A stretch of DNA of 64,000 bases from an uncultured Pseudobdellovibrionaceae bacterium (GCA_964400355.1 CAYNTO010000012.1:13290-77289); one strand, 5' to 3'. Shown: positions 1 through 64,000, numbered from the stretch's first letter. A program made the numbers and translations. Notes: generated by a model not told the origin, from the letters alone.

Positions 1-1891
1 CGCTCACTACCAGATTGCCTTTTTCGCTATCACCGTGAAAATCGAGCACCTTCCAATAGATTTTTTGCTGGGGTCGAAAAATGCTTCTGTCAGTCATTAC
101 TATGATTCGGCGAAGACCGGTTTGCATTTTATCAGAAGACCAACTGCTGCCCATGTATGCTACGTCCTCACCTTTTTCGGCAATTTGGAAATATTCGTAG
201 ATCTTCGGAATTCTCACAAATTGTACCAAGCCAGACGCGTCGCTGGTCTGGGCGCCCCGATTCACAGCTGGAGCACTCCAGCTGTTTTTCTCATTGCGCG
301 CCCAGTTGGAAACAGTGACGCCAGAAATCGGTTGCCCTGTTTCACCAGAAACCGCTCGCAGCTCCACATTCCCTGAATCTAAATTCCACCTCTGCAACAC
401 GATCCCTGTGAGTACAAACGGCACGGCCTGAATTTGATTTCCCGGTTGATCCGCAAAGCTCGCGTGTACCGAACTCATTATCAAATAGGCGCCATGCTTT
501 TTGAGTTGGGGTTTGGCGTATGCGACATGCTCCACGTAATCTTTCGTTGGCGGTAAGTCTTCGATCCAACTGGCAACAGGTTCACCAAAACTCTGCTTGC
601 GCCATTTTTCCAAAATATGGTGTCCCCACAGTTCGCCAGCAGGCGCGGTTTGAACCTCTTTTTTTAGGTCCATAGCGTATGCGCGAAAATGCAAGCGCGG
701 CACATTTTTGTAATTGATCTGCAAAGACTGTTTCGATTCTCCATCGTGACTCATGGAAACCATAGTGAACTGGGGTCTAAGAATTTCACTTTTTTGTGAA
801 ATGCCTTTTCGAGCACCGTAAGATTCAGGATACAGTTTTATCGCCAAATTTATGGCCTCGAGCGCGTGGACAAAGCGATCCTCGTTCTCGGCATCCACCA
901 TTAGCTGTTGCGCCAGTAATGCTTGCCCCGTCGCCCACCACTGGTGTTTTTTAGAACGATCTGCCGTCTGGAGTTCCAATAACGCCTTCATAACGATACG
1001 CCGATCCTGCTTCTGTTCTAAATGCTGAAGTAATTTTTCGTAAAGAGTGTACTGAGCCTCGAGGGCGGCTCCCCAGCGATCGTGCTTTGCATGAAATGCC
1101 TTATGATTCAAAAGAAGCGAGGCCATCCGAACTAGTGGATGATGCTGAGAATCTGTTAAAGACAAAGACGCAGCTCCCTTGAGCATTGCCGATAGCGGAA
1201 GGCCAGACGTTTCGTTAGATTCACGAGCGGTCCAGAATGACGAGTTGGCTAAGTGATTGGCCGCGGAATAAACCACAAAGTCGCGAACAGTTGGCCGCAC
1301 GTCCTGTGGATAGGTGTTCTTTGCGACGTAGTACTTGTAAAAGTCGGGTAACTTTTTCTGAAGAAGATCCTCACTCTGTAGAGCACTACTATAGGCGCGC
1401 AGAATTTCAGAACTGATCTGTGTGGCTGTCCACGTCTTAATGTCTTTGTCCATGGTCGCGGTTTTCTCGCGATTTTGGATTTCCCAACTGTATGCTGTGT
1501 AGTACGCGCCCAACAGATTGCCGTAGTAAATGTCCAACAAAACACTATGGGCCGCGAGATTCGACTTCGTTGTGCTTTTAAAGAAAACAACGGCGGCCTC
1601 CACCTGACCGAGTCCAACCATCAGATCGGTCGCACGAATAAGCGACTCCGTGATGAGCTGGTAATCTTTTTTTCTTTTGGCCTCTGCAAACATCTCCTGT
1701 GCCTTGACCAAGGCCTCCTGGAACTTTTGCTCACTTTTGAGTTTGTCGACTTCCGCAAAGACGGGATTGGATGGAACTGTCTCTGCGGACTCTTGAGAAT
1801 AGCGGGGAACTTTTCCAGTTTTCGAGTGCAGCGGTACTATAATGAGTAGCGCTGTGACAAATACAAAAATAGTAATAAAGGTTTTCTTCAT
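1..1891 (-). CDS. alpha-2-macroglobulin family protein, N-terminal ~630 codons (3' end runs off the left window edge)
   Basis: The ORF is missing from the track because it has no stop in the window. My hand translation of the minus strand from ATG 1891..1889 stays open to position 1. It begins MKKTFITIFVFVTALLIIVPL (signal peptide) and ends ...VMTDRSIFRPQQKIYWKVLDFHGD. That ending resembles the TDRxxYRPG hallmark of MG domains in bacterial alpha-2-macroglobulins. The translation was done by hand and not machine-checked. Confidence 0.55.
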   Translation of the reverse strand, partial: MKKTFITIFVFVTALLIIVPLHSKTGKVPRYSQESAETVPSNPVFAEVDKLKSEQKFQEALVKAQEMFAEAKRKKDYQLITESLIRATDLMVGLGQVEAAVVFFKSTTKSNLAAHSVLLDIYYGNLLGAYYTAYSWEIQNREKTATMDKDIKTWTATQISSEILRAYSSALQSEDLLQKKLPDFYKYYVAKNTYPQDVRPTVRDFVVYSAANHLANSSFWTARESNETSGLPLSAMLKGAASLSLTDSQHHPLVRMASLLLNHKAFHAKHDRWGAALEAQYTLYEKLLQHLEQKQDRRIVMKALLELQTADRSKKHQWWATGQALLAQQLMVDAENEDRFVHALEAINLAIKLYPESYGARKGISQKSEILRPQFTMVSMSHDGESKQSLQINYKNVPRLHFRAYAMDLKKEVQTAPAGELWGHHILEKWRKQSFGEPVASWIEDLPPTKDYVEHVAYAKPQLKKHGAYLIMSSVHASFADQPGNQIQAVPFVLTGIVLQRWNLDSGNVELRAVSGETGQPISGVTVSNWARNEKNSWSAPAVNRGAQTSDASGLVQFVRIPKIYEYFQIAEKGEDVAYMGSSWSSDKMQTGLRRIIVMTDRSIFRPQQKIYWKVLDFHGDSEKGNLVVS

Positions 1892-1968
1892 CACTCAAGT
1901 ATTGAGAACAGACGAAATCTTGTCTACGCAAAAAGCACAGGCCGGTTCGTGCAAATAAAGCTTAACGA

Positions 1969-2904
1969 TCAAAAACGGTGACGTAGCAGCTTTTCTACTT
2001 CTGAGAAGTCGCCGGCGAGAGCCTTCACCGATCTGCCGGGAGAGTAAGCAACCAAAGTGGTGCCCTTAAGGTGCACCGAGGTTCCCTTGGGAAATAACAG
2101 GCCCTGACGATCATGTATGAGAATTCCATTATATCCCAAGCGTGAGGGCACAATGATATCTGTGGACACAATCGCGCGCTCCTTAAAGCGTTGTGCAAGA
2201 TCTTTGAGTGGTTTTTCTAAGGGGCTGGAATTCAAAAAGGCCTGCAGTGGGAGCACTGGGTTTTTTCGGCCCGAGTAGATAAGTATTTCTACTTCAGAAT
2301 TTTGCGGTGGCGCGACTCGAGCCATATATCCGCTCTCATCCTCGAGTTCAGGTAGATGTGTCATGTTTCCGATGCGCACGTATCCACCATTCTGCTCCGT
2401 TGAATCCATGGGGTAATTTTTCACCTTAAAATAACCGCAGAACTCTGTGTAAAAGCCTCGATCCGCCATTTCAGGATCCGTAATAACGTTATCGCTCTGG
2501 TCCTTCGTCGTCGCATCTGTGGATCCGGGTTTGTGGGACCAAAAGCGGTTGTCGTCGCGCCGATACCAGTGGAAATCATAGCCAGGTGCCACCACGAGAG
2601 CAATGAGCGTGTCCTCAGATTTGCTTTTTTGGGAAAACGCGTCTGTCGAGGTAATTCCCAGATCTTTCGTCGCAGCTCTCGTCACTTCCTCACAACTCAC
2701 ATCCTTATACATCGAATCGCTCGCTTCACCCGGTTGAGCAAAGGAGTGTGTAAGCCGGTTGGTGGAGTAATTGTAACAGTTGTTGTTCCACAGATTGCTG
2801 GTGTCGTTGTTCCAAAATTCCAGATCCACTTTAGGAACCGCAATCGTAGGCTTCTCCACACCGTGAGATAAAAGCAAATGGGACAAAAAAAACACAAGGA
2901 ACAC
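1969..2904 (-). CDS. secreted hypothetical protein (possible Cys/His hydrolase)
   Basis: 311-aa ORF with a hydrophobic N-terminus (MFLVFFLSHLLLSHG). WNNNCYNYS followed by YDFHWYRRDDNRFWSHKPG gives a Cys...His arrangement reminiscent of papain-fold hydrolases. I cannot assign a family. Confidence 0.5.
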   Translation of the reverse strand: MFLVFFLSHLLLSHGVEKPTIAVPKVDLEFWNNDTSNLWNNNCYNYSTNRLTHSFAQPGEASDSMYKDVSCEEVTRAATKDLGITSTDAFSQKSKSEDTLIALVVAPGYDFHWYRRDDNRFWSHKPGSTDATTKDQSDNVITDPEMADRGFYTEFCGYFKVKNYPMDSTEQNGGYVRIGNMTHLPELEDESGYMARVAPPQNSEVEILIYSGRKNPVLPLQAFLNSSPLEKPLKDLAQRFKERAIVSTDIIVPSRLGYNGILIHDRQGLLFPKGTSVHLKGTTLVAYSPGRSVKALAGDFSEVEKLLRHRF

Positions 2905-3019
2905 TATAACCCCCGCGAAAATATGTACTAGCCTAGTGCAGATTTTTCGGAGATGCCAACAAGTCTCACTTGGGCGCTAGAGTGTCATGAACTGATTCAG
3001 TGCGCGCCGTGGCTATTAT

Positions 3020-3997
3020 TTAAGCATATATTCTGCGAGCGTCAGGATGGGTGCTTTTCCACAAAAAAGAATCGAAAAAATAATGGCAGAATAACGGTGT
3101 GAGCAATAGTGCTGTGGTGAATGCCTGACCGTTGGAGCTCAGATCAAGCCACTCGTCCTCGACCCAATATTCGGCACTCCCAAAAATAAACGCCGTCAAA
3201 ACAACAACCGCAAGAGGGACGAAACCTTTGTAGAGAGTGGGTTCTATCCGTCGCAACGAGAGATCGGTGAGAGCCAAGTAGCTAAAGCCGTGACTGACAA
3301 CCAACGGAAAAAGAATTTGCGCCGCCGTTTCGCCGTTAATAAATGCACAACCGTAAAATAACGCCGCAAAAAAAACCGATAGCGTTCGGTTAAAGTCACC
3401 GTACCGGTAGAGGCGATAGGCCTCGAAGCCCAGCCAAGAGAATGAAACCACTGTAAAAAACGCGATCGCGACGACGTATACGGAGCTGTTAGGATAAAAA
3501 AACAGTTCATCTGTGGCGTAATACGCCGCCAACTTCGGCGTTTCCCGAAAATGAAATGCCACAAAGGGGACTGCGCACAGACTGTACAAAAAAATATCAG
3601 AAACTTTACTCCATTGCTTGTTGAGCTTTTGATACCATCTGGAGATTCCTAAAAGTTGCCGCACATTGTGAAAGACTGTCGCATACACAACAAAAGCTGC
3701 CAAATATTTCCATTGGAAGTGAACCCATAGATAAAAGACGGCAAAAAATACTATGGGAACGAGCCAATAGACAGAAGTTCGTTGGCGTTCAGAGGGGCGA
3801 AAGTATGTGCGCCAGAGTGTAGCGTAAACATGGCCGGAATCGAGGACTCCCGCGGAAACAAATGAAAACACCAGTAACGCCGCCGACTGTTCGCTGGAAG
3901 GAATCCAATGGCTCAACACGATAGCCAACACGCCTGGGGCGTAGAGCATCAAGATATCGATGTAGAGCTTGCTCCAGATCATAGTTGAATTGTACAT
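3020..3997 (-). CDS. polytopic integral membrane protein (~10 TM), unknown function
   Basis: 325-aa ORF made almost entirely of hydrophobic helices. Loop motifs rich in His/Arg include GHVYATLWRTYF, FHNVRQLLG, VVSHGFSY and CHYFFDSFLWK. The ATG at 3997 lies back-to-back with the divergent ORF at 3998. An alternative ATG is at 3982. Confidence 0.6.
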   Translation of the reverse strand: MYNSTMIWSKLYIDILMLYAPGVLAIVLSHWIPSSEQSAALLVFSFVSAGVLDSGHVYATLWRTYFRPSERQRTSVYWLVPIVFFAVFYLWVHFQWKYLAAFVVYATVFHNVRQLLGISRWYQKLNKQWSKVSDIFLYSLCAVPFVAFHFRETPKLAAYYATDELFFYPNSSVYVVAIAFFTVVSFSWLGFEAYRLYRYGDFNRTLSVFFAALFYGCAFINGETAAQILFPLVVSHGFSYLALTDLSLRRIEPTLYKGFVPLAVVVLTAFIFGSAEYWVEDEWLDLSSNGQAFTTALLLTPLFCHYFFDSFLWKSTHPDARRIYA

Positions 3998-4990
3998 TTG
4001 GGGCTGAAGGAAACAATGGAATTCATGAAGAAAACGAAATGGCTAAATATTCTCAACCCCGCCCCTGCCGCAGACGCAGAGTGGGATCTCGAAAAGTTGC
4101 ACACAGCTTTTGCGGTGAGCTCTTCTGGCCTTTTTGATTACACACTGATTACATTTGGACATAAACGCCTAAACCCCTGGCCGCTTGCTCAGTATGGCAT
4201 GGGCCGCGATTCACGCTTCTCTCCCCTTATTGCGATCAACCCTATATATAATCATCCCGTGGAAACCGCCCAAAAAGTAGCTACGCTATTAGCACTGTAT
4301 TCAAACAGCATAGGCATCAATTTGATTACCGGATCGTTTTTTAATGAAATGCAATCACTCAACGAAAACACCAGTCCGCAGCAAAAACAGACGCGTCTGG
4401 TGGAGTTTTTCAAAATTTTTAGTGCCTTAATCAATGACGGCGAACTCAAAGGCTTTGCAGGCGAGCACTACAACTTTTCAACAGTACGTATTCACAGGCC
4501 GGTTGCAAGAAAGGTGGCTGTTTTTATTTCGGGGCAGTTCGCAAGCACTGTCAGCGACGAAAATGTTTATTTTATCCACAATCTGCGCCCGCAGGACAGC
4601 CTCCCCGCTGCAACTCAAAAGAATTCTGGATTAGGATTGGGAATCTGCACTCGGCCCTCCGCCGAGGAAGCTCAAGCGGCATTGGATGAACATTGGCCCC
4701 AGTCTCGTGAAGGCGAAATAATGTTTAAGCTGAGCATGGCGAACTCACAAACTCCTTGGAACATTTGGCTCAGGGAACACTTGAAAACATCCTTGCCTAA
4801 AGATGCACAGTTTTGCTTACAACCATTGATGAACTTTCGATCCTCCTCGCCCTACTTGGTAGGAAGTTATGAATTCGTGCGAACACAAATTAAAAATTAC
4901 ACTGCAAAAGGTTATGACACCTTCTTGCTCGATTTCCGCCACGAAGACTTTGCCCATCTCGAAAGGTGCCTCAAGGATTTGGGGAGCTAA
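3998..4990 (+). CDS. LLM-class (luciferase-like) flavin-dependent oxidoreductase
   Basis: The pattern NHPVETAQKVATLLALYSNSIGINLITG...RLVEFFKIFSALINDGELKGFAGEHYNF follows the luciferase-like monooxygenase core (hP..Ak..atLd..s.GR..lNlvtG ... f.GeyY). The track start at 3998 is TTG. ATG at 4016, preceded by GAAGGA, is the more likely start. Confidence 0.65.
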   Translation: MGLKETMEFMKKTKWLNILNPAPAADAEWDLEKLHTAFAVSSSGLFDYTLITFGHKRLNPWPLAQYGMGRDSRFSPLIAINPIYNHPVETAQKVATLLALYSNSIGINLITGSFFNEMQSLNENTSPQQKQTRLVEFFKIFSALINDGELKGFAGEHYNFSTVRIHRPVARKVAVFISGQFASTVSDENVYFIHNLRPQDSLPAATQKNSGLGLGICTRPSAEEAQAALDEHWPQSREGEIMFKLSMANSQTPWNIWLREHLKTSLPKDAQFCLQPLMNFRSSSPYLVGSYEFVRTQIKNYTAKGYDTFLLDFRHEDFAHLERCLKDLGS

Positions 4991-6630
4991 CGGTGAAACT
5001 CCCAACGAGTGGAACCTCAAAGATATTGGCGGCGTCTCTCCTATTTGCGTTGTTAGTCGCAACCCTTGCCAACTACTGGCTGGCAAGCTCGCAAAATATT
5101 TTAGTCCATAATACGGAGTGGGCATCTGGTAAGCCCGAGATGCAATATCTTCTCAACGGCAGTGAAACATATACGTTCACTCGTCCAGCGCTTGCTATGA
5201 ATGTGCTGAACCTTCATCCGTGGTTTGGACGCCAAGAGGTGTATAGTAAAAAACAAGGGGTACTGACGCAGTTTTCATTCGAGTTCCGAATCTCCTACAA
5301 TGTCTATATCGATGTGGAACTTTCGCGCTCAGCGGAGGGTGTGCAAGGAGTTCGAATATACAACTCTCCTTTCAAACACTCGTTTCTCTATGTCGCTAAT
5401 CGCGACGGAGCTTTTTTGGAAAAAAGAGATTTGGGCAATATCTCCATTCACCCGTTCTTGGTTTGGAATAGCGTCGCAATTAATTACATTCCGTCCACTT
5501 CAAAACTTGAAGTTCGCGTGAACGAGAATACAGCATTCAATGGGAATTTCTCTCTACGTTCGGGGAGCATTGGCTTTCGCGGAGGTAACTACCGAGCCCA
5601 GATCGACAACGTGAAGGCCTCCTTTGATAATGGCCAACAGATTCGCGACGACTTTAAATTTCAACTGCCGCGCGGAGTCTGGTGGAAACATTTCTTTCTC
5701 GCGCTTGTGAGTGCAGGATTGCTAATAGCACTTTCGGTGGCATTCGGGCGCAGACGAGGCGCCGTACGCTTTCTCGGCTACGTTTTCACACTTATCGCGA
5801 TCGTTTTTTTGTTCGATATTGTCAACTGGTCTCGACGCTCACTTGCGTTTTACGATGATATTCTTTTAGAACTCTCTACTCCGGTCAGTTACGTCGAATT
5901 TTATCGAAAGCGATTTTTTAAACACTGGTACAAGCTGGTCACAGGGCACGACATTCTAACAGATGAACACATTCGCACTATTTTTTATAGTTTGCACCCA
6001 CAAGACAAACCGGTCATTTTCAAGGGACCGTTTATTTGCGATCAGCGGTTCGGCAGCTCGTGCGAAACGGTGGAGCCTTCACGTCCCATCGCTGTACAAA
6101 AACACGCCTGCAGGATCCTCCTGCTGGGTGGATCGCGCGGTGTGGGCACGGGGGCACGTCTGCGCGACGATCCTTACTTTGTCCAGATCTATCAAAAACT
6201 GCTTACCTATCAGCTTAAATGCGATGTGATGCTATACAATTTTACAGACAACAGAACCGATAATTTTCCAGAACAAGTGGCGAGCGGCATCATCGAGCAG
6301 ATTCAACCCCACGTGATTGTACTGGATTACTTATACCGCACTGACGAAGAAGTCGGATACATGTTAAAAGTTAAAAAAATTGCTGAGACTAATACTAAGA
6401 TATTCATTTTGGACAACTATCCCTCGCGTTACTCGCGAATGCTTGCTAAGAATGGCTATAAATCGATTCCCATCTACGAGATTTTAAACGCAGCAGAGAT
6501 GAAGGGTTCCGGTTTCATAAAATGGGATCAGCATCACACCACATCTTACGGTCACAAACTGATTGCAGAAGCTGCTGTGCCTTACATTTTCGAAGCTCTT
6601 CAGCTCCATCCGGATTACATTAAAAAGTAA
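4966..6630 (+). CDS. membrane-anchored two-domain protein: N-terminal beta-rich (ConA/LamG-like?) domain, 2 TM, C-terminal SGNH/GDSL-type (DltD/AlgJ-like) domain
   Basis: TM1 is ILAASLLFALLVATLANYWL. The N-terminal domain carries RSGSIGFRGGNYRAQIDNVKASF, a lectin-fold-like G.igfr..a.iDNv pattern. Two further TMs are HFFLALVSAGLLIALSVAF and FLGYVFTLIAIVFLFDIV. The C-terminal domain has ILLLGGSRGVG (GDS-like block I) and KWDQHHTTSYGHKLIAEA (SGNH block V, DxxH). The likely true start is GTG 4993, with GGGGAG 6 nt upstream, immediately after the upstream stop at 4988..4990. Confidence 0.6.
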   Translation: MPQGFGELTVKLPTSGTSKILAASLLFALLVATLANYWLASSQNILVHNTEWASGKPEMQYLLNGSETYTFTRPALAMNVLNLHPWFGRQEVYSKKQGVLTQFSFEFRISYNVYIDVELSRSAEGVQGVRIYNSPFKHSFLYVANRDGAFLEKRDLGNISIHPFLVWNSVAINYIPSTSKLEVRVNENTAFNGNFSLRSGSIGFRGGNYRAQIDNVKASFDNGQQIRDDFKFQLPRGVWWKHFFLALVSAGLLIALSVAFGRRRGAVRFLGYVFTLIAIVFLFDIVNWSRRSLAFYDDILLELSTPVSYVEFYRKRFFKHWYKLVTGHDILTDEHIRTIFYSLHPQDKPVIFKGPFICDQRFGSSCETVEPSRPIAVQKHACRILLLGGSRGVGTGARLRDDPYFVQIYQKLLTYQLKCDVMLYNFTDNRTDNFPEQVASGIIEQIQPHVIVLDYLYRTDEEVGYMLKVKKIAETNTKIFILDNYPSRYSRMLAKNGYKSIPIYEILNAAEMKGSGFIKWDQHHTTSYGHKLIAEAAVPYIFEALQLHPDYIKK

Positions 6631-7943
6631 AGGAAGGGCGGAAGAAACTCGTCGTCACTCCAAAGTTCTACCGTGAAAATATATGCAATAACGGCTACTG
6701 CCACTATGCCAACCTGAACCGGGAATGGCCAGCGCAAATAAAAATCCAGGTTTTTTTCTTTTTCCTGTTTGTATTCAATGAGAAAATAAAACGTGAGTAG
6801 GACAGCGAGCAAAAGATAAGGGAATGTACCAATTGGCGCGAATGGACTCCACAAAAGGAACCTGTCCGGTGAAAATAATTTGTAGGCGCGGTAGCTGGAT
6901 GTGATTAATCCATTGAACGACAGCACGCAAATTAATAGCACGCCGCCCAGAATAGCTTGTGCGTGTTTAAAAGTGCTGAACTTGGTTTGAATGTAAGAAT
7001 ATAAAACAACCGCCAGCCCGTTGCCAACACCAAAGGCCAACCAGCTCCAGTCGAATCCATGCCACAATCCGATCAGAACAAACGAAACCATAACTATTAA
7101 ATATTTATTCACCTTCCGACCAAACTGGAGCATGAGAGGGAAAGAAACAAAATCGCGAATCCAGTGGCTTACCGAGATATTCCAACGATCCCAGAGGTTC
7201 AGCGGATTGGCCGCAAACAACAGTGATCGAAAATTATAAGATAAGGTCACTCCGAAAACCGCTGCAGCGCCCCTTCCGCAATCGCTGAGCATCGCAAGAT
7301 GAACATAAATCCCGAGTGTCGTGATTAAACCGTATATTACGGCATTGATGGCCGCGTAGTCCGCAAACTCTAGAAGATTGCGGAGCTCTCGGATCCAAAA
7401 GACTAGTAAGAGATATTTAAATAAACCAACAATAAATATGAGCGCTCCACTGATTATTGATTTTACATTGACGGAATTCGTACGTGTGAAGTAATCGGCA
7501 CTCTGCGACTTAAAGACATGGATGGGGCCCGCCATGAGTGCTGGGAAAAAAGTTACGTTATTGTAAAGATCGAGGACGTGTACCACAGGTTTGGCAGATT
7601 GTGACCGAATCTGCAGTAGGAAAAGCGAAAGCAGGCCAAGAATTGCAAAGCTTAACCCATAAAGGGGGATGTGTTGAGTCTCGATGAGCATTCGCAGTAG
7701 CACGAAAGCAAGCACATCAAAAGTTAAGGCAATGTAGAGCTTGCGCGGCAAAGAGGACTTGAGCAGCCAATAGTTGACAACACATATTAAAAAATGAATG
7801 CCGGCCCATTGCCAACTCCAGCTGGCATGCCACAAAATATTCATGGTAAAAAATTTCCATCGGAACCAGCTGGCCGGGAGTAAGTAAAAGGCAAAGGCGC
7901 TCAAGGCTACAAAAAAAATGAATGCGCTGGATTCGTAAGTCAT
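6615..7943 (-). CDS. MBOAT-family membrane-bound O-acyltransferase (DltB/AlgI-like)
   Basis: 442-aa polytopic protein. WDRWNISVSHWIRDFVSFPL matches the AlgI/DltB WrrWhisLs.WlRDY.y.PL block. LIGLWHGFDWSW carries the conserved MBOAT histidine. Its start forms an ATGA overlap with the upstream ligase stop. Confidence 0.85.
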   Translation of the reverse strand: MTYESSAFIFFVALSAFAFYLLPASWFRWKFFTMNILWHASWSWQWAGIHFLICVVNYWLLKSSLPRKLYIALTFDVLAFVLLRMLIETQHIPLYGLSFAILGLLSLFLLQIRSQSAKPVVHVLDLYNNVTFFPALMAGPIHVFKSQSADYFTRTNSVNVKSIISGALIFIVGLFKYLLLVFWIRELRNLLEFADYAAINAVIYGLITTLGIYVHLAMLSDCGRGAAAVFGVTLSYNFRSLLFAANPLNLWDRWNISVSHWIRDFVSFPLMLQFGRKVNKYLIVMVSFVLIGLWHGFDWSWLAFGVGNGLAVVLYSYIQTKFSTFKHAQAILGGVLLICVLSFNGLITSSYRAYKLFSPDRFLLWSPFAPIGTFPYLLLAVLLTFYFLIEYKQEKEKNLDFYLRWPFPVQVGIVAVAVIAYIFTVELWSDDEFLPPFLYFLM

Positions 7944-9244
7944 AGACGCGGTCTCATCTTTTTTAGCCGTTCTGAAAAAATATCCGCGGCGAAAATTCTC
8001 ACTACTGCGGGAATCATGTAGCTGGGCAATTGACTCTCTGAGAAATCTTTAAAGTAAGATCGAAAATTTGTCTCCTCCTCATTCTCATTGAGGACGATAT
8101 CGACACATACTGCGTTTCCAATCAAAGGATGGCGCTGAGAGTAGGCCATGACATCTTTAACAGCTGTGATTCTGGAAATGATATCTTCCAATTCGGTGGG
8201 GAAGAATTTGCGACCTCCTACATTAATAGTTCCGTCCTGGCGACCGATGATACGGAAAAAATCGTGAGGATCTCTGTCGTCCACCACATCTCCCGTGCGG
8301 AACCAACCATCCGCATCGGCGCCGCCCTCGTGATTGAGGTAACCCAACATCATACATGGAGAGCGAACACTTAGCAGCCCACCTTCGATACGAAATGGAT
8401 TGATTTCTCTGTTCAGAGTCAATCTCCAAGGCCGCTCACCGTCTGTAATGGTTTTAAGAATTCCTACCTCCGTCATTCCATAGGTATGCATCAACTCAGC
8501 TCGAGGCAAGCGCTCCTGATAAGCTCGTAAAGTAGATTCGAGCGATGGCTCCGACCCAAAGGCGATTTTGCGGAGCGGCTGCAATTTATGGCTGCATGCT
8601 GCCAGCTCGGGTCTTAATAGGTTCATAAAACTCGGAGTGGTTTGAAAGTAGTCTACCGTTTGCGCGCTGATGACATCTATGATTTCCCTCGGTGAGAGTT
8701 TGTTATCGCAAAGTGCGAGGCGGGCGCGATGTGCATAGGCCTCGAGCAGGGTTTCCAATCCGGCTATGGAATCTAGGGGTGAAAAGGCCAAAGTGGTTTT
8801 ATAATGGGGGCCGATAGTTTTGTACTTTTTGAGGAATTTTTGTAAATCGTGAAGGACAAATTTGTGACGCACGCTCAGGGAGCCCGACGTTTTGACAATG
8901 CAAGGGCTACCGCTGATCGACGACAGATCGGCAATGACATTTGTTCCACGTCCCATATACGTCATCTTCACGTCACCAAATTCGCAGTCCATTCGAGCCG
9001 CCTCGACGACATCGGCCCTATAATGGGGATCATTGTAGCGGATGGCTGAACAGATATGGAAAGGTTGATGCTCTTCCACGAGAGCAATAACCTGTGCGAA
9101 CGTGTCACGAGCGTGTGCCGCGGGAAGAACTTTTAACGTCGTATTTCCGCGCCAAAGTGTCTTGTAGTGATCCACTGATTTTACAAATTCATTGTATGTT
9201 GTTGTGGAACAGTTCGAAATTAAAAACAAATCAGCCGGCATCAC
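7940..9244 (-). CDS. ANL-superfamily adenylate-forming ligase (DltA-like carrier-protein ligase)
   Basis: Adenylation core motifs are present: KTSGSLSVRHK (degenerate A3), YGMTE (A5), GWFRTGDV (A7) and GRQDGTINVGGRKFFPTELE (A8). At 434 aa it is short for the family. The track start is GTG 9244; an ATG lies at 9241. Confidence 0.8.
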   Translation of the reverse strand: MMPADLFLISNCSTTTYNEFVKSVDHYKTLWRGNTTLKVLPAAHARDTFAQVIALVEEHQPFHICSAIRYNDPHYRADVVEAARMDCEFGDVKMTYMGRGTNVIADLSSISGSPCIVKTSGSLSVRHKFVLHDLQKFLKKYKTIGPHYKTTLAFSPLDSIAGLETLLEAYAHRARLALCDNKLSPREIIDVISAQTVDYFQTTPSFMNLLRPELAACSHKLQPLRKIAFGSEPSLESTLRAYQERLPRAELMHTYGMTEVGILKTITDGERPWRLTLNREINPFRIEGGLLSVRSPCMMLGYLNHEGGADADGWFRTGDVVDDRDPHDFFRIIGRQDGTINVGGRKFFPTELEDIISRITAVKDVMAYSQRHPLIGNAVCVDIVLNENEEETNFRSYFKDFSESQLPSYMIPAVVRIFAADIFSERLKKMRPRL

Positions 9245-9542
9245 TGGCGCCCATTTTTTTTTGGATCAATGGAATTAACGAGTCTACCCGTGCAAAGTAA
9301 TTTGTGGATGTATCTATGATCTCGTCCGTTGCAAATTCCACTTTTGTTCCAACTTTATTGCAGAGAACCTCTTCAAGAACAAAAATAAAAGCAACAAGAC
9401 CCATGGAATCCAGAAGTGCTTGGGACGTTCCATAGAGTTGTGTCGACAACTCAGGACGGACGTCTTTGAAATGCGGCGTGTTCTGCGCACACTTTTCAAA
9501 AGTAGGAACGATAATTTCTTGAAAGATCTCCTGATCTGTCAT
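9231..9542 (-). CDS. carrier protein (DltC-like phosphopantetheine-attachment protein)
   Basis: 103 aa. ALLDSMGLVAFIFVLEE has the LDSxG serine context typical of D-alanyl carrier protein DltC, rather than the DSLD context of FAS ACP. Its start forms an ATGA overlap with the upstream crotonase stop. Confidence 0.75.
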   Translation of the reverse strand: MTDQEIFQEIIVPTFEKCAQNTPHFKDVRPELSTQLYGTSQALLDSMGLVAFIFVLEEVLCNKVGTKVEFATDEIIDTSTNYFARVDSLIPLIQKKMGASDAG

Positions 9543-10264
9543 TGCGAATTCCTCAAGAACAGTGCGATTCGCTGGCGTGTCTCATTGTCTTTGGCCAACT
9601 GTGACGATTGGCGCGCACATTTTACAAGAACCTGTTTGGTAATGCCGGAATTTTTAAGCAGCATCGCTTTAGTGACCGACAACGATCGTGCAGTGGCCTT
9701 TTCAAACTGATGTTGGCAATGTTCGATGTAAGCTTGCGTATTTGCCTCTACCGCGGAGAGGAGTCCGATTTCGAGAGCTCGATCGGCAGATATCACGGGA
9801 TGTAGCAGGGCTAGCTCTGCCAAACGCCGCGAACCCATTCGCCATTGGAGAAGAGGAGTGATAATTCCTGGCGAAAGTCCTAGACGAGTCTCGGTGAGCT
9901 GATAGGAGCTCTCAGGAGTGCCTACCGCGACATCGGCAGCGGCCAAGAGTCCGAGCGCCCCGCCTGTATTTTTGCCTTTAGCAGCACTCACAATAGGCAC
10001 AGCACAAGTAAGAAATGTCCAATACATTTCCGCAAGTGGCAAAAGGTTGGCTTCTTTATAAATCCACGCCAAGTCCGCACCCGACGACAAATTTTTTCCA
10101 CGACCTTCGAGCGCGATACAACGCACCTTAGAGCTGTACTTTTTAATCAGTGCCATTAACTGCTTTGCTATTTTCGAATCCATCGCATTTGCTTTTTCGG
10201 CTCGATCGATAACAATGTGCAAACGATTATTGACCACGGAAAAATCTATATGGCTCATGCCCAC
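9539..10264 (-). CDS. enoyl-CoA hydratase/isomerase (crotonase) family protein
   Basis: LEGRGKNLSSGADL and AAKGKNTGGALGLLAAADVAV match the crotonase oxyanion-hole segments. An ATG at 10258 gives an ATGA overlap with the type III PKS stop. Confidence 0.8.
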   Translation of the reverse strand: MGMSHIDFSVVNNRLHIVIDRAEKANAMDSKIAKQLMALIKKYSSKVRCIALEGRGKNLSSGADLAWIYKEANLLPLAEMYWTFLTCAVPIVSAAKGKNTGGALGLLAAADVAVGTPESSYQLTETRLGLSPGIITPLLQWRMGSRRLAELALLHPVISADRALEIGLLSAVEANTQAYIEHCQHQFEKATARSLSVTKAMLLKNSGITKQVLVKCARQSSQLAKDNETRQRIALFLRNSQ

Positions 10265-11310
10265 CTCAAGATAGCCGTCTCGATAGTTAGGCCAGGTCCC
10301 ATTGTAATCATAACGGCATTCTCATGGGCGTTTAAGGCTTGTGAATCTTGGTACAGCTGGTAGGTAGCCAGAAAGCTCGCGCTGGATATGTTTCCGTAGT
10401 GCTTGAGAGTTTCTCTGGTGTACTTGAGCGCCTCGGGTGGTAGCTCTAGCTTTTTTTCAATAGCGTCCAGAATAGCGGCTCCGCCCGTATGGACAATCCA
10501 GAGAGTCAACTGGTTGAGCGTTAAATTCTCGCGATCGAGTAGAGAGTTTATAGGAATATGTATGTGTCGCGCCAATGTTTCGGGAGTTTTTTTATCTATA
10601 AAAAAGCAGTTGCGATTTTGCGCCGAATTGTAATCAAAACGCAACATCGGTAATGACTCGGGAATAAGATACGATTGAAACTGACTGACACGCGGATATT
10701 TTCCAGCATGTTTGCCTGAAGATTCCAATAGGGCCACCGCTATGCCGTCACCAAAAAGCGAATTGACGAGATCCGTGTTCTCGCTACCATCCAAACAGTA
10801 AATAGCAGAGCAGATCTCCGCACACACCAGCAACCCCTTGCGCCCCGGATTGTCGGCGCACCAGTTTTTAACGGCCTTTAAGCCGTTCAACCCAGCATTG
10901 CACCCCATACTGACAACATCCAGCCGCTCGCAATCAGCGCGGAGTCCTAGGGTTTTGTACAGCAGAGCTGACAAGGACGGCACAATAAAACCCGTCGAGG
11001 TGATACAGCACACAAAATCGATGTGTTGCGAGGATACATTGAGTTTATTGAGCAGTCGAGAGGTCGCTTCCCGGGTGAGCTTTAAAGACTCGTTTTTAAA
11101 TCGCTCGATGAGTTGAGAATTAGTCTCGTTACTGTGTTCCAGTGACAGGTGGCGTTTTTCAATATGAGGGTGGTTGAAAAAACGTTCGAAGCTTTTTTGA
11201 TGAGGGCCTTCGATTCTCAGCTTTTGAAAAACCTCACGTTGCGTGAATGTCTGCACCGGAAATGCACTTTCAACCCCAAGAAAATAGACTTCGCGCGACT
11301 TTTCCATCAC
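10255..11310 (-). CDS. type III polyketide synthase (chalcone/stilbene synthase family)
   Basis: The Cys-His-Asn triad sits in type III PKS contexts. VSMGCNAGLNGL corresponds to the GC.AG Cys motif. WIVHTGGAAILD corresponds to HPGGPAILD. HYGNISSASF corresponds to YGNMSSACV. GPGLTIETAIL is also present. The length of 351 aa fits the family. Confidence 0.9.
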   Translation of the reverse strand: MMEKSREVYFLGVESAFPVQTFTQREVFQKLRIEGPHQKSFERFFNHPHIEKRHLSLEHSNETNSQLIERFKNESLKLTREATSRLLNKLNVSSQHIDFVCCITSTGFIVPSLSALLYKTLGLRADCERLDVVSMGCNAGLNGLKAVKNWCADNPGRKGLLVCAEICSAIYCLDGSENTDLVNSLFGDGIAVALLESSGKHAGKYPRVSQFQSYLIPESLPMLRFDYNSAQNRNCFFIDKKTPETLARHIHIPINSLLDRENLTLNQLTLWIVHTGGAAILDAIEKKLELPPEALKYTRETLKHYGNISSASFLATYQLYQDSQALNAHENAVMITMGPGLTIETAILRWA

Positions 11311-11340
11311 TGAAAAGATTAAAAGAATTTGTCCCGGGCA

Positions 11341-12405
11341 TCAAACAGTATTGATTGAGGACATCATGTCAAATGGCTCGATTCCCACCTGCCGAAGTAA
11401 GTCGGAGTCCATCTGCTTCACCTTGCGCGAACGCAAGTCCATGTTGTCTCCGCACAGCAATTTGTCGCAGACTATGGGCATTGAAGGAAGTTGGAAATGG
11501 GGATCGCGGTAAATATTGCCTACGGATCCACCAACAAAGCAGGAGCCGCGAAAGATCTCTCCTGCAGGATCAATCTTAATGTGATCCAAGCCCGCCCAGC
11601 AGTGCCACCCCTTAAAACTGTTGCGACGATGAAATACCAAATCGTTGTAATGAAATTCCTCGCTGATGAGAACACCATCGCTGCGGGAGAAGAGTTTTAG
11701 TTTTTTTTGCCGCTCCTCCTTCATGAGTCCGATGATGGCTGCGCGCTCACTCTCTGCGAATTTGTCCTCGTACCCCACTCTTTTTACACCGGGCACTTTG
11801 GGTTCTTTATAATTTGGTCCCTTCACCATCCTCAACTCACAACGCTCGAGCTTTTGATCTTTAAATGTTTCAAACAGATACTGCACCTGCTCCGACTGCC
11901 CAGGCGCCACCATAATACGCACAATTAGAGTTTTTTGATGAGTACCAGCGACACGATTCCACTGGTTTTTCCACTCCTCCAGCTGGAGAATTTTTTCCAC
12001 ATACAGCTGAAGACGCGGCGCCATTGCCTCCAAGTGCAAACTAATCACTACACAATCCAGCAGATTAAAGAGTTCCACCAAATACTCAATGGGTCGAAAC
12101 CCGTTTGTTGTAATACTGATTACGGAAGGGTCGCGCTCGCGCATGTAGGAACACAGTTGTAAAAAATCGGGATGGAGGGTCGGCTCACCACCAGTAAGAC
12201 TCCAGCTAATGTTGCGTCCATGATGGCGCGTCAGTATATCTACGACTCTCTGCATATCCGCCAGAGGCACATGAGGTGAGCGTTGGTCATGAATAATATC
12301 ACTGCAATAGGAACAATCAAAATTGCACCTTTTTCCCACGTACCAATCCACCACCATCCCTGGTTTACGCGAAGGATAAAATAGAGCGACGGGTTGGGCG
12401 TCCAT
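11341..12405 (-). CDS. radical SAM protein with Cys-rich C-terminal (twitch/SPASM-like) extension
   Basis: GKRCNFDCSYCS is the CX3CX2C radical-SAM motif, and TGGEPTL is the SAM-binding GGE motif. The C-terminus reads HCWAGLDHIKIDPAGEIFRGSCFVGG...VCDKLLC. Confidence 0.85.
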   Translation of the reverse strand: MDAQPVALFYPSRKPGMVVDWYVGKRCNFDCSYCSDIIHDQRSPHVPLADMQRVVDILTRHHGRNISWSLTGGEPTLHPDFLQLCSYMRERDPSVISITTNGFRPIEYLVELFNLLDCVVISLHLEAMAPRLQLYVEKILQLEEWKNQWNRVAGTHQKTLIVRIMVAPGQSEQVQYLFETFKDQKLERCELRMVKGPNYKEPKVPGVKRVGYEDKFAESERAAIIGLMKEERQKKLKLFSRSDGVLISEEFHYNDLVFHRRNSFKGWHCWAGLDHIKIDPAGEIFRGSCFVGGSVGNIYRDPHFQLPSMPIVCDKLLCGDNMDLRSRKVKQMDSDLLRQVGIEPFDMMSSINTV

Positions 12406-12491
12406 TACTCTCTACGATAAGGGTGATCGATTTCGGTGGTCAAGGCGTGGCATCCTATTAGACATTGCAAAAATGAAATGTCACGGCTAGC

Positions 12492-13751
12492 GTGGAATCG
12501 ACGATGAGTGCTCAAAACCCAGATACTGACATAGTACCCTCAGCGGCCGCTACCGCTGCTCTCACGGACATAGAAAACCGAGCCACGTCGTCCCCTTCGT
12601 TTTGCGGGTTACCCTGGCGACATCTGTTTGTATCCCCCGACGGCAATGTGAAACCCTGTTGCAGGTATATACGCGGCAAAAATTTTCCCGAAGTCAGTAA
12701 CCCCGCGCAAGCATTCCACAGTACCTACTGGGAAAACCTGCGCCGGGATATGCTCCACAACAAAACAATTGCCGGTTGCGCCAAATGCGACCAGGAAGAG
12801 CGATTAAATACAAAAAGTCTGAGAGAAAAAATAAATACAGATGCCGTCTACGCCATCAACCCTTTAGAAGACAAGCCCGAGGCCCACACTCTCGAGGTGG
12901 CGTTTTCAAACACGTGCAATTTGTCGTGTATTATGTGTGATTCTCGCTTTAGCAGTGCATGGACGATGGTGGAAAAACAACTCTTTGGTAAAACGCTATA
13001 TCCAGAGAAAAAATTTCGCTTTAACGCGCAAGATTTAAACGCCTTCCCGGGCCTCCGTTTACTCAAAGTCACAGGTGGCGAACCGTTTTTAGAACATCAA
13101 ATCCATTTGGCGACTCTGAACTATATCGTCGAATTTCTCAAGCCTGAGGGTTTCCGACTGGATTACAGCACCAATCTCACCGTCCTCCCAAAACCGCAAA
13201 TCATCGAACAGTGGGCGAAGTTTGAACGCGTGGAAGTGACGCTCAGTTTGGATTCCATCTTCGAAAACGAACTCAAATACATCCGTTATCCTTCGGATGC
13301 GGCCACCATCCGTACCCATGTGCGATTTTATTTGGAGTTGATGAACCAACTCCCCAACCTCCACGTCGTAGTACGGCCAACTGTACACGTTCTCAATATA
13401 GCCAGCATGCTCTACACGATGCAGTGGTGGTACTCAGAAAAACAAAAATACGCCATTGACGACCGCTGCAAAGACTCGGTTTCTTTCTTAGCTTATCCGG
13501 AGTTTCTGCAGCCCACTGCGCTCTCCCCGGATGAACAACTTCGAGTGCGTCACCTTGTAGAAAATTTTACGATCACAAAAAGTGACCATAAGAATTTGCT
13601 GCACCACCAAACACGGCTTCTCAATTACCTGCATGAAAAGCCATTTGATCCGCGCCATGCTCAGAAACTCAAAGAATTTTTAAAAGCAATGGATTCGCAC
13701 AGAGGAACTCACTTTCGCGCACAGTTCGAATATTTAAATGATGCCCGTTAG
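12492..13751 (+). CDS. radical SAM protein with N-terminal twitch/SPASM-type Cys-rich domain (permuted order)
   Basis: The N-terminus FCGLPWRHLFVSPDGNVKPCCRY...GCAKCDQEE is a SPASM/twitch-type auxiliary-cluster signature. It is followed by FSNTCNLSCIMCDS (CX3CX2C) and VTGGEPFL. The track start is GTG 12492; an ATG lies at 12504. Confidence 0.8.
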   Translation: MESTMSAQNPDTDIVPSAAATAALTDIENRATSSPSFCGLPWRHLFVSPDGNVKPCCRYIRGKNFPEVSNPAQAFHSTYWENLRRDMLHNKTIAGCAKCDQEERLNTKSLREKINTDAVYAINPLEDKPEAHTLEVAFSNTCNLSCIMCDSRFSSAWTMVEKQLFGKTLYPEKKFRFNAQDLNAFPGLRLLKVTGGEPFLEHQIHLATLNYIVEFLKPEGFRLDYSTNLTVLPKPQIIEQWAKFERVEVTLSLDSIFENELKYIRYPSDAATIRTHVRFYLELMNQLPNLHVVVRPTVHVLNIASMLYTMQWWYSEKQKYAIDDRCKDSVSFLAYPEFLQPTALSPDEQLRVRHLVENFTITKSDHKNLLHHQTRLLNYLHEKPFDPRHAQKLKEFLKAMDSHRGTHFRAQFEYLNDAR

Positions 13752-15481
13752 TAGGGCGTGTGACGGAACTCGGTGATGCTCTCTTTACTAGTGTCGGCAA
13801 TCAATCGACCCACGATCGTTGGTCCCAGGCGTATACGACGATCGTCGCCGATATAACGATTAATTTTAAGCATATAGTCTGCCAAGGAGCCATTGTCCAA
13901 AAGGTAACCGTACATATTCTGCATAAACAATTTTGTTTCTGCTTTGCTCAATCCACTTCTTAGAAGTGCATACAGCAAATAATCATTCTGAAAAAACAAT
14001 GTTTTATCGAAACTGTAAATGCTCCACAACATTTCAAGACGTCGTTCCGATTCAGGAACGCGCTCTTCCCAACACATACCACCGATCTCATCGTAGGCAG
14101 CGATGCGGCCGTTGTCGGCCACCGCGCGGATGCGTAGGTTGTATTTTTCTGGGTCCGATGCATAATAGGTGTTAGCAAGCAGGCGAAAAATATTCACTTC
14201 GATACAGTCGTAGAGATCAGTGCGGTCTTTAATAAAATTATGAGTGAGCATATAATCTTCGACAGTTTCATGGGGAAACGCCAGGATGAGATACAATCCA
14301 CTCCAAATTCCAAATTTCTGCGCGGTCTGCAGTGTGCGGTAGACATCCTCGACTGTGGCCTGCTTATTGTTTTGCAAAAGCAGTTTGGGGCTCAAGGTTT
14401 CGGCTCCAAACCACAGCTTGACACATCCGGCTTTAGCTAAAGTTCCAAGAATTTTTTCGGAAGTATGAATCATATTCGCCGAATCGGAAAAAAAGATGCC
14501 GATGTTGGCCTCTATTATTTTTTCCGCCAACTGCACTGGAAAAATAGGCCCCAAATTGACATTGTCATTGTACCAGCGGTAATTCTCGAATCCTTTTTTG
14601 CGAAGCACAGTGAGATGATGAACGACATCATCTGCAGAGTGTGTGCGCACGGCGGTGTCTTTACCAGATTGGCAAAACGTGCATTTGTACGGGCAACCCA
14701 GAGTGTGACGATAGGGAATTAATGTCAGGGGATCTTGATCGCGCAAACGCGGCTCTTGGCGAATGAGATCTTCTGGAAACAGATCCTTGAACTCTACAAA
14801 CAAATCGGCTTTGTTGATGACGTCATATTTGGGCGTAAAATTGCTCTGGCGGAAAAGACTATTATCGACAATAAACCGATCGTTCCCGTGGAGCGGGCCT
14901 TCGCCATTGAAATAATTTTTGAGTGCTACGGGAAAGACGCCATGACTGTTGCGGGTAAAGTAGTAATCGATCGCTCGACCCGCCAATCGATCTGCAAGCT
15001 TCCGCGCATAATTGATACCCACATCTTTGATCAGCTCTTTACCGCCAGCCAAGATGATGGCGGTCGTGCGCTTACGAATTTCGGCCGCTAGCAAATTGGC
15101 GAAATGTAAAGTGCCGCGACTCATAAATGTTTCAAATCCGACCTTATCCATGGAAATGGCAACCGCATCATAGCGCTTTACGTCTCCGACAAGCTCCATG
15201 CAGTGATCCAACCAGCGTTGAACCCACATCGAAGTTTTTGCGCCATGGACTTCGGCAATAACTTGCTCGTCGTTGGTGAGTACACTTTTGTCTCCCTCTG
15301 ACAGATACTCCTCGCCACGTATCTTTGTAAGAGCCGCATTGAGGTCATAAAAATCCACTTCAAACCCGTGATGCTCAAGAGCACCAGCAACCATGGCCGA
15401 CCCCAAGCTCAGTTCCTGATACAGCTTTGGCTGAAACAGAGTGATGTTTGGACTCAAAAGAAACAGGATTTTCTTAGCCAT
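13748..15481 (-). CDS. B12-binding-domain radical SAM protein (class B)
   Basis: The N-terminal Rossmann-like segment KILFLLSPN...LGSAMVAGALEHHGFEVDFYDLN is typical of the cobalamin-binding domain. It is followed by TLGCPYKCTFCQS (CX3CX2C). 577 aa. Confidence 0.8.
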   Translation of the reverse strand: MAKKILFLLSPNITLFQPKLYQELSLGSAMVAGALEHHGFEVDFYDLNAALTKIRGEEYLSEGDKSVLTNDEQVIAEVHGAKTSMWVQRWLDHCMELVGDVKRYDAVAISMDKVGFETFMSRGTLHFANLLAAEIRKRTTAIILAGGKELIKDVGINYARKLADRLAGRAIDYYFTRNSHGVFPVALKNYFNGEGPLHGNDRFIVDNSLFRQSNFTPKYDVINKADLFVEFKDLFPEDLIRQEPRLRDQDPLTLIPYRHTLGCPYKCTFCQSGKDTAVRTHSADDVVHHLTVLRKKGFENYRWYNDNVNLGPIFPVQLAEKIIEANIGIFFSDSANMIHTSEKILGTLAKAGCVKLWFGAETLSPKLLLQNNKQATVEDVYRTLQTAQKFGIWSGLYLILAFPHETVEDYMLTHNFIKDRTDLYDCIEVNIFRLLANTYYASDPEKYNLRIRAVADNGRIAAYDEIGGMCWEERVPESERRLEMLWSIYSFDKTLFFQNDYLLYALLRSGLSKAETKLFMQNMYGYLLDNGSLADYMLKINRYIGDDRRIRLGPTIVGRLIADTSKESITEFRHTPY

Positions 15482-15538
15482 TCTTCAAAAGTCTGTGCCA
15501 GCGCCATTGGAGATACAATGAAAAATAGCCACTGAACA

Positions 15539-16624
15539 ATGCGTCGACATCCCTACCCTTTTTACAGCGTTTACAGAATCAGTAGCCCTAAAGGGTGCGG
15601 ACCTCATATACTCGCCCTTCACACGGAATGGGGTTCAGTGTTTAAATATCTCTCAGTTTCTGGATTCATTTTGAGTAGCATTGTGTTTTCAACCGCAGTG
15701 GCCGATGTGCCCACAATGACTCTTGACCAAATTCTCGCTGAAGCAATAAACAAGAAAAAAACGTACCTACCAGAGTTTCTCCGCGAGTCTGTAGCGCGCT
15801 GCGAACTCCATTTGACTCCAAGCAACCTGGGTCGTTCCTGCTTGGAAGAGGTTCGGGAACAAACATTTAGTATTCTCACCTGCGAGAGCACTCTATCCCG
15901 ATGGCAAGAAATGGGAGCACTCGACGACCATGACATGGATGCGATGCTCGAATCTTACCCCTCTACAGATGTGCCTCCAGACATTAAAACAGTCTTTGAA
16001 GAACTTGTAAATATCGCTGCTCGCCAGTGGCGAAATACCCCAGCGGTTCAAAAATTCCCTCTCCCCCAGTGGAGCATAGAGGCCTATGCGGCGGACTATT
16101 ACAATGCTCATGCAGGTGCCAACGGAAGCATACTCATCTCCAGCCAATTCTGGCAAACCGCTTCGCCATTTTCAGTCGATGAGATTCGTGCAATTTTAGC
16201 TCATGAAGTGGCCCATGTATTATTGAATCATTCTCTCGAACTGGGATGCCTCTACTTTGAGTGGTCCAACCAACCGAGCACCGCTTCTCTTCTGGACGCT
16301 CGGGAAATTATTCACGGTGATTTTTCGGTAACTATGGGCGCAGGCAAAGCGTGGTCCGAGCTCTCTCAAAAAAATGAATTCCGCGCTGATGCGATGGCCG
16401 TGGAGCTGCTTTACAACTTGCACTACGATGGGCTGGCGATGGCCCGCGCGATTCAAAAAATTTATGATCATTCTCCGAAAGGTGGTTTTAGCTCTGGCAG
16501 TCACCCCGACCTCCTCGACCGCGTCGAAGAGGCTCGCCGAAAAGCCACGACCTACGGACCGCCGCGAACGCTGAAAAATTCGCTCTCTAAAATAGCCTCG
16601 GCAGGCCTCACCAGAAAATCCTAA
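15539..16624 (+). CDS. M48-like zinc metallopeptidase, secreted or membrane-anchored
   Basis: ILAHEVAHVLLNH is an HExxH motif, and a downstream NEFRADAMAVELL is present. The hydrophobic segment FILSSIVFSTAVA follows a doubtful N-terminal extension. GTG 15638 is an alternative start. Confidence 0.6.
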   Translation: MRRHPYPFYSVYRISSPKGCGPHILALHTEWGSVFKYLSVSGFILSSIVFSTAVADVPTMTLDQILAEAINKKKTYLPEFLRESVARCELHLTPSNLGRSCLEEVREQTFSILTCESTLSRWQEMGALDDHDMDAMLESYPSTDVPPDIKTVFEELVNIAARQWRNTPAVQKFPLPQWSIEAYAADYYNAHAGANGSILISSQFWQTASPFSVDEIRAILAHEVAHVLLNHSLELGCLYFEWSNQPSTASLLDAREIIHGDFSVTMGAGKAWSELSQKNEFRADAMAVELLYNLHYDGLAMARAIQKIYDHSPKGGFSSGSHPDLLDRVEEARRKATTYGPPRTLKNSLSKIASAGLTRKS

Positions 16625-16778
16625 ATACCCGCCAGGGAGCCAGAAACCAATTAAGGTTATAAAGCCCTACCAACAATAGCGAACGCAAGGGACGGGCAAT
16701 ACGCGCGAAGCGCAAAATTTAATGATCGAAAAATTTAGAAATACTGGACCAGCTACCAACAGCCGGAAAATTTTGAAG

Positions 16779-16854
<76 letters not shown>

Positions 16855-16916
16855 TCTTAAAGGTCAGGGGAATCTTATCTGATATAATCTAGGATTGAGT
16901 CAAGAGAAGGAACGAC

Positions 16917-16940
16917 AAGGCCCACATTGACGCGGGCCTT
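16917..16940 (-). terminator. stem-loop downstream of ORF 16966..17484 (no U-tract)
   Basis: AAGGCCC-N10-GGGCCTT is a perfect 7-bp inverted repeat 25 nt past the stop. It lacks a T-run, so terminator function is uncertain. Confidence 0.3.
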
Positions 16941-16965
16941 CTAAATCGCACTGTTTACTGTAGAA

Positions 16966-17484
16966 TTAGGCGCTGGCGAGTTGAACGCGAACGGGAATAC
17001 ATGCCAAAGTTTTACGCTCTTCTTTGAGGTCAAAACCCACAGCTTCACCACCGCAAATCACTGAGTCATACACCTTGCGAAGAACATCTAACTCTTCTTG
17101 CTCATCATTGGCCTGGAGAGCCTCTTGGATGGCTTCGAAGACACTCATGATGTCGGGAGTTGTTACAACTTTGGGGAGGCGCTCCATATCGAGCCCCATA
17201 AGACCCAATGGACGAAAACCCACTAGAGTTGTCGTGATAAGGATCTTTTTACCAGTTCCAAAATTCACTTGGAGGAACGTTTGTCCCACTTCATCCTCGC
17301 GGTAGAGAATCTCATCCAGATCGAGGCAGTTCAGCGTGATTCTTTTATTATCCAGCTGTTGCTCAATAATGATGTAATCCGACAAAACTGAATCCACCAG
17401 GCGAAGACCCTCAGAACCCTCTACGAAGCGACGAATCTCACTCACAACGTTCTTAAAATCAGCACTCACTTTGGTACGCTTCAA
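16966..17484 (-). CDS. hypothetical cytoplasmic protein
   Basis: 172-aa ORF with a TTG start at 17484 and GGAGG 4 nt upstream. No signal peptide and no motif I recognise. Confidence 0.5.
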   Translation of the reverse strand: MKRTKVSADFKNVVSEIRRFVEGSEGLRLVDSVLSDYIIIEQQLDNKRITLNCLDLDEILYREDEVGQTFLQVNFGTGKKILITTTLVGFRPLGLMGLDMERLPKVVTTPDIMSVFEAIQEALQANDEQEELDVLRKVYDSVICGGEAVGFDLKEERKTLACIPVRVQLASA

Positions 17485-17725
17485 GGCGCCTCCTTAAACA
17501 TTTAGAACTTACAATCCTATTATCGACTTGCGATCACCGGCACTTAACTCGCTGAGACGGAATTAATTAAAAAAAAAGAAGTGATCTCGAAGAGATACAA
17601 AAAGTGTCTCAGTGATACACAGGACAGACTTTATAAAAGTTGGGGATGACTATTTTGTAACCAATACTTGCCATTTTCGCTAATAATCTTTAATACTTAG
17701 AACTGGCCCAAGGTAAGGACACTCA

Positions 17726-18031
17726 ATGCTCGTATACAGATGGCAGGCACCTATAAAACCCACTCGCGAACAAGCGCGCATGATCTTCCTCGCAGAGGAT
17801 CTGGTTCCCCATGAGGAAACCCTGGTCAACGCGGCCACGTACCCGGATCACCGCCACCCGTTTGATGAAGTTCGTATGATTTTAGAGGGCGAAGTGGCCT
17901 TGAACATTTCGGGCAATCAGCTGCTGATGCGCCCGGGAGATAAAATCATGATACCCTCCAACACTCGCCACTCCTACCGCGTGATCGGCAGCTCCGATTG
18001 CATCTGCCTGGTCGCAACCCGACCCTTCTAA
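17726..18031 (+). CDS. cupin-domain protein
   Basis: 101 aa. HRHPFDEVRMILEGEV...GDKIMIPSNTRHSY fits the two cupin motifs. Confidence 0.65.
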   Translation: MLVYRWQAPIKPTREQARMIFLAEDLVPHEETLVNAATYPDHRHPFDEVRMILEGEVALNISGNQLLMRPGDKIMIPSNTRHSYRVIGSSDCICLVATRPF

Positions 18032-18053
18032 AAATACCTCAATGAGCGTGAGG

Positions 18054-19376
18054 TCACGGTTTATCAGGTAGTTCCCGCGGTTCATTTTTAACCCACTCGA
18101 GATATTCCTTCATACGTTTTTCGAAACCGCGCTCACCCGGTGTGTAGAATTTTTCGTTCTTCGCTTCTTCTGGTAAAAAAGTTTGCGCCCGATACCCACG
18201 CTCACCATCGTGCGAGTATTTGTAGCCTTTTCCATAACCGAGTTTTTTCATAAGTGCGGTGCTGGAAGATCGCAGTGCTAGAGGTACCTGCAAGTTACCG
18301 GTCGCCTTTACATACTCAATGGCCTGATTGATCGCCTTATAAGATGAATTCGATTTAGGTGCGCTGGCGAGATAAACCGTAACTTGCGCGAGCGGAATGC
18401 GCGCCTCGGGCATTCCCATGGTGCGCACGGCTTGGTCGCAGGAGACAGCGAGATTTAACCCTTGCGGGTCTCCATTGCCGATGTCTTCAGAGGCTAAAAT
18501 CATAAGCCGCCGGGAGATAAATTTTGGATCCTCTCCACCCTCGAGCATGCGTGCAAGATAATAGATGGCCGCATCAGGGTCACTCCCACGCACGCTCTTA
18601 ATAAACGCGGAGATGCAATCATAGTGAGTGTCTTTATCCTTGTCGTAGGATAGCGCTTTTGTGATATTGAGCTCTTTAAACTGCGCCGATGTGAGTGGCA
18701 AGTCGGTAGGACTTTCTTGAACATGGACTATAACGTCTTCGATCAGATTGAGAAGTGACCGGCCGTCACCGGAGGTCCAGCGAATGATCTCCTCGCGCAA
18801 CTCCTCGGTGAAAAGCGGTTGCGCCAATTCGTAATGGCGCTGCGCACGCTCCAGCAGATCATTGAGTGCGCGATCATCGAGAGGATCAAAAACGATGAGA
18901 CGACAGCGGCTCATCAAAGCGCTATTGAGCTCGTACGATGGATTCTCGGTAGTGGCGCCAATGAGATAAATATCCCCGGCCTCAACAAAAGGAAGCAACA
19001 CATCTTGCTGACTGCGATTGAGGCGATGGATCTCGTCCACAAAAACGAGCGTGGGTTGTCCTTGAGTGATGCGGGTGTATTTGCCCTGCTCACCGATTTC
19101 GCGCAAGCGCTTGGCTCCAAGGTCCGTGGCGTTCTCCTCAATGTAATGAACCTTGGGGAGTTCCTGCACCAAAGCTTTAACAAATGAGGTTTTCCCGCAG
19201 CCTGGAGGTCCCCATAAAATCAAACTGGCCAATTGACCCTTCTTCATGGACTGAATGAGCGGAGAATAGGTTTTAAGGAATTTCTTTTGCCCTAAAAAAT
19301 CCGCAAGCGTGGTGGGCCGTAAACGTGCAGCTAACGGGGCGGTAGAAGATAGGGCTGACTGTGAGAACAATTCCAT
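18054..19376 (-). CDS. rarA: replication-associated recombination protein A (AAA+ ATPase, MgsA/RarA)
   Basis: LILWGPPGCGKTS is the Walker A motif and LVFVDEIHRLN is Walker B. The C-terminal block has DAAIYYLARMLEGGEDPKFISRRL and the YKYSHD motif typical of RarA. Confidence 0.9.
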   Translation of the reverse strand: MELFSQSALSSTAPLAARLRPTTLADFLGQKKFLKTYSPLIQSMKKGQLASLILWGPPGCGKTSFVKALVQELPKVHYIEENATDLGAKRLREIGEQGKYTRITQGQPTLVFVDEIHRLNRSQQDVLLPFVEAGDIYLIGATTENPSYELNSALMSRCRLIVFDPLDDRALNDLLERAQRHYELAQPLFTEELREEIIRWTSGDGRSLLNLIEDVIVHVQESPTDLPLTSAQFKELNITKALSYDKDKDTHYDCISAFIKSVRGSDPDAAIYYLARMLEGGEDPKFISRRLMILASEDIGNGDPQGLNLAVSCDQAVRTMGMPEARIPLAQVTVYLASAPKSNSSYKAINQAIEYVKATGNLQVPLALRSSSTALMKKLGYGKGYKYSHDGERGYRAQTFLPEEAKNEKFYTPGERGFEKRMKEYLEWVKNEPRELPDKP

Positions 19377-19433
19377 AGCCCGTCAACTTAGCGAAAAACA
19401 GACAGGCTGTCTAGGCAATGGGCAGTAACGGAA

Positions 19434-20069
19434 TCAGTCGGTATCGATAATGAGTCGGATCGGAATAGACTGGCGAATGATTTCCTGATTGGCAGAATCA
19501 TCCTGAGCAATAGCTGTGACGCGAATAAAACCGGCGACGGTGGCTCGCGTGTCCTCCGGTAAAGCGAGTCCGCCAAAAGCGAGAGAACACGATATATAAC
19601 CAGTATCTACAGTTCCATCATTGTTAAGATCAAACTGCTTAAGATCGCTGCGATAGGTGTTATCGGGGGCTGCAGTTGCACCCACTCCGCCCTTGCGCGG
19701 AATTTTTACGTCGTTTTTAGCGCCCACTCCAAACATTTGGCCAATTTCATCGGGGTCAACGATGTCTATTTTCGTCGCGAGGATGGTGTTCTCCACGTCC
19801 AACTGAATTTTTACTATAAAAAGATCTCGGCCCGTTTCGCGCCAAGACAGCGAGAACGACGAAAATCCCAAACTGGCCTCGCTCACACTCTCTGCCTCCA
19901 CATCTCCACTTGCGACATCTACACAGCTACGTCTTCCAATGGGTACTGCCGCCACTTGGCTGGGGGTTGCTGAGAGCACGAAAATATTGTCGTACTCACT
20001 GCCCCCGCTGCAGGAGGCGATGGCAAAATACATAACTAAAAGACCGAGTGTGGAGTAACGTTTCATCAT
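19434..20069 (-). CDS. lipoprotein of unknown function, co-transcribed with pilQ
   Basis: The lipobox is FAIASC. A 4-nt overlap with the pilQ stop implies one transcript. FDLNNDGTVDTG is a Ca-binding-loop-like segment. Confidence 0.55.
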   Translation of the reverse strand: MMKRYSTLGLLVMYFAIASCSGGSEYDNIFVLSATPSQVAAVPIGRRSCVDVASGDVEAESVSEASLGFSSFSLSWRETGRDLFIVKIQLDVENTILATKIDIVDPDEIGQMFGVGAKNDVKIPRKGGVGATAAPDNTYRSDLKQFDLNNDGTVDTGYISCSLAFGGLALPEDTRATVAGFIRVTAIAQDDSANQEIIRQSIPIRLIIDTD

Positions 20070-22273
20070 AATGATTCTACCTCATTTTCGATCTCGTCCA
20101 TAGACTCATCGCTGGGCGCGGATTCGCTGGATTGCGGTGAAACGAGCATCGATTCAGATTGAGATTTTACAACGTCTCCGGAAGACGTTATCTCTGTGGT
20201 TTTGAGCATCGATTCCGGATTGAGGATGCGTGGGGTGAGGAAGATCACCAGCTCTGTTTTGGTGATTTCTTTGAGTTTGGTTTTAAACAAATATCCTAAA
20301 ATTGGAATATCTTTGAGCAGCGGGATACCGCCCTCCGCATGGGTTTCGGTTTGATCGAAAATTCCACCAAGAACAAGGGACTGGCCGTCCTTCACGATAA
20401 CTTTAGTTGTCGCTTTCCGCTTATTGATACCACGGCTTGTCCCACCTACAGTGGGGCCGGGAATATCGCGATTCACTTCGATATCCATAATCAGGTCCGA
20501 GTTGAACGACACTTGAGGTGTTACCGCCAAACTCAGTTTGGCATCTTGGAATTGCACCTGCTGAGTTGCGCCCACGCCCTGCACGGCGGTCACGATAATG
20601 TTTGGCACTTGTTGAGTGGATTCGATCATCGCTTTTTCTTTATTGAGCGTTACGATCTTCGGTGAAGATAGTACTTTTACCTTTTGTTCTCGCTCATAAA
20701 TAGACAAGATAGAAGTGATATCGCCAATGCCATCTAGAGTTCCATAACTCAAGCTGGTGGTAAGGCCCCCTGCAAATGTCGATGGGTTGCGATCGGCTTT
20801 AATGTTGTTCCCTAAGGTGAGGGTCTGATCGCCCACCTCTACTGATCCGCCATTTTGTCCCCACTGAACGCCAAATTCGCGTGCGAATTCTTCGCTCGCC
20901 TCGATAATTTTTCCCTCAATCAAGATCTGCACCGGAGATACGTCGAGTGATTTGATCAGTTTTTCCGCGCGCTCCATGGGTCCATTGTAATCATTGATAA
21001 TTATAGAACTTGAGCGCTTGTCCACGATCACTGTACCGGCCGCACCGGTACCATTGGTTGTCTGCGTGAGGAAGGGTCCAACTTGCTTGGCCAAATCATC
21101 GAGATTCGCGTAATTGATCGGGATGACTTTTACAGCGCGTGCTTGCGCCGCTCGTTGCGCGCCCTCTTGGGCGTTGATACGTGCCGCTTCTTGATTGTAT
21201 TCGTCGGTGATTGTTTTGCTTTCAGCAATGCGAAGAATTTCTCCGCGGCGCTCGTACGCCAATCCGTTCGTCTTAAGAATCAACGACAAAGCTTCTTCCC
21301 AAGGAGTGTCCTTGAGTTTAACGCTTGTTGTTTTATTCACATTGTCATCGACGATGATATTTACGCCCACGTCATCAGCGATAAAATAAATAAGATCTTT
21401 AATATTGATGTCCTGCATCTCCAACGAAATCTTTTTGCCGGTCATGCGCGAACGCTGGCCAATAATCGGACCTGCTCCACTGTTCATAACCATGAGCTGG
21501 CTACCCTGAAGCTGAACGGCAGGCTTCAACTTGTCTTTATATTGGATAACAAAACGTGCGGTGGTGGATCCCGATTCTTGGTACGCGTTTACGGTGGCCA
21601 CTGCTTGCTCAAAGTCTTTGGCAATGTACGGAAGTTTAAATCGATCGGGAAGATCGATGTCGGCTATCTCAATGACTGTTTGATTGAATTCCGGTTCGTC
21701 CCGAACCTCATACTCAAAAGGCTGAGCAGCGCTGATAACAACGCTACCGCCAGACTGCTGTGATTTGTACTCCAAGTTTGTGATCGTATTGCCGGAACTG
21801 CTCGATACGCTGGATGCCGCAGCAGAAGTTTCCTCTGACGGACTTGCTTCTGTATCTGCCATTTCTAAATCCAGATCCTCAATCGCACCATTGTCCACAG
21901 AGGCATCGGTTTGCGGCTCGTTGCCAAGCTCCACAGTTCCGGCTGTCATGCTTTCACTGGACAATTCATTTTCTAGTTGGCCTTCGTTGAAATCCTCGAT
22001 ATCCCCGAAAGAGTCATCCGACAAATCGTCCGCACTGGCTTGATCAGTGGACTCTTCGGAAGTTGTTTCATCGGCAGAAGCTGACTCCAGATCGAGATCC
22101 TCGAAGTCGGACTCGCCGCCCTCCGCAGTTTCCACCTCGATGGGATCCGCCTCACCTTCCATTTCCGATGCAGCAACCGATTCATCTTCCGACGAATCAA
22201 ACATCGAGCACGATGTGAGCGAAACAAATAAAAATACTAAACACAGATGAAAGAACATCCTTGTCATTATCAT
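20066..22273 (-). CDS. pilQ: type IV pilus secretin PilQ
   Basis: The C-terminal secretin core reads VLSSPKIVTLNKEKA...VKDGQSLVLGGIF...GIPLLKDIPILGYLFK...ELVIFLTPRI. It lies at the end of the pilMNOP gene order. The N-terminus has a lipobox (SLTSC) and a roughly 150-aa acidic low-complexity region. Confidence 0.9.
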   Translation of the reverse strand: MIMTRMFFHLCLVFLFVSLTSCSMFDSSEDESVAASEMEGEADPIEVETAEGGESDFEDLDLESASADETTSEESTDQASADDLSDDSFGDIEDFNEGQLENELSSESMTAGTVELGNEPQTDASVDNGAIEDLDLEMADTEASPSEETSAAASSVSSSSGNTITNLEYKSQQSGGSVVISAAQPFEYEVRDEPEFNQTVIEIADIDLPDRFKLPYIAKDFEQAVATVNAYQESGSTTARFVIQYKDKLKPAVQLQGSQLMVMNSGAGPIIGQRSRMTGKKISLEMQDINIKDLIYFIADDVGVNIIVDDNVNKTTSVKLKDTPWEEALSLILKTNGLAYERRGEILRIAESKTITDEYNQEAARINAQEGAQRAAQARAVKVIPINYANLDDLAKQVGPFLTQTTNGTGAAGTVIVDKRSSSIIINDYNGPMERAEKLIKSLDVSPVQILIEGKIIEASEEFAREFGVQWGQNGGSVEVGDQTLTLGNNIKADRNPSTFAGGLTTSLSYGTLDGIGDITSILSIYEREQKVKVLSSPKIVTLNKEKAMIESTQQVPNIIVTAVQGVGATQQVQFQDAKLSLAVTPQVSFNSDLIMDIEVNRDIPGPTVGGTSRGINKRKATTKVIVKDGQSLVLGGIFDQTETHAEGGIPLLKDIPILGYLFKTKLKEITKTELVIFLTPRILNPESMLKTTEITSSGDVVKSQSESMLVSPQSSESAPSDESMDEIENEVESL

Positions 22274-22297
22274 CTCCTAACGGACTCTGCCTGACTT

Positions 22298-22897
22298 TTA
22301 TTTTCGTATAGATAATGTAATTGTAGAAGTAGACTTTTGCTGCCCCTCACCCAAAGTCTGTACAATTATGATCTTTCCTTCGCGAATGGCCTGAATGATA
22401 CCAAAGTTCTCACCAAGGTAATCTCCCACGGTAACTTTAACGATGCGGCTCTTCTTTTGTTTTAGTCCCGGAGAATCATCGGGGATTTGAATAAATGCTT
22501 TTGGCTTTACTCGGTCCATAATGATCCCTTTGATCACCACGTCCTGGAGCTTCACTTCCTGAAGAGGGAGAAACGGACCAAAGTAAGATCCAGGAAGTAG
22601 TGGCGCCTCTTTTGTCTCTGGCAATAGGAATGGATCACGTTTGCCTTTGCGCACGTAATTGAAGGGTTCGGTAAGACGCTTGACGAGGGAACCTTGGTTG
22701 GCCAATTGCTCATCGACGGCCATCGCACTATCATCCACCGGCGGAGCTTGATCGGCTTGCGCCTCATCGCCAGTTTCACCCGCATCTCCGGCGTCGCCCA
22801 TCTCGGGAGCAGATTCCTCCACCACCGGCTCGGGAAAGTCACCCTCGCTCGGTGGCTCCTGCGCAAAAATAAGAGAGAGGCAAAATAACCAGATCAT
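22298..22897 (-). CDS. pilP: type IV pilus assembly protein PilP
   Basis: The call rests on its position between pilO and pilQ, an acidic/Pro-rich linker, and a C-terminal beta domain (RDPFLLP...LQDVVIKGII...VTVGDYLGENFGIIQAIREGKIII) that matches the PilP pattern. Confidence 0.75.
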   Translation of the reverse strand: MIWLFCLSLIFAQEPPSEGDFPEPVVEESAPEMGDAGDAGETGDEAQADQAPPVDDSAMAVDEQLANQGSLVKRLTEPFNYVRKGKRDPFLLPETKEAPLLPGSYFGPFLPLQEVKLQDVVIKGIIMDRVKPKAFIQIPDDSPGLKQKKSRIVKVTVGDYLGENFGIIQAIREGKIIIVQTLGEGQQKSTSTITLSIRK

Positions 22898-23496
22898 TTT
22901 ACCGCTCCCGATTTATCTTCAATTTTTACGTCTTTTTTGTCCTGAGCAAAAATTGACAATTTGAGTTTGAACTTGATCATCGACATTTCGTCGGTGGGGT
23001 TTTGGGATTCCAACTCCATAGATCTAAAGTCCACAACGCGATTCATCCGCGTGATCGATGATAAAAATCCCATGATCTCGTGAAAGCCGCCAATTGTATC
23101 GATTTCCACACCGTGCTCGGTATATCCAGGGAAACGCGATTTGGCCTCGACTTCGTTAATGCGAATCAATCTGTTGTCGGTGGCCTTGAGGCGCTCGGTG
23201 AATTCTTTTTGCATCTCGTTGACGTCGAGATTGGCCGGAAAAAACTTTAAGAGTTCTTCAAGTTCCTTAGTGAAGGCCACAACCTTTTGCTCGAATGCCG
23301 CTTTATTATTGAGAGCTTCCTGAACCGCATTCAATCGCTTTTTATAACCCTTAATTTCCTCTTGTACGGCCTGTGAGCTGGCGACAATGTCCTCGCCCTT
23401 GTTGAAGAAAACGAAATAATAAACCACGCAGAGGATAAATCCTATGACCAAACATTTCGCGGGTGTTAATTCCTGAAAATCTTCTTTTAATCCCAT
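22894..23496 (-). CDS. pilO: type IV pilus assembly protein PilO
   Basis: Single N-terminal TM (CLVIGFILCVVYYFVFF), then a coiled coil, then a C-terminal domain. Position in the pilMNOPQ order supports the call. Confidence 0.75.
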   Translation of the reverse strand: MGLKEDFQELTPAKCLVIGFILCVVYYFVFFNKGEDIVASSQAVQEEIKGYKKRLNAVQEALNNKAAFEQKVVAFTKELEELLKFFPANLDVNEMQKEFTERLKATDNRLIRINEVEAKSRFPGYTEHGVEIDTIGGFHEIMGFLSSITRMNRVVDFRSMELESQNPTDEMSMIKFKLKLSIFAQDKKDVKIEDKSGAVK

Positions 23497-23499
23497 TGC

Positions 23500-24114
23500 C
23501 TAATCCTGTAACACGATATCAAATTTAAATTTCTTTACTTCCTGTTTTTGTATATCTTCGGCAGATATATTGGGCGCCCTCACCTTTTCAAAAACAGCCT
23601 TCTCTTGGCTCAATGCCGTGGTAAAAATCTGAATGTCTTCCACACTGGTGCCCATTCCCGACACAGCCACAACGGTTTTTATCCCTGGGCCACCCATGGA
23701 TCCCTGTTCTTCACGCACCGACAGTTTGTCGAGCCACAAGGATGCCAGTATGTGCCGCTGCAGTAAGGAAAGCGCCTGAATTTTTTTCGAACGAAGACCA
23801 AAAATCTGTTCCATAACATGGAGCTTGTCGTCCATCTCGCGCTGTTGCATTTCTACCTGTTTAACAATCTCATCTACCGATTCCTGGTTTTTAAGGTCCG
23901 AATTGAGCTGGTCGCGCTCTACCACAAGGCGAGAGTAGGCATCATTTTTATCTTGCAGATCCATTTTTTCATAATACATGAAGCCCAGCACTGGCGCGAT
24001 GATAAGCCCAAGCTTAATCGCAGCATCACGTATGATCTTGCCTTCGAGAAGATTGACGCCAGCTTTCGAGTCCGATTTCTTTAAAATGGAATTGGCGAGG
24101 TTGACCTTAATCAC
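23500..24114 (-). CDS. pilN: type IV pilus assembly protein PilN
   Basis: An N-terminal IKVNLA motif is followed by one TM and a coiled coil. A 4-nt overlap links it to pilM. Confidence 0.75.
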   Translation of the reverse strand: MIKVNLANSILKKSDSKAGVNLLEGKIIRDAAIKLGLIIAPVLGFMYYEKMDLQDKNDAYSRLVVERDQLNSDLKNQESVDEIVKQVEMQQREMDDKLHVMEQIFGLRSKKIQALSLLQRHILASLWLDKLSVREEQGSMGGPGIKTVVAVSGMGTSVEDIQIFTTALSQEKAVFEKVRAPNISAEDIQKQEVKKFKFDIVLQD

Positions 24115-25151
24115 TTGGCAACTCCACGCAACGCTAATCCAAGAGAAATGGCGGCAAACGGTCTGATCTGTTCTAGAAATTCTGGAGAAATCTTTTTGTT
24201 GTTGTAATCAATGTTTATGAACGGATCAAACATCGCACACTGTACGCCAGTGGCCTCCTGGATTTTTTGCAATAAACCAGGTGTTAGCGAAACGCCTCCG
24301 CATACAAACATTTGTTGCACACTGAGGCCGTTACCGCTGTTGCGATAGAAGTCAAAACTGTTGTTCACTTCCACGCTGAGCATATCATTGACCGATTGAA
24401 TCGCAGCCATCACCTCTTGTGGCGTGGCCTGTTGGTAAGAAACTCCAAGCTTAAGGCTCTCCGCCTCTTGAGCGCCAACGCCCAAATCGCGCGAGATCTC
24501 CGCGTCGTATAAAAATCCACCATAAGGTATATCGCGAGCGAATACGGTGTTGCCGGATTCGAGGATGACCAGGTTCACGACACTTGCACCAATATTCACC
24601 AAAGCAACGGTACCGGGAACGATTCCATAATTGAATTCAAAACAATTAGCGAGCGCAATGTCGTTCACATCGACAACCGAACAAGCCATTCCAGAGGACT
24701 CCACCGATTCAAAGTATCTGAAAATGTGTTCTTGGCGAGCGGCTACCAGCAGCACATCCATGGTTTCCGTGCTCTGAGTTTTAAGAATATGGAAATCGTA
24801 AACCGCTTCTTCGATGTTAAAAGGAATGTACTGTTCCGCTTCCCAGCGCAATTGCTCATTGACGATCTTGGGATCCATCTTTGGCATGGTGATTTTTTTA
24901 ACAATCACCGCTCCACCGAACATACCTACAACCACTTCGCGTTTGGCGTAACCTTTTTTCTCTGTACCGGCTTTTATGGATCCCGCAACGATGTCGGGAT
25001 TAACGATGTCTCCGCCTTCGATCGCACCTTTAGTGATAGGCACGATAAGGAAGTCATTCAACATGGCCCTCTTGCCCTTTAAAGTGAGTTCGGCGATCTT
25101 AATAGAGCTCGACCCAAGGTCCAAACCTAGGGGATTTTTTTTCATAAACAT
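24111..25151 (-). CDS. pilM: type IV pilus assembly ATPase-fold protein PilM
   Basis: The actin-like fold signature GLDLGSSSIKIAEL, together with VVDVNDIALANCF and GGVSLTPGL, is typical of PilM. Confidence 0.9.
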   Translation of the reverse strand: MFMKKNPLGLDLGSSSIKIAELTLKGKRAMLNDFLIVPITKGAIEGGDIVNPDIVAGSIKAGTEKKGYAKREVVVGMFGGAVIVKKITMPKMDPKIVNEQLRWEAEQYIPFNIEEAVYDFHILKTQSTETMDVLLVAARQEHIFRYFESVESSGMACSVVDVNDIALANCFEFNYGIVPGTVALVNIGASVVNLVILESGNTVFARDIPYGGFLYDAEISRDLGVGAQEAESLKLGVSYQQATPQEVMAAIQSVNDMLSVEVNNSFDFYRNSGNGLSVQQMFVCGGVSLTPGLLQKIQEATGVQCAMFDPFINIDYNNKKISPEFLEQIRPFAAISLGLALRGVAK

Positions 25152-25203
25152 CGATGTCGTACCTTTTGCACAAATGTGCTGCGCGCAATCTGTCTCAAAT
25201 TAA

Positions 25204-25232
25204 ATTAAATAGAACGGCACCACCAAAGTCAA
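25204..25232 (-). promoter_or_regulatory. candidate sigma70-type promoter for pilMNOPQ
   Basis: The minus strand reads TTGACT-17 nt-TTTAAT (-35 at 25232..25227, -10 at 25209..25204), about 50 nt upstream of the pilM ATG. This is a sequence match only. Confidence 0.35.
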
Positions 25233-25247
25233 TGTGGTCTGGTTAGG

Positions 25248-26057
25248 TCAGGGGCTGCCGTCCACATTAAGCGGTAGCGGGAACAACCACTGGACTATGG
25301 TAGGATAGTCGAGAAACACCGTCGCCACAGCTCCGATCACGAGGAACGGGCCGAACGGAATGGGGTCTCTCATGCTTTTTCTGTCGACGACGAGGCGGTA
25401 AATAACAAAAGGTATGGGCGTAAGTCCTGCAACCATTAACGTGGGAATTATACTCTGCAAGCCAAAAACGGCACCAATCCAGGCAAGCAACTTTATGTCC
25501 CCGCCGCCCATCACTTCGCGCTTGTAGATCAAGTATCCAAAGTAAGCCACCAAATATAAAAACCCGCCCCCCAGTAGAAACCCTAAAAATGCCGGCATAA
25601 ATGTGCGTTCTGGATTTATAAGCGCGCCTAAAAGCCCGACGGCACATCCACCGAGCGTAAAGGCATCGGGTAAAATCATATGCTCCCAATCAATCACCGA
25701 AGCAACAAATGCCATATAAACAAAGATCAAAAATTCATAGCCAAAGAATGTCAGCTGGAGACTGTTTGCAATTCCGTAGCGATAATAAACCATCATAAAT
25801 AGAGCGCCGCACAGCAGTTCGATCAATGGATAGCGAAATGGAATTGCCTTTTTGCAACTGCGGCAACGTCCACGCAAGAAAGCCCACGACGCCAGCGGTA
25901 TGTTGTCAAACCAGGCAATAGGTGCTGAACATTGTGGGCACTGGCTGCGAGGAACTATGCTTTTTTCTGCAGGTAGCCGCAAGATCAATACATTTGCAAA
26001 ACTTCCAAAGAGAAGCCCGAATAAAAAATAAATGAGGTAAATTAATGGTTCATGCAA
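25248..26057 (-). CDS. pilD: prepilin peptidase / N-methyltransferase (A24 family)
   Basis: CPQCSAPIAWFDNIPLASW...GRCRSCK is the Cys4 motif. The polytopic body carries GGGDIKLLA, which holds an active-site Asp. Confidence 0.9.
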   Translation of the reverse strand: MHEPLIYLIYFLFGLLFGSFANVLILRLPAEKSIVPRSQCPQCSAPIAWFDNIPLASWAFLRGRCRSCKKAIPFRYPLIELLCGALFMMVYYRYGIANSLQLTFFGYEFLIFVYMAFVASVIDWEHMILPDAFTLGGCAVGLLGALINPERTFMPAFLGFLLGGGFLYLVAYFGYLIYKREVMGGGDIKLLAWIGAVFGLQSIIPTLMVAGLTPIPFVIYRLVVDRKSMRDPIPFGPFLVIGAVATVFLDYPTIVQWLFPLPLNVDGSP

Positions 26058-26811
26058 AGTCTTTGCCCCTAAATATCAGTGAGGCGCTCGCTAGAAACAG
26101 AATGATCCACAACGCGGCTATTGCCAACCCATAGAACAAAACTTCCACGGTTACGAACGGCTCAAGCGCATGCAAACGCCAATTAAAATACTCAAAATTT
26201 GGTAAAAACTTTTTTGCCGACGTCACGGTGTAATAAAACAGGCCGTCCTTGGGACCTACTTCTCTCGACGACAATGTCCAATGCGCTAAAATAAATACAC
26301 CTATAGAAAACAAAATTGATAAAAATGATGCACAAAAAGTGGAAAAAAACGTTGTGACCGCCAATAGCGTCACCGCCTCAACCAAAATTCCTAAAAAGGA
26401 AACAAATAAATGGCCAACATCAAACTGAAATCCCATCAGCATGAGATTCACACTAAATACCGCGAAAAATCCAAATGTGAACGCAGCGATCAGTGCGCAA
26501 AATCCAAAATATTTACCGAGCAGAAATTGGGTGCGGCTTATAGGGCGCGACAATATTGTGAGTATGGTGAGTCTTTCGATCTCTTTGTAAATCATGGAGC
26601 CGCCTAAAAATACCGTAAGTCCCATTATACACAAATGGATGGCCGATAACCCCAAACTCAAAGTTAAACGCAGTTGTTCCGTGTAACTCAATTGCCCGAT
26701 GGCGACCATGAGGAATACCAAAAACACCGCAAACACCAGGAACGCATATAGAACACGATTGCGTAAAAGTTCTTTGAATGTATTTTTAGAAATGATCAGC
26801 AGCTTGGTCAT
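26050..26811 (-). CDS. ABC-2-type transporter permease
   Basis: 253-aa, roughly 6-TM protein that overlaps the upstream ATPase gene by 4 nt. Confidence 0.65.
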   Translation of the reverse strand: MTKLLIISKNTFKELLRNRVLYAFLVFAVFLVFLMVAIGQLSYTEQLRLTLSLGLSAIHLCIMGLTVFLGGSMIYKEIERLTILTILSRPISRTQFLLGKYFGFCALIAAFTFGFFAVFSVNLMLMGFQFDVGHLFVSFLGILVEAVTLLAVTTFFSTFCASFLSILFSIGVFILAHWTLSSREVGPKDGLFYYTVTSAKKFLPNFEYFNWRLHALEPFVTVEVLFYGLAIAALWIILFLASASLIFRGKDFA

Positions 26812-27677
26812 GGCTGGGTCCGCTTTCGAAACTCATTGTACGCGTGTTCGAGAGCCATCTTGGGTTCCTGAACCGAGATCAGGCGCCCACCCTTAGCCTC
26901 CACCTTTTGCAAAATGGCCAAAACATCGGGGAGCGAAGCTGCCGTCTCCTGTTCAATCTTGTCGTTGACCATTGTCACTACTTCTAATTGTTTGTCATTT
27001 TTTTTGATAAAATCAGAAAGATTCCCTTGAAACTGTATCTTCCCGGTATCGATAATCACCAACCGAGTACACAATTTTTCGATATCGTCCAACAGATGAC
27101 TGCTGAAAAATATGGTAGTGCCTTTGGCCCCCAGCTCGCGAATCAGCTCAGAGACCTGATGGCGCCCATCTGGATCAAGACCCGACATCGGCTCATCGAG
27201 AATCAAAAACTTAGGGTCGTGAATTATGGCTTGTGCCAGACCTACACGCTGGAGCATGCCTTTGGAGTAACTGCGTAAAAGTTTGTCCTTAGCCGCGATC
27301 ATTCCCACCCGCTCAAGTAGCGCCTCCGCACGTTCACGCAATTGTTGGCGTGGAAGCGAAAGCGACAGCTGCCCGTAAAACGTTAGGAATTCCAAGCCGG
27401 TCAAGTATTCATAAAAGTAAGGTCGCTCCGGCATATAACCAATGTGCTGGCGAAAGTCGGCAAACTGATCGTTAAAAAAACTCACCCGGCCACTCTGATA
27501 TTTAAGCAAACCCAGTATGCATTTCATGGTGGTGGTTTTACCCATTCCGTTGCCCCCAAGGAATCCGGTAATGGATTTTGCAGGAACAGAAAATTCCACG
27601 TCGAAGAGAACCTGACGCTTCTTAAACGTTAGTGGATCGCGAAACGTCTTTGAGAGCTTCCGTACATCTAAAGACAT
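26808..27677 (-). CDS. ABC transporter ATP-binding protein
   Basis: Walker A is GGNGMGKTT, the signature is YSKGMLQRVGLA and Walker B is FLILDEP. Confidence 0.9.
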   Translation of the reverse strand: MSLDVRKLSKTFRDPLTFKKRQVLFDVEFSVPAKSITGFLGGNGMGKTTTMKCILGLLKYQSGRVSFFNDQFADFRQHIGYMPERPYFYEYLTGLEFLTFYGQLSLSLPRQQLRERAEALLERVGMIAAKDKLLRSYSKGMLQRVGLAQAIIHDPKFLILDEPMSGLDPDGRHQVSELIRELGAKGTTIFFSSHLLDDIEKLCTRLVIIDTGKIQFQGNLSDFIKKNDKQLEVVTMVNDKIEQETAASLPDVLAILQKVEAKGGRLISVQEPKMALEHAYNEFRKRTQP

Positions 27678-27693
27678 ACGGATATTATGGTGG

Positions 27694-30600
27694 CTAAAGC
27701 GGGGCTACGTCAAACTGTCCAGTGTGCAATTTCGTCAATGCGAGGAACAAAGCATCTGCCGCATGATCCTCGGTGATGCATGGAATACGGTAGTCGATGC
27801 AACTGCGGCGAATGCTGAAGCTGGCATCAATCGATTGGCGACCCGAAGTGGTATTGATCACAGTGATGACTTTTCCGGAGCGAATGCGATCAACGCAATG
27901 GGGGCGTCCTTCGTGAACTTTCTTTACCGGTATGCAATCGATCCCTTGGTCGTAGAGGAACTTGGCCGTTCCCTGCGTGGCTGAAAACGTGTAGCCCAAT
28001 TTGTAGAGCCCGCGAATCGTGCCGATCAAGGCATCTTTGTCTTTCTCGCGCAAGGACAGGAAGATCTCACCCTGCATCGCTAAGCGATGGTGGCTCGAAG
28101 TGAACGCTTTGAGTAATGCTTCACTGTAGTCGTCCGCTCGTCCCATGCTTTCACCAGTGGATTTCATTTCGGGCCCGAGGATGGAATCGGCTTCCGGAAA
28201 TTTATTGAATGGAAAGACCACGCCTTTCACACAGACCTTCTTGATCGTCTTGTACGAATAATTCTCGGGCTGAACCTCTTTTGCAGTTTTACCAACAATT
28301 GCCGCCACACCGAGGTCAACGATAGGAATTCCAGCGGCTTTTGCCAAGAACGGAACCGTGCGCGAACAGCGCGGATTGGCCTCGAGCACATACACTCGAT
28401 CGTCTTTCACCGCTAGCTGCACGTTGAGATGACCAACGATCTCAAGTTTATTGGCCAGGCGCACGCACATTTCCTCGATTTGCTGGAGTGGACCGGGCTT
28501 AATTCGCTGTGGAGGGATCACACCCATGCTATCGCCGGAGTGAATGCCAGCGGCCTCAATGTGCTCGATCACGCCACCGATGAGGCACCAGTCCATGCCG
28601 CGAATGACATCCACGTCCATTTCCAGCGCACCTTCTAAAAACTGATCCATAAAGCACGGTGTTTCTTTAGAGATGACCACCGCATGGCGAACAAAATAAC
28701 TTTGCAAATCCGCATCAGACTCAATCACTTCCATGCGTCGCCCGCCGAGCACATAACTGGGGCGACAGATAAGAGGATACCCAATCTGTGCTGCCACCTT
28801 CAGCGCCTGGTCGTCGGTGTACGCAAGGCCGGCCTTAGGAACATCGATCTTAAGCTCTTCGCAAGCCTGCTTGAATCGCGAACGATCCTCGGCAATGTCG
28901 ATGGCATTTAGAGACGAGCCCATCAAGTGTATTCCCGCCTCACTCAAGGCCTTAGAAATGTTGATCGGGGTTTGTCCACCGAGCTGAACCACCACGCCTT
29001 CGGGTTTTAGAAATTCGGCGATCTCAACCACATATTCGGCAGTGAGTGGTTCAAAGAATAAATAATTGCTGGTGTCGTAGTCTGTGGACACGGTCTCGGG
29101 ATTGGAATTGATCATGGCCACTTTGCGTCCGAATTTTTGCAGCGCCTTTACGCCACGCACGCAACAGTAATCAAACTCGATACCCTGACCAATGCGGTTT
29201 GGCCCACTGCCAAGAACCATCACCGCGCCCTCAGGTATGTTGTAGTTCTCTTGCGCAGCCTTCGACCAGTAGGTGGAATAAAAATACGGCGTGGACGAGG
29301 CAAACTCTCCCGCGCAGGTATCCACCTGGAGGTAGGTGGGTCGAACATTATAAATGAGGCGGTAGTTGCGAATGTCTTTTTCAGTTTTTCCAGCCAATTG
29401 TGCCAAACGCATGTCCGAGAACCCATTGCGTTTGTACTTGAGAAGTTTTTCCGGATCAAAAATAGGATCCTTTTTTAAAGCTTGTTCGTCGTCAATGATG
29501 TCTTTGATCTGGTTTAAAAACCACCGATTGATCTGCGTGAGTTGATACACCTCATCCACTGATTTTCCATCGCGGAAGGCCTGAGCGAGATGAAACAAAC
29601 GGTGCGAATTGGGATAGGAAAGCTTTTCTGTGGCGTACTCCACCTCTTCCAAGCCACAGTGTGTTTCCATGGAGCTGATGGCCTTTTGAAACGATTCTTT
29701 AAACGTTCGGCCAATGCTCATCACCTCACCCACGCTCTTCATTTGAGTGGAGAGAAGGTCTTTAGAACCCGGAAATTTTTCGAAAGCAAAACGCGGGATT
29801 TTGGTGACCACATAGTCGAGCGCTGGTTCATAACATGATGGTGTCACTTTTGTAATGTCGTTCATCACTTCATCAAGACGAAAACCAACGGCAAGCATAG
29901 CCGCGATTTTAGCAATAGGGAAACCCGTGGCTTTGCTTGCCAGAGCGGAGGAACGACTCACTCGCGGGTTCATCTCGATAACGACGCGCTTGCCGGAATC
30001 CGGGTGGACCGCAAACTGCACGTTGGCGCCTCCGCATTCAAGCCCAACAGCATCGAGAATTTTGCGTGCCTCATCACGCATGTCCTGATACGCGCGCTCT
30101 GAGAGAGTTTGCTGTGGAGCGATGGTGATACTGTCGCCCGTGTGCACACCGCACGGGTCGAGATTTTCGATGGAGCAAATAGTAACAAATGTGCCGGGGC
30201 GATCACGCATAACCTCCAGCTCGAATTCTTTCCAGCCCAAGATGCTCTCTTCGACCAATACTTCAGAGGTCGGGCTTTCACTGAGTGCGTGAGCGATCAT
30301 TTGCTCGTACTCCTCTTTGGAGTAGGCAATGCCGCCGCCGCCGCCTCCAAGAGTGTAGTTGGGGCGTAAGATAATCGGAAAACCGATCACTTTAGCGGCT
30401 TCGATTCCCTGCTGCATGTTGCGCACCATTTCGCTCTTGGGATACTTGGCTCCTACGCGGTCGAGAACTTTGCGGAACTCTTCGCGATCTTCCGCTGCAC
30501 GAATCACATCCTCATTGGCGCCGATCATTTCCACATTGTGCTTTTTTAAAATACCTTTTCTCACCAACTCCAATCCTAAATTGAGAGCAGTCTGACCACC

Positions 30601-30870
30601 TAATGTGGGAATCACCGCATCGACTTTTTCGCGGGCAAGAATTTTGTCGATCACGTCCGTCGTGAGGGGCTCAATGTAAACCGTATTTGCCACATCGGGG
30701 TCTGTCATAATCGTGGCTGGATTGGAATTGATCAGCACAACCTGGATTCCAATGGAGCGCAGAGCTTTACAGGCCTGAGTTCCGGAATAATCGAACTCGC
30801 AAGCCTGTCCGATCACGATGGGGCCACTGCCCAAGATGAGGACTTTTTTATATTTTTGATCCAAAGGCAT
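27694..30870 (-). CDS. carB: carbamoyl-phosphate synthase large subunit
   Basis: 1058 aa. It opens [26 protein letters not shown] and repeats the motif as [20 protein letters not shown]. These duplicated ATP-grasp halves plus the MGS-like C-terminus define the protein. Confidence 0.97.
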
Positions 30871-31514
30871 TAGAACCTCATGTTTGTAGAATCGCTATAA
30901 ATCTGGGTGTGTTTCACATGGGGGTAACGATCGAGTTTAAAATACATTTTAATAAGTTGAACTATGAGCTGCCAGCGCTCTTCATAACTGGACGATGTTT
31001 TCTTAATGCGCTCAGTGATAAATTTGCGCACTTCGAGAGGGTGGCAGACAATGCCCTGAGAGATATAATTATTTTTACCGTCGACAACCACATGGGCGCT
31101 AAAAATAGAGCCTTTATTCATGGCCAAAACCACGCTGGAATCTTTGATCACGATTTTTTTGTTTTCGAGAAGATCTTTGATGTAGTGGTCTTTGCCTTTT
31201 GTTTTATTGTACTCAAAAAGACTAAACCGAGCATCGCCCATGGCTTCAAAAAGTGGGCGCTCCTCATCAGCGATCTCAAACCCGTCCAGATTGAGTGCTA
31301 ATTTGGCGGGAGTCAGCAAAGTGCCCTTGAGAGGACGAGTGAAGAGGTACCAATCGAAAAACAAATTGAGATTGCGCTCGAAATCACCGGTGTCGGTTTC
31401 GTTGAGACCGATATCGTTGAAAAAGCCCTCTTTGGCTTTTACAACTTCGGCTTTGTACTTAGGGCCCGAGAAATATTCCGTCAATTTTTCAAGTGCGCGA
31501 TCGTATGTCATCAT
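30870..31514 (-). CDS. hypothetical protein encoded between carA and carB
   Basis: Open frame of 214-218 aa (the track gives GTG 31526). ATG 31514 overlaps the carA stop as TAATG, and its own stop overlaps the carB ATG as TAATG at 30868..30872. No recognisable motif. Confidence 0.6.
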
Positions 31515-32575
31515 TAGCGAATCCACTCCATAAATTCTTCAAACAGGACTCCAGCGTCCCGCGGACCAGGATAACATTCCGGATGGAATTGAACACTAAA
31601 ACATCGACGATTTTTGCATTCGATGCCGGACACCGTATTATCATTCAAGTTGACATGGCTCACTTTGACATCCGCCGGTAAAGAATCGGTGTTGATCGCG
31701 TAACCATGGTTTTGACTTGTCACATAAATTTTGCCTGTTCTTAAATCTTTGACGGGATGATTGGCACCGTGGTGACCAAATTTTAATCTGTACGTCTCTG
31801 CACCGAGTGCGCGCGCCAAAATTTGATGGCCCATACAGATTCCAAAGATGGGTTTTTCGCCGAGGAATTTTTGAATGGTTTGCACCGTGCCCTCAACCGC
31901 AGCAGGATCTCCTGGACCATTGGAGAGGAGAATGCCGTCGGGATTCCACTTTTGGATGTCGTCGTAGGTGGCACGGGAGGGAAATACCGCCACTTCCGAA
32001 CAGCGCTTTAAAAGTTCACGCACGATATTTTGCTTGGTGCCGTAATCGAGCAATGCAACGCGAGGACCGGATGACGACGCTCCACTGAGCACGCGCTTTT
32101 CCGATTGAGAAACCTTGTACACCCAATCGAGCTCTTGAGCTCTATGCTGCTCAATGAGTCTTTTGGCTTTTTGTTGCGCATCAGCCTCTGAATCGGCTTG
32201 TACGATTGCACCCAACAATGTTCCTTTGTCGCGCAGATAAAGCACCAGGCTGCGAGTGTCCACGGCATTGAGTGTGGGTATGCCGTGCTCTTCCAGTAGG
32301 TTCAACCAGGTGCGATCGTGTTGGTAGATATCGAGCGCTATAAATCCTTCGATCCACAACTTGCGCGATTCCCAAAACGATTTATCGACGCCGTAGTTTC
32401 CCTGCATGGGCGCGCTCATGACCATGATCTGGCCAAAATACGATGGGTCAGTAGCAATCTCCTCGTACCCATTGTGAGAGGTATTAAAGATCACCTCTCC
32501 CGCACGTTCGCGGCCAGCGAGCCACTCACCGGAAAACGCCGTACCATCTTCGAGTATCAAAAAACCTTTAGACAT
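31514..32575 (-). CDS. carA: carbamoyl-phosphate synthase small (glutaminase) subunit
   Basis: SNGPGDP, the GICMGHQ Cys nucleophile and FSVQFHPE are the class I glutamine amidotransferase triad contexts of CarA. Confidence 0.95.
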   Translation of the reverse strand: MSKGFLILEDGTAFSGEWLAGRERAGEVIFNTSHNGYEEIATDPSYFGQIMVMSAPMQGNYGVDKSFWESRKLWIEGFIALDIYQHDRTWLNLLEEHGIPTLNAVDTRSLVLYLRDKGTLLGAIVQADSEADAQQKAKRLIEQHRAQELDWVYKVSQSEKRVLSGASSSGPRVALLDYGTKQNIVRELLKRCSEVAVFPSRATYDDIQKWNPDGILLSNGPGDPAAVEGTVQTIQKFLGEKPIFGICMGHQILARALGAETYRLKFGHHGANHPVKDLRTGKIYVTSQNHGYAINTDSLPADVKVSHVNLNDNTVSGIECKNRRCFSVQFHPECYPGPRDAGVLFEEFMEWIR

Positions 32576-33512
32576 TTTTGCCTCCGGTGATCAGGGAATT
32601 CATCAACGCCGCTCGCACAAAAACGCCGTTGGATTTTTGATGCCACATTCGAAAGTGCTGGAGTTCGCGCACACTTGGATCAAACTCCACGCCCCAGTTC
32701 ACCGGGCCTGGATGCATCAACAATGCGTCGGGCTTCATCATGTTTCCGTGTTTTTTTTGTAGTTGATAGGTTTTAATAAACTCTTCGCGAGAAAACAAAC
32801 TGTGCGCGGCATGGCGTTCAAACTGTATTCTTAAACCCATCACAACATCCGCCCACTCGAGTGCCTCGTCCATTTTGTTCATCACGCGAATGTTGCTCTC
32901 AAGTCCGGCGGTCCACTGTTCCGGCCCCAGCACTCCCAGATTGGCGCCGAGCTTTGGTAAAAGTTCACGATGGGAACCCACCACGCGACTGTGACGGATG
33001 TCGCCGACAAAGAGAACATTTTTGCCCTCGAGAGACGGAAACGATTCACACATGGTGAATACATCGAGCAACGCTTGAGTAGGATGGGAATCCGTCCCAT
33101 AACCACCATTGATAACCGGGCACTTCACCTTATCACGCACATTGTAGAGCGGAAAATCGTCCCCACAGCGAACAATGATCGCATCGGGCATCATGGCGTG
33201 CACGGTCCAAAATGTGTCTTCCAAGGTTTCACCTTTGATGAGACTTGTGCCCTCTTTGGAAGCGCCATCGAAAAAAGTGGAGGCTCCGCCCAAACGCAGT
33301 GCCGCCATTTCAAAGCTCAAGCGCGTGCGCGTGCTGGGCTCAAAAAACAGGAGAGCAATCACGCGTTTTTGAGAAAACTGAGTTGGAAATATCCCCGATT
33401 TGAAAAAATGCTGCTTCATTTTTTTTGCATCGTCAAAAAGAGAAAGTATCTGGGGGATTTCGAGATCGCTGGTTTGCAGGAAGGATTTAATGATTTGGCT
33501 CATTAAAACCAC
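32568..33512 (-). CDS. pyrB: aspartate carbamoyltransferase catalytic subunit
   Basis: FFEPSTRTRLSFE, HPTQALLD and LMHPGP motifs are present. It overlaps the carA start by 8 nt. Confidence 0.95.
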   Translation of the reverse strand: MVLMSQIIKSFLQTSDLEIPQILSLFDDAKKMKQHFFKSGIFPTQFSQKRVIALLFFEPSTRTRLSFEMAALRLGGASTFFDGASKEGTSLIKGETLEDTFWTVHAMMPDAIIVRCGDDFPLYNVRDKVKCPVINGGYGTDSHPTQALLDVFTMCESFPSLEGKNVLFVGDIRHSRVVGSHRELLPKLGANLGVLGPEQWTAGLESNIRVMNKMDEALEWADVVMGLRIQFERHAAHSLFSREEFIKTYQLQKKHGNMMKPDALLMHPGPVNWGVEFDPSVRELQHFRMWHQKSNGVFVRAALMNSLITGGKNV

Positions 33513-33631
33513 AGACTAATCGCCCATGTCCGCTCTGTCAAAACCCGAATGGTTTTTTATTGTGAGGACTTACCTATGATGTAATTTTTAGCACGCGAAG
33601 GGCAATTCCCGAGCACATTTACGAGCCATCG

Positions 33632-34972
33632 CTATTGAGAGCGAGTAGTCCCTGCTTCGGAGGGCGGGATTTCGCGATCCACCTCGGTGAACATACGCAT
33701 TTTGTCGCTGCATTTGCCACCAAATGAGGGCCACGACCCGTTCTTTTCGTATTCGGGGTTTTTACAGCGCACATTCAGGTATTTGCCGTAGGCCGTTTGG
33801 GTGGGATCTCGCGTGTAATCCATGTCTTCCACAAGCTTTGCGTCGTCCTCTTTATGTGCCCAACGCGGCACAAGCCGGCCCTGCTGTTCCCAGTAATTGT
33901 TGTCCTGAAACACGTGAGAGCACTCGGGAGGATAGCCTTCGGGCATACAGTCGAACCCTTTTTTATGAGCGTCGTTTTGCATTTTTTCGCGGTCACTCGT
34001 GCTCAGATAAAAATCGTATTTGCTGGGGCCGTCCCTTCCCACCAATTTGAACACCGGCTCATTGGAACCTCTAATCCCGCCCTTGAGGATAACTTCGCCT
34101 TTATAGGGAACCCGCACACGGCCTCCTGGCATATCTTCTGTGATGGTCACAAAGGAAACATCAGAGAGCGTTCGCTTGTTGGCCTCGCATTTTCCCAATC
34201 CGCCGCGATGGTAATAATGCATCATCTCTTTGAGATAGTGATTTTTCTGAGCATCTTCCACGGGCTTGCCATTGAGCTGTTCCGCATCGAACAGCTGGCC
34301 TAGGTAATCACCCGAGCGCCGTCGCTCGTCTGTTTGATCGTAACCTAGGGTTCGTTGCGTGCGCTTGGTGAGCGCGATAAATTCGTCACGATAAAGGTTA
34401 AAGGCCTTGTCGTCGCCGTTTACTCTTAAGCTGTCTTTTAAAAAACACCGCGTGATGTCCTTTTTTTTAAGTTCACTGTCGGCCCAAATATTGTACATCG
34501 ACGGTGTGGTGGCAGCGCCGACCAGATCTTTTTCGAAGTTACAGCCGTACGATTTCTTTTTGCAATTGGCAATGCGATTGCGCAAAGAGAGCGCGATGAT
34601 ATCCTGTTCACAGTCGATCTGATGGGGATGCATATCGGTTAGTTTTTTGGTTCCTGGAATGTTGGCCTCAAACAGAGCTGTGCGAGTAACAATGTCCACG
34701 GCCATGGCACGCGCTGCAAACTGCTTGGACGCGGGATCGGGCAATGCCTTGATAAAGTTTTCCCAGCGCTCCACCAAACCTTTGCGGCTTCGCGCACCGT
34801 CTTTACAAAACTGGTTGTGAAACTTTCCGAGGGCATCATCGATAGAGGTGAGCTGCATTGTGAGCGTGGGAATGGCATTGGGATCCGGCTTGGATTTGCC
34901 TTTTTTAGCCAACACCGGAGCAGAGTTGACCAGTATGAGGATTATAATGCCTATTTGCAATCGCAGATGCAT
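33632..34972 (-). CDS. secreted Cys-rich hypothetical protein
   Basis: 446 aa with signal peptide MHLRLQIGIIILILVNSAPVLA. Many Cys residues are spread through a charged sequence. IIALSLRNRIANC...MYNIW weakly recalls SleB-type cell-wall hydrolase blocks, but the similarity is not convincing. Confidence 0.5.
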   Translation of the reverse strand: MHLRLQIGIIILILVNSAPVLAKKGKSKPDPNAIPTLTMQLTSIDDALGKFHNQFCKDGARSRKGLVERWENFIKALPDPASKQFAARAMAVDIVTRTALFEANIPGTKKLTDMHPHQIDCEQDIIALSLRNRIANCKKKSYGCNFEKDLVGAATTPSMYNIWADSELKKKDITRCFLKDSLRVNGDDKAFNLYRDEFIALTKRTQRTLGYDQTDERRRSGDYLGQLFDAEQLNGKPVEDAQKNHYLKEMMHYYHRGGLGKCEANKRTLSDVSFVTITEDMPGGRVRVPYKGEVILKGGIRGSNEPVFKLVGRDGPSKYDFYLSTSDREKMQNDAHKKGFDCMPEGYPPECSHVFQDNNYWEQQGRLVPRWAHKEDDAKLVEDMDYTRDPTQTAYGKYLNVRCKNPEYEKNGSWPSFGGKCSDKMRMFTEVDREIPPSEAGTTRSQ

Positions 34973-35071
34973 GGTTCGAGTTTAACAAATGCGCTTGCGG
35001 TTTAGCTATGGAGAATCCGACTAGACCTACCTAAAGTAGGGACAATATCAAAGCGTAATGAGCGAGGTCAT

Positions 35072-35791
35072 CTAGCGGATGGATTTAAAGACGCGATCAG
35101 CGCGAAGATCTTCGCCAAAGCACAACACCCCACCTGCGGGCGCGTCTTCCTCGCAGCTCATCCAGATCAGCTGGGCTTTGCCGAGAATATTCTCCATGGG
35201 CAATGTGCCCCATACTCGACTGTCGGAGGAGCGATCGCGATTGTCACCCATCATGAAGACGTGGCCCTCCGGCACAACAAACTCCTCTGGCTCGGGCGTG
35301 GTTGGCGCATCGGCATACTGCAAAATGTGCGAGCGCTCTCCTAGATTTTCCGAATAAACTTTAAAGCCAGTACTCTCATCACTATCTTTTTTCGCGATGT
35401 CAGGGTCGAGCGCCGTCAGATCGAGAATTTTCCCATTGATCGAGAGCTTTTCCATCCCGTCCGCCGCGACCATCTGAATGCGGTCACCAGGCAAGCCAAT
35501 CACACGCTTCACCATAAAGTAAAAGTCGTCGTCTTTGGCACGAAACACCACCACATCTCCACGTTGAGGTGTGACCGGGCCCACCAGCCACACTTTTGTA
35601 AATGGCACACGCAACCCGTACGAAAATTTGCTCACCAAAATGTAATCTTTAATCAGCAGAGTGGGAATCATGCTTCCCGAAGGCACCAAAAACGGCTCGG
35701 CCAATGCCCAGCGTACTGTACACATCAGCACAATCACAATGATCAGCTCTTTAAATACGTCGAGCCACGTACCCTGCTTATTCTTGGCCAC
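35072..35791 (-). CDS. lepB: signal peptidase I (paralog 2)
   Basis: PSGSMIPTL holds the catalytic Ser and YILVSKF the Lys box. GDNRDRSSDSRVWG is also present. Confidence 0.9.
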   Translation of the reverse strand: MAKNKQGTWLDVFKELIIVIVLMCTVRWALAEPFLVPSGSMIPTLLIKDYILVSKFSYGLRVPFTKVWLVGPVTPQRGDVVVFRAKDDDFYFMVKRVIGLPGDRIQMVAADGMEKLSINGKILDLTALDPDIAKKDSDESTGFKVYSENLGERSHILQYADAPTTPEPEEFVVPEGHVFMMGDNRDRSSDSRVWGTLPMENILGKAQLIWMSCEEDAPAGGVLCFGEDLRADRVFKSIR

Positions 35792-35792
35792 T

Positions 35793-36569
35793 CTACTCTA
35801 CCCAATGCCCAAATCGGCCCCAGCGCAAAGTGGTGGGATCACACAAAAACGGCAGCGCCGTGATGGTTTCTTCGCACGACAGCCATACAAACATGGCGCG
35901 ACCAAGGATGTTGTCCTCCGGCACGAACCCCCAAATGCGCGAATCGCGCGAGCGGTTACGGTTATCGCCAAGAACAAACAAAGAGTTGGGCGGCACCGTC
36001 ACCGGTCCGAATGTGGGCTCATTGAGATAGTACCCCTTGCGCAAGAGTACGTCGTGTTCCACATCACCCAGCTTTTCCTTCCAGTGTTCGTAATCTTTGA
36101 GAGTGTCTGTGGGAGCGCCCTCTTGAAAGTCTTTATCGCGCAGCCACTTGTAGTTGCCCGTAGGATTGAGTGTTGCACCCGCACCATCGGTAGTCGCCTG
36201 TGCCGGGGCCACTAATGGCACCTCAGCATCGTTGATAAAAATCTTTCCCTCTTTAAACATAACTGTGTCGCCAGGCAAACCGACGACGCGCTTAATGAAG
36301 AACGTGCTGGGATCTTCGGGGTACTTAAAGACGATCACTTCACCACGCGTCGGCAGGCGAAAGCGCGTGAGCCACTTTTCACTAAATGGAACACGCAAGC
36401 CATAAACAAATTTGTTCACAAAAATATGATCGCGAATCAACAAGCTCGGAAGCATACTTCCCGAGGGGATCACATAGGCCTCCATGAACGCCCAACGGAT
36501 CGTCAAGGCGAGCAAAATCGCCAACACATAAGAACCAATACCCTCTGTCCAAAATCGTTTCGTAAACAC
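35793..36569 (-). CDS. lepB: signal peptidase I (paralog 1)
   Basis: PSGSMLPSL, HIFVNKF and GDNRNRSRDSRIWG are present. It lies directly downstream of lepA, as in many bacteria. Confidence 0.9.
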   Translation of the reverse strand: MFTKRFWTEGIGSYVLAILLALTIRWAFMEAYVIPSGSMLPSLLIRDHIFVNKFVYGLRVPFSEKWLTRFRLPTRGEVIVFKYPEDPSTFFIKRVVGLPGDTVMFKEGKIFINDAEVPLVAPAQATTDGAGATLNPTGNYKWLRDKDFQEGAPTDTLKDYEHWKEKLGDVEHDVLLRKGYYLNEPTFGPVTVPPNSLFVLGDNRNRSRDSRIWGFVPEDNILGRAMFVWLSCEETITALPFLCDPTTLRWGRFGHWVE

Positions 36570-36572
36570 TCT

Positions 36573-38372
36573 TTAATCCTCCACTTTGAGAATGGCGAGG
36601 AACGCTTCTTGCGGCACATCGACGGTGCCGATTTGCTTCATGCGTTTTTTGCCTTCTTTTTGCTTTTCTAAAAGTTTTCTTTTTCGGCTGATATCGCCGC
36701 CGTAACATTTTGCTGTAACATCTTTTCGCATAGCACTGATTGTCTCACGCGCTACCACTTTTACACCTATCGCCGCCTGAATGGCGATTTGGAACATCTG
36801 TTTGGGAATAAGTTCCTTCATTTTAGCGCACAGCACGCGACCCTTATGAACTGCCTGGCTGCGATGGGTGACCACCGAAAGTGCATCCACCGGATCACCA
36901 TTGATGAGAATGTCGAGCTTTACAAGATCGGCCTCTTCGTAATCCATCATCTCATACTCCATGGAGGCGTACCCCTTGGAGATCGATTTTAGGCGATCAT
37001 AGAAGTCGATAACCATCTCGTTCATCGGCAGCTTGTACTTGATCATGACCTTTTTCTCAGAGAGATAATCCATACTGATCTGCGAGCCGCGTTTGGCCTC
37101 ACACATTTTCATGATAGAGCCAATGTACTCAGACGGCGTATGGAGGGTGATCTTTACGTAGGGCTCCTCGAGGAGCTCGATCTTGGTGGGATCGGGCATG
37201 TCGGTCGGGTTTTCAATTTCGAGCGATTCACCGGTCGTTAGCTTTATACGATACACCACTGTCGGTGCTGTGGTGATGAGATTGAGGTTGAACTCGCGCT
37301 CGAGACGCTCTTGCACGATCTCCATGTGGAGTAGACCCAAGAATCCGCAACGAAATCCAAAGCCCAACGCGGCCGACGATTCCGTCTCAAAGGTGAGGCT
37401 AGAATCGTTTAAGTTTAGTTTTTCCAGAGCTTCTTCCAGATTTTTGAAGTCCGTGGAGTCCACAGGATAAATTCCCGCGAAGACCATGGGTTTGGTTTTT
37501 TGGAAGCCCGGCAAAACTTCTGTCGATGGCTTTTTGGCAGAGGTGATGGTGTCACCCACACTCACATCTTTAATGCTTTTAATGCCGCAAACGAAAAAGC
37601 CCACTTCACCTGCACTCAGCTCGGCCACCTCCAGTGCACTCGGCGTAAAAAAACCGAGCTTGAGCACTTCGTACTTTTGGCCGTTCGACATGAACTGAAT
37701 GAAGTCGCCTTTTTTAACTGAGCCGTCGACCACGCGGCATAAAATAACAACACCTTGATAGACGTCGAACCACGAGTCAAAAACCAGCGCGCGCATGGTG
37801 GCGTTGATATCTCCTTTTGGTGGAGGAACCTTTTTAACCACGGCTTCGAGAATTTCTTCGATGCCGATTCGCGCTTTAGCGGACGCCAGTATCACGTCGG
37901 AGCAATCGATGCCGATGCCGTCTTCGATCTGTTGCTTAACGCCTTCGGGGTCAGCTGAGGGAAGATCAATTTTATTTAGAACCGGAATGATTTCAAGATT
38001 GTTGTCGAGTGCTAGATAAACGTTGGCAAGCGTCTGCGCCTCGACTCCCTGAGCGGCATCCACAACCAGCAGTGCGCCTTCGCACGCCGCGAGCGAGCGC
38101 GAAACTTCATAACTAAAGTCCACGTGTCCGGGAGTATCAATCAGATTGAGTTGGTAAATATTGCCGTCTTTGGCTTTGTAACTCAAACGCACGGTTTGCG
38201 CTTTTATGGTTATACCGCGCTCGCGCTCAATATCCATGCTGTCGAGAACTTGGGCCTTCATTTCGCGATTGGAAAGTCCACCCGTATTGGAGATCAAACC
38301 ATCAGCAAGCGTGGACTTACCGTGATCGATGTGGGCAATGATTGAGAAGTTGCGAATTCGGTTTTGTTCCAT
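36573..38372 (-). CDS. lepA: translation elongation factor 4
   Basis: [19 protein letters not shown] is the G1 motif and [10 protein letters not shown] is G3. The C-terminal LepA-specific domain ends ...[26 protein letters not shown]. Confidence 0.97.
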
Positions 38373-38396
38373 GATGTTTTAGAATCTCGTTTCCAC

Positions 38397-38432
38397 TGAA
38401 AAAATAATAACCCCAAACAAAGTTGGGGTTAT
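38397..38432 (-). terminator. Rho-independent terminator of metK
   Basis: The minus strand reads ATAACCCCAA-CTTTGT-TTGGGGTTAT followed by TATTTTTT, starting 32 nt after the metK stop. Confidence 0.8.
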
Positions 38433-38464
38433 CGTCGCAAAATATACGGTTCTGAAACCCGATT

Positions 38465-39622
38465 TTATTTGGAAAAATAATCCTTTAAGGCATCCACTTT
38501 GTCGAGCTTTTCCCATGTAAAATCAGCGCCGGTGCGGCCGAAATGACCATAAGCAGCAGTCGCGCGGTACTTCGGTTTCATCAAATCGTAGGTTTTAGTG
38601 ATTTCTGCTGGCTTGAGGCCGAACGTGGCCTTCACTGCAGCAGCGAGTTTTTCTCCGCCCACCTTGCTTGTGCCATAGTCATTCACCATAATGCTCATTG
38701 GATGAGCAACGCCGATAGCATATGCAAGCTGAACCAAGCATTTTTCTGCAAGGCCCGCAGCAACGATATTCTTCGCCACGTGACGTGCCGCATAGGCCGC
38801 TGAGCGGTCGACCTTTGAAGGATCTTTACCAGAGAAAGCTCCCCCGCCGTGGGCACCGTGACCACCGTAGGTGTCCACAATGATCTTACGACCCGTCAAA
38901 CCACAATCGCCCTGAGGTCCACCGATGACAAAGCGGCCAGTGGGATTGATGTAAAATTTTGTGTTTTTATCGAGAAGTTCTTTGGGAATCACTTCGGAGA
39001 TCACTTGATCCATGATGTATTCTTTAATCATGGTCTGCGTGGCATCCTCAGAGTGTTGTGTTGAGATCACGATGGAATCCACACGTTTCGCCACACCACC
39101 CACATACTCTACCGTAACCTGGCTCTTGGCATCGGGTCTGAAAAAGCTCTTAGGGTCGTTTTTACGTTTTTGCGCAAGAAGGTGAACGAGCTTGTGAGAA
39201 AGATCGATGGTGAGGGGCATATACTCTTTGGTCTCATGATTGGCGTAACCAAACATGATACCCTGGTCGCCAGCACCCTGCTCTTTAGACGCGTCGGTAT
39301 CTACACCCATGGCGATATCCGGGCTTTGTTTGTCGAGTGTGCTGATCACGGCGCAGGTTTTGTAATCAAAACCTTTGTCACTGGAATCGTAACCGATTTC
39401 TTTGATAGTTCTACGGGCGATTTCTGGCACGCTAAACACGGCGTTCGTAGTGATCTCACCGGCAACAACCACCATTCCAGTAGTGACCAAAGTTTCGCAA
39501 GCCACACGGCCTTTGGGATCCTGACGAAGAATTTCGTCCAATACCGCATCGCTAATCTGATCGGCGATTTTATCGGGATGACCTTCGGAAACAGATTCAC
39601 TCGTGAACAAATAATTAAGCAT
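38465..39622 (-). CDS. metK: S-adenosylmethionine synthetase
   Basis: [26 protein letters not shown] and [16 protein letters not shown] are present. Confidence 0.97.
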
Positions 39623-39723
39623 AAACCCCTTCTTTGTCTAAAACTGTGCCGCACAGCACGATTTGCCTTTTTACAGTGAAAGAGAGTGTTAACAAATGGG
39701 GGGAAAAGGGTCAATCAACATTC

Positions 39724-39758
39724 AGATATCTGATGTCTGATATCCGATATCAGATATC
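39724..39758. repeat. five tandem heptamers NGAT(A/G)TC forming overlapping perfect palindromes
   Basis: The sequence is agatatc tgatgtc tgatatc cgatatc agatatc, with four GATATC cores in 34 bp. Palindromes are CAGATATCTG (39723..39732), TCTGATATC-C-GATATCAGA (39736..39754) and CCGATATC-A-GATATCGG (39744..39760). The repeat lies about 100-135 bp upstream of the metK ATG. Confidence 0.9.
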
Positions 39759-39771
39759 GGAGTTTAAACAT

Positions 39772-39802
39772 AAAAAAAGCCAGGCGGGGGGGACCACCTG
39801 GC
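39772..39802 (-). terminator. Rho-independent terminator of lipoprotein gene 39844..40827
   Basis: The minus strand reads GCCAGGTGG-TCCCCC-CCGCCTGGC followed by TTTTTTT, 41 nt after the stop. Confidence 0.8.
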
Positions 39803-39843
39803 TAAAAAGGGATTACATGTGACGTTCAACAACTTTTTAAAAA

Positions 39844-40827
39844 TTAATCTTCGAGAGTGGGGTCTACAGGAACATGCTCTTCGGGGGCCTGAGGAGCCGT
39901 TACTTTGCGGGCATTCAAAATGCCATCGCGTTCCTGAATGAGTTTGTCCTTTTCCGTCGCGAGAGCTTTTGGCTCATCTGAGGAAATTTTTTGTTCAGCG
40001 ATCTCTTTAAAACGAGCGTCGATCTGTTGGATACGGGCATCGATCGCTTTGAGACGAGCATCTTGCTGTTCGCGGAGTCTTTGCAGTGCGAACTCATCGC
40101 CCGTTTTTGGACGATTGGCGATCTCTTCCTGACGCAATTTTTCTATTCTGTCAGCTTCGCGTTGTGCGGCGAATTCGTCACCAGTCGAGGGACGGGCGGC
40201 GATCTCCTGGCAGGTTTCCACAGCCACTTGCGAGCTGTTCACGGCCATAAAGTTTTTGGATTCGGTAGTGAGCGGCTTGTGCACGCCAGCTTCGTCTTTT
40301 TTCATTAATACAGCAACAGCGCCGCTTTGAATTTCACCATTTGCATGTTCTTCGGTTTTTACTTTGCGACGGGCTTCCATAATTACGAGCAAATGATCGC
40401 ACGAGGTGTCTACACATGTGACACGTCCAAAATTGTTGATTTTATTCATTGTGGCCATGTGCTTCGATTCGAGTTGCGCATGAGAAACGTGGCCTTCGCA
40501 ATTTTCAGATTTATCAGTGAGGATAGAGATATCCACTGCTGTTTTATCTCCGCTCACCGCGAGAGTCGCGGAGATGCCCAAAAGTTCCGATTTTAATATA
40601 TCGGCGACCGCGGAGGTGCGGCTCGAGCTCAATTGCTCATCCGACAACAATAGTTTTTCTGCTTTCGCCTCAATCGACTCTTCCGCTGGTGGATTGACCG
40701 ACTCTGGAGCTGGCATTTCTGTTTTCATCATATTGATTTGAGCTGCTTTATAGCCGCCCTTTTTTCCGCAGGCGGTAACGGCTGCAGCGCTAAGAACAAA
40801 CGCGATAACGATTTTTTTTGATGTCAT
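39844..40827 (-). CDS. lipoprotein with 4-Cys domain and C-terminal coiled-coil repeats
   Basis: I prefer ATG 40827, which has GGAGGA 4 nt upstream, over the track start at 40875. This gives MTSKKIVIAFVLSAAAVTAC with a lipobox. The C-terminus has the tandem repeat RP(S/K)TGDEFA(A/L)QR plus heptad-rich sequence. Confidence 0.7.
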   Translation of the reverse strand: MTSKKIVIAFVLSAAAVTACGKKGGYKAAQINMMKTEMPAPESVNPPAEESIEAKAEKLLLSDEQLSSSRTSAVADILKSELLGISATLAVSGDKTAVDISILTDKSENCEGHVSHAQLESKHMATMNKINNFGRVTCVDTSCDHLLVIMEARRKVKTEEHANGEIQSGAVAVLMKKDEAGVHKPLTTESKNFMAVNSSQVAVETCQEIAARPSTGDEFAAQREADRIEKLRQEEIANRPKTGDEFALQRLREQQDARLKAIDARIQQIDARFKEIAEQKISSDEPKALATEKDKLIQERDGILNARKVTAPQAPEEHVPVDPTLED

Positions 40828-41065
40828 GTAATCCTCCAGATGGCCGTTGCGCACGACCTGAACGTCAGAAAACACTAGAGCAAGGACGATACCAATGTTT
40901 AGTGCCTGTTCAGCACTACCCGAGGCTTATTCAACGACAATTTAGGGCATTCCCAGAGGCAAAAGGCCTAAAATTGTCCCCGCCCCTGTGTTTTTTACCC
41001 TTCCTGCGACTCTATATATTGGCGCTGGATTTGCTCTTACATATATGTGATTCGGAGGGAATTAT

Positions 41066-41758
41066 ATGTTGAGATCCTTAATATATGTGACAATAGCCAC
41101 GGTAGCTCTTATGGGTTGCGGTAAAGAACAAGGCGTAAAAGCCCGTATACCGCTCAACACTTATAACGCCCCCGAAGACGTGATCCAGCAAGGCACTTAC
41201 AACTTAGGAAAAATCGGCACAACCCAATCCTCCATGAACTCTGTATCTAGCCAAGCTATTCGCAGCTACACATTAGGTGTGCGAATCACGTCTCTTCCCA
41301 ATAATAGCGGCGGGGTGAATTTTAAAGTAGAGCATTTCGAAGGCATGGATCAAGATCGCTGCCGAGCCACCACTCAAACTTTGAGTGTCCCGAACAGCAA
41401 ACTCACCGAATCCAATAAAGGCAACGGAATCACGCTTCGCTGTTATGATAACGCCTGTAACTATTTGTTCTTAGTTATCGATCGCACACACAGTTCACTT
41501 CTCGATGCCTCCAACGGATTCGTAGCTGCCTATGTTCCGATGATTATGGGTACTCGCGAATCGGCCGGCGGAAAGCGCAACTACACGCCCAGCCAAGCTC
41601 GTGATCCTTTCCTGAGTATTAAAACTCCCGTGGCGTGCTCGGTTCCCGATGAAAAAGTGACTTACGAAAACCCTGTGGTGATCTCACCCGTAGACACTGG
41701 CACCGGTCCCGACTACACCTATTTCCCCGACGACGACAACAACACCTGGATCTACTAA
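41066..41758 (+). CDS. lipoprotein, paralog of the divergent neighbour (shared 4-Cys domain)
   Basis: The lipobox is VALMGC. LRCYDNACNYLFLVIDR aligns with VTCVDTSCDHLLVIMEAR of ORF 39844..40827, and the flanking Cys residues are spaced similarly. Confidence 0.7.
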   Translation: MLRSLIYVTIATVALMGCGKEQGVKARIPLNTYNAPEDVIQQGTYNLGKIGTTQSSMNSVSSQAIRSYTLGVRITSLPNNSGGVNFKVEHFEGMDQDRCRATTQTLSVPNSKLTESNKGNGITLRCYDNACNYLFLVIDRTHSSLLDASNGFVAAYVPMIMGTRESAGGKRNYTPSQARDPFLSIKTPVACSVPDEKVTYENPVVISPVDTGTGPDYTYFPDDDNNTWIY

Positions 41759-41800
41759 AAGGTGCCAGGCACCTTTTAGTGAAGAATTGCGTCAAAATGG

Positions 41801-41833
41801 AAGCCTGGTTCGTACCGGGCTTTTTTAATTTTT
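41801..41833 (+). terminator. Rho-independent terminator between convergent genes (possibly bidirectional)
   Basis: AAGCCTGG-TTCGTA-CCGGGCTT (one G.U pair) is followed by TTTTTAATTTTT. A weaker hairpin, AAAAGGTG-CCAGG-CACCTTTT, sits at 41757..41777 and overlaps the stop codon. Confidence 0.6.
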
Positions 41834-41847
41834 AAGCGGGTGCATTT

Positions 41848-42360
41848 TTAAGAGGGTTTTGCGGGGATTCCGGTGACCGTGGTTCCAATGGCAACATCTT
41901 TCGTGACGACCGAGTTGGCGCCGACGCGCGCATTATCACCTATGTGAATGTCTCCCAAAACTTTTGCGCCAGCACCGACGAGCACACGATTTCCCAAAGT
42001 GGGATGGCGCTTCTTAACGGAGGGATCGATGGAGACTCCACCCAATGTGACACCATGATAAATGCGGCAGTAATCACCGATAACAGCCGTTTCGCCAATC
42101 ACTACGCCTGAGCCGTGATCGATGAACAAACATTTTCCGATACGTGCTCCGGGATGAATTTCGATCAGAGTGCTCGCGCGCGCGATTTCGCCCAACAGTC
42201 GGGCGATAAAATAAAGACCACAATTGTAAAAAAAATGAGCGATACGATGAATAAAAATGGCGCGTGGACCTGGATACAAAAGCACGACTTCGAGCGAAGA
42301 CTTCGCGGCCGGGTCATTCTCCCGATAATAGCGAATGAATTCAGTCATTAGATTCTCCAT
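41848..42360 (-). CDS. cysE: serine O-acetyltransferase (short form)
   Basis: [43 protein letters not shown] is the CysE hexapeptide-repeat core. Confidence 0.85.
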
Positions 42361-43324
42361 CGGAAGTTGTCTGTTCCACAGGTGATTTGATCAAAAAATG
42401 GCGTTCAAAAAGTGTGGAGTATTGAGACCAAGTGCCATCCCCGGTGGGCAAGGTCATGGCGTGAGAGATCGCATCCACCTTACTATCTAAATCGTCGAGC
42501 ATCCACAAAACGTACGCTTCCAAAGTCTGCGGCAACTTCGGAGAGCCGTATTCCTGTTTGCCGTGATGGCTCAGAATGATGTGCTTGCACAAATCTTTGA
42601 GTCCCTCCGGGAAATTAAAAATCTTTTGGCACTTGCGCTCTACCAGCTCCACCGCCATCGCCATATGGCCGATCAGGCGGCCTTTATCGGTGTAAGCGAT
42701 GCCGTGATCGTCTATACGTAGCTCCCAAATTTTTCCGATGTCATGAAAGATCGCGCCAAATATCAGAAGCTCCACGTCGAGTTGCGGGTAGTTGGTCGCG
42801 ACCAAGCGGCACAGCCGGGTAATGGAAAGTATGTGTTCGAGAAGTCCACCAAGTTTGGCGTGATGTATTGTTTTTGCTGCAGGAGCCATCAGCAACAATG
42901 GTTTGATCGTAGGATCATTGAGCGTGTCGAGGATGAGCTGCTGTAGGGGCTGATTGCGAAAAGTCTCTACAGTTGCGAGGAGATCGCGGTACATGTCTTC
43001 GGGAGCCTGCGAGGCGCTACGCACGTAATCCTTGAGATCCACCGAACCGTCATAGCGCTCCAACTTGTGCACGACAAACTGCATGCGATTTTGGTACGTC
43101 TGTACGTTGCCTTTAACCATGATGATGTCGCCCGCCTGAAAGAGGCCATCGAGAGCATCCACGTTGTCCCAAATTTTAGCGTCCACATCGCCGGTCGAAT
43201 CGCTCAGTAAAAAACTCACATAGGGTTTGCCACGTTTGTCTTTTAAAAGAATTTTATTTTTGGCAAGGAACGTGGATGTGACGGTTTGCTTGTCCTGAAG
43301 CTGAGATATAAAAACTTTTTCCAT
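42341..43324 (-). CDS. OB-fold + HD-domain 3'-5' exoribonuclease (YhaM-like)
   Basis: The N-terminal OB fold is followed by [14 protein letters not shown] and FHDIGK (HD motif), then ILSHHG. Confidence 0.75.
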
Positions 43325-43345
43325 AGTGAATGCCCATTCGGTGTA

Positions 43346-43957
43346 TTAGTAATCGAGTTTGCAAAGCTCATGAGTCCAGCGGGCATCGCGCACCTTAAAG
43401 TAGGACATCTTGAGTCGCTTGGCCTCTTTATCCATGTGCAAAACCAAATAATCTCCACCCAAGATACTAAGATACTGACGAGTATTAGTCATGATGTTGA
43501 GCGCATCGGCATTGAGAAACTCGTTGGCGCGCGTACTGAGCTTATAAACCGTGCCGCAGGGGTAGCCGTACTCTTTCCCAGTTTGCGCCGTAAATGGCTT
43601 GTAGCGGCTAATAAAATACATCGATGTGTTTTGCGGCTCGTACGTAAATGGCGTGCTCATTTTGATTTGCACACCTTTATCCACCGTATTGATATAATGT
43701 GCCAGATCCAAGCTCTCTTGGGTGTCTCCGAGCTGGAGCTTAAAAGTCGCCAAGCGCGTTTTGATCTCCATGTTCACATCAACCATCTCAGGTTGAGTTT
43801 CACTGCGCTCGACGTTGTAGTCTTTTTTTATAGAATCGATAACCTGTTTCGGCAGTTGAATTTTTTGTAGATTGGCAGCGTGGCCAGAGGCGATCACGAA
43901 GATTGAAAACAATATTCCCATTAGCGCGCTCGCAAAAAAGGTAAGTAATTTCGCCAC
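43346..43957 (-). CDS. secreted hypothetical protein
   Basis: 203 aa with signal peptide MAKLLTFFASALMGILFSIFVIASGHA. It overlaps the upstream gene by 37 nt. An alternative ATG at 43921 gives a TAATG junction. Confidence 0.5.
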   Translation of the reverse strand: MAKLLTFFASALMGILFSIFVIASGHAANLQKIQLPKQVIDSIKKDYNVERSETQPEMVDVNMEIKTRLATFKLQLGDTQESLDLAHYINTVDKGVQIKMSTPFTYEPQNTSMYFISRYKPFTAQTGKEYGYPCGTVYKLSTRANEFLNADALNIMTNTRQYLSILGGDYLVLHMDKEAKRLKMSYFKVRDARWTHELCKLDY

Positions 43958-45681
43958 TCCTGAAGACCCGCCTTTAATGCTTGCTCGCGGGATGCGTCGC
44001 TACCAAAATTGGCCTTCGCCAAAGTACCATGAATCGAAGAATTTTTAGCAATCATGGGTGCATTGGTTTCGAGGCATGATTCGTCTTTTAACCGAACACA
44101 GGTTTTGGTTAGAACCTGATAATAGAGTTTGTTGGGAGTTCTCACCAGCTTGCTAGACAAAGAGTCTTTTGCACGCTCCACCTCGCCAAAACGATTTTGC
44201 AATATGGCTTGCGCAATGTGCGGAGCCGAAGACTTATCTACGGATCGGCCGAGCCACCCGCCCAAAATTTGCTGGGCTTCGATCTCGTTACCCATTTTGT
44301 AAGAACAGGTGAAGTCGAGCCACATTACTAAATCGGGCTTGGGGAAATTTTTAAAATCCTTGCAAATAAAATCGAAAGTCTTCCAATTGAACACGCGCCA
44401 ATCCATTGCAGGAGTGTGGTAATGATCGGTGGTGAGATCGGGCTCAATGTTGAGCGCTTTTTCCAACAACACCGCTACCGCCGATGTGTCCTGGCCCATT
44501 TTAAAGGCGGCATAGGCATTGAACAGCGCAATCTCCTGATAACCATCAAAGAAATTGCGATTCACGATTTGCGAGGAGAGATTGTAGGCCTTTTCAAACG
44601 CCTTTGGATTATTTTTGTGATGCCCCTCGTAGAGATAATTTTCTAGAATAAATAAATACGGCGCCATTCCCTGTGCGCCCTTGGAGGTGGCGAGTAAAGA
44701 TTCGGCCTGCGAGTACTTGCCCAACTTCATCAACGCAAAACCTTTATTGAGTTTTGCCATTGCCACGGTTTCGGTGGGCATGGCCTCGTCACTCACCTGA
44801 TTCAAACATTCATCAAATTTTTGCACGGCTTTGACGAAGTTCTTTTTGTCGATTTGACCCTCGTAGGAGTAGGCAAGACCAGCGGCATTACGACTCAAAC
44901 AGATATCTTCCGGGTTAAAGCGAACGCCACCCACCTTGTCCAAAATATTGCGCGCGATGATGGGTTGATTTTCGTATTGCACCAACAATGGAGCGAGTTC
45001 AAAGGCTGTGTAATGATCCTTGGAATTGATGTTCGAAGCGTAACGAAAATTTTTTACCGCTTCCGCCCATTCACCCCGCTGTTTGTGAAGAAAACCACGA
45101 TCAAAATAATCCACCACACTGGATTGATTGGCGTCTACTTGCTGCGCTGGCGTCGATGGTTTCTTTTTTGTAAATACGACCGCGCTCACCACTGCCGCAG
45201 CAACAAGAGCGCCGACGCCGATCAACAACGGAACTGTGCTGCTCTTTTTTTCTTGCGGGCGAAATACCGGTGGAGCAACAAGAGGTCTCGGCGGTGGTGG
45301 TGCCACAGGTGATTGCGGCGGTGGAATAAACGCCGGTGTCGGCGGAGGCGTGGTATCCCGATCGCGCATCGGCGTAGGAGTCATTGTTTCGAAATTGATA
45401 TCGAGAGTGCGTGTAAAACTGGTGCGCTCCGTGCGCGTCATGGTGTACTCGGATGTTTCATCTTGGCGACGCAATTTTTCAACGGCAGCAGCAAAAAGAG
45501 GGTGAGATTGCAGTGTGCGCCAGCGGTCCAGCGGAGCCATCACCTCGTTGTGAGAGTACAATTCGCCAGCGGTGAGTTTAGAGAGCACCTCATTGAAGGT
45601 CATCGGGCCCAATATGCGGGTATCCACTTTGACAAGCCAACATGGATCGTTGTCATCAATTCTGGTGTTTAAATCTATCAT
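43921..45681 (-). CDS. GYF_2-domain / Pro-rich / single-TM / TPR-repeat protein
   Basis: The N-terminal CWLVKVDTRILGPMTFNEVLSKLTAGEL...DRWRTLQSHPLF fits the GYF_2 (DUF4339) pattern. PPPTPAFIPPPQSPVAPPPPRP is a Pro-rich linker, and the TM is VPLLIGVGALVAAAVVSAVVF. The roughly 400-aa C-terminus shows TPR-like helical repeats. Confidence 0.6.
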   Translation of the reverse strand: MIDLNTRIDDNDPCWLVKVDTRILGPMTFNEVLSKLTAGELYSHNEVMAPLDRWRTLQSHPLFAAAVEKLRRQDETSEYTMTRTERTSFTRTLDINFETMTPTPMRDRDTTPPPTPAFIPPPQSPVAPPPPRPLVAPPVFRPQEKKSSTVPLLIGVGALVAAAVVSAVVFTKKKPSTPAQQVDANQSSVVDYFDRGFLHKQRGEWAEAVKNFRYASNINSKDHYTAFELAPLLVQYENQPIIARNILDKVGGVRFNPEDICLSRNAAGLAYSYEGQIDKKNFVKAVQKFDECLNQVSDEAMPTETVAMAKLNKGFALMKLGKYSQAESLLATSKGAQGMAPYLFILENYLYEGHHKNNPKAFEKAYNLSSQIVNRNFFDGYQEIALFNAYAAFKMGQDTSAVAVLLEKALNIEPDLTTDHYHTPAMDWRVFNWKTFDFICKDFKNFPKPDLVMWLDFTCSYKMGNEIEAQQILGGWLGRSVDKSSAPHIAQAILQNRFGEVERAKDSLSSKLVRTPNKLYYQVLTKTCVRLKDESCLETNAPMIAKNSSIHGTLAKANFGSDASREQALKAGLQEWRNYLPFLRAR

Positions 45682-45692
45682 CCCGAAATTTC

Positions 45693-47219
45693 CTAGTGCC
45701 TAAAGTGCCGCTTTCCAGTGAGGACCATGTTGATGTTGGAGCGTTGAGCCGCAGCAATCACCTCATCATCCTTGATGGATCCGCCAGGTTGTATTATCCA
45801 TCGAACCCCACTTTGGGCCGCTATGTCAATAGAGTCTGGAAATGGGAAGAAGGCGTCACTGGCCAGAATCGTTCCCTGAATACCATCATGAAAGTTCTTT
45901 GCACGCTCGAGCGCCTGTTTTACCGCATCGACGCGATTGACTTGGCCCATGCCGAGACCCACCGACTGGCGATTTTTGCAAACGCTGATAGCATTACTCT
46001 TTAGGCTAGCGCACACCTTCCAGGCAAATTCTAGCTCCGCAAGCTCTTCCGTCGTTGGAGTGGCTCCTACAAACTGCCATTCGCTCGACATTTCAGCAAC
46101 TTTGTCTGCCTCTTGAACCAGTAAACCACCGTCCACCGAGCGAATATCCAGATTGGCTTGATACTGCGCCAGCTCGGGCCATACGAGAACGCGCATGTTT
46201 TTCTTTTTCGCAAGCTCGCCAATAGCGTCCTCCGTCACTTCCGGTGCAATCAAACACTCCAGAAAAATATCTTTCATCTGTTGCACATGATCTGCTGTGA
46301 TCGCGAAGTTTGCAGCAACGATGCCGCCAAAAACGCTCACGGGATCAGCATTGAGGGCTTTTTGAAATGCGCGAAGGGAATCGGAGTCCTGAGCCACTCC
46401 ACAAGAATTGTTATGTTTCACAGCCACCGCCGTGGGCTCCGTGAACAGGCGCACAGTGGTGCACGCCGACTGTAAATCGAGAATGTTGTTAAAAGATAGA
46501 GCTTTCCCTTGAAGCACTTTTGCGGTGTGAAGGCCGATGTCTTCGAGGCAGTACCACCACGCTTTTTGGTGGGGGTTTTCCCCATAGCGAAGACTGGACA
46601 CGATATTTCCATTGAGCATTAGCGGCTGGCTATTTTGTGAAAGGCTCTCTAAATTTTTATAGAGATCCTTGGCGATCATTTGATCGTAGGTGGATGTCAT
46701 GCGAAAAACCTTTGCCGCTAAATAACGGCGATCATCGACACTCAACTCACCATTTTTCTCAGCGACCCAGCGATAATCAGCGGGGTCACACACCACACAC
46801 ACGTTTTCGAAATTCTTTGCAGAGGCACGCAACATGGCCGGCCCACCGATATCGATGTACTCAATGAGTTCATCGTCACTCAATCCCTCAGCCTGGGCCT
46901 TGGCGTAGGGATAAAGATTCACAACAACAAGATCGAAGGGTTGAACTTCGAACTTAGTGAGTGTGTCCATGTCGTCTTCGATGTCGGGGCGTACAAGTAG
47001 ACCCATGTGAACTTTGGGATGCAATGTTTTTACACGCCCGCCGAGACACTCGGGAAAACCGGTGTAGTCAGAGACTTCGGTAACCGCCAATCCCGATTGA
47101 GCGAGAAGACTTGCCGTACCTCCGGAGGAAATCACCGTGGCACCCTGCTCGATAAATGGTTTCAAAAAATCCACCAAACCCGTTTTGTCGGAAACGCTGG
47201 CTAAAATACGACGAAACAT
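45693..47219 (-). CDS. purH: bifunctional AICAR transformylase / IMP cyclohydrolase
   Basis: MFRRILASVSDKTGLVDFLKPF...SSGGTA is the canonical PurH N-terminus (MGS-like domain), and the C-terminus is ...GKRHFRH. I place the start at ATG 47219. The 80-codon extension on the track (to 47459) is not PurH-like and would overlap the divergent gene. Confidence 0.93.
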   Translation of the reverse strand: MFRRILASVSDKTGLVDFLKPFIEQGATVISSGGTASLLAQSGLAVTEVSDYTGFPECLGGRVKTLHPKVHMGLLVRPDIEDDMDTLTKFEVQPFDLVVVNLYPYAKAQAEGLSDDELIEYIDIGGPAMLRASAKNFENVCVVCDPADYRWVAEKNGELSVDDRRYLAAKVFRMTSTYDQMIAKDLYKNLESLSQNSQPLMLNGNIVSSLRYGENPHQKAWWYCLEDIGLHTAKVLQGKALSFNNILDLQSACTTVRLFTEPTAVAVKHNNSCGVAQDSDSLRAFQKALNADPVSVFGGIVAANFAITADHVQQMKDIFLECLIAPEVTEDAIGELAKKKNMRVLVWPELAQYQANLDIRSVDGGLLVQEADKVAEMSSEWQFVGATPTTEELAELEFAWKVCASLKSNAISVCKNRQSVGLGMGQVNRVDAVKQALERAKNFHDGIQGTILASDAFFPFPDSIDIAAQSGVRWIIQPGGSIKDDEVIAAAQRSNINMVLTGKRHFRH

Positions 47220-47411
47220 GCACGCCCTTTCGTTAAGCGAGAGACCCCTATATTTAATGGAATGTGACCGAAAAATCACATGTATTCGCAGGTGAAACTC
47301 ATTGACGCGACGTCTGAGGACCACTCTCCGTCGCCGCGGTAGAATCGCGGGTAAATAAGCGCTGGTCGAGAGCCAAAAACACCCAAATATGCAGAGCGCC
47401 AAGGGAGAAAC

Positions 47412-47846
47412 ATGGAAACACAGGAACTTTTCAGAGGTCGCATGATCGATCATATTCAAATTGTGGTTAGAGACTTAGCGAAGACGCGCAAATTCTACGA
47501 CGCCGTATTTGCAACCTTAAAGATCCCCCTCGGCGGCGAGATGAAAGATTTTTTCTGGTATGATGAGTTTTTCGTCTCCACTGCGGACAGCGTGGCCGCA
47601 CAAGGAAAGACCACCGGCCGCGTCCACTTGGCCTTTCAAGCTTCGAGCGAAGACATGGTTCGCGCTTTTTACCGCAACGGCCTTGAAGCGGGTGGCATAA
47701 GCAATGGCGAACCTGGAACACGGCCTTACCATCCTGGTTACTACGCCGCGTTTCTCTTAGACCCTGATGGCAACAACATTGAAGCTGTTTATCACGGCGA
47801 ACACCAGCGCAGCGCCGACGCCGTTAAGATCACCTTTGATGCTTAG
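47412..47846 (+). CDS. VOC (glyoxalase/bleomycin-resistance/dioxygenase) family protein
   Basis: MIDHIQIVVRDLAKTRKFYDAVF...HLAF...YAAFLLDPDGNNIEAV is typical of VOC-family proteins. The true start may be the internal ATG that encodes MIDHIQ. Confidence 0.75.
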   Translation: METQELFRGRMIDHIQIVVRDLAKTRKFYDAVFATLKIPLGGEMKDFFWYDEFFVSTADSVAAQGKTTGRVHLAFQASSEDMVRAFYRNGLEAGGISNGEPGTRPYHPGYYAAFLLDPDGNNIEAVYHGEHQRSADAVKITFDA

Positions 47847-47882
47847 TGAACCCAGCGGCAACAAACGGTTCTATATTTGAAT

Positions 47883-49211
47883 TTAGTTAATATTTATACG
47901 CGCAGCAAAAGCTTTAAGATCTTCGTTGGTCAAGAACACACCGCCGCCAAAGAACCACGAGCGAGTGCGTTCGTTGAGCAGATCTTCTCCACCGGTCTGC
48001 ACGAAAACACCTTTGACGGGAGAGTAACGCACATATGGACGCAACTGAAACGAGCGATCGGAGGCGTCGTCGGGATCGAAGTCGAAAGCGTCAATGCCCA
48101 GTTTTAATGATTTATTAAATGTCACGTACTCTACGCCCAATCCACCTTCACCCTCGATCAAACCGGCTTTAATCCCGAAGTCGTAAAAATTTCGTCCAAG
48201 GAGAGCGGTAAAGCGATACTTGTTCTCTTCTGTGGTTTTCTCGGTAGTAATAACTGGTGGTCCACCGCCGGTTGTGACCTCGCGCGTGTACTCTTTCATC
48301 GGCCCGCCGGGCTTAGACACTAAACCCACCTCGTAAAAACGATCCATTCCCGGGCGAATAGACACACCCAAATAGGTGCGCTGTCCATCTTGGCGTGGAA
48401 TAGCGTTGGTGTGCGCATCGATGCTGATTTCGGTTTTCCAAGCAAGGTCTGCATAGGTTCCAAATGTGGTCAGTGTGTTGTCCAGATTGTCGATCATCTC
48501 TTCGTCATTGATCAAACGACCGATGGTCCCTTTGCCCTCGTTGATCTTTTGCGAAATCTCTTCCACGTTGATCATGGCGCGATCTATACGGACCATCGCG
48601 GACTTCATGGCCGTGATCATCTCCGACACTTCGCCTTTTTTGTTGGCTACGAGCTCCTTAAGATCGCCCGTAAGTTGCTCGATATTTTTTAAAATTTTAC
48701 CAACCGGCTTAGAATCATCGCCTTCAGTGGCATCGCGAAGATTGTCGGCCACAACGACCAGGGATTTCGCCACCCGGCCGGCATCGCCGATGAGTTTATC
48801 CAAACTTGCCGCATCGTCGACGCCAGAAATTTGGTCACCGTCTTCGAGCATCGGATCGGAAGGACTACCGGGAATGATTTCAATGTGCTTATCGCCCAGA
48901 ATCCCATTGGGGCGAATTTGAATTTTTGAGGATTTTGAGAGCTGCACACCTTGTTGAATGACCACATCGATTCGCGCCTGGCCATCGCCAGCCAGACTGA
49001 TCTTTTTGACCACTCCCACGCGAATACCCGCAACGTGTACGGGACCGTTTTTAATGAGACCCGCAGCGTTCTCGATAGAGAACCACAGGTTCTTCCCGCC
49101 CATAAAGCCCGAACTCTCGCTCACTTTGAGGGACATACCGCCGATGAGCGCGCCAACAATAATGACGAGCATTCCGACTTTAAATTCGGGAGTGCGCAAC
49201 AGACTATTCAT
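47883..49211 (-). CDS. mlaD: MlaD/MCE-family lipid-transport substrate-binding protein (long form)
   Basis: An N-terminal TM precedes the MCE domain (GLIKNGPVHVAGIRVGVVKKISL...IRPNGILGDKHIEI). A 442-aa helical/beta extension follows. The gene is operonic with mlaF and mlaE. Confidence 0.8.
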   Translation of the reverse strand: MNSLLRTPEFKVGMLVIIVGALIGGMSLKVSESSGFMGGKNLWFSIENAAGLIKNGPVHVAGIRVGVVKKISLAGDGQARIDVVIQQGVQLSKSSKIQIRPNGILGDKHIEIIPGSPSDPMLEDGDQISGVDDAASLDKLIGDAGRVAKSLVVVADNLRDATEGDDSKPVGKILKNIEQLTGDLKELVANKKGEVSEMITAMKSAMVRIDRAMINVEEISQKINEGKGTIGRLINDEEMIDNLDNTLTTFGTYADLAWKTEISIDAHTNAIPRQDGQRTYLGVSIRPGMDRFYEVGLVSKPGGPMKEYTREVTTGGGPPVITTEKTTEENKYRFTALLGRNFYDFGIKAGLIEGEGGLGVEYVTFNKSLKLGIDAFDFDPDDASDRSFQLRPYVRYSPVKGVFVQTGGEDLLNERTRSWFFGGGVFLTNEDLKAFAARININ

Positions 49212-50019
49212 GGGCTTTATTGACTCCCATATCTACGAACTTTTTAACTAATGGAATATCGGTTTCGAAGAATACCTTAGGTGGGCCCTCGAGCAATACC
49301 TTACCGCTGTCCAACATAACTACGTAATCTCCGATGCGAAACGCTGCGTGCAAATCATGGGAGACGACAATAGTCGACGACCCTTTTTTATAATTATGAG
49401 TCTCAACTATCAGATTATCCACCATTTCTGTAAGAACAGGATCAAGGCCAGTTGTCGGCTCATCGTAGATCAAAATATCTGGATCTAAAGCCAGCGCTCT
49501 TGCCAAGCCACAACGTTTTCTCATACCTCCAGAAATTTCGGAAGGTAATTTGGCGTAATGCTTTTCGTCGAGACCCGCCTGCTTGAGTTTTTTATAGGCG
49601 ATCTCCAGCTTCTTCTCTCTACTTAGGTCGCGACGATGTTCATTGAGCGGAAACATGACATTCTCCAAAACAGACATATCGTCAAATAGCGCCGCATACT
49701 GAAACAAAACCCCAAATTTCATTCGCATTTGAATGTTTTCTTCTTCGCTCAGGCCGGTGATGTCACGACCGAGAATTTTAATGCTTCCCTCTGAAGGCTT
49801 CAATAATCCTAGAATGTGTTTTAGCAAAACGCTCTTACCGGTTCCGCTAAAACCGATGATCACCGTGACTTTCCCTTTGGGAACTTTGAGATTGATGCCG
49901 TTCAATACGTAATCTTTCCCATCATTAAATGTTTTGCGCAGACCATTGATTTCCACGGCGTTTTCTCCGCCAGATTTTTCTTTTGTCTGCGCAGGGGTTT
50001 CGCTGATGTTATGAGCCAT
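49204..50019 (-). CDS. mlaF: ABC transporter ATP-binding protein MlaF
   Basis: GFSGTGKS, EISGGMRKRCGLARAL and ILIYDEPTTGLDP are present. Confidence 0.85.
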   Translation of the reverse strand: MAHNISETPAQTKEKSGGENAVEINGLRKTFNDGKDYVLNGINLKVPKGKVTVIIGFSGTGKSVLLKHILGLLKPSEGSIKILGRDITGLSEEENIQMRMKFGVLFQYAALFDDMSVLENVMFPLNEHRRDLSREKKLEIAYKKLKQAGLDEKHYAKLPSEISGGMRKRCGLARALALDPDILIYDEPTTGLDPVLTEMVDNLIVETHNYKKGSSTIVVSHDLHAAFRIGDYVVMLDSGKVLLEGPPKVFFETDIPLVKKFVDMGVNKAHE

Positions 50020-50851
50020 AGGAAGTGATCTTGTAGTAGAAGTCGATAATATTCATCATAAAAAAGTCGACGACGATAATCATCACCATACTCAGCACAA
50101 CACCGCGATTTGTGGCATCACCCACATCCCGTGCGCCGCCTTTGGTGTAGAATCCGCGATAGGTGCAAATCGTAGCAAAAATAAAACCAAATACGGCCGC
50201 CTTGATTAAACCTTCGTTGATGTGGTGGGGATCGAGCCACAGCGTGGTTTTATCCCAGAACACCGCCTCGTCGAGGGCGAGCACGTATATGCATAAAAAA
50301 TAGGAGCCAATCAGTGCCACAAAATCGAAAATACCGGTAAGAAAAGGCATTGTGAGAAGTGCCGCAACAATTCTTGGCGATACCAAGTAACGGATCGGAT
50401 CCACACCCATCACTTCAATGGCGTCGATCTGTTCAGAGACACGCATCGACCCGAGGTTTGCGGCCATAGCACCGCCAGCGCGAGCCGCCACAATCAGACC
50501 GGATAGGACCGGACCCAGCTCCCGCGCAATACCCATGGCCACAGTGGGACCCACGAGACTTGTTGCATTGATCAATTTAAAACCAAGATAGATCTGAAAA
50601 GACACGGCCATCCCGGTAAATGCGCCGGTAAGAACAATGATGAATACCGACTGATTACCGACAAACTCCATGTGCTGAATAAGATCCGCAACGCGATAAG
50701 GGCGTACAAAAAACAAACGCATGGCTTGCCACGAGAATCTTGAGAATTCGCCAATTTGAAAAATGAAATCGTAGAATAGGTAAAAGATCGCTTTGAAAAA
50801 GTCGTCGATGGCGTCGTTGATTTTTGCGCGAATACCCGTAAGTTGTGTCAA
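50009..50851 (-). CDS. mlaE: ABC transporter permease MlaE
   Basis: The MlaE-type pattern GARELGPVLSGLIVAARAGGAMAANLGSMRVSEQIDAIEVMG is present. Confidence 0.85.
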   Translation of the reverse strand: MTQLTGIRAKINDAIDDFFKAIFYLFYDFIFQIGEFSRFSWQAMRLFFVRPYRVADLIQHMEFVGNQSVFIIVLTGAFTGMAVSFQIYLGFKLINATSLVGPTVAMGIARELGPVLSGLIVAARAGGAMAANLGSMRVSEQIDAIEVMGVDPIRYLVSPRIVAALLTMPFLTGIFDFVALIGSYFLCIYVLALDEAVFWDKTTLWLDPHHINEGLIKAAVFGFIFATICTYRGFYTKGGARDVGDATNRGVVLSMVMIIVVDFFMMNIIDFYYKITSYGS

Positions 50852-50885
50852 CGTTGAAAATCCTCTGTCGTCTGCTCAAAAAGTA

Positions 50886-52028
50886 CTACTCGGCAAAATA
50901 CAATCGCGGAACACGTTCGGATATTCGAGTGAGAATATCGTATGTGTGTGTTCCCGCTTTCTCAGCAACGGTTGTCGCCGACAATTGTGTACCAAAAAAT
51001 TCCACATCTTGTCCAAGCGCATTTTGCACATGGGTAACATCTACCAGTGTGTAGTCCATACACACGCGGCCAATAATTGGCGCTTGCGTTGATCCCACCT
51101 GCACAAAGCCCTTGTTAGAGAGCTGTGTGGGTATTCCATCTGCATACCCCGCCGGCACCACGCCCACTTTCGTGTCTTGCTCGGCCACCCAAGTGCCACC
51201 GTACGATACACGACCGTTCTTCTTTACATTTTGCACTGTTACTATTCTAGAGAGGAAACTCATGGCTGGGTAGAGCTTGAGACTTTGGTCCATAGAAACC
51301 GGCGAATACCCATAGGTTCCCAATCCAATACGTAAACCAAACGGAAACTGCGATGCCAAAACATCGCTCCGGCTCATATGCGCCGCTCCCCCGGTGTTGT
51401 AAGCATGAATCAACGCGTTTTTCACCGGCAACATCTGCAGGAGTCTTGCAAACGACGTGAGCTGCGCAAACGCCGAGCCTTTGTCGCTCTCTAAATCTTC
51501 AGAGGTGGCTAAATGTGTTCCACAGCCGACCACCTCGAACTGAGGTGATTGCTTTAACGCTTCGGCAAGCTTTGGCACGTCGTCTTCGCTGAATCCCAAT
51601 CGATTCATGCCCGTATTGATCTTTAAATGCACTCGCTGCTTGGTTTGAGTGGACGTTTTCGCTACCACGTCTTTTAAAGTTTCCAGTTGTTGCCAGTCAC
51701 TCACCACCGGAATCAAATGAGCACGCAGCATTTCTTCAACAGCTTCTTTGCCGGTAAAGCCAAATACCAAGATTTCCGGGCGAGCGATGCCGGCATTGCG
51801 TAAGTTCAGTCCCTCTTCAACAAGACCCACTCCAAAGTGCTTGCAGCCAGCGGCGAGGAGTTTTTGCGTCACCATGATATCGCCATGCCCATAGGCATTG
51901 GCTTTGACCATCGGACATAAAAAATTTTGCGCCGTCGGCAAGCCTTTAAAAATTTCAAAGTTCTTAGCGATATGATCGAGATGGATTTTTACATATGTCG
52001 GACGAAGCGGCTTCTGCAAGTTGTTCAC
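50886..52028 (-). CDS. alr: alanine racemase
   Basis: MVKANAYGHGD carries the PLP lysine. The C-terminal IIGRVCMDYTLVDV is also present. Confidence 0.9.
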   Translation of the reverse strand: MNNLQKPLRPTYVKIHLDHIAKNFEIFKGLPTAQNFLCPMVKANAYGHGDIMVTQKLLAAGCKHFGVGLVEEGLNLRNAGIARPEILVFGFTGKEAVEEMLRAHLIPVVSDWQQLETLKDVVAKTSTQTKQRVHLKINTGMNRLGFSEDDVPKLAEALKQSPQFEVVGCGTHLATSEDLESDKGSAFAQLTSFARLLQMLPVKNALIHAYNTGGAAHMSRSDVLASQFPFGLRIGLGTYGYSPVSMDQSLKLYPAMSFLSRIVTVQNVKKNGRVSYGGTWVAEQDTKVGVVPAGYADGIPTQLSNKGFVQVGSTQAPIIGRVCMDYTLVDVTHVQNALGQDVEFFGTQLSATTVAEKAGTHTYDILTRISERVPRLYFAE

Positions 52029-52031
52029 TCT

Positions 52032-53465
52032 CTATAAAGAGGCTCCTTTAATTCTTTCTTTAATTCGATCGCGAAGGCTCCCTGAATCTTCAGGAGAATC
52101 GATCATACACACATCAAAGCCGCTGGCCATACCGCACGCGCGTTCCGCAGCATCGAGTAAACTCATCGCATCGGCATGTTGGTCGGGAAACGCGGTCACT
52201 CCCGCCTTTACAACTGCAGTCGCAATTTTGTTCTCTTCGATAGCCGCTTTGACAATCGCCTGTAGCTTGCGCGCTTTACTCACACCTTCGGACATTGGGC
52301 AGTGAGGCAGCAGTACGCCAAATCGATGCTGGCCAACCTTCCCCACCAGATCTGTAACACGCGTGAAGCGCTTTAGAACTTTGGAAACAACTGAAGAGGC
52401 ATATTTTTGATCTGTGCGGCTGGCGCTCGCCACATCAAAAATCAACAGACTCAATGGCGAATCCAGGCGACGCGAGCGGGAAATCTCATCGGAAATTTTT
52501 GAATAAAAAACTTTGTTCGACAAACAGCCAAATTCTTTGTCCACCTGAAGATAGTTGTGAATTGTACGTGTTTTTTTAGCGTTATCAATTTTTACGCCTA
52601 AACCTTGGAGGGTTTTTTCTATCACGCTCGCTCCGATATCGGTTACGGCGGATAAAGCCACTGCAAAACCAAAAGTGTCTTCCCCAGTTTGTACGCGATA
52701 CGTCTGCGCCTCACTTGCAGAAAATACTTCCAGCAAGAAATCTCGATAGATTTTATAATCTGCAGGGTTCTCTATGAATGCCGCCATATCGTCGAGCTGA
52801 TGCATCGGCACTCCAAGCCCTTCCAGATCTTTTCTCATTCCAAAGGAAACGTCCTTGAGCATAAGAACATCGCGCACCGTATCGAGTGCAAAATAAGCAA
52901 ATGCCTTACCGGTAAAACTGCTCAAGCGTTCCAGCGCAACACGAATAGCGTCGGTATCGTCCACAGCCATTAGCACATCGGAAAGTATCGAATCCTGAGA
53001 TAGATCCATCTGCGGCATACTCGAAGTGAACAATGCGGCTTTTTCCGTGGCTGGCACCGGAGACTCGATCTGACTCATAAGCACCCATCGCTCACAGGCC
53101 AAATCTACTCGGTAGGGAATCGAATCGAGAAACTTTAGCGGATCTACGATAAAATCGTTGATCAAGCCTTTGCGCTTGAGCGCAAGCACCGCTTCGTAAT
53201 CCTCTTCTGGCGCTAGCACCATTATTTGGATCTCGCGACTCATTTTACGGATATCCATTAGCAATTTTTCATAACGCTGGGTCGATGGCAAAATCACGAT
53301 GTGCGGCAGCGCCAAATACACCGCTTGGCGCACCAGATTTTCATCGGTATAAAAATGCACTTCGTATTCGGAAGCTGCTAAGCGATCCTTTATGGCTCGC
53401 GCCAGGTAAATGTTCTCATTAAAAATGAAAACCGATATGTTCTTTTTATAATTCTCCGATATCAT
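52032..53465 (-). CDS. pseudo-receiver + degenerate GGDEF domain protein (probable c-di-GMP receptor, not cyclase)
   Basis: The N-terminal REC-like fold lacks the acidic pocket (VFIFNEN replaces DD; HIVILPS replaces the phospho-Asp). In the C-terminal GGDEF fold the A-site reads GQHRF instead of GG(D/E)EF. An RVTD (RxxD) motif is retained exactly 5 residues upstream. Confidence 0.7.
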   Translation of the reverse strand: MISENYKKNISVFIFNENIYLARAIKDRLAASEYEVHFYTDENLVRQAVYLALPHIVILPSTQRYEKLLMDIRKMSREIQIMVLAPEEDYEAVLALKRKGLINDFIVDPLKFLDSIPYRVDLACERWVLMSQIESPVPATEKAALFTSSMPQMDLSQDSILSDVLMAVDDTDAIRVALERLSSFTGKAFAYFALDTVRDVLMLKDVSFGMRKDLEGLGVPMHQLDDMAAFIENPADYKIYRDFLLEVFSASEAQTYRVQTGEDTFGFAVALSAVTDIGASVIEKTLQGLGVKIDNAKKTRTIHNYLQVDKEFGCLSNKVFYSKISDEISRSRRLDSPLSLLIFDVASASRTDQKYASSVVSKVLKRFTRVTDLVGKVGQHRFGVLLPHCPMSEGVSKARKLQAIVKAAIEENKIATAVVKAGVTAFPDQHADAMSLLDAAERACGMASGFDVCMIDSPEDSGSLRDRIKERIKGASL

Positions 53466-54846
53466 TGATCTCCCTTTTCGGCCGGCGAATTGTCGGTGTC
53501 ATATCGAGTATTGCATTGGCATTTTGCATGGCTTTGGCCACCTCTGCTTTTGCCGCGTCTTTTTTAATCACGTCGTTACCCAATTCTTTTTGGTAGGAAG
53601 AAAGTATTGGATTGAATGCGGGCTGAATGCTCGGTGTGGTGGAAATCGTTGCATTTTGCGGGTCTACCAGCTTGCGCAACTCGCGAAGTTCCTGTTCGAG
53701 CAGAGTGATGTGTGGAGACTCCAGTTGAAACTGCGCCTTAATGCGATTCAGATAACCTAAGCAGTTGATTGCACGGGAACGCACACTTTTTGTGAGTTCC
53801 GCCTCGTCGATCATCGGCGCGACGGCTGGAGCGGCAGTAGTCTCCGGAACCGTTGCAGTCGTAGTGGCACTCACCGCAGTGGCGGCGGCACCCAAACCAT
53901 TTTCCTCGATAAGGTCGGCCAGGTACTCCACCTCTACCAATTCATCGTGAGCGGCAATTGGAATTTCCTCGATGCCGCTCGCGCTTCGAATCTTTTCCAC
54001 CGCTACTTGCAGGCGTTCAAACATCGCTTTGAACAATAAATGCAATGCAAACACTGCAATTGCACCTAGGATCAAAGCGAAGACCATTAAACCGTAAAAG
54101 CGCGAGAGCGGAAGCGTTGCCACACGGTTCTGCGGAATTACTTTAAACACGTAGGATTGCAAAAAAGGATGGAACTGATAGAGCACCACTTGATTGCCTG
54201 CGGTTTTGCCCGTAAGCACGCCTTGAGTTTTACCACTAAGGTTTTTGGTGCGACCTTCAATGAGCTTCATGTCTTTTGCATTCGTCGAAAAAATCTCTCC
54301 TGCTTGAGGTGAAACGATATGAAGGCTTTCCACCACCGAACTTTTTTTAAGTATTTGCGCCATGCTCTTTTGGTCCATAAAGAACGAAAAGAAGTGAACC
54401 GCATTGTCCGCCATTTTAGGGATGATGAACGCGTAACCCGTGGAGCGATCATCGTAGCGCACCATGGCCCACGAATTGCGCGACTGCGGAGTAGAATCAA
54501 ATGCAATTTGGCTGGCCAGAGATTTGGCTTGCCCGCGCATGCCCGGAGAGCCTTCGAACCACTGCGCTTTCCATTTTCCCTCGGAAAACATCACGTGGGC
54601 CATCAATGGAATTTGTAGCGCCTTCATTTGCGTTTCCACGTTCTTGCCATTAGCAACGGTTTTAAACCGTTCAAGCTCACTGACAACTCCGCGCACGCGC
54701 TCCTCGAGAATATCCATTTCACTTTGAATAGCGGCTTGAGCATAACTTTCGGAATAAACGCGAAACGCTTTCCACGCGATTATGGAAAATGCTCCAGCCA
54801 TGAAAACGCTCAAGAACACTAAAAACTTTAGTCTATAACCCATCAT
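53446..54846 (-). CDS. two-TM membrane protein with periplasmic sensor-like domain and no recognisable output domain
   Basis: TM1 is LKFLVFLSVFMAGAFSIIAW. A roughly 230-aa periplasmic region follows, then TM2 FYGLMVFALILGAIAVFALHLLF, then an Ala/Thr-rich linker and a coiled coil. It overlaps the downstream GGDEF-like gene by 20 nt. Confidence 0.5.
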   Translation of the reverse strand: MMGYRLKFLVFLSVFMAGAFSIIAWKAFRVYSESYAQAAIQSEMDILEERVRGVVSELERFKTVANGKNVETQMKALQIPLMAHVMFSEGKWKAQWFEGSPGMRGQAKSLASQIAFDSTPQSRNSWAMVRYDDRSTGYAFIIPKMADNAVHFFSFFMDQKSMAQILKKSSVVESLHIVSPQAGEIFSTNAKDMKLIEGRTKNLSGKTQGVLTGKTAGNQVVLYQFHPFLQSYVFKVIPQNRVATLPLSRFYGLMVFALILGAIAVFALHLLFKAMFERLQVAVEKIRSASGIEEIPIAAHDELVEVEYLADLIEENGLGAAATAVSATTTATVPETTAAPAVAPMIDEAELTKSVRSRAINCLGYLNRIKAQFQLESPHITLLEQELRELRKLVDPQNATISTTPSIQPAFNPILSSYQKELGNDVIKKDAAKAEVAKAMQNANAILDMTPTIRRPKREINDIGEL

Positions 54847-55069
54847 TATCCCCGATGTATTAAGGCTTATAAAATTACAAAGACGTCATGTCTTTGCCCT
54901 CACAAATAAGTGTAAGTTCTGCCTAGCTGCTAATCAAGCCGAACGTCCTTTGGACTTTAGAAAAGTCGCCCCTGCTTACAGACCCATCAAAGCACACTTC
55001 GGCTAATGGGCGCTATGCACCCTATTACAAGGTAGACTATGGTCCAGCTCTTCGCTATCCTCCTAGACC

Positions 55070-55912
55070 ATGATACAACGTGCTGAATTTCTTTTAAAAA
55101 CTCCAGACTCTCAGGAAAACCTCTATCTGCAACGCTGGAAAAGGGACGACTGGCCCAGTGACGCCACGATCATCATCACTCACGGCGTGGCCGAACACTC
55201 CGATTGTTACCATCACACCGCGGAGGCCTTGGCCAATCAGCGCTTTCAAGTTTTCGCATGGGATCTCCCTGGCCACGGAAAATCTTATGGCCAGCGCGGC
55301 TACATTAAAACTTTTAGTGAGTTTTCAGATCGATTGGATTTTGTTGTTCAGGAGATTCGAAAACTCACTCTGGATAGCAACCCGATTTATCTCTTCGGTC
55401 ACTCGCTGGGTGGGTTGATTACGCTCAAATATATTTTGGATCACCCCAAGTCGCCTGCGAAGGCATTGCTGTTGAGCTCTCCGGCACTGGGTGTGGCTGT
55501 ACAGGTTCCAAAATTTAAAGACAAGGCTGCGCGCCTACTCAATGTGATAGCTCCAAAGATAACAATTCCTCACGAACTCAACTTCGAAGACCTTAGTCGT
55601 GATCGCACCATAATCGCAAACTATCCAAAAGATCCTCTCCGACACAAAAAGTATTCGGCGCCGTTGTATTTGGGGATTCTGAACACCATGGACGAGGTGA
55701 ATTCTCGGGCACATCACATTGAAATACCTGTATTTATCCAGGCGGCAGGCGTAGACAAGATCGTCGATACGCTCGCCGCTCAGCAGTTCTTCCGCCGCCT
55801 CGGCTCCCACTCCAAAATGATGAAAGTGTACGAAAACAGCTACCATGAAATCTTCAATGATCTCAATCGCCAAGAAGTCGTTGACGATCTTGTTAGCTAT
55901 TTAAGACAATAA
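55070..55912 (+). CDS. alpha/beta hydrolase (lysophospholipase / monoacylglycerol-lipase-like)
   Basis: HGVAEHSDCY, the GHSLGG nucleophile elbow and C-terminal YHEIFND are present. Confidence 0.8.
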   Translation: MIQRAEFLLKTPDSQENLYLQRWKRDDWPSDATIIITHGVAEHSDCYHHTAEALANQRFQVFAWDLPGHGKSYGQRGYIKTFSEFSDRLDFVVQEIRKLTLDSNPIYLFGHSLGGLITLKYILDHPKSPAKALLLSSPALGVAVQVPKFKDKAARLLNVIAPKITIPHELNFEDLSRDRTIIANYPKDPLRHKKYSAPLYLGILNTMDEVNSRAHHIEIPVFIQAAGVDKIVDTLAAQQFFRRLGSHSKMMKVYENSYHEIFNDLNRQEVVDDLVSYLRQ

Positions 55913-55916
55913 CTCT

Positions 55917-56510
55917 ATGAACACATTAAAACGCGTTATTTCTATTTGTGCATTCGCCTCACTCGCAGCTTGTGCGACGAGCTCACCACCGACGGCCACC
56001 AGTGAGTATATCAACTCAGTGGAAGAATTCAGCGCGGGTGATATTCAGTATGAAGGGGCCTACGCCAATTTCAATTACCGTGCGACAATTTTTAGCCCCG
56101 GTATGCAGCGTTTATACATCAATAAAAAAGCGGAACTGTACTTGTGGTCCGACGCCAAGAAGGCTTCGGAGCTTTCCGCTTTGCAAATCAATAATGATAA
56201 GTCCACTCACATTTTTTTGAGCTTTTTTACTCCCAACAAATGGGATGACAATATGAGCACCTCAAAATCGATTTGGACCGTTTATTTGCATGTGGGTGGC
56301 AACCGTTACGAAGGCAAGGTCACTAAAAATCGCGATAGCCGTACTGAAATCAACTCTATATTCCCATTTCACGGGCGTTACGCCAGTGCCTACAGCGTCG
56401 ACTTCCAAGTTCCCGTCTCTCAACTCACCGGGCAGGAACTACAAATCACCATCACTGGCCCACTGGGCGTAAAAACAGTGAAGTTCCCAACGACGGCCAC
56501 AGCTCTTTAG
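55917..56510 (+). CDS. lipoprotein of unknown function
   Basis: The lipobox is ASLAAC. The gene starts 4 nt after the hydrolase gene. Confidence 0.55.
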   Translation: MNTLKRVISICAFASLAACATSSPPTATSEYINSVEEFSAGDIQYEGAYANFNYRATIFSPGMQRLYINKKAELYLWSDAKKASELSALQINNDKSTHIFLSFFTPNKWDDNMSTSKSIWTVYLHVGGNRYEGKVTKNRDSRTEINSIFPFHGRYASAYSVDFQVPVSQLTGQELQITITGPLGVKTVKFPTTATAL

Positions 56511-56568
56511 TAAAAAAATGGCGTGATGGGTTCCACCACCACGCCGCACACGAATTTACTAGAACTTT

Positions 56569-57273
56569 CTAGTGCTTGAGTTCTGCTTTAAAGCGAATGG
56601 CGCCGGCTGTCGGCACCAGGAGCGTGAGCGCTTCTGCGCTCCCATAATGGTCTTCCAAGAACTGAATCACACTCGGCAAATAACCATTAAAACTACGAAC
56701 CGTGTTCATGCCCATAATTGGAGCGGCCATCGCACGTAAACAGTCTACGGCTTTTGTCGCCGATTCGCAGTGAGCTTCCGAGTAGGGAGTGAGCGTGGGC
56801 TCCGTAAAGCCGCCCGATAGGACCACTTGATCTTTGCCAGCCACTTGCGAAACGATATGGCTACTGAGTGCCGTGAGACTGTGGCGATTAACACTAAATA
56901 CTCCGCAGAGATCTTTTGTTTTTCCGTACATTGTTTCAAAGTGGATACCGTTTACGTTTTTGCCGTCGACCTGCACTTCGAAAGTTTTGCTTTCGCCAGC
57001 AGCAATGCCGCCCGTTTCCATAACTGTCACCGTAGACATCTTCTTTCTGAGTTCGGCGGCGCGATCGGCGGTTGCACCTGTCTCACACAGCTTTACGAAC
57101 GGTGCCGTGGTCACTGCACCTAAGTGGCTATCAGCCTCTGCATTTGCACTAGAGTATAGAACACCTGGCGATAAACCCATGGCTGAGCCGTTGGTGATCG
57201 TGATTTTATAAACATCGGCGTGTGCGAGAGTCGCGCCGCTAGCCACTAGACACACAAGAATTTGTTTCAGCAT
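56569..57273 (-). CDS. secreted protein, possibly spondin_N-like
   Basis: The signal peptide is MLKQILVCLVASGATLAHA. YKITITNGSAMGLSPGVLYS...FVKLCETGATADRAAEL follows the bacterial spondin_N pattern loosely. Confidence 0.4.
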   Translation of the reverse strand: MLKQILVCLVASGATLAHADVYKITITNGSAMGLSPGVLYSSANAEADSHLGAVTTAPFVKLCETGATADRAAELRKKMSTVTVMETGGIAAGESKTFEVQVDGKNVNGIHFETMYGKTKDLCGVFSVNRHSLTALSSHIVSQVAGKDQVVLSGGFTEPTLTPYSEAHCESATKAVDCLRAMAAPIMGMNTVRSFNGYLPSVIQFLEDHYGSAEALTLLVPTAGAIRFKAELKH

Positions 57274-57335
57274 ATTTGCTCCTTTGTGAAACGTTGAATC
57301 TGCCGTCTATTTTATAAAAAATACAGTGACTACCA

Positions 57336-57348
57336 TATACTAAAAGTA
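57336..57348. promoter_or_regulatory. candidate LysR-type T-N11-A box
   Basis: T-ATAC-TAAAA-GTA-T-A: a dyad ATAC/GTAT sits within a T-N11-A frame. It lies in the 100-bp divergent region between the LysR gene and ORF 56569..57273. Confidence 0.3.
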
Positions 57349-57373
57349 TTATACCCCTATAACTGGAGGTTAA

Positions 57374-58273
57374 ATGTCTCTCGCAGAACACCTAGAAAAG
57401 TTGCGTCATTTCCATCGCCTCGCTGATTTTCGCTCCATCAATGAAGCATCAAAAGTCATAGGAATTTCTCAAGCCGGCTTGTCGAAAAGCCTCTCCAACC
57501 TGGAAAACATTATTGGTCACTCCCTATTTATTCGAACTCCAGATGGATTGGTGCTGACTCGCGAAGGTGCGATAGTTCTCAGCACCACAAAGACCATCTT
57601 GCAGGAGGCTGCGCTGCTCGAGACGACCCTGCGCTCGACGAGCGACATGAGCCATCCCGAACACTTACACATTGGCCTTTACGACAGTATCGCCGTGTAC
57701 TTCTTTTCGGCACTTTCAAGCTACATGAAAACCATTTACAAAACTGTAGACATTGAACTGCTCGTGGATTCCAGTAAAAACCTTGCACTGGCAGCCGGGA
57801 AAAATGATATCGATCTGGCCATCGGCGTAAATTTTAAAACTAGAATTCCCGCCAACTGTTCCTACCGCTCCTTATTTGAAGATCATTTTTCTTTTTATAC
57901 GGCGGCCAAGAACGTGGACGATGCGGAAAATCTTCCGTTGATTATTCATCCAGGTGCGGAGAGCGGTGACGGCCAGACTGTGGAGTCGCTGATTCAATAC
58001 ACCATTGCCAAACGTGGTGCCCATCGAGTTCATAACTTTGAAACATTGAAAACTCTCACGCTGCAAAATTTAGGCGTGGGCGTTCTTCCCACACAGGTTG
58101 CAAAACCGCTGGTCAATGCCAAGGCGCTCGCTCAAGTCACTCTCAATAAAACCAAGCGGCTTTTTGGAAGTCATGAAATTGGCGTGTTGATTTCTAACAA
58201 GCTCACGAAAGCTCACCCGGAGTTTTCCAATGATATTTTTAGGCTTGGACAACAGTGGGTGGAATCGACCTAG
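57374..58273 (+). CDS. LysR-family transcriptional regulator
   Basis: The N-terminal wHTH reads FRSINEASKVIGISQAGLSKSLSNLENIIGHSLFIR. A roughly 200-aa substrate-binding-type domain follows. Confidence 0.85.
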   Translation: MSLAEHLEKLRHFHRLADFRSINEASKVIGISQAGLSKSLSNLENIIGHSLFIRTPDGLVLTREGAIVLSTTKTILQEAALLETTLRSTSDMSHPEHLHIGLYDSIAVYFFSALSSYMKTIYKTVDIELLVDSSKNLALAAGKNDIDLAIGVNFKTRIPANCSYRSLFEDHFSFYTAAKNVDDAENLPLIIHPGAESGDGQTVESLIQYTIAKRGAHRVHNFETLKTLTLQNLGVGVLPTQVAKPLVNAKALAQVTLNKTKRLFGSHEIGVLISNKLTKAHPEFSNDIFRLGQQWVEST

Positions 58274-58288
58274 CATTGAAAACTCAAA

Positions 58289-61261
58289 TCACTTCACAAT
58301 AAACTTTTTTTGGAAGGGATAGACAACCGCAAGTTGCACCGGTCCCTGCCATTTTAAATATTTTTGGAGTGCATTGCCATAGGCTGAAAGTTGCGACAAC
58401 AATTGTGATTCTTCCACAAACCCGCCCGATTTGTAATCCACCACCCACAACGTGCCGTCTACGATACCCCAAAGATCAATTTGCCCCTGAATAAACGAAT
58501 CACCGTCTTTATTGAGAAAGCTCCATTCCGGCTTTCCCTCTTTGAGCAAACGGGAAAGAGGTGGCTTCTCGAGCTGCAAAATATAATTGAGCGCGTCTGC
58601 CACCTTTTCCGCATCCTCGCCAAACCAGGCTTGGATAGTCGCGCGCAAATCGATCTGCACGGGCTTCGCTAGCACCTCGAGCAATCGATGGAACAAAATT
58701 CCCAAGCGAATCTTGTAAAAATTGGCTTCGGTTTGGCGGAAGGATTTTATCTCCACAAGCTCGGTCACAGCATGAGTGACTTCTTTGTGCTCTTTCGTGC
58801 GGAACATTTCTGGCACATCAATGAGAGGCTGAGTGTCTGCGCTGTCAAACTCGGCAGTGATTTCTGCCGGGTACACCGAGTACTGGCTCTCGCCGAGAGT
58901 GTGCACGCCAGGAGTGCTCGAGAGATGGCTGAGCAATCGTGTCCAGCTGCGCGTTTTTATTTTTTCACACCAGCTCAAATAAATGGTTTTTACAGCGCGC
59001 GTGATGGCCACATAGAAGAGACGAAGATCCTCCTCTTGAAGGCGCGTTTTGTAGTAGGCCAGAATGTCTTTTTCGTAGAGAGAGCTACTGGTTGCCAATT
59101 CCGTCTCGCTGCGTGGAGTGCGGATACACCATTTTTTGCGGACTTCGTCGACAAGAAAATTTTTCGTGTTCTCAATGTACTGTTCATCCGCCAGATAAGG
59201 CATGAGAACATGCTCAAACTGTAGGCCCTTGGCGGCATGAATGGTCATTACCGAAATTTTGTTATTATCAATGGAGCCCGGGGCATCTGAGGTGGATTCA
59301 AGGTATTCCGATTTTTCGCATTCCGAAATAAAATCGTAAAATGTGCCGCTCGCCGTTGCTTCAAAGGTTTTCAGCTTGTGAATGAACATCCACACATTGC
59401 CTTCGCTGCGACCGGAAGGATCGTAAACCAAATGGTTGTCGAAAAATCCTAACTTTTCTAACGCCGCCTGAAAGCCGTAAACATAACCGCGCTCCTCAGA
59501 AACAACTAAAAGACTCACCAATAGCTGAACGGTCGCGGAAGAATTCTTGAGAGTTAGCAGATGAGACCACAAAGGCGCTGTCTCTTGAACCCACCCGGCA
59601 ATGTCCTCATCACTCACTTCCAAAAATGGTGAGCGCAAAAACGAAACCAGATTGACCTCATCGTGAGGATTTAAAAGAAACTTGAGCAATATCACGCAGT
59701 CCAAAACTTCGCGGCGGCGCCAAAACTGCCCGGAGGAGGAGAGATGCGCGGGTAATCGCTTCGCAGAGAGAAATTCTCCCACAGCTTTGAGCTGTTCATT
59801 CTTTCTCACCAATACCGCCACACTGGCAAATGTCGCGCCCTTTGCGAACAAGCGTTGCAAGTGACGGTACATATACTCCAACTCCCGTTCGGCTTCGCAA
59901 CCGGGCTGCAGATACAGCGCATACTCACTCCATGTGTCCGCTTGTGTCGGCTGCATGGGAGAAAACGCACTCCCCAAACCAGCGGTGAGATGATTGATCA
60001 TGCCAAGCATCTTTTTCTCGGAACGGTAGTTGTCCGTAAGCTCAACAAAGTCGCCATTGTTTTTGCGAATGGCCTCCACGGCCGATGCAAAAACCTCCGC
60101 GCGTGCTCCACGAAACAGGTAAATGCTCTGTTGAGGATCCCCCACTAAGTAGTAAGGGCTTTTACCGATCAGTGAGGTTAGGAGCTCCAACTGGAGAGGA
60201 CTGGTATCCTGGAACTCGTCGATCACCCAATAATCAAAAGCGGCGGCATGCTTATCCACCTCTTTTTTGTGGCGCAGAATCAGCTGCTGCGCGAGAACTT
60301 CCAAATCCGATATTTCAATTTTATTAACTGCCTTTTTTTGCTCCTGCAGTCGATCTTTGTACTTGGAAAGTAGCAAACTGAACTGCCCATTGTATTTTCC
60401 GGCAAGATCAATGCATTCTTCGCTGTAATAAGGCTCTTCGAATTTGCGAAGTTGATCGACACACGACTTGAAATCGTCGTACATATCCAGCAGTGACCCG
60501 TCTTTACGAGGCTTCAAGCCATTGAGCTTGATCAAATCCATGCGCTCCACGATGCGTTTTTGATTTTCGGCCCAATTTTCGATGTCTAACAGCGGTACTA
60601 CTTCGTAGAGAACATCAACAACAGACCGCCACTTGTCGGTGAGCTGTTCATTTTTTAACTGTTGCAAAATACCGCTGGTGCGACTGCGTGCCGCCTCTAA
60701 GTACTCTCGCAGCAGCCGGTAGGCATCGTCTTTGGACACAAAAGTATAGCCTTCCAGTGGAAGTTCTTCGGCCTCACTTAAAAGTGTGTGCAATTGAGCA
60801 AACGAGTAGTGTCGCGTGAGATCAGTGAAGGACTCTTCTTCGTCGAGGATACTTTTTAAAACTTTCTTCGATAAAAACAAAGCCTCGGAATTGGACAAGT
60901 AGGAAAAATCGCGGCGAAGCCCCAAGTGCGAGCCGCACTCTTTAAGAAGCCGGTCCAATATTCCGTGAATGGTGCTCACTTGCAGATAATAACCGGAATT
61001 TACGAATGGGAGGATCTCTGGCTCTTCTTTGAGCGCCAGCTGCAAAATGCGCTCAGAGAGCTCTTGTGTGGCTTTTTTTGTGAACGTGGTGACCACCACC
61101 CGCGGCCAGCGCTCGTGCGTTTTATAGAACGACTTCGCAAACGCCGCCACGTCGCGCGTGAGATTATAGGTTTTACCCGCACCCGCACCGGCTTTGACCG
61201 CTTTTGTTTTTACTTGAGGTGCGGCGCTCTGCACGTTTTCCTCCAGTGGCACGTTGGACAC
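58289..61261 (-). CDS. addA: UvrD/Rep-type helicase fused to C-terminal PD-(D/E)XK nuclease (AddA-like)
   Basis: Walker A is AGAGAGKTYNL, DEFQDTSP is helicase motif II, and VMTIHAAKGLQFEHV is motif V/VI. The C-terminal GQIDLWGIVDGTLWVVDYKSG is the nuclease motif. At 990 aa it is shorter than Bacillus AddA. Confidence 0.75.
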   Translation of the reverse strand: MSNVPLEENVQSAAPQVKTKAVKAGAGAGKTYNLTRDVAAFAKSFYKTHERWPRVVVTTFTKKATQELSERILQLALKEEPEILPFVNSGYYLQVSTIHGILDRLLKECGSHLGLRRDFSYLSNSEALFLSKKVLKSILDEEESFTDLTRHYSFAQLHTLLSEAEELPLEGYTFVSKDDAYRLLREYLEAARSRTSGILQQLKNEQLTDKWRSVVDVLYEVVPLLDIENWAENQKRIVERMDLIKLNGLKPRKDGSLLDMYDDFKSCVDQLRKFEEPYYSEECIDLAGKYNGQFSLLLSKYKDRLQEQKKAVNKIEISDLEVLAQQLILRHKKEVDKHAAAFDYWVIDEFQDTSPLQLELLTSLIGKSPYYLVGDPQQSIYLFRGARAEVFASAVEAIRKNNGDFVELTDNYRSEKKMLGMINHLTAGLGSAFSPMQPTQADTWSEYALYLQPGCEAERELEYMYRHLQRLFAKGATFASVAVLVRKNEQLKAVGEFLSAKRLPAHLSSSGQFWRRREVLDCVILLKFLLNPHDEVNLVSFLRSPFLEVSDEDIAGWVQETAPLWSHLLTLKNSSATVQLLVSLLVVSEERGYVYGFQAALEKLGFFDNHLVYDPSGRSEGNVWMFIHKLKTFEATASGTFYDFISECEKSEYLESTSDAPGSIDNNKISVMTIHAAKGLQFEHVLMPYLADEQYIENTKNFLVDEVRKKWCIRTPRSETELATSSSLYEKDILAYYKTRLQEEDLRLFYVAITRAVKTIYLSWCEKIKTRSWTRLLSHLSSTPGVHTLGESQYSVYPAEITAEFDSADTQPLIDVPEMFRTKEHKEVTHAVTELVEIKSFRQTEANFYKIRLGILFHRLLEVLAKPVQIDLRATIQAWFGEDAEKVADALNYILQLEKPPLSRLLKEGKPEWSFLNKDGDSFIQGQIDLWGIVDGTLWVVDYKSGGFVEESQLLSQLSAYGNALQKYLKWQGPVQLAVVYPFQKKFIVK

Positions 61262-63921
61262 TCTTTTTTATCGAAGGGAATCGGCGCATAGTTTCCCTTT
61301 TCGATATTTCGAATCATGTCCTTCAGTTGAGTTTTAAGTTGAGCCACTACGGCCTCGCGAGTGTCCACGCTTATATTTTGTTTGGAGCGTCCAGACGGCA
61401 CAGCGCCTTTGAACCCATGGTCCACGTCGTCGAGAACATAACCACTGCCGCGGCTGCCATCGCGTAAAAAAATGTAGGAGGCCATCACCACCGAGGGCTT
61501 TAGATGGTCGGCACTCAAACCGCGTTCAAGCCCCATTGTGTACAGAGGCATCTGAATCTGAAAGGATTCCGGCCAACTCTCAAAAGATTTAAAATCCGGT
61601 GGCTTACTGGTTTTGTAATCGAACACCGCCAAGTTATCGCTCTCATCCTTATCAATGCGATCTATCTTTGCGGCAAAAGGATAGAACCCCGGCTTCTCGT
61701 CCACAGACATTTGCAACTCGTCGTTCTCTACGCCAATAAAACCCTTCATCACGGTTTCCACAGAATCGACACGGGTTTGCGGTAAAAGCTCGCGCCACTG
61801 TCGCTCTTCGATAAGAAAGCGACGAATCATCAGCAGATGACGATGCTTTTCCCTCTTCCAGTAGGCCAAAACATCGGGACGAATATTTTCGATGACCTCT
61901 TTGGATTCGAGGACATCCTGGTACAGTTTCGATAGCTGATCTTCGCTGACTTGTAAATCGGGATACTGCAAGAGAATCAATTCTAAGATTTTATGTAAGA
62001 AGCTACCTTGAAAAAACGGATCGATCTCCAGATCCAATTCCTTGAGCTCGTCCTGCCCAATCACTCGTGTAGAAAAAAAGATAAACGGGCACTTATGGTA
62101 AGCCTGAAAAGCGCTCACTGAAAAACGACCCTGGTAGGAAAGTTGAAGTGGAGCCCACTGACTGATGTGGTTTTCCCTCGCCATTTTTGGTGTGAGCGCG
62201 CCCTGCTGTTCGGCGCGCTTCATGATGCCGTCCCAACGCGGTTTGCGCTGTGGAATGTATTCTTGAGCACTCTTACTCCACTCGAGCCACGCCTGTGAAA
62301 CCACCGAGGGGTCGCCGTTAAAATCTGTTTCTGCGTAAGACCACACTGCTTCGAGTTGTGGTGAACTCACCGCCCACAGCATATCGTATTCGATTTTTTT
62401 GTCTTCGCTCGGCGGTAAAAAATAACCAAGATCGTTTTCGAGGCGCGACACATCCTCGGGCACAAATGGCGTGTTGTTTGTCACTTGCATGGCTCCGCGA
62501 TGAGCTCCTAAAATATATATGTGCGTGTATAAAAGATGATCGAGTTGGTGCGGACCGGAGAACACCACACCCTCACGGTCGGAGGCCTCAATGCTACTTT
62601 CGAGCCGAGCCAAAACCAGCATCAGATACGAGTTCCACTCAGTAAGCGACAATCTGAGCGGACTCCTAAAATCACGAATGAGAGCATCGACCATTTTGTT
62701 GTACAGCCGGTAATCAGGATGGGTCCACGTGACGTACAAAAAGGACACGAAATCATCGAACGACAATACTTTATCAGGTCGATAGACTTTTGATTCTCCC
62801 AGTAGACTACTTGCTGATTCAATATCGTACAGCCGGGAAAAGTTTTTCTTAAAATCGATGTACGCTTCTTTGTCCTTTGAAAAATGCTCGCGGGCATTGA
62901 GAAAAGACTCTAAGTCCCCCGATGAGTATACTTTGGTGAGCACCTTGATGCGCGAGAGCCACTCCTGAAAATGCGGCAGCGCTGTTACTTTTGCCACCAC
63001 CGCCTTGTCCACTGGAACGCCTTCTTTATCGAAATGGGTTTTTATTAAATCCCAATAGGCTTCTGGATCGGCACATGCCACGGCTATAGTGTGTGCGGGA
63101 ACACCAGCTTCGAGTTTGTCGCGGACGTAGGCCGTAAGGAGCTTGACCTCCGAGAGTACACTCCCGGAGCGAACTGCATAGCGAGTTCCGGCCACCAGGT
63201 GTGTCGTTGCGGTGAGGTATTGAGGGTCGAGTTTTTGGTAACAGCGACCAGAGCGATAAGATACCAGATAGTCCGCACTGGGAGCGATCACCATCACCTC
63301 GAACTCGGTGCTTATTCTTTGGATGAGCTGCACTTCCTCCGGTTGGATCTCGTTACCAAGATCGAACACAAATTTTTTATAGGGTCCAAAATACAATTCA
63401 CTGCCCAACTGTTCGCTCTCGCCCAACATTGTGCTCAGCAGCCACGCCGATCCTACGAAGTTTTGCCGCTGCAGTTCCAGCGAAAACTTTTCTGCGGCCT
63501 GTGTCCAACCCCAAAGACGTTGGGCGCGAATAGGATCCTCTTGGATCCATTCCAGAAACATTTTTTTGCTCGACGAATTGAGAATAGGGAAAATCTGATC
63601 GCAGTAGGTCTTAAAGCGTTGGATGTCTTGATACTCCACGTCCACATTGGCTGCTTTGTACCAGTTTTCGATCAATATATAAATGAGGCTATCAGAAATG
63701 TGCTGCTTCTCAGGACAGTTGGCAACAAACAGCGTGGACCAATACTCGGTGGCTCGCAGAATATTTTGCGTACTGATAATATCAGTGCTTTCAAGACCGC
63801 GCAGCTGCAAGCGGCGCTTGGCCTCCGCCGTAGAAACGATCCAAAGAGTGGAATCATCGAAGTGCGACGAAAACAGCGATTGCTTGTCCTGACTGTGTGG
63901 GATGGTGATCAATTGCAGCAC
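61210..63921 (-). CDS. addB: AddB-like PD-(D/E)XK nuclease subunit with Fe-S cluster cysteines
   Basis: DRIDKDESDNLAVFDYKTSK is the nuclease motif. YHKCPFIFF plus the C-terminal CPTCHWRKTC (CX2CX5C) reproduce the AddB four-Cys iron-staple pattern. The start is GTG. It overlaps addA by 52 nt. Confidence 0.75.
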   Translation of the reverse strand: MLQLITIPHSQDKQSLFSSHFDDSTLWIVSTAEAKRRLQLRGLESTDIISTQNILRATEYWSTLFVANCPEKQHISDSLIYILIENWYKAANVDVEYQDIQRFKTYCDQIFPILNSSSKKMFLEWIQEDPIRAQRLWGWTQAAEKFSLELQRQNFVGSAWLLSTMLGESEQLGSELYFGPYKKFVFDLGNEIQPEEVQLIQRISTEFEVMVIAPSADYLVSYRSGRCYQKLDPQYLTATTHLVAGTRYAVRSGSVLSEVKLLTAYVRDKLEAGVPAHTIAVACADPEAYWDLIKTHFDKEGVPVDKAVVAKVTALPHFQEWLSRIKVLTKVYSSGDLESFLNAREHFSKDKEAYIDFKKNFSRLYDIESASSLLGESKVYRPDKVLSFDDFVSFLYVTWTHPDYRLYNKMVDALIRDFRSPLRLSLTEWNSYLMLVLARLESSIEASDREGVVFSGPHQLDHLLYTHIYILGAHRGAMQVTNNTPFVPEDVSRLENDLGYFLPPSEDKKIEYDMLWAVSSPQLEAVWSYAETDFNGDPSVVSQAWLEWSKSAQEYIPQRKPRWDGIMKRAEQQGALTPKMARENHISQWAPLQLSYQGRFSVSAFQAYHKCPFIFFSTRVIGQDELKELDLEIDPFFQGSFLHKILELILLQYPDLQVSEDQLSKLYQDVLESKEVIENIRPDVLAYWKREKHRHLLMIRRFLIEERQWRELLPQTRVDSVETVMKGFIGVENDELQMSVDEKPGFYPFAAKIDRIDKDESDNLAVFDYKTSKPPDFKSFESWPESFQIQMPLYTMGLERGLSADHLKPSVVMASYIFLRDGSRGSGYVLDDVDHGFKGAVPSGRSKQNISVDTREAVVAQLKTQLKDMIRNIEKGNYAPIPFDKKECPTCHWRKTCRAPHLK

Positions 63922-63953
63922 TGTCGCAAAGTGTATGTGGGACTGCCGTCGGT

Positions 63954-63980
63954 GGCAATACGCTCTGCAAGCGTATTGCC
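63954..63980 (-). terminator. 10-bp perfect inverted repeat upstream of addB (possible terminator of an off-window gene)
   Basis: The repeat is GGCAATACGC-TCTGCAA-GCGTATTGCC. It has no U-tract. A minus-strand TAA at 63990..63988 could be the stop of a gene that starts beyond the window. Confidence 0.3.
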
Positions 63981-64000
63981 TGGGAATTTAGCGTCGCTGC

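Follow-up and report, generated by a model that had tools for sequence, protein, structure and literature searches.

What do three adjacent radical-SAM (rSAM) enzymes act on when the genes next to them include a type III PKS? The question is raised by a 64,000-nt stretch of DNA from an uncultured Pseudobdellovibrionaceae bacterium (the window), in which three intact ORFs of three different rSAM families lie side by side at 11341-15481. The host is a predatory (Bdellovibrio-type) bacterium.

Organization of the rSAM genes

The first enzyme, rSAM1 (P0001, 354 aa; 11341-12405, minus strand), combines a radical-SAM core with a putative twitch domain at its C-terminus; rSAM2 (P0002, 419 aa; 12492-13751, plus strand) belongs to NCBIfam NF033640 and has its twitch domain N-terminal of the core; and rSAM3 (P0003, 577 aa; 13748-15481, minus strand) has a class-B-type fold. 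All three exceed the gathering cut-off of Pfam Radical_SAM (PF04055, 29.5 bits), scoring 58.4, 33.7, and 67.9 bits, respectively. The CX3CX2C motifs listed for them in an earlier note on this DNA read as stated in the translations: CNFDCSYC in rSAM1 (12304-12327, minus strand), whose cysteines ligate the [4Fe-4S] cluster that cleaves SAM, CNLSCIMC in rSAM2 (12915-12938, plus strand), and CPYKCTFC in rSAM3 (14672-14695, minus strand). The CX3CX2C pattern is invariant in the alignments of all three families.

The genes alternate in strand and are thus not one operon. rSAM1 and rSAM2 diverge from an intergenic region of 86 nt (12406-12491; 98 nt with the ATG at 12504, the start used by the database copy P0004, taken as the first codon of rSAM2), which is 70-75% identical in nucleotide sequence to its counterparts in loci L100 and L103 and presumably holds the promoters of both genes. 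A promoter-like site at 12443-12414 (minus strand) in this region is a consensus match only. rSAM2 and rSAM3 are convergent and overlap by 4 nt, and a gene for an M48 metallopeptidase (15539-16624, plus strand) diverges from rSAM3. On the other side, rSAM1 opens a minus-strand run that extends into the type III PKS of a neighbouring polyketide/Dlt-like acylation cassette (3998-11310), which by Pfam encodes an LLM oxidoreductase, SGNH-like and MBOAT proteins, an AMP-ligase, a carrier protein, a crotonase, and the PKS. The gaps in the cluster measure 30, 86, and 57 nt. With approximately 35 rSAM-domain genes in the host genome, three would be expected to lie side by side about 0.004 times, and the clustering exceeds chance.

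rSAM2 and probably rSAM1 carry a twitch-type module, at opposite ends

rSAM2 matches NF033640 (N_Twi_rSAM, 'twitch domain-containing radical SAM protein') with 251.1 bits (curated cut-off 170 bits), its residues 34-417 covering model positions 1-396 of 398. A Pfam SPASM match (residues 38-100, 26.3 bits, cut-off 21.5) lies N-terminal of the core, in agreement with the earlier reading of an auxiliary-cluster domain ahead of it. The module, C38-X17-C56C57 ... C96-X2-C99 (12603-12788, plus strand), is a presumed auxiliary [4Fe-4S] site, and all five cysteines are invariant in 25 family members; G196 and E197 of the SAM-binding motif VTGGEPFL are invariant as well. Positions 9-80 of the family profile align with residues 183-257 in the twitch domain at the C-terminus of BtrN (4M7T, E=3.7e-6), and the core matches SkfB, 8VPO, BlsE, and viperin. 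The AlphaFold model (pLDDT 89.4) is weakly similar in structure to solved enzymes (TM at most 0.39) and resembles phage proteins over its full length, among them ones from KVP40 and phi-pp2 (TM 0.55-0.77). A literature search found no paper on the function of NF033640; the family is a catalogue entry only, so membership does not tell the reaction. Several N-twitch paralogues are solitary in the genome of the window.

No curated family covers rSAM1, which matches about 878 clusters at 50% identity (E<=1e-10). Its C-terminal region bears four cysteines, C269-X19-C289 ... C313-X4-C318 (11452-11601, minus strand), without a Pfam SPASM match, and this Cys module sits at the N-terminus in permuted family members. 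Invariant in the family alignment are C27, C31, C34, the GGE of the SAM-binding motif LTGGEPTL (residues 72-74), S122/H124/E126, C269, and C318; C313 is almost so, and C289 is kept in six of the six orthologues compared, which upholds the Cys-rich tail that had been described after the core. The best PDB matches of the family profile are viperins (E=6e-14) and MoaA, with a weak link to SkfB and SuiB over positions 19-305. Orthologues in L100, L103, and L104 share 71-73% identity with rSAM1 and 59-63% with rSAM2. The architectures had been called non-paralogous, and this holds at the family level (a BLASTP comparison of P0001 with P0002 is not significant) but not for the module, as rSAM2 and probably also rSAM1 carry a BtrN-type four-Cys twitch.

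rSAM3 adopts a class-B fold

rSAM3 begins with a Rossmann-like domain of the B12 type, continues with the core, and closes with a helical domain; it has no auxiliary Cys cluster. Its AlphaFold model (pLDDT 86.4) aligns over its full length with class-B rSAM structures; the best Foldseek matches in the PDB are AprD4 (6FD2), MgmA (9CCB), TsrM (6WTE), and OxsB (5UL4) at E ~1e-16, and together with CysS and TokK the matches range from 1e-16 to 1e-12 over 560-700 aligned columns. The fold agrees with a B12-type domain ahead of the core, where the earlier note had placed a B12-binding one. The Pfam B12-binding model (PF02310) stays below its cut-off: it reaches 22.4 bits (cut-off 32.1) over residues 25-51 only, and 18.8 bits in the genome scan. 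All scores against curated class-B NCBIfam models are far below cut-off. The family is small (16 other proteins). The CX3CX2C cysteines are the only invariant ones among four orthologues compared, and C353 joins them in the 17-protein family alignment; of a GGE-type SAM-binding motif, only GG146-147 would be a candidate, which is invariant too but lies in the N-terminal domain and not in the core.

The earlier note had suggested a search for cobalamin genes. The host genome encodes four strong B12-binding proteins and has a riboswitch-like element upstream of a BtuB-like receptor, but CobS is absent from it; judging from these genes, cobalamin is probably available to the host by import. AprD4, the best structural match of rSAM3, is not known to need cobalamin.

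The PKS cassette is separable from the rSAM genes

The earlier note pointed to the PKS product as a substrate to try with the enzymes. Gene order favours such a role, whether for all three or at least for rSAM1, and whether the target is the PKS product or the acyl group of the Dlt-like module: rSAM1 precedes the PKS gene on the same strand with 30 nt between them, and L100 keeps this arrangement (73% identity), so that co-transcription is likely. The distribution of the two gene sets argues against it. The PKS/ECH/ACP/ligase/MBOAT/SGNH/LLM cassette occurs in five other genomes (L095-L099; PKS identity 38-50%) with no rSAM gene within ~10 kb, and two close relatives, L103 and L104, retain the divergent rSAM1-rSAM2 pair (59-72% identity) without the cassette. 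No PKS gene was found in 16 rSAM1-related loci by tblastn with the PKS of the window, nor in 14 of them by Pfam census. The cassette is separable from the trio and not an obligate partner of the rSAM enzymes; at most, the two share a surface polymer that the cassette decorates. We therefore consider tailoring of the PKS product or of the acyl group unlikely.

Related rSAM arrays occur among sugar-building genes

In Bdellovibrionota and other bacteria, members of the three families are found again in arrays of varying make-up, which also contain a fourth rSAM family and a short SDR-like protein. Clustering of the ORFs of 23 stretches, of which 17 are retrieved loci and six are regions of the window's own genome, yielded four recurrent families with 36 N-twitch, 22 rSAM1-family, 14 type-3 rSAM, and six short SDR-like members. 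The best non-syntenic relatives of rSAM1 (38-39% identity; L013, L014, and L016) have the best rSAM2-like genes (33-36%) at a distance of 5-8 kb, both inside arrays of N-twitch paralogues. Relatives of rSAM3 (41-76% identity) are found beside N-twitch, rSAM1-family, or type-3 rSAM genes in L100, L106, L107, and L108; all three families co-occur in the first three of these loci, and N-twitch and rSAM3 genes in L108. L100, a third close relative, has the layout of the window plus four genes between rSAM2 and rSAM3, which encode a second N-twitch enzyme, an SDR-like protein, a 544-aa protein, and an FA_hydroxylase, and by this comparison the array of the window looks reduced.

More distant relatives of all three enzymes lie in rSAM arrays that are accompanied by glycosyltransferase and nucleotide-sugar genes and not by a PKS. 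These neighbours include ManC and a DegT aminotransferase in L013, two GT2 proteins each in L015 and L107, and an NDP-sugar epimerase/dehydratase in L017. Although most of the 110 non-rSAM neighbours have no Pfam family, GT2 is the commonest one among them (5/110), a modest enrichment. No glycosyltransferase or nucleotide-sugar gene adjoins the trio in the window, which speaks against a sugar-tailoring array, as do the solitary N-twitch paralogues of this genome, two solitary rSAM3 relatives (see below), and the weak structural similarity of rSAM2 to solved enzymes.

Because the trio resembles a reduced copy of an array that elsewhere lies among sugar-building genes, it probably edits a cell-surface sugar and not the PKS product. 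Our preferred, still tentative reading, to which we give a probability of roughly 45%, is that the trio is a pared-down multi-family rSAM array tailoring a sugar on a glycoconjugate of the cell surface (LPS, capsule, or glycolipid). Consistent with this, the twitch module appears to share ancestry with that of BtrN, a sugar dehydrogenase, the best structural match of the rSAM3 model, AprD4, has an aminoglycoside sugar as its substrate, and the cytosylglucuronate decarboxylase BlsE is among the profile matches.

As the three families have no member with a known reaction, the chemistry of all three enzymes is proposed by analogy only. The substrate would be a nucleotide-linked or lipid-linked sugar intermediate in the cytoplasm. 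Each enzyme would take a hydrogen from a sugar carbon with the 5'-deoxyadenosyl radical that it generates. The twitch enzymes may then hand the electron of the substrate radical to the auxiliary cluster in the manner of BtrN, giving a keto-sugar, or an epimer where the short SDR-like reductase is present, and rSAM3 may perform a cobalamin-dependent C-methylation or act as an AprD4-like dehydratase.

Other candidate substrates

One recurrent neighbour counts against a sugar and hints at a lipid. A gene for an FA_hydroxylase, which comes closest to the NCBIfam model OlsE without reaching its cut-off, adjoins rSAM genes in L100, L103, L104, and L108, and rSAM3 weakly matches models of lipid-modifying B12-rSAM enzymes, e.g., TIGR04072 and HpnJ/HpnR, with Tes/GDGT-MAS also among the weak matches. 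The substrate could accordingly be a membrane lipid or the lipid moiety of a glycolipid, such as lipid A, ornithine lipid, or sphingolipid acyl chains. However, the window has lost the FA_hydroxylase (the nearest copy in the genome is on another contig), none of the lipid-family models comes near its cut-off, and GT2, ManC, and DegT neighbours are commoner. We judge a lipid substrate to be about as improbable as the PKS product.

Peptides are the substrates of most SPASM/twitch enzymes with known substrates, and the structural and profile matches include CteB, SuiB, SkfB, and EpeE, so that RiPP-like maturases acting on a larger protein or on a peptide encoded elsewhere have to be considered. 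As had been argued from the narrow gaps, they leave no space for a precursor gene: no ORF fits into the 30, 86, and 57 nt, the rSAM1/rSAM2 region contains no ORF of at least 20 aa confined to the gap, and no conserved short ORF is shared by the window, L100, L103, and L104. An RRE-type N-terminal domain was not detected, with rSAM1 beginning with its core and rSAM2 with its twitch domain. The models of RiPP and cofactor maturases (PqqE, MftC, AlbA, SCIFF, NirJ, AhbC/D, MoaA, QueE, and others) score at most 50 bits against cut-offs of 180-850, which places the enzymes outside these families. The M48 peptidase gene adjoining rSAM3 might point to peptide processing, but it neighbours the trio in the window and L100 only and is absent beside the rSAM3 relatives in L093, L094, and L106-L109. 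A maturase role is accordingly quite unlikely and no RiPP system is recognizable; a sugar, lipid, or small molecule remains the most likely kind of substrate, as the earlier note had proposed.

The enzymes might instead act on nucleotides or nucleic acid through viperin-like or MoaA-like chemistry or DNA/RNA hypermodification, in keeping with the top PDB matches of the rSAM1 profile, the phage look-alikes of the rSAM2 model, and the QueC-like and MTA-nucleosidase genes present in some arrays. The viperin/MoaA similarity is confined to the first ~120 residues, where the cluster and SAM site lie, genes for nucleic-acid modification are absent from the window, and a nucleotide-binding pocket would equally fit nucleotide-sugars; we thus regard such a role as very improbable. 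Least credible is that the trio is functionally unrelated and adjacent by chance, for which the alternating strands and two solitary rSAM3 relatives amid housekeeping genes (G008 and G427) could speak, but against which stand the rarity of such runs and the co-occurrence of the families in L100 and L106-L108.

Comparison with known systems

RiPP maturases (anSME, CteB, SuiB, SkfB, and PqqE) likewise combine an rSAM core with a Cys-rich auxiliary-cluster domain and give weak structural or profile matches. They differ from the trio, which lacks an RRE domain and a precursor gene and whose twitch enzymes have one predicted auxiliary site instead of two. rSAM3 has the three-part fold of AprD4, TsrM, OxsB, MgmA, TokK, and CysS (TMq 0.45-0.55), yet its sequence identity to AprD4 and the class-B enzymes is only 14-16%. 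AprD4, an rSAM 1,2-diol dehydratase of apramycin biosynthesis, is its sole sequence match in the PDB. NF033640 members have the same N-terminal C-X17-CC...C-X2-C module before a CX3CX2C core as rSAM2. The founding twitch-domain rSAM enzyme, the 2-deoxy-scyllo-inosamine dehydrogenase BtrN, acts on a sugar-type substrate and, as presumed for rSAM2, has one auxiliary [4Fe-4S] site, with the pattern C-X18-C...C-X2-C. BtrN is absent from the matches of the N-twitch core, and rSAM1 has C-X4-C where BtrN has C-X2-C; the twitch domain of BtrN follows the core, whereas that of rSAM2 precedes it.

A compact cluster of three radical-SAM genes

The locus is a radical-SAM tailoring cluster. Three neighbouring genes, rSAM1 (11341-12405, minus strand, 354 aa), rSAM2 (12492-13751, plus strand, 419 aa), and rSAM3 (13748-15481, minus strand, 577 aa), encode proteins that all exceed the Pfam Radical_SAM cut-off (3/3), and their motifs CNFDCSYC, CNLSCIMC, and CPYKCTFC were confirmed where the earlier note had placed them. 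Intergenic gaps are 30, 86, and 57 nt, and the convergent rSAM2 and rSAM3 overlap by 4 nt. The three genes do not form a single operon, as the coding strand alternates from one to the next. The window (C12:13290-77289) comes from a 3.4-Mb Bdellovibrionota assembly of 55 contigs (G000), whose roughly 35 radical-SAM-domain genes give an expectation of about 0.004 chance runs of three adjacent ones.

Two neighbours were considered as conserved partners of the rSAM genes and rejected: an M48 peptidase and a membrane protein (3020-3997, minus strand), which has more distant homologues in unrelated contexts. The membrane protein matched no Pfam or NCBIfam family, and none of the 93 members of its family has a name or a Pfam assignment; its start is probably Met7 (MIWSKLY...), and this start and the surrounding DNA are kept in three metagenome contigs (L100, L103, and L104). 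An Rfam scan of the whole window returned a single tRNA, tRNA-Ala(TGC) (16779-16854, minus strand), immediately right of the M48 gene. Protein-level synteny between the window and L100 stops after the M48 gene, and the tRNA sequence recurs at the ends of L100 and L104. Scans for promoters and terminators gave signals not above shuffled expectation.

rSAM2 belongs to an expanded N-terminal twitch family

By its score against NF033640 (N_Twi_rSAM; 251 bits vs a cut-off of 170), rSAM2 is a clear member of this family, in which a twitch domain precedes the core. A Pfam SPASM match over residues 38-100 precedes the core in rSAM2, and C38, C56, C57, C96, and C99 are, like the core cysteines, invariant in 25 family members. 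Single-protein sequence searches of the PDB gave nothing useful, and family profiles were needed for matches. Positions 9-80 of the family profile align to residues 183-257 of BtrN, its C-terminal twitch domain (E=3.7e-6), so the permuted twitch proposed in the earlier note is right. The arrangement is already catalogued. The confident AlphaFold model of rSAM2 (pLDDT 89.4) has no close relative among solved structures, reaching TM <=0.39 with the best of them (viperins, CteB, and SuiB). It resembles predicted phage proteins over its full length (TM 0.70-0.77) and also matches proteins of vibriophages KVP40 and phi-pp2 (TM 0.55-0.61). The database copy of rSAM2 (P0004, 415 aa) begins at ATG 12504, vs GTG at 12492 here; residues 1-33 are modelled with low confidence and are unaligned across the family.

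Genomes of this bacterial family show a great expansion of N-twitch genes, with up to 26 search matches apiece; G000 gives 14, about nine of them distinct full-length paralogues. Four genomes (G003, G007, G010, and G019) give 21-26 matches each, often within one 25-30 kb stretch, and some of these copies carry in-frame stop codons. None (0) of the best N-twitch matches in 60 relatives has rSAM1, rSAM3, or the PKS as a syntenic neighbour within 1.5 kb.

The rSAM1 family occurs in two permuted topologies

No curated family accommodates rSAM1 (best NCBIfam scores <=50 bits vs cut-offs >=180), and an exact-sequence look-up of the protein (P0001) matched no record. For its family, an exhaustive HMMER search found 878 cluster representatives (50% identity) at E<=1e-10. 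Four conserved cysteines lie in the C-terminal part of rSAM1 (C269-X19-C289 ... C313-X4-C318). Direct similarity between rSAM1 and rSAM2 was rejected, as BLASTP was not significant, and the only link between them is a match of the NF033640 profile to the rSAM1 core.

Members of the rSAM1 family are related by circular permutation, the twitch module following the core in some and preceding it in others. A motif scan of the top 150 cluster representatives placed the twitch at the C-terminus in 86 and at the N-terminus in 33. Two loci, L018 (9866-11937) and L021 (3001-5182), hold one adjoining gene of each topology, the arrangement expected if permutation arose by duplication and fusion of neighbouring paralogues. 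Further loci listed for the permutation are L019:9938-11062, L022:9944-11002, and L023:8087-9127. That one family naturally contains circular permutants of its twitch domain is relevant to the docking of auxiliary-cluster domains on the radical SAM barrel.

rSAM3 has the class-B fold and may bind cobalamin

The model of rSAM3 (pLDDT 86.4) gives full-length alignments to AprD4, MgmA, TsrM, OxsB, CysS, and TokK (E 1e-16 to 1e-12), and the protein therefore has the class-B (B12-type) fold. Cobalamin is a putative ligand; the Pfam B12-binding match is below cut-off (22.4 vs 32.1 bits). No auxiliary cysteine set is conserved among four orthologues, in which only the CX3CX2C cysteines are invariant; C353 is also invariant in a 17-protein family alignment. 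The protein has no curated family, and 16 relatives were found in a collection of 5.8 billion proteins.

Cobalamin is plausibly available to the cell. The earlier note had suggested looking for cobalamin uptake or biosynthesis genes, and G000 has a BtuB-like TonB-dependent receptor (C3:96052-97623) with a sub-threshold cobalamin riboswitch match just upstream (C3:97882-98002; 27.2 vs 31.5 bits), together spanning G000:C3:96052-98002 on the minus strand. On the biosynthesis side, CobS is absent from G000, and the organism is therefore probably a B12 scavenger, as is also suggested by the receptor, the riboswitch match, and four proteins with strong B12-binding domains.

The trio as a probable minimal array

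The best non-syntenic relatives of rSAM1 (38-39% identity; L013, L014, and L016) sit among arrays of N-twitch paralogues, whose most rSAM2-like member (33-36%) lies 5-8 kb from the rSAM1 relative. ORF clustering over 23 stretches (17 fetched loci and six regions of G000) recovered four recurrent families: N-twitch (36 members), the rSAM1 family (22), a third radical-SAM family (type 3) with its motif near residue 20 (14), and a short SDR-like protein of 190 aa (6). Relatives of rSAM3 occur in several settings. One is L100, whose layout is given below. Another (56%, L106) has as neighbours a pair of N-twitch genes, a type-3 rSAM, an rSAM1-family gene, an aminotransferase, and a GNAT, in a locus syntenic with the second array of G000, on contig C1. 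Others are found with two GT2 genes, an rSAM1-family gene, a type-3 rSAM, and DUF6492 (45%, L107); with an N-twitch gene and an FA_hydroxylase 2-3 kb away (43%, L108); or with two methyltransferases on a contig that ends just past rSAM3 (41%, L109). Relatives at 30-35% (genomes G008 and G427) are solitary, in housekeeping-gene surroundings. The rSAM1, N-twitch, and rSAM3 families thus co-occur repeatedly at deep divergence, and the window trio is best seen as a minimal array.

G000 has two more small rSAM arrays. G000:C1:258470-265698 has two N-twitch genes, one further rSAM, and one rSAM1-family gene, and is syntenic with larger arrays in L014 and L106; G000:C2:303180-307870 encodes an N-twitch enzyme, a 218-aa protein, a short SDR-like protein, and a type-3 rSAM.

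Array neighbours hint at sugars or lipids

Several arrays lie among genes of sugar metabolism: one is flanked by ManC and a DegT aminotransferase (L013), two more by a pair of GT2 genes each (L015 and L107), and a fourth neighbours an NDP-sugar epimerase/dehydratase, a 2OG oxygenase, and an MTA nucleosidase (L017). In a census of 14 loci, GT2 was the commonest Pfam family (5/110 non-rSAM neighbours), followed by SAM methyltransferases, nucleotidyl transferases, AMP-ligases, and SDRs; the enrichment in sugar genes is modest, and the majority of the 110 neighbours have no Pfam family. Next to N-twitch or rSAM3 genes, four contigs (L100:12480-15575, L103:11278-12108, L104, and L108:12444-13091) carry an OlsE-like FA_hydroxylase, so that a lipid or glycolipid substrate stays in play; this gene is missing from the window, and the nearest copy in G000 is on contig C8 (~92 kb).

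The polyketide cassette is a separable module

Left of the trio lies a cassette (3998-11310) encoding a type III PKS, a crotonase, a carrier protein, an AMP-ligase, an MBOAT, an SGNH-like protein, and an LLM oxidoreductase, and it is tempting to read the rSAM genes as polyketide tailors; the earlier note suggested reconstituting them with the PKS product. When 401 genomes from the phylum were searched with the PKS, five other cassette copies came up (PKS identity 38-50%), all from another family of that phylum, with no gene for rSAM1, rSAM2, or rSAM3 within ~10 kb of them. Closer rSAM2 relatives (59-63% identity) are carried by L100, L103, and L104. L100 has the layout of the window, including the cassette, plus four genes between rSAM2 and rSAM3 (a second N-twitch rSAM, a short SDR-like protein, a 544-aa protein, and the FA_hydroxylase). 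L103 and L104 lack the cassette and share the order alpha-2-macroglobulin, secreted protein, membrane protein, divergent rSAM1 and rSAM2, and FA_hydroxylase, with the membrane-protein gene abutting rSAM1. Because cassettes occur without rSAM genes and the rSAM pair without the cassette, it is settled that the two are separable modules, and a tailoring of the polyketide by the rSAM enzymes is not borne out. Direct repeats at the cassette borders do not exceed 8 nt, so nothing there points to a mobile-element junction. In the window and in L100, rSAM1 and the PKS probably share a transcript, a coupling that is lineage-specific.

Several results speak against a RiPP system: no precursor gene fits the 30-, 86-, and 57-nt gaps, as the earlier note anticipated, no short ORF is conserved across the four syntenic contigs (window, L100, L103, and L104), no RRE domain was detected in the rSAM enzymes, and every RiPP model of NCBIfam scored far below cut-off. 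Membership of a well-characterised cofactor-maturation family, the alternative raised in the note, finds no support either, with all maturase models far below cut-off.

Proposed function and comparison with known enzymes

We found no paper on the function of N-terminal-twitch rSAM enzymes or on the rSAM1, rSAM2, or rSAM3 families, and we know of no characterised reaction for any member of these three, which comprise hundreds to thousands of proteins; full-length look-alikes of the NF033640-type enzyme are found in phages. The boldest reading, to which we give a probability of roughly one in five, is that N-twitch, rSAM1-type, type-3, and B12-type rSAM enzymes constitute a mobile, combinatorial C-H editing kit for surface glycans, common to predatory Bdellovibrionota, other bacteria, and large phages, and that a minimal three-enzyme version is, in this lineage, physically and transcriptionally coupled to a PKS plus Dlt/MBOAT/SGNH polyketide-acyl transfer module. 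If so, a hitherto undescribed kind of glycoconjugate, radical-edited and polyketide-acylated, would be exposed on the cell. Close relatives of the trio differ by clean gene gains and losses, which makes it a simpler biochemical starting point than arrays of 10-25 genes, and the three-gene locus offers a compact experimental entry point.

The candidate sugar substrate is suggested by gene neighbourhood and by distant analogy with known enzymes. Each protein would cleave SAM reductively at its CX3CX2C cluster, and the 5'-deoxyadenosyl radical would take a hydrogen from the substrate. In rSAM1 and rSAM2, the twitch clusters could accept an electron from a sugar alpha-hydroxyalkyl radical to give a ketone, as in BtrN, and the short SDR-like protein of fuller arrays could re-reduce this ketone, resulting in epimerisation. 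rSAM3 may perform a cobalamin-dependent methylation of an unactivated carbon or may instead be a dehydratase resembling AprD4.
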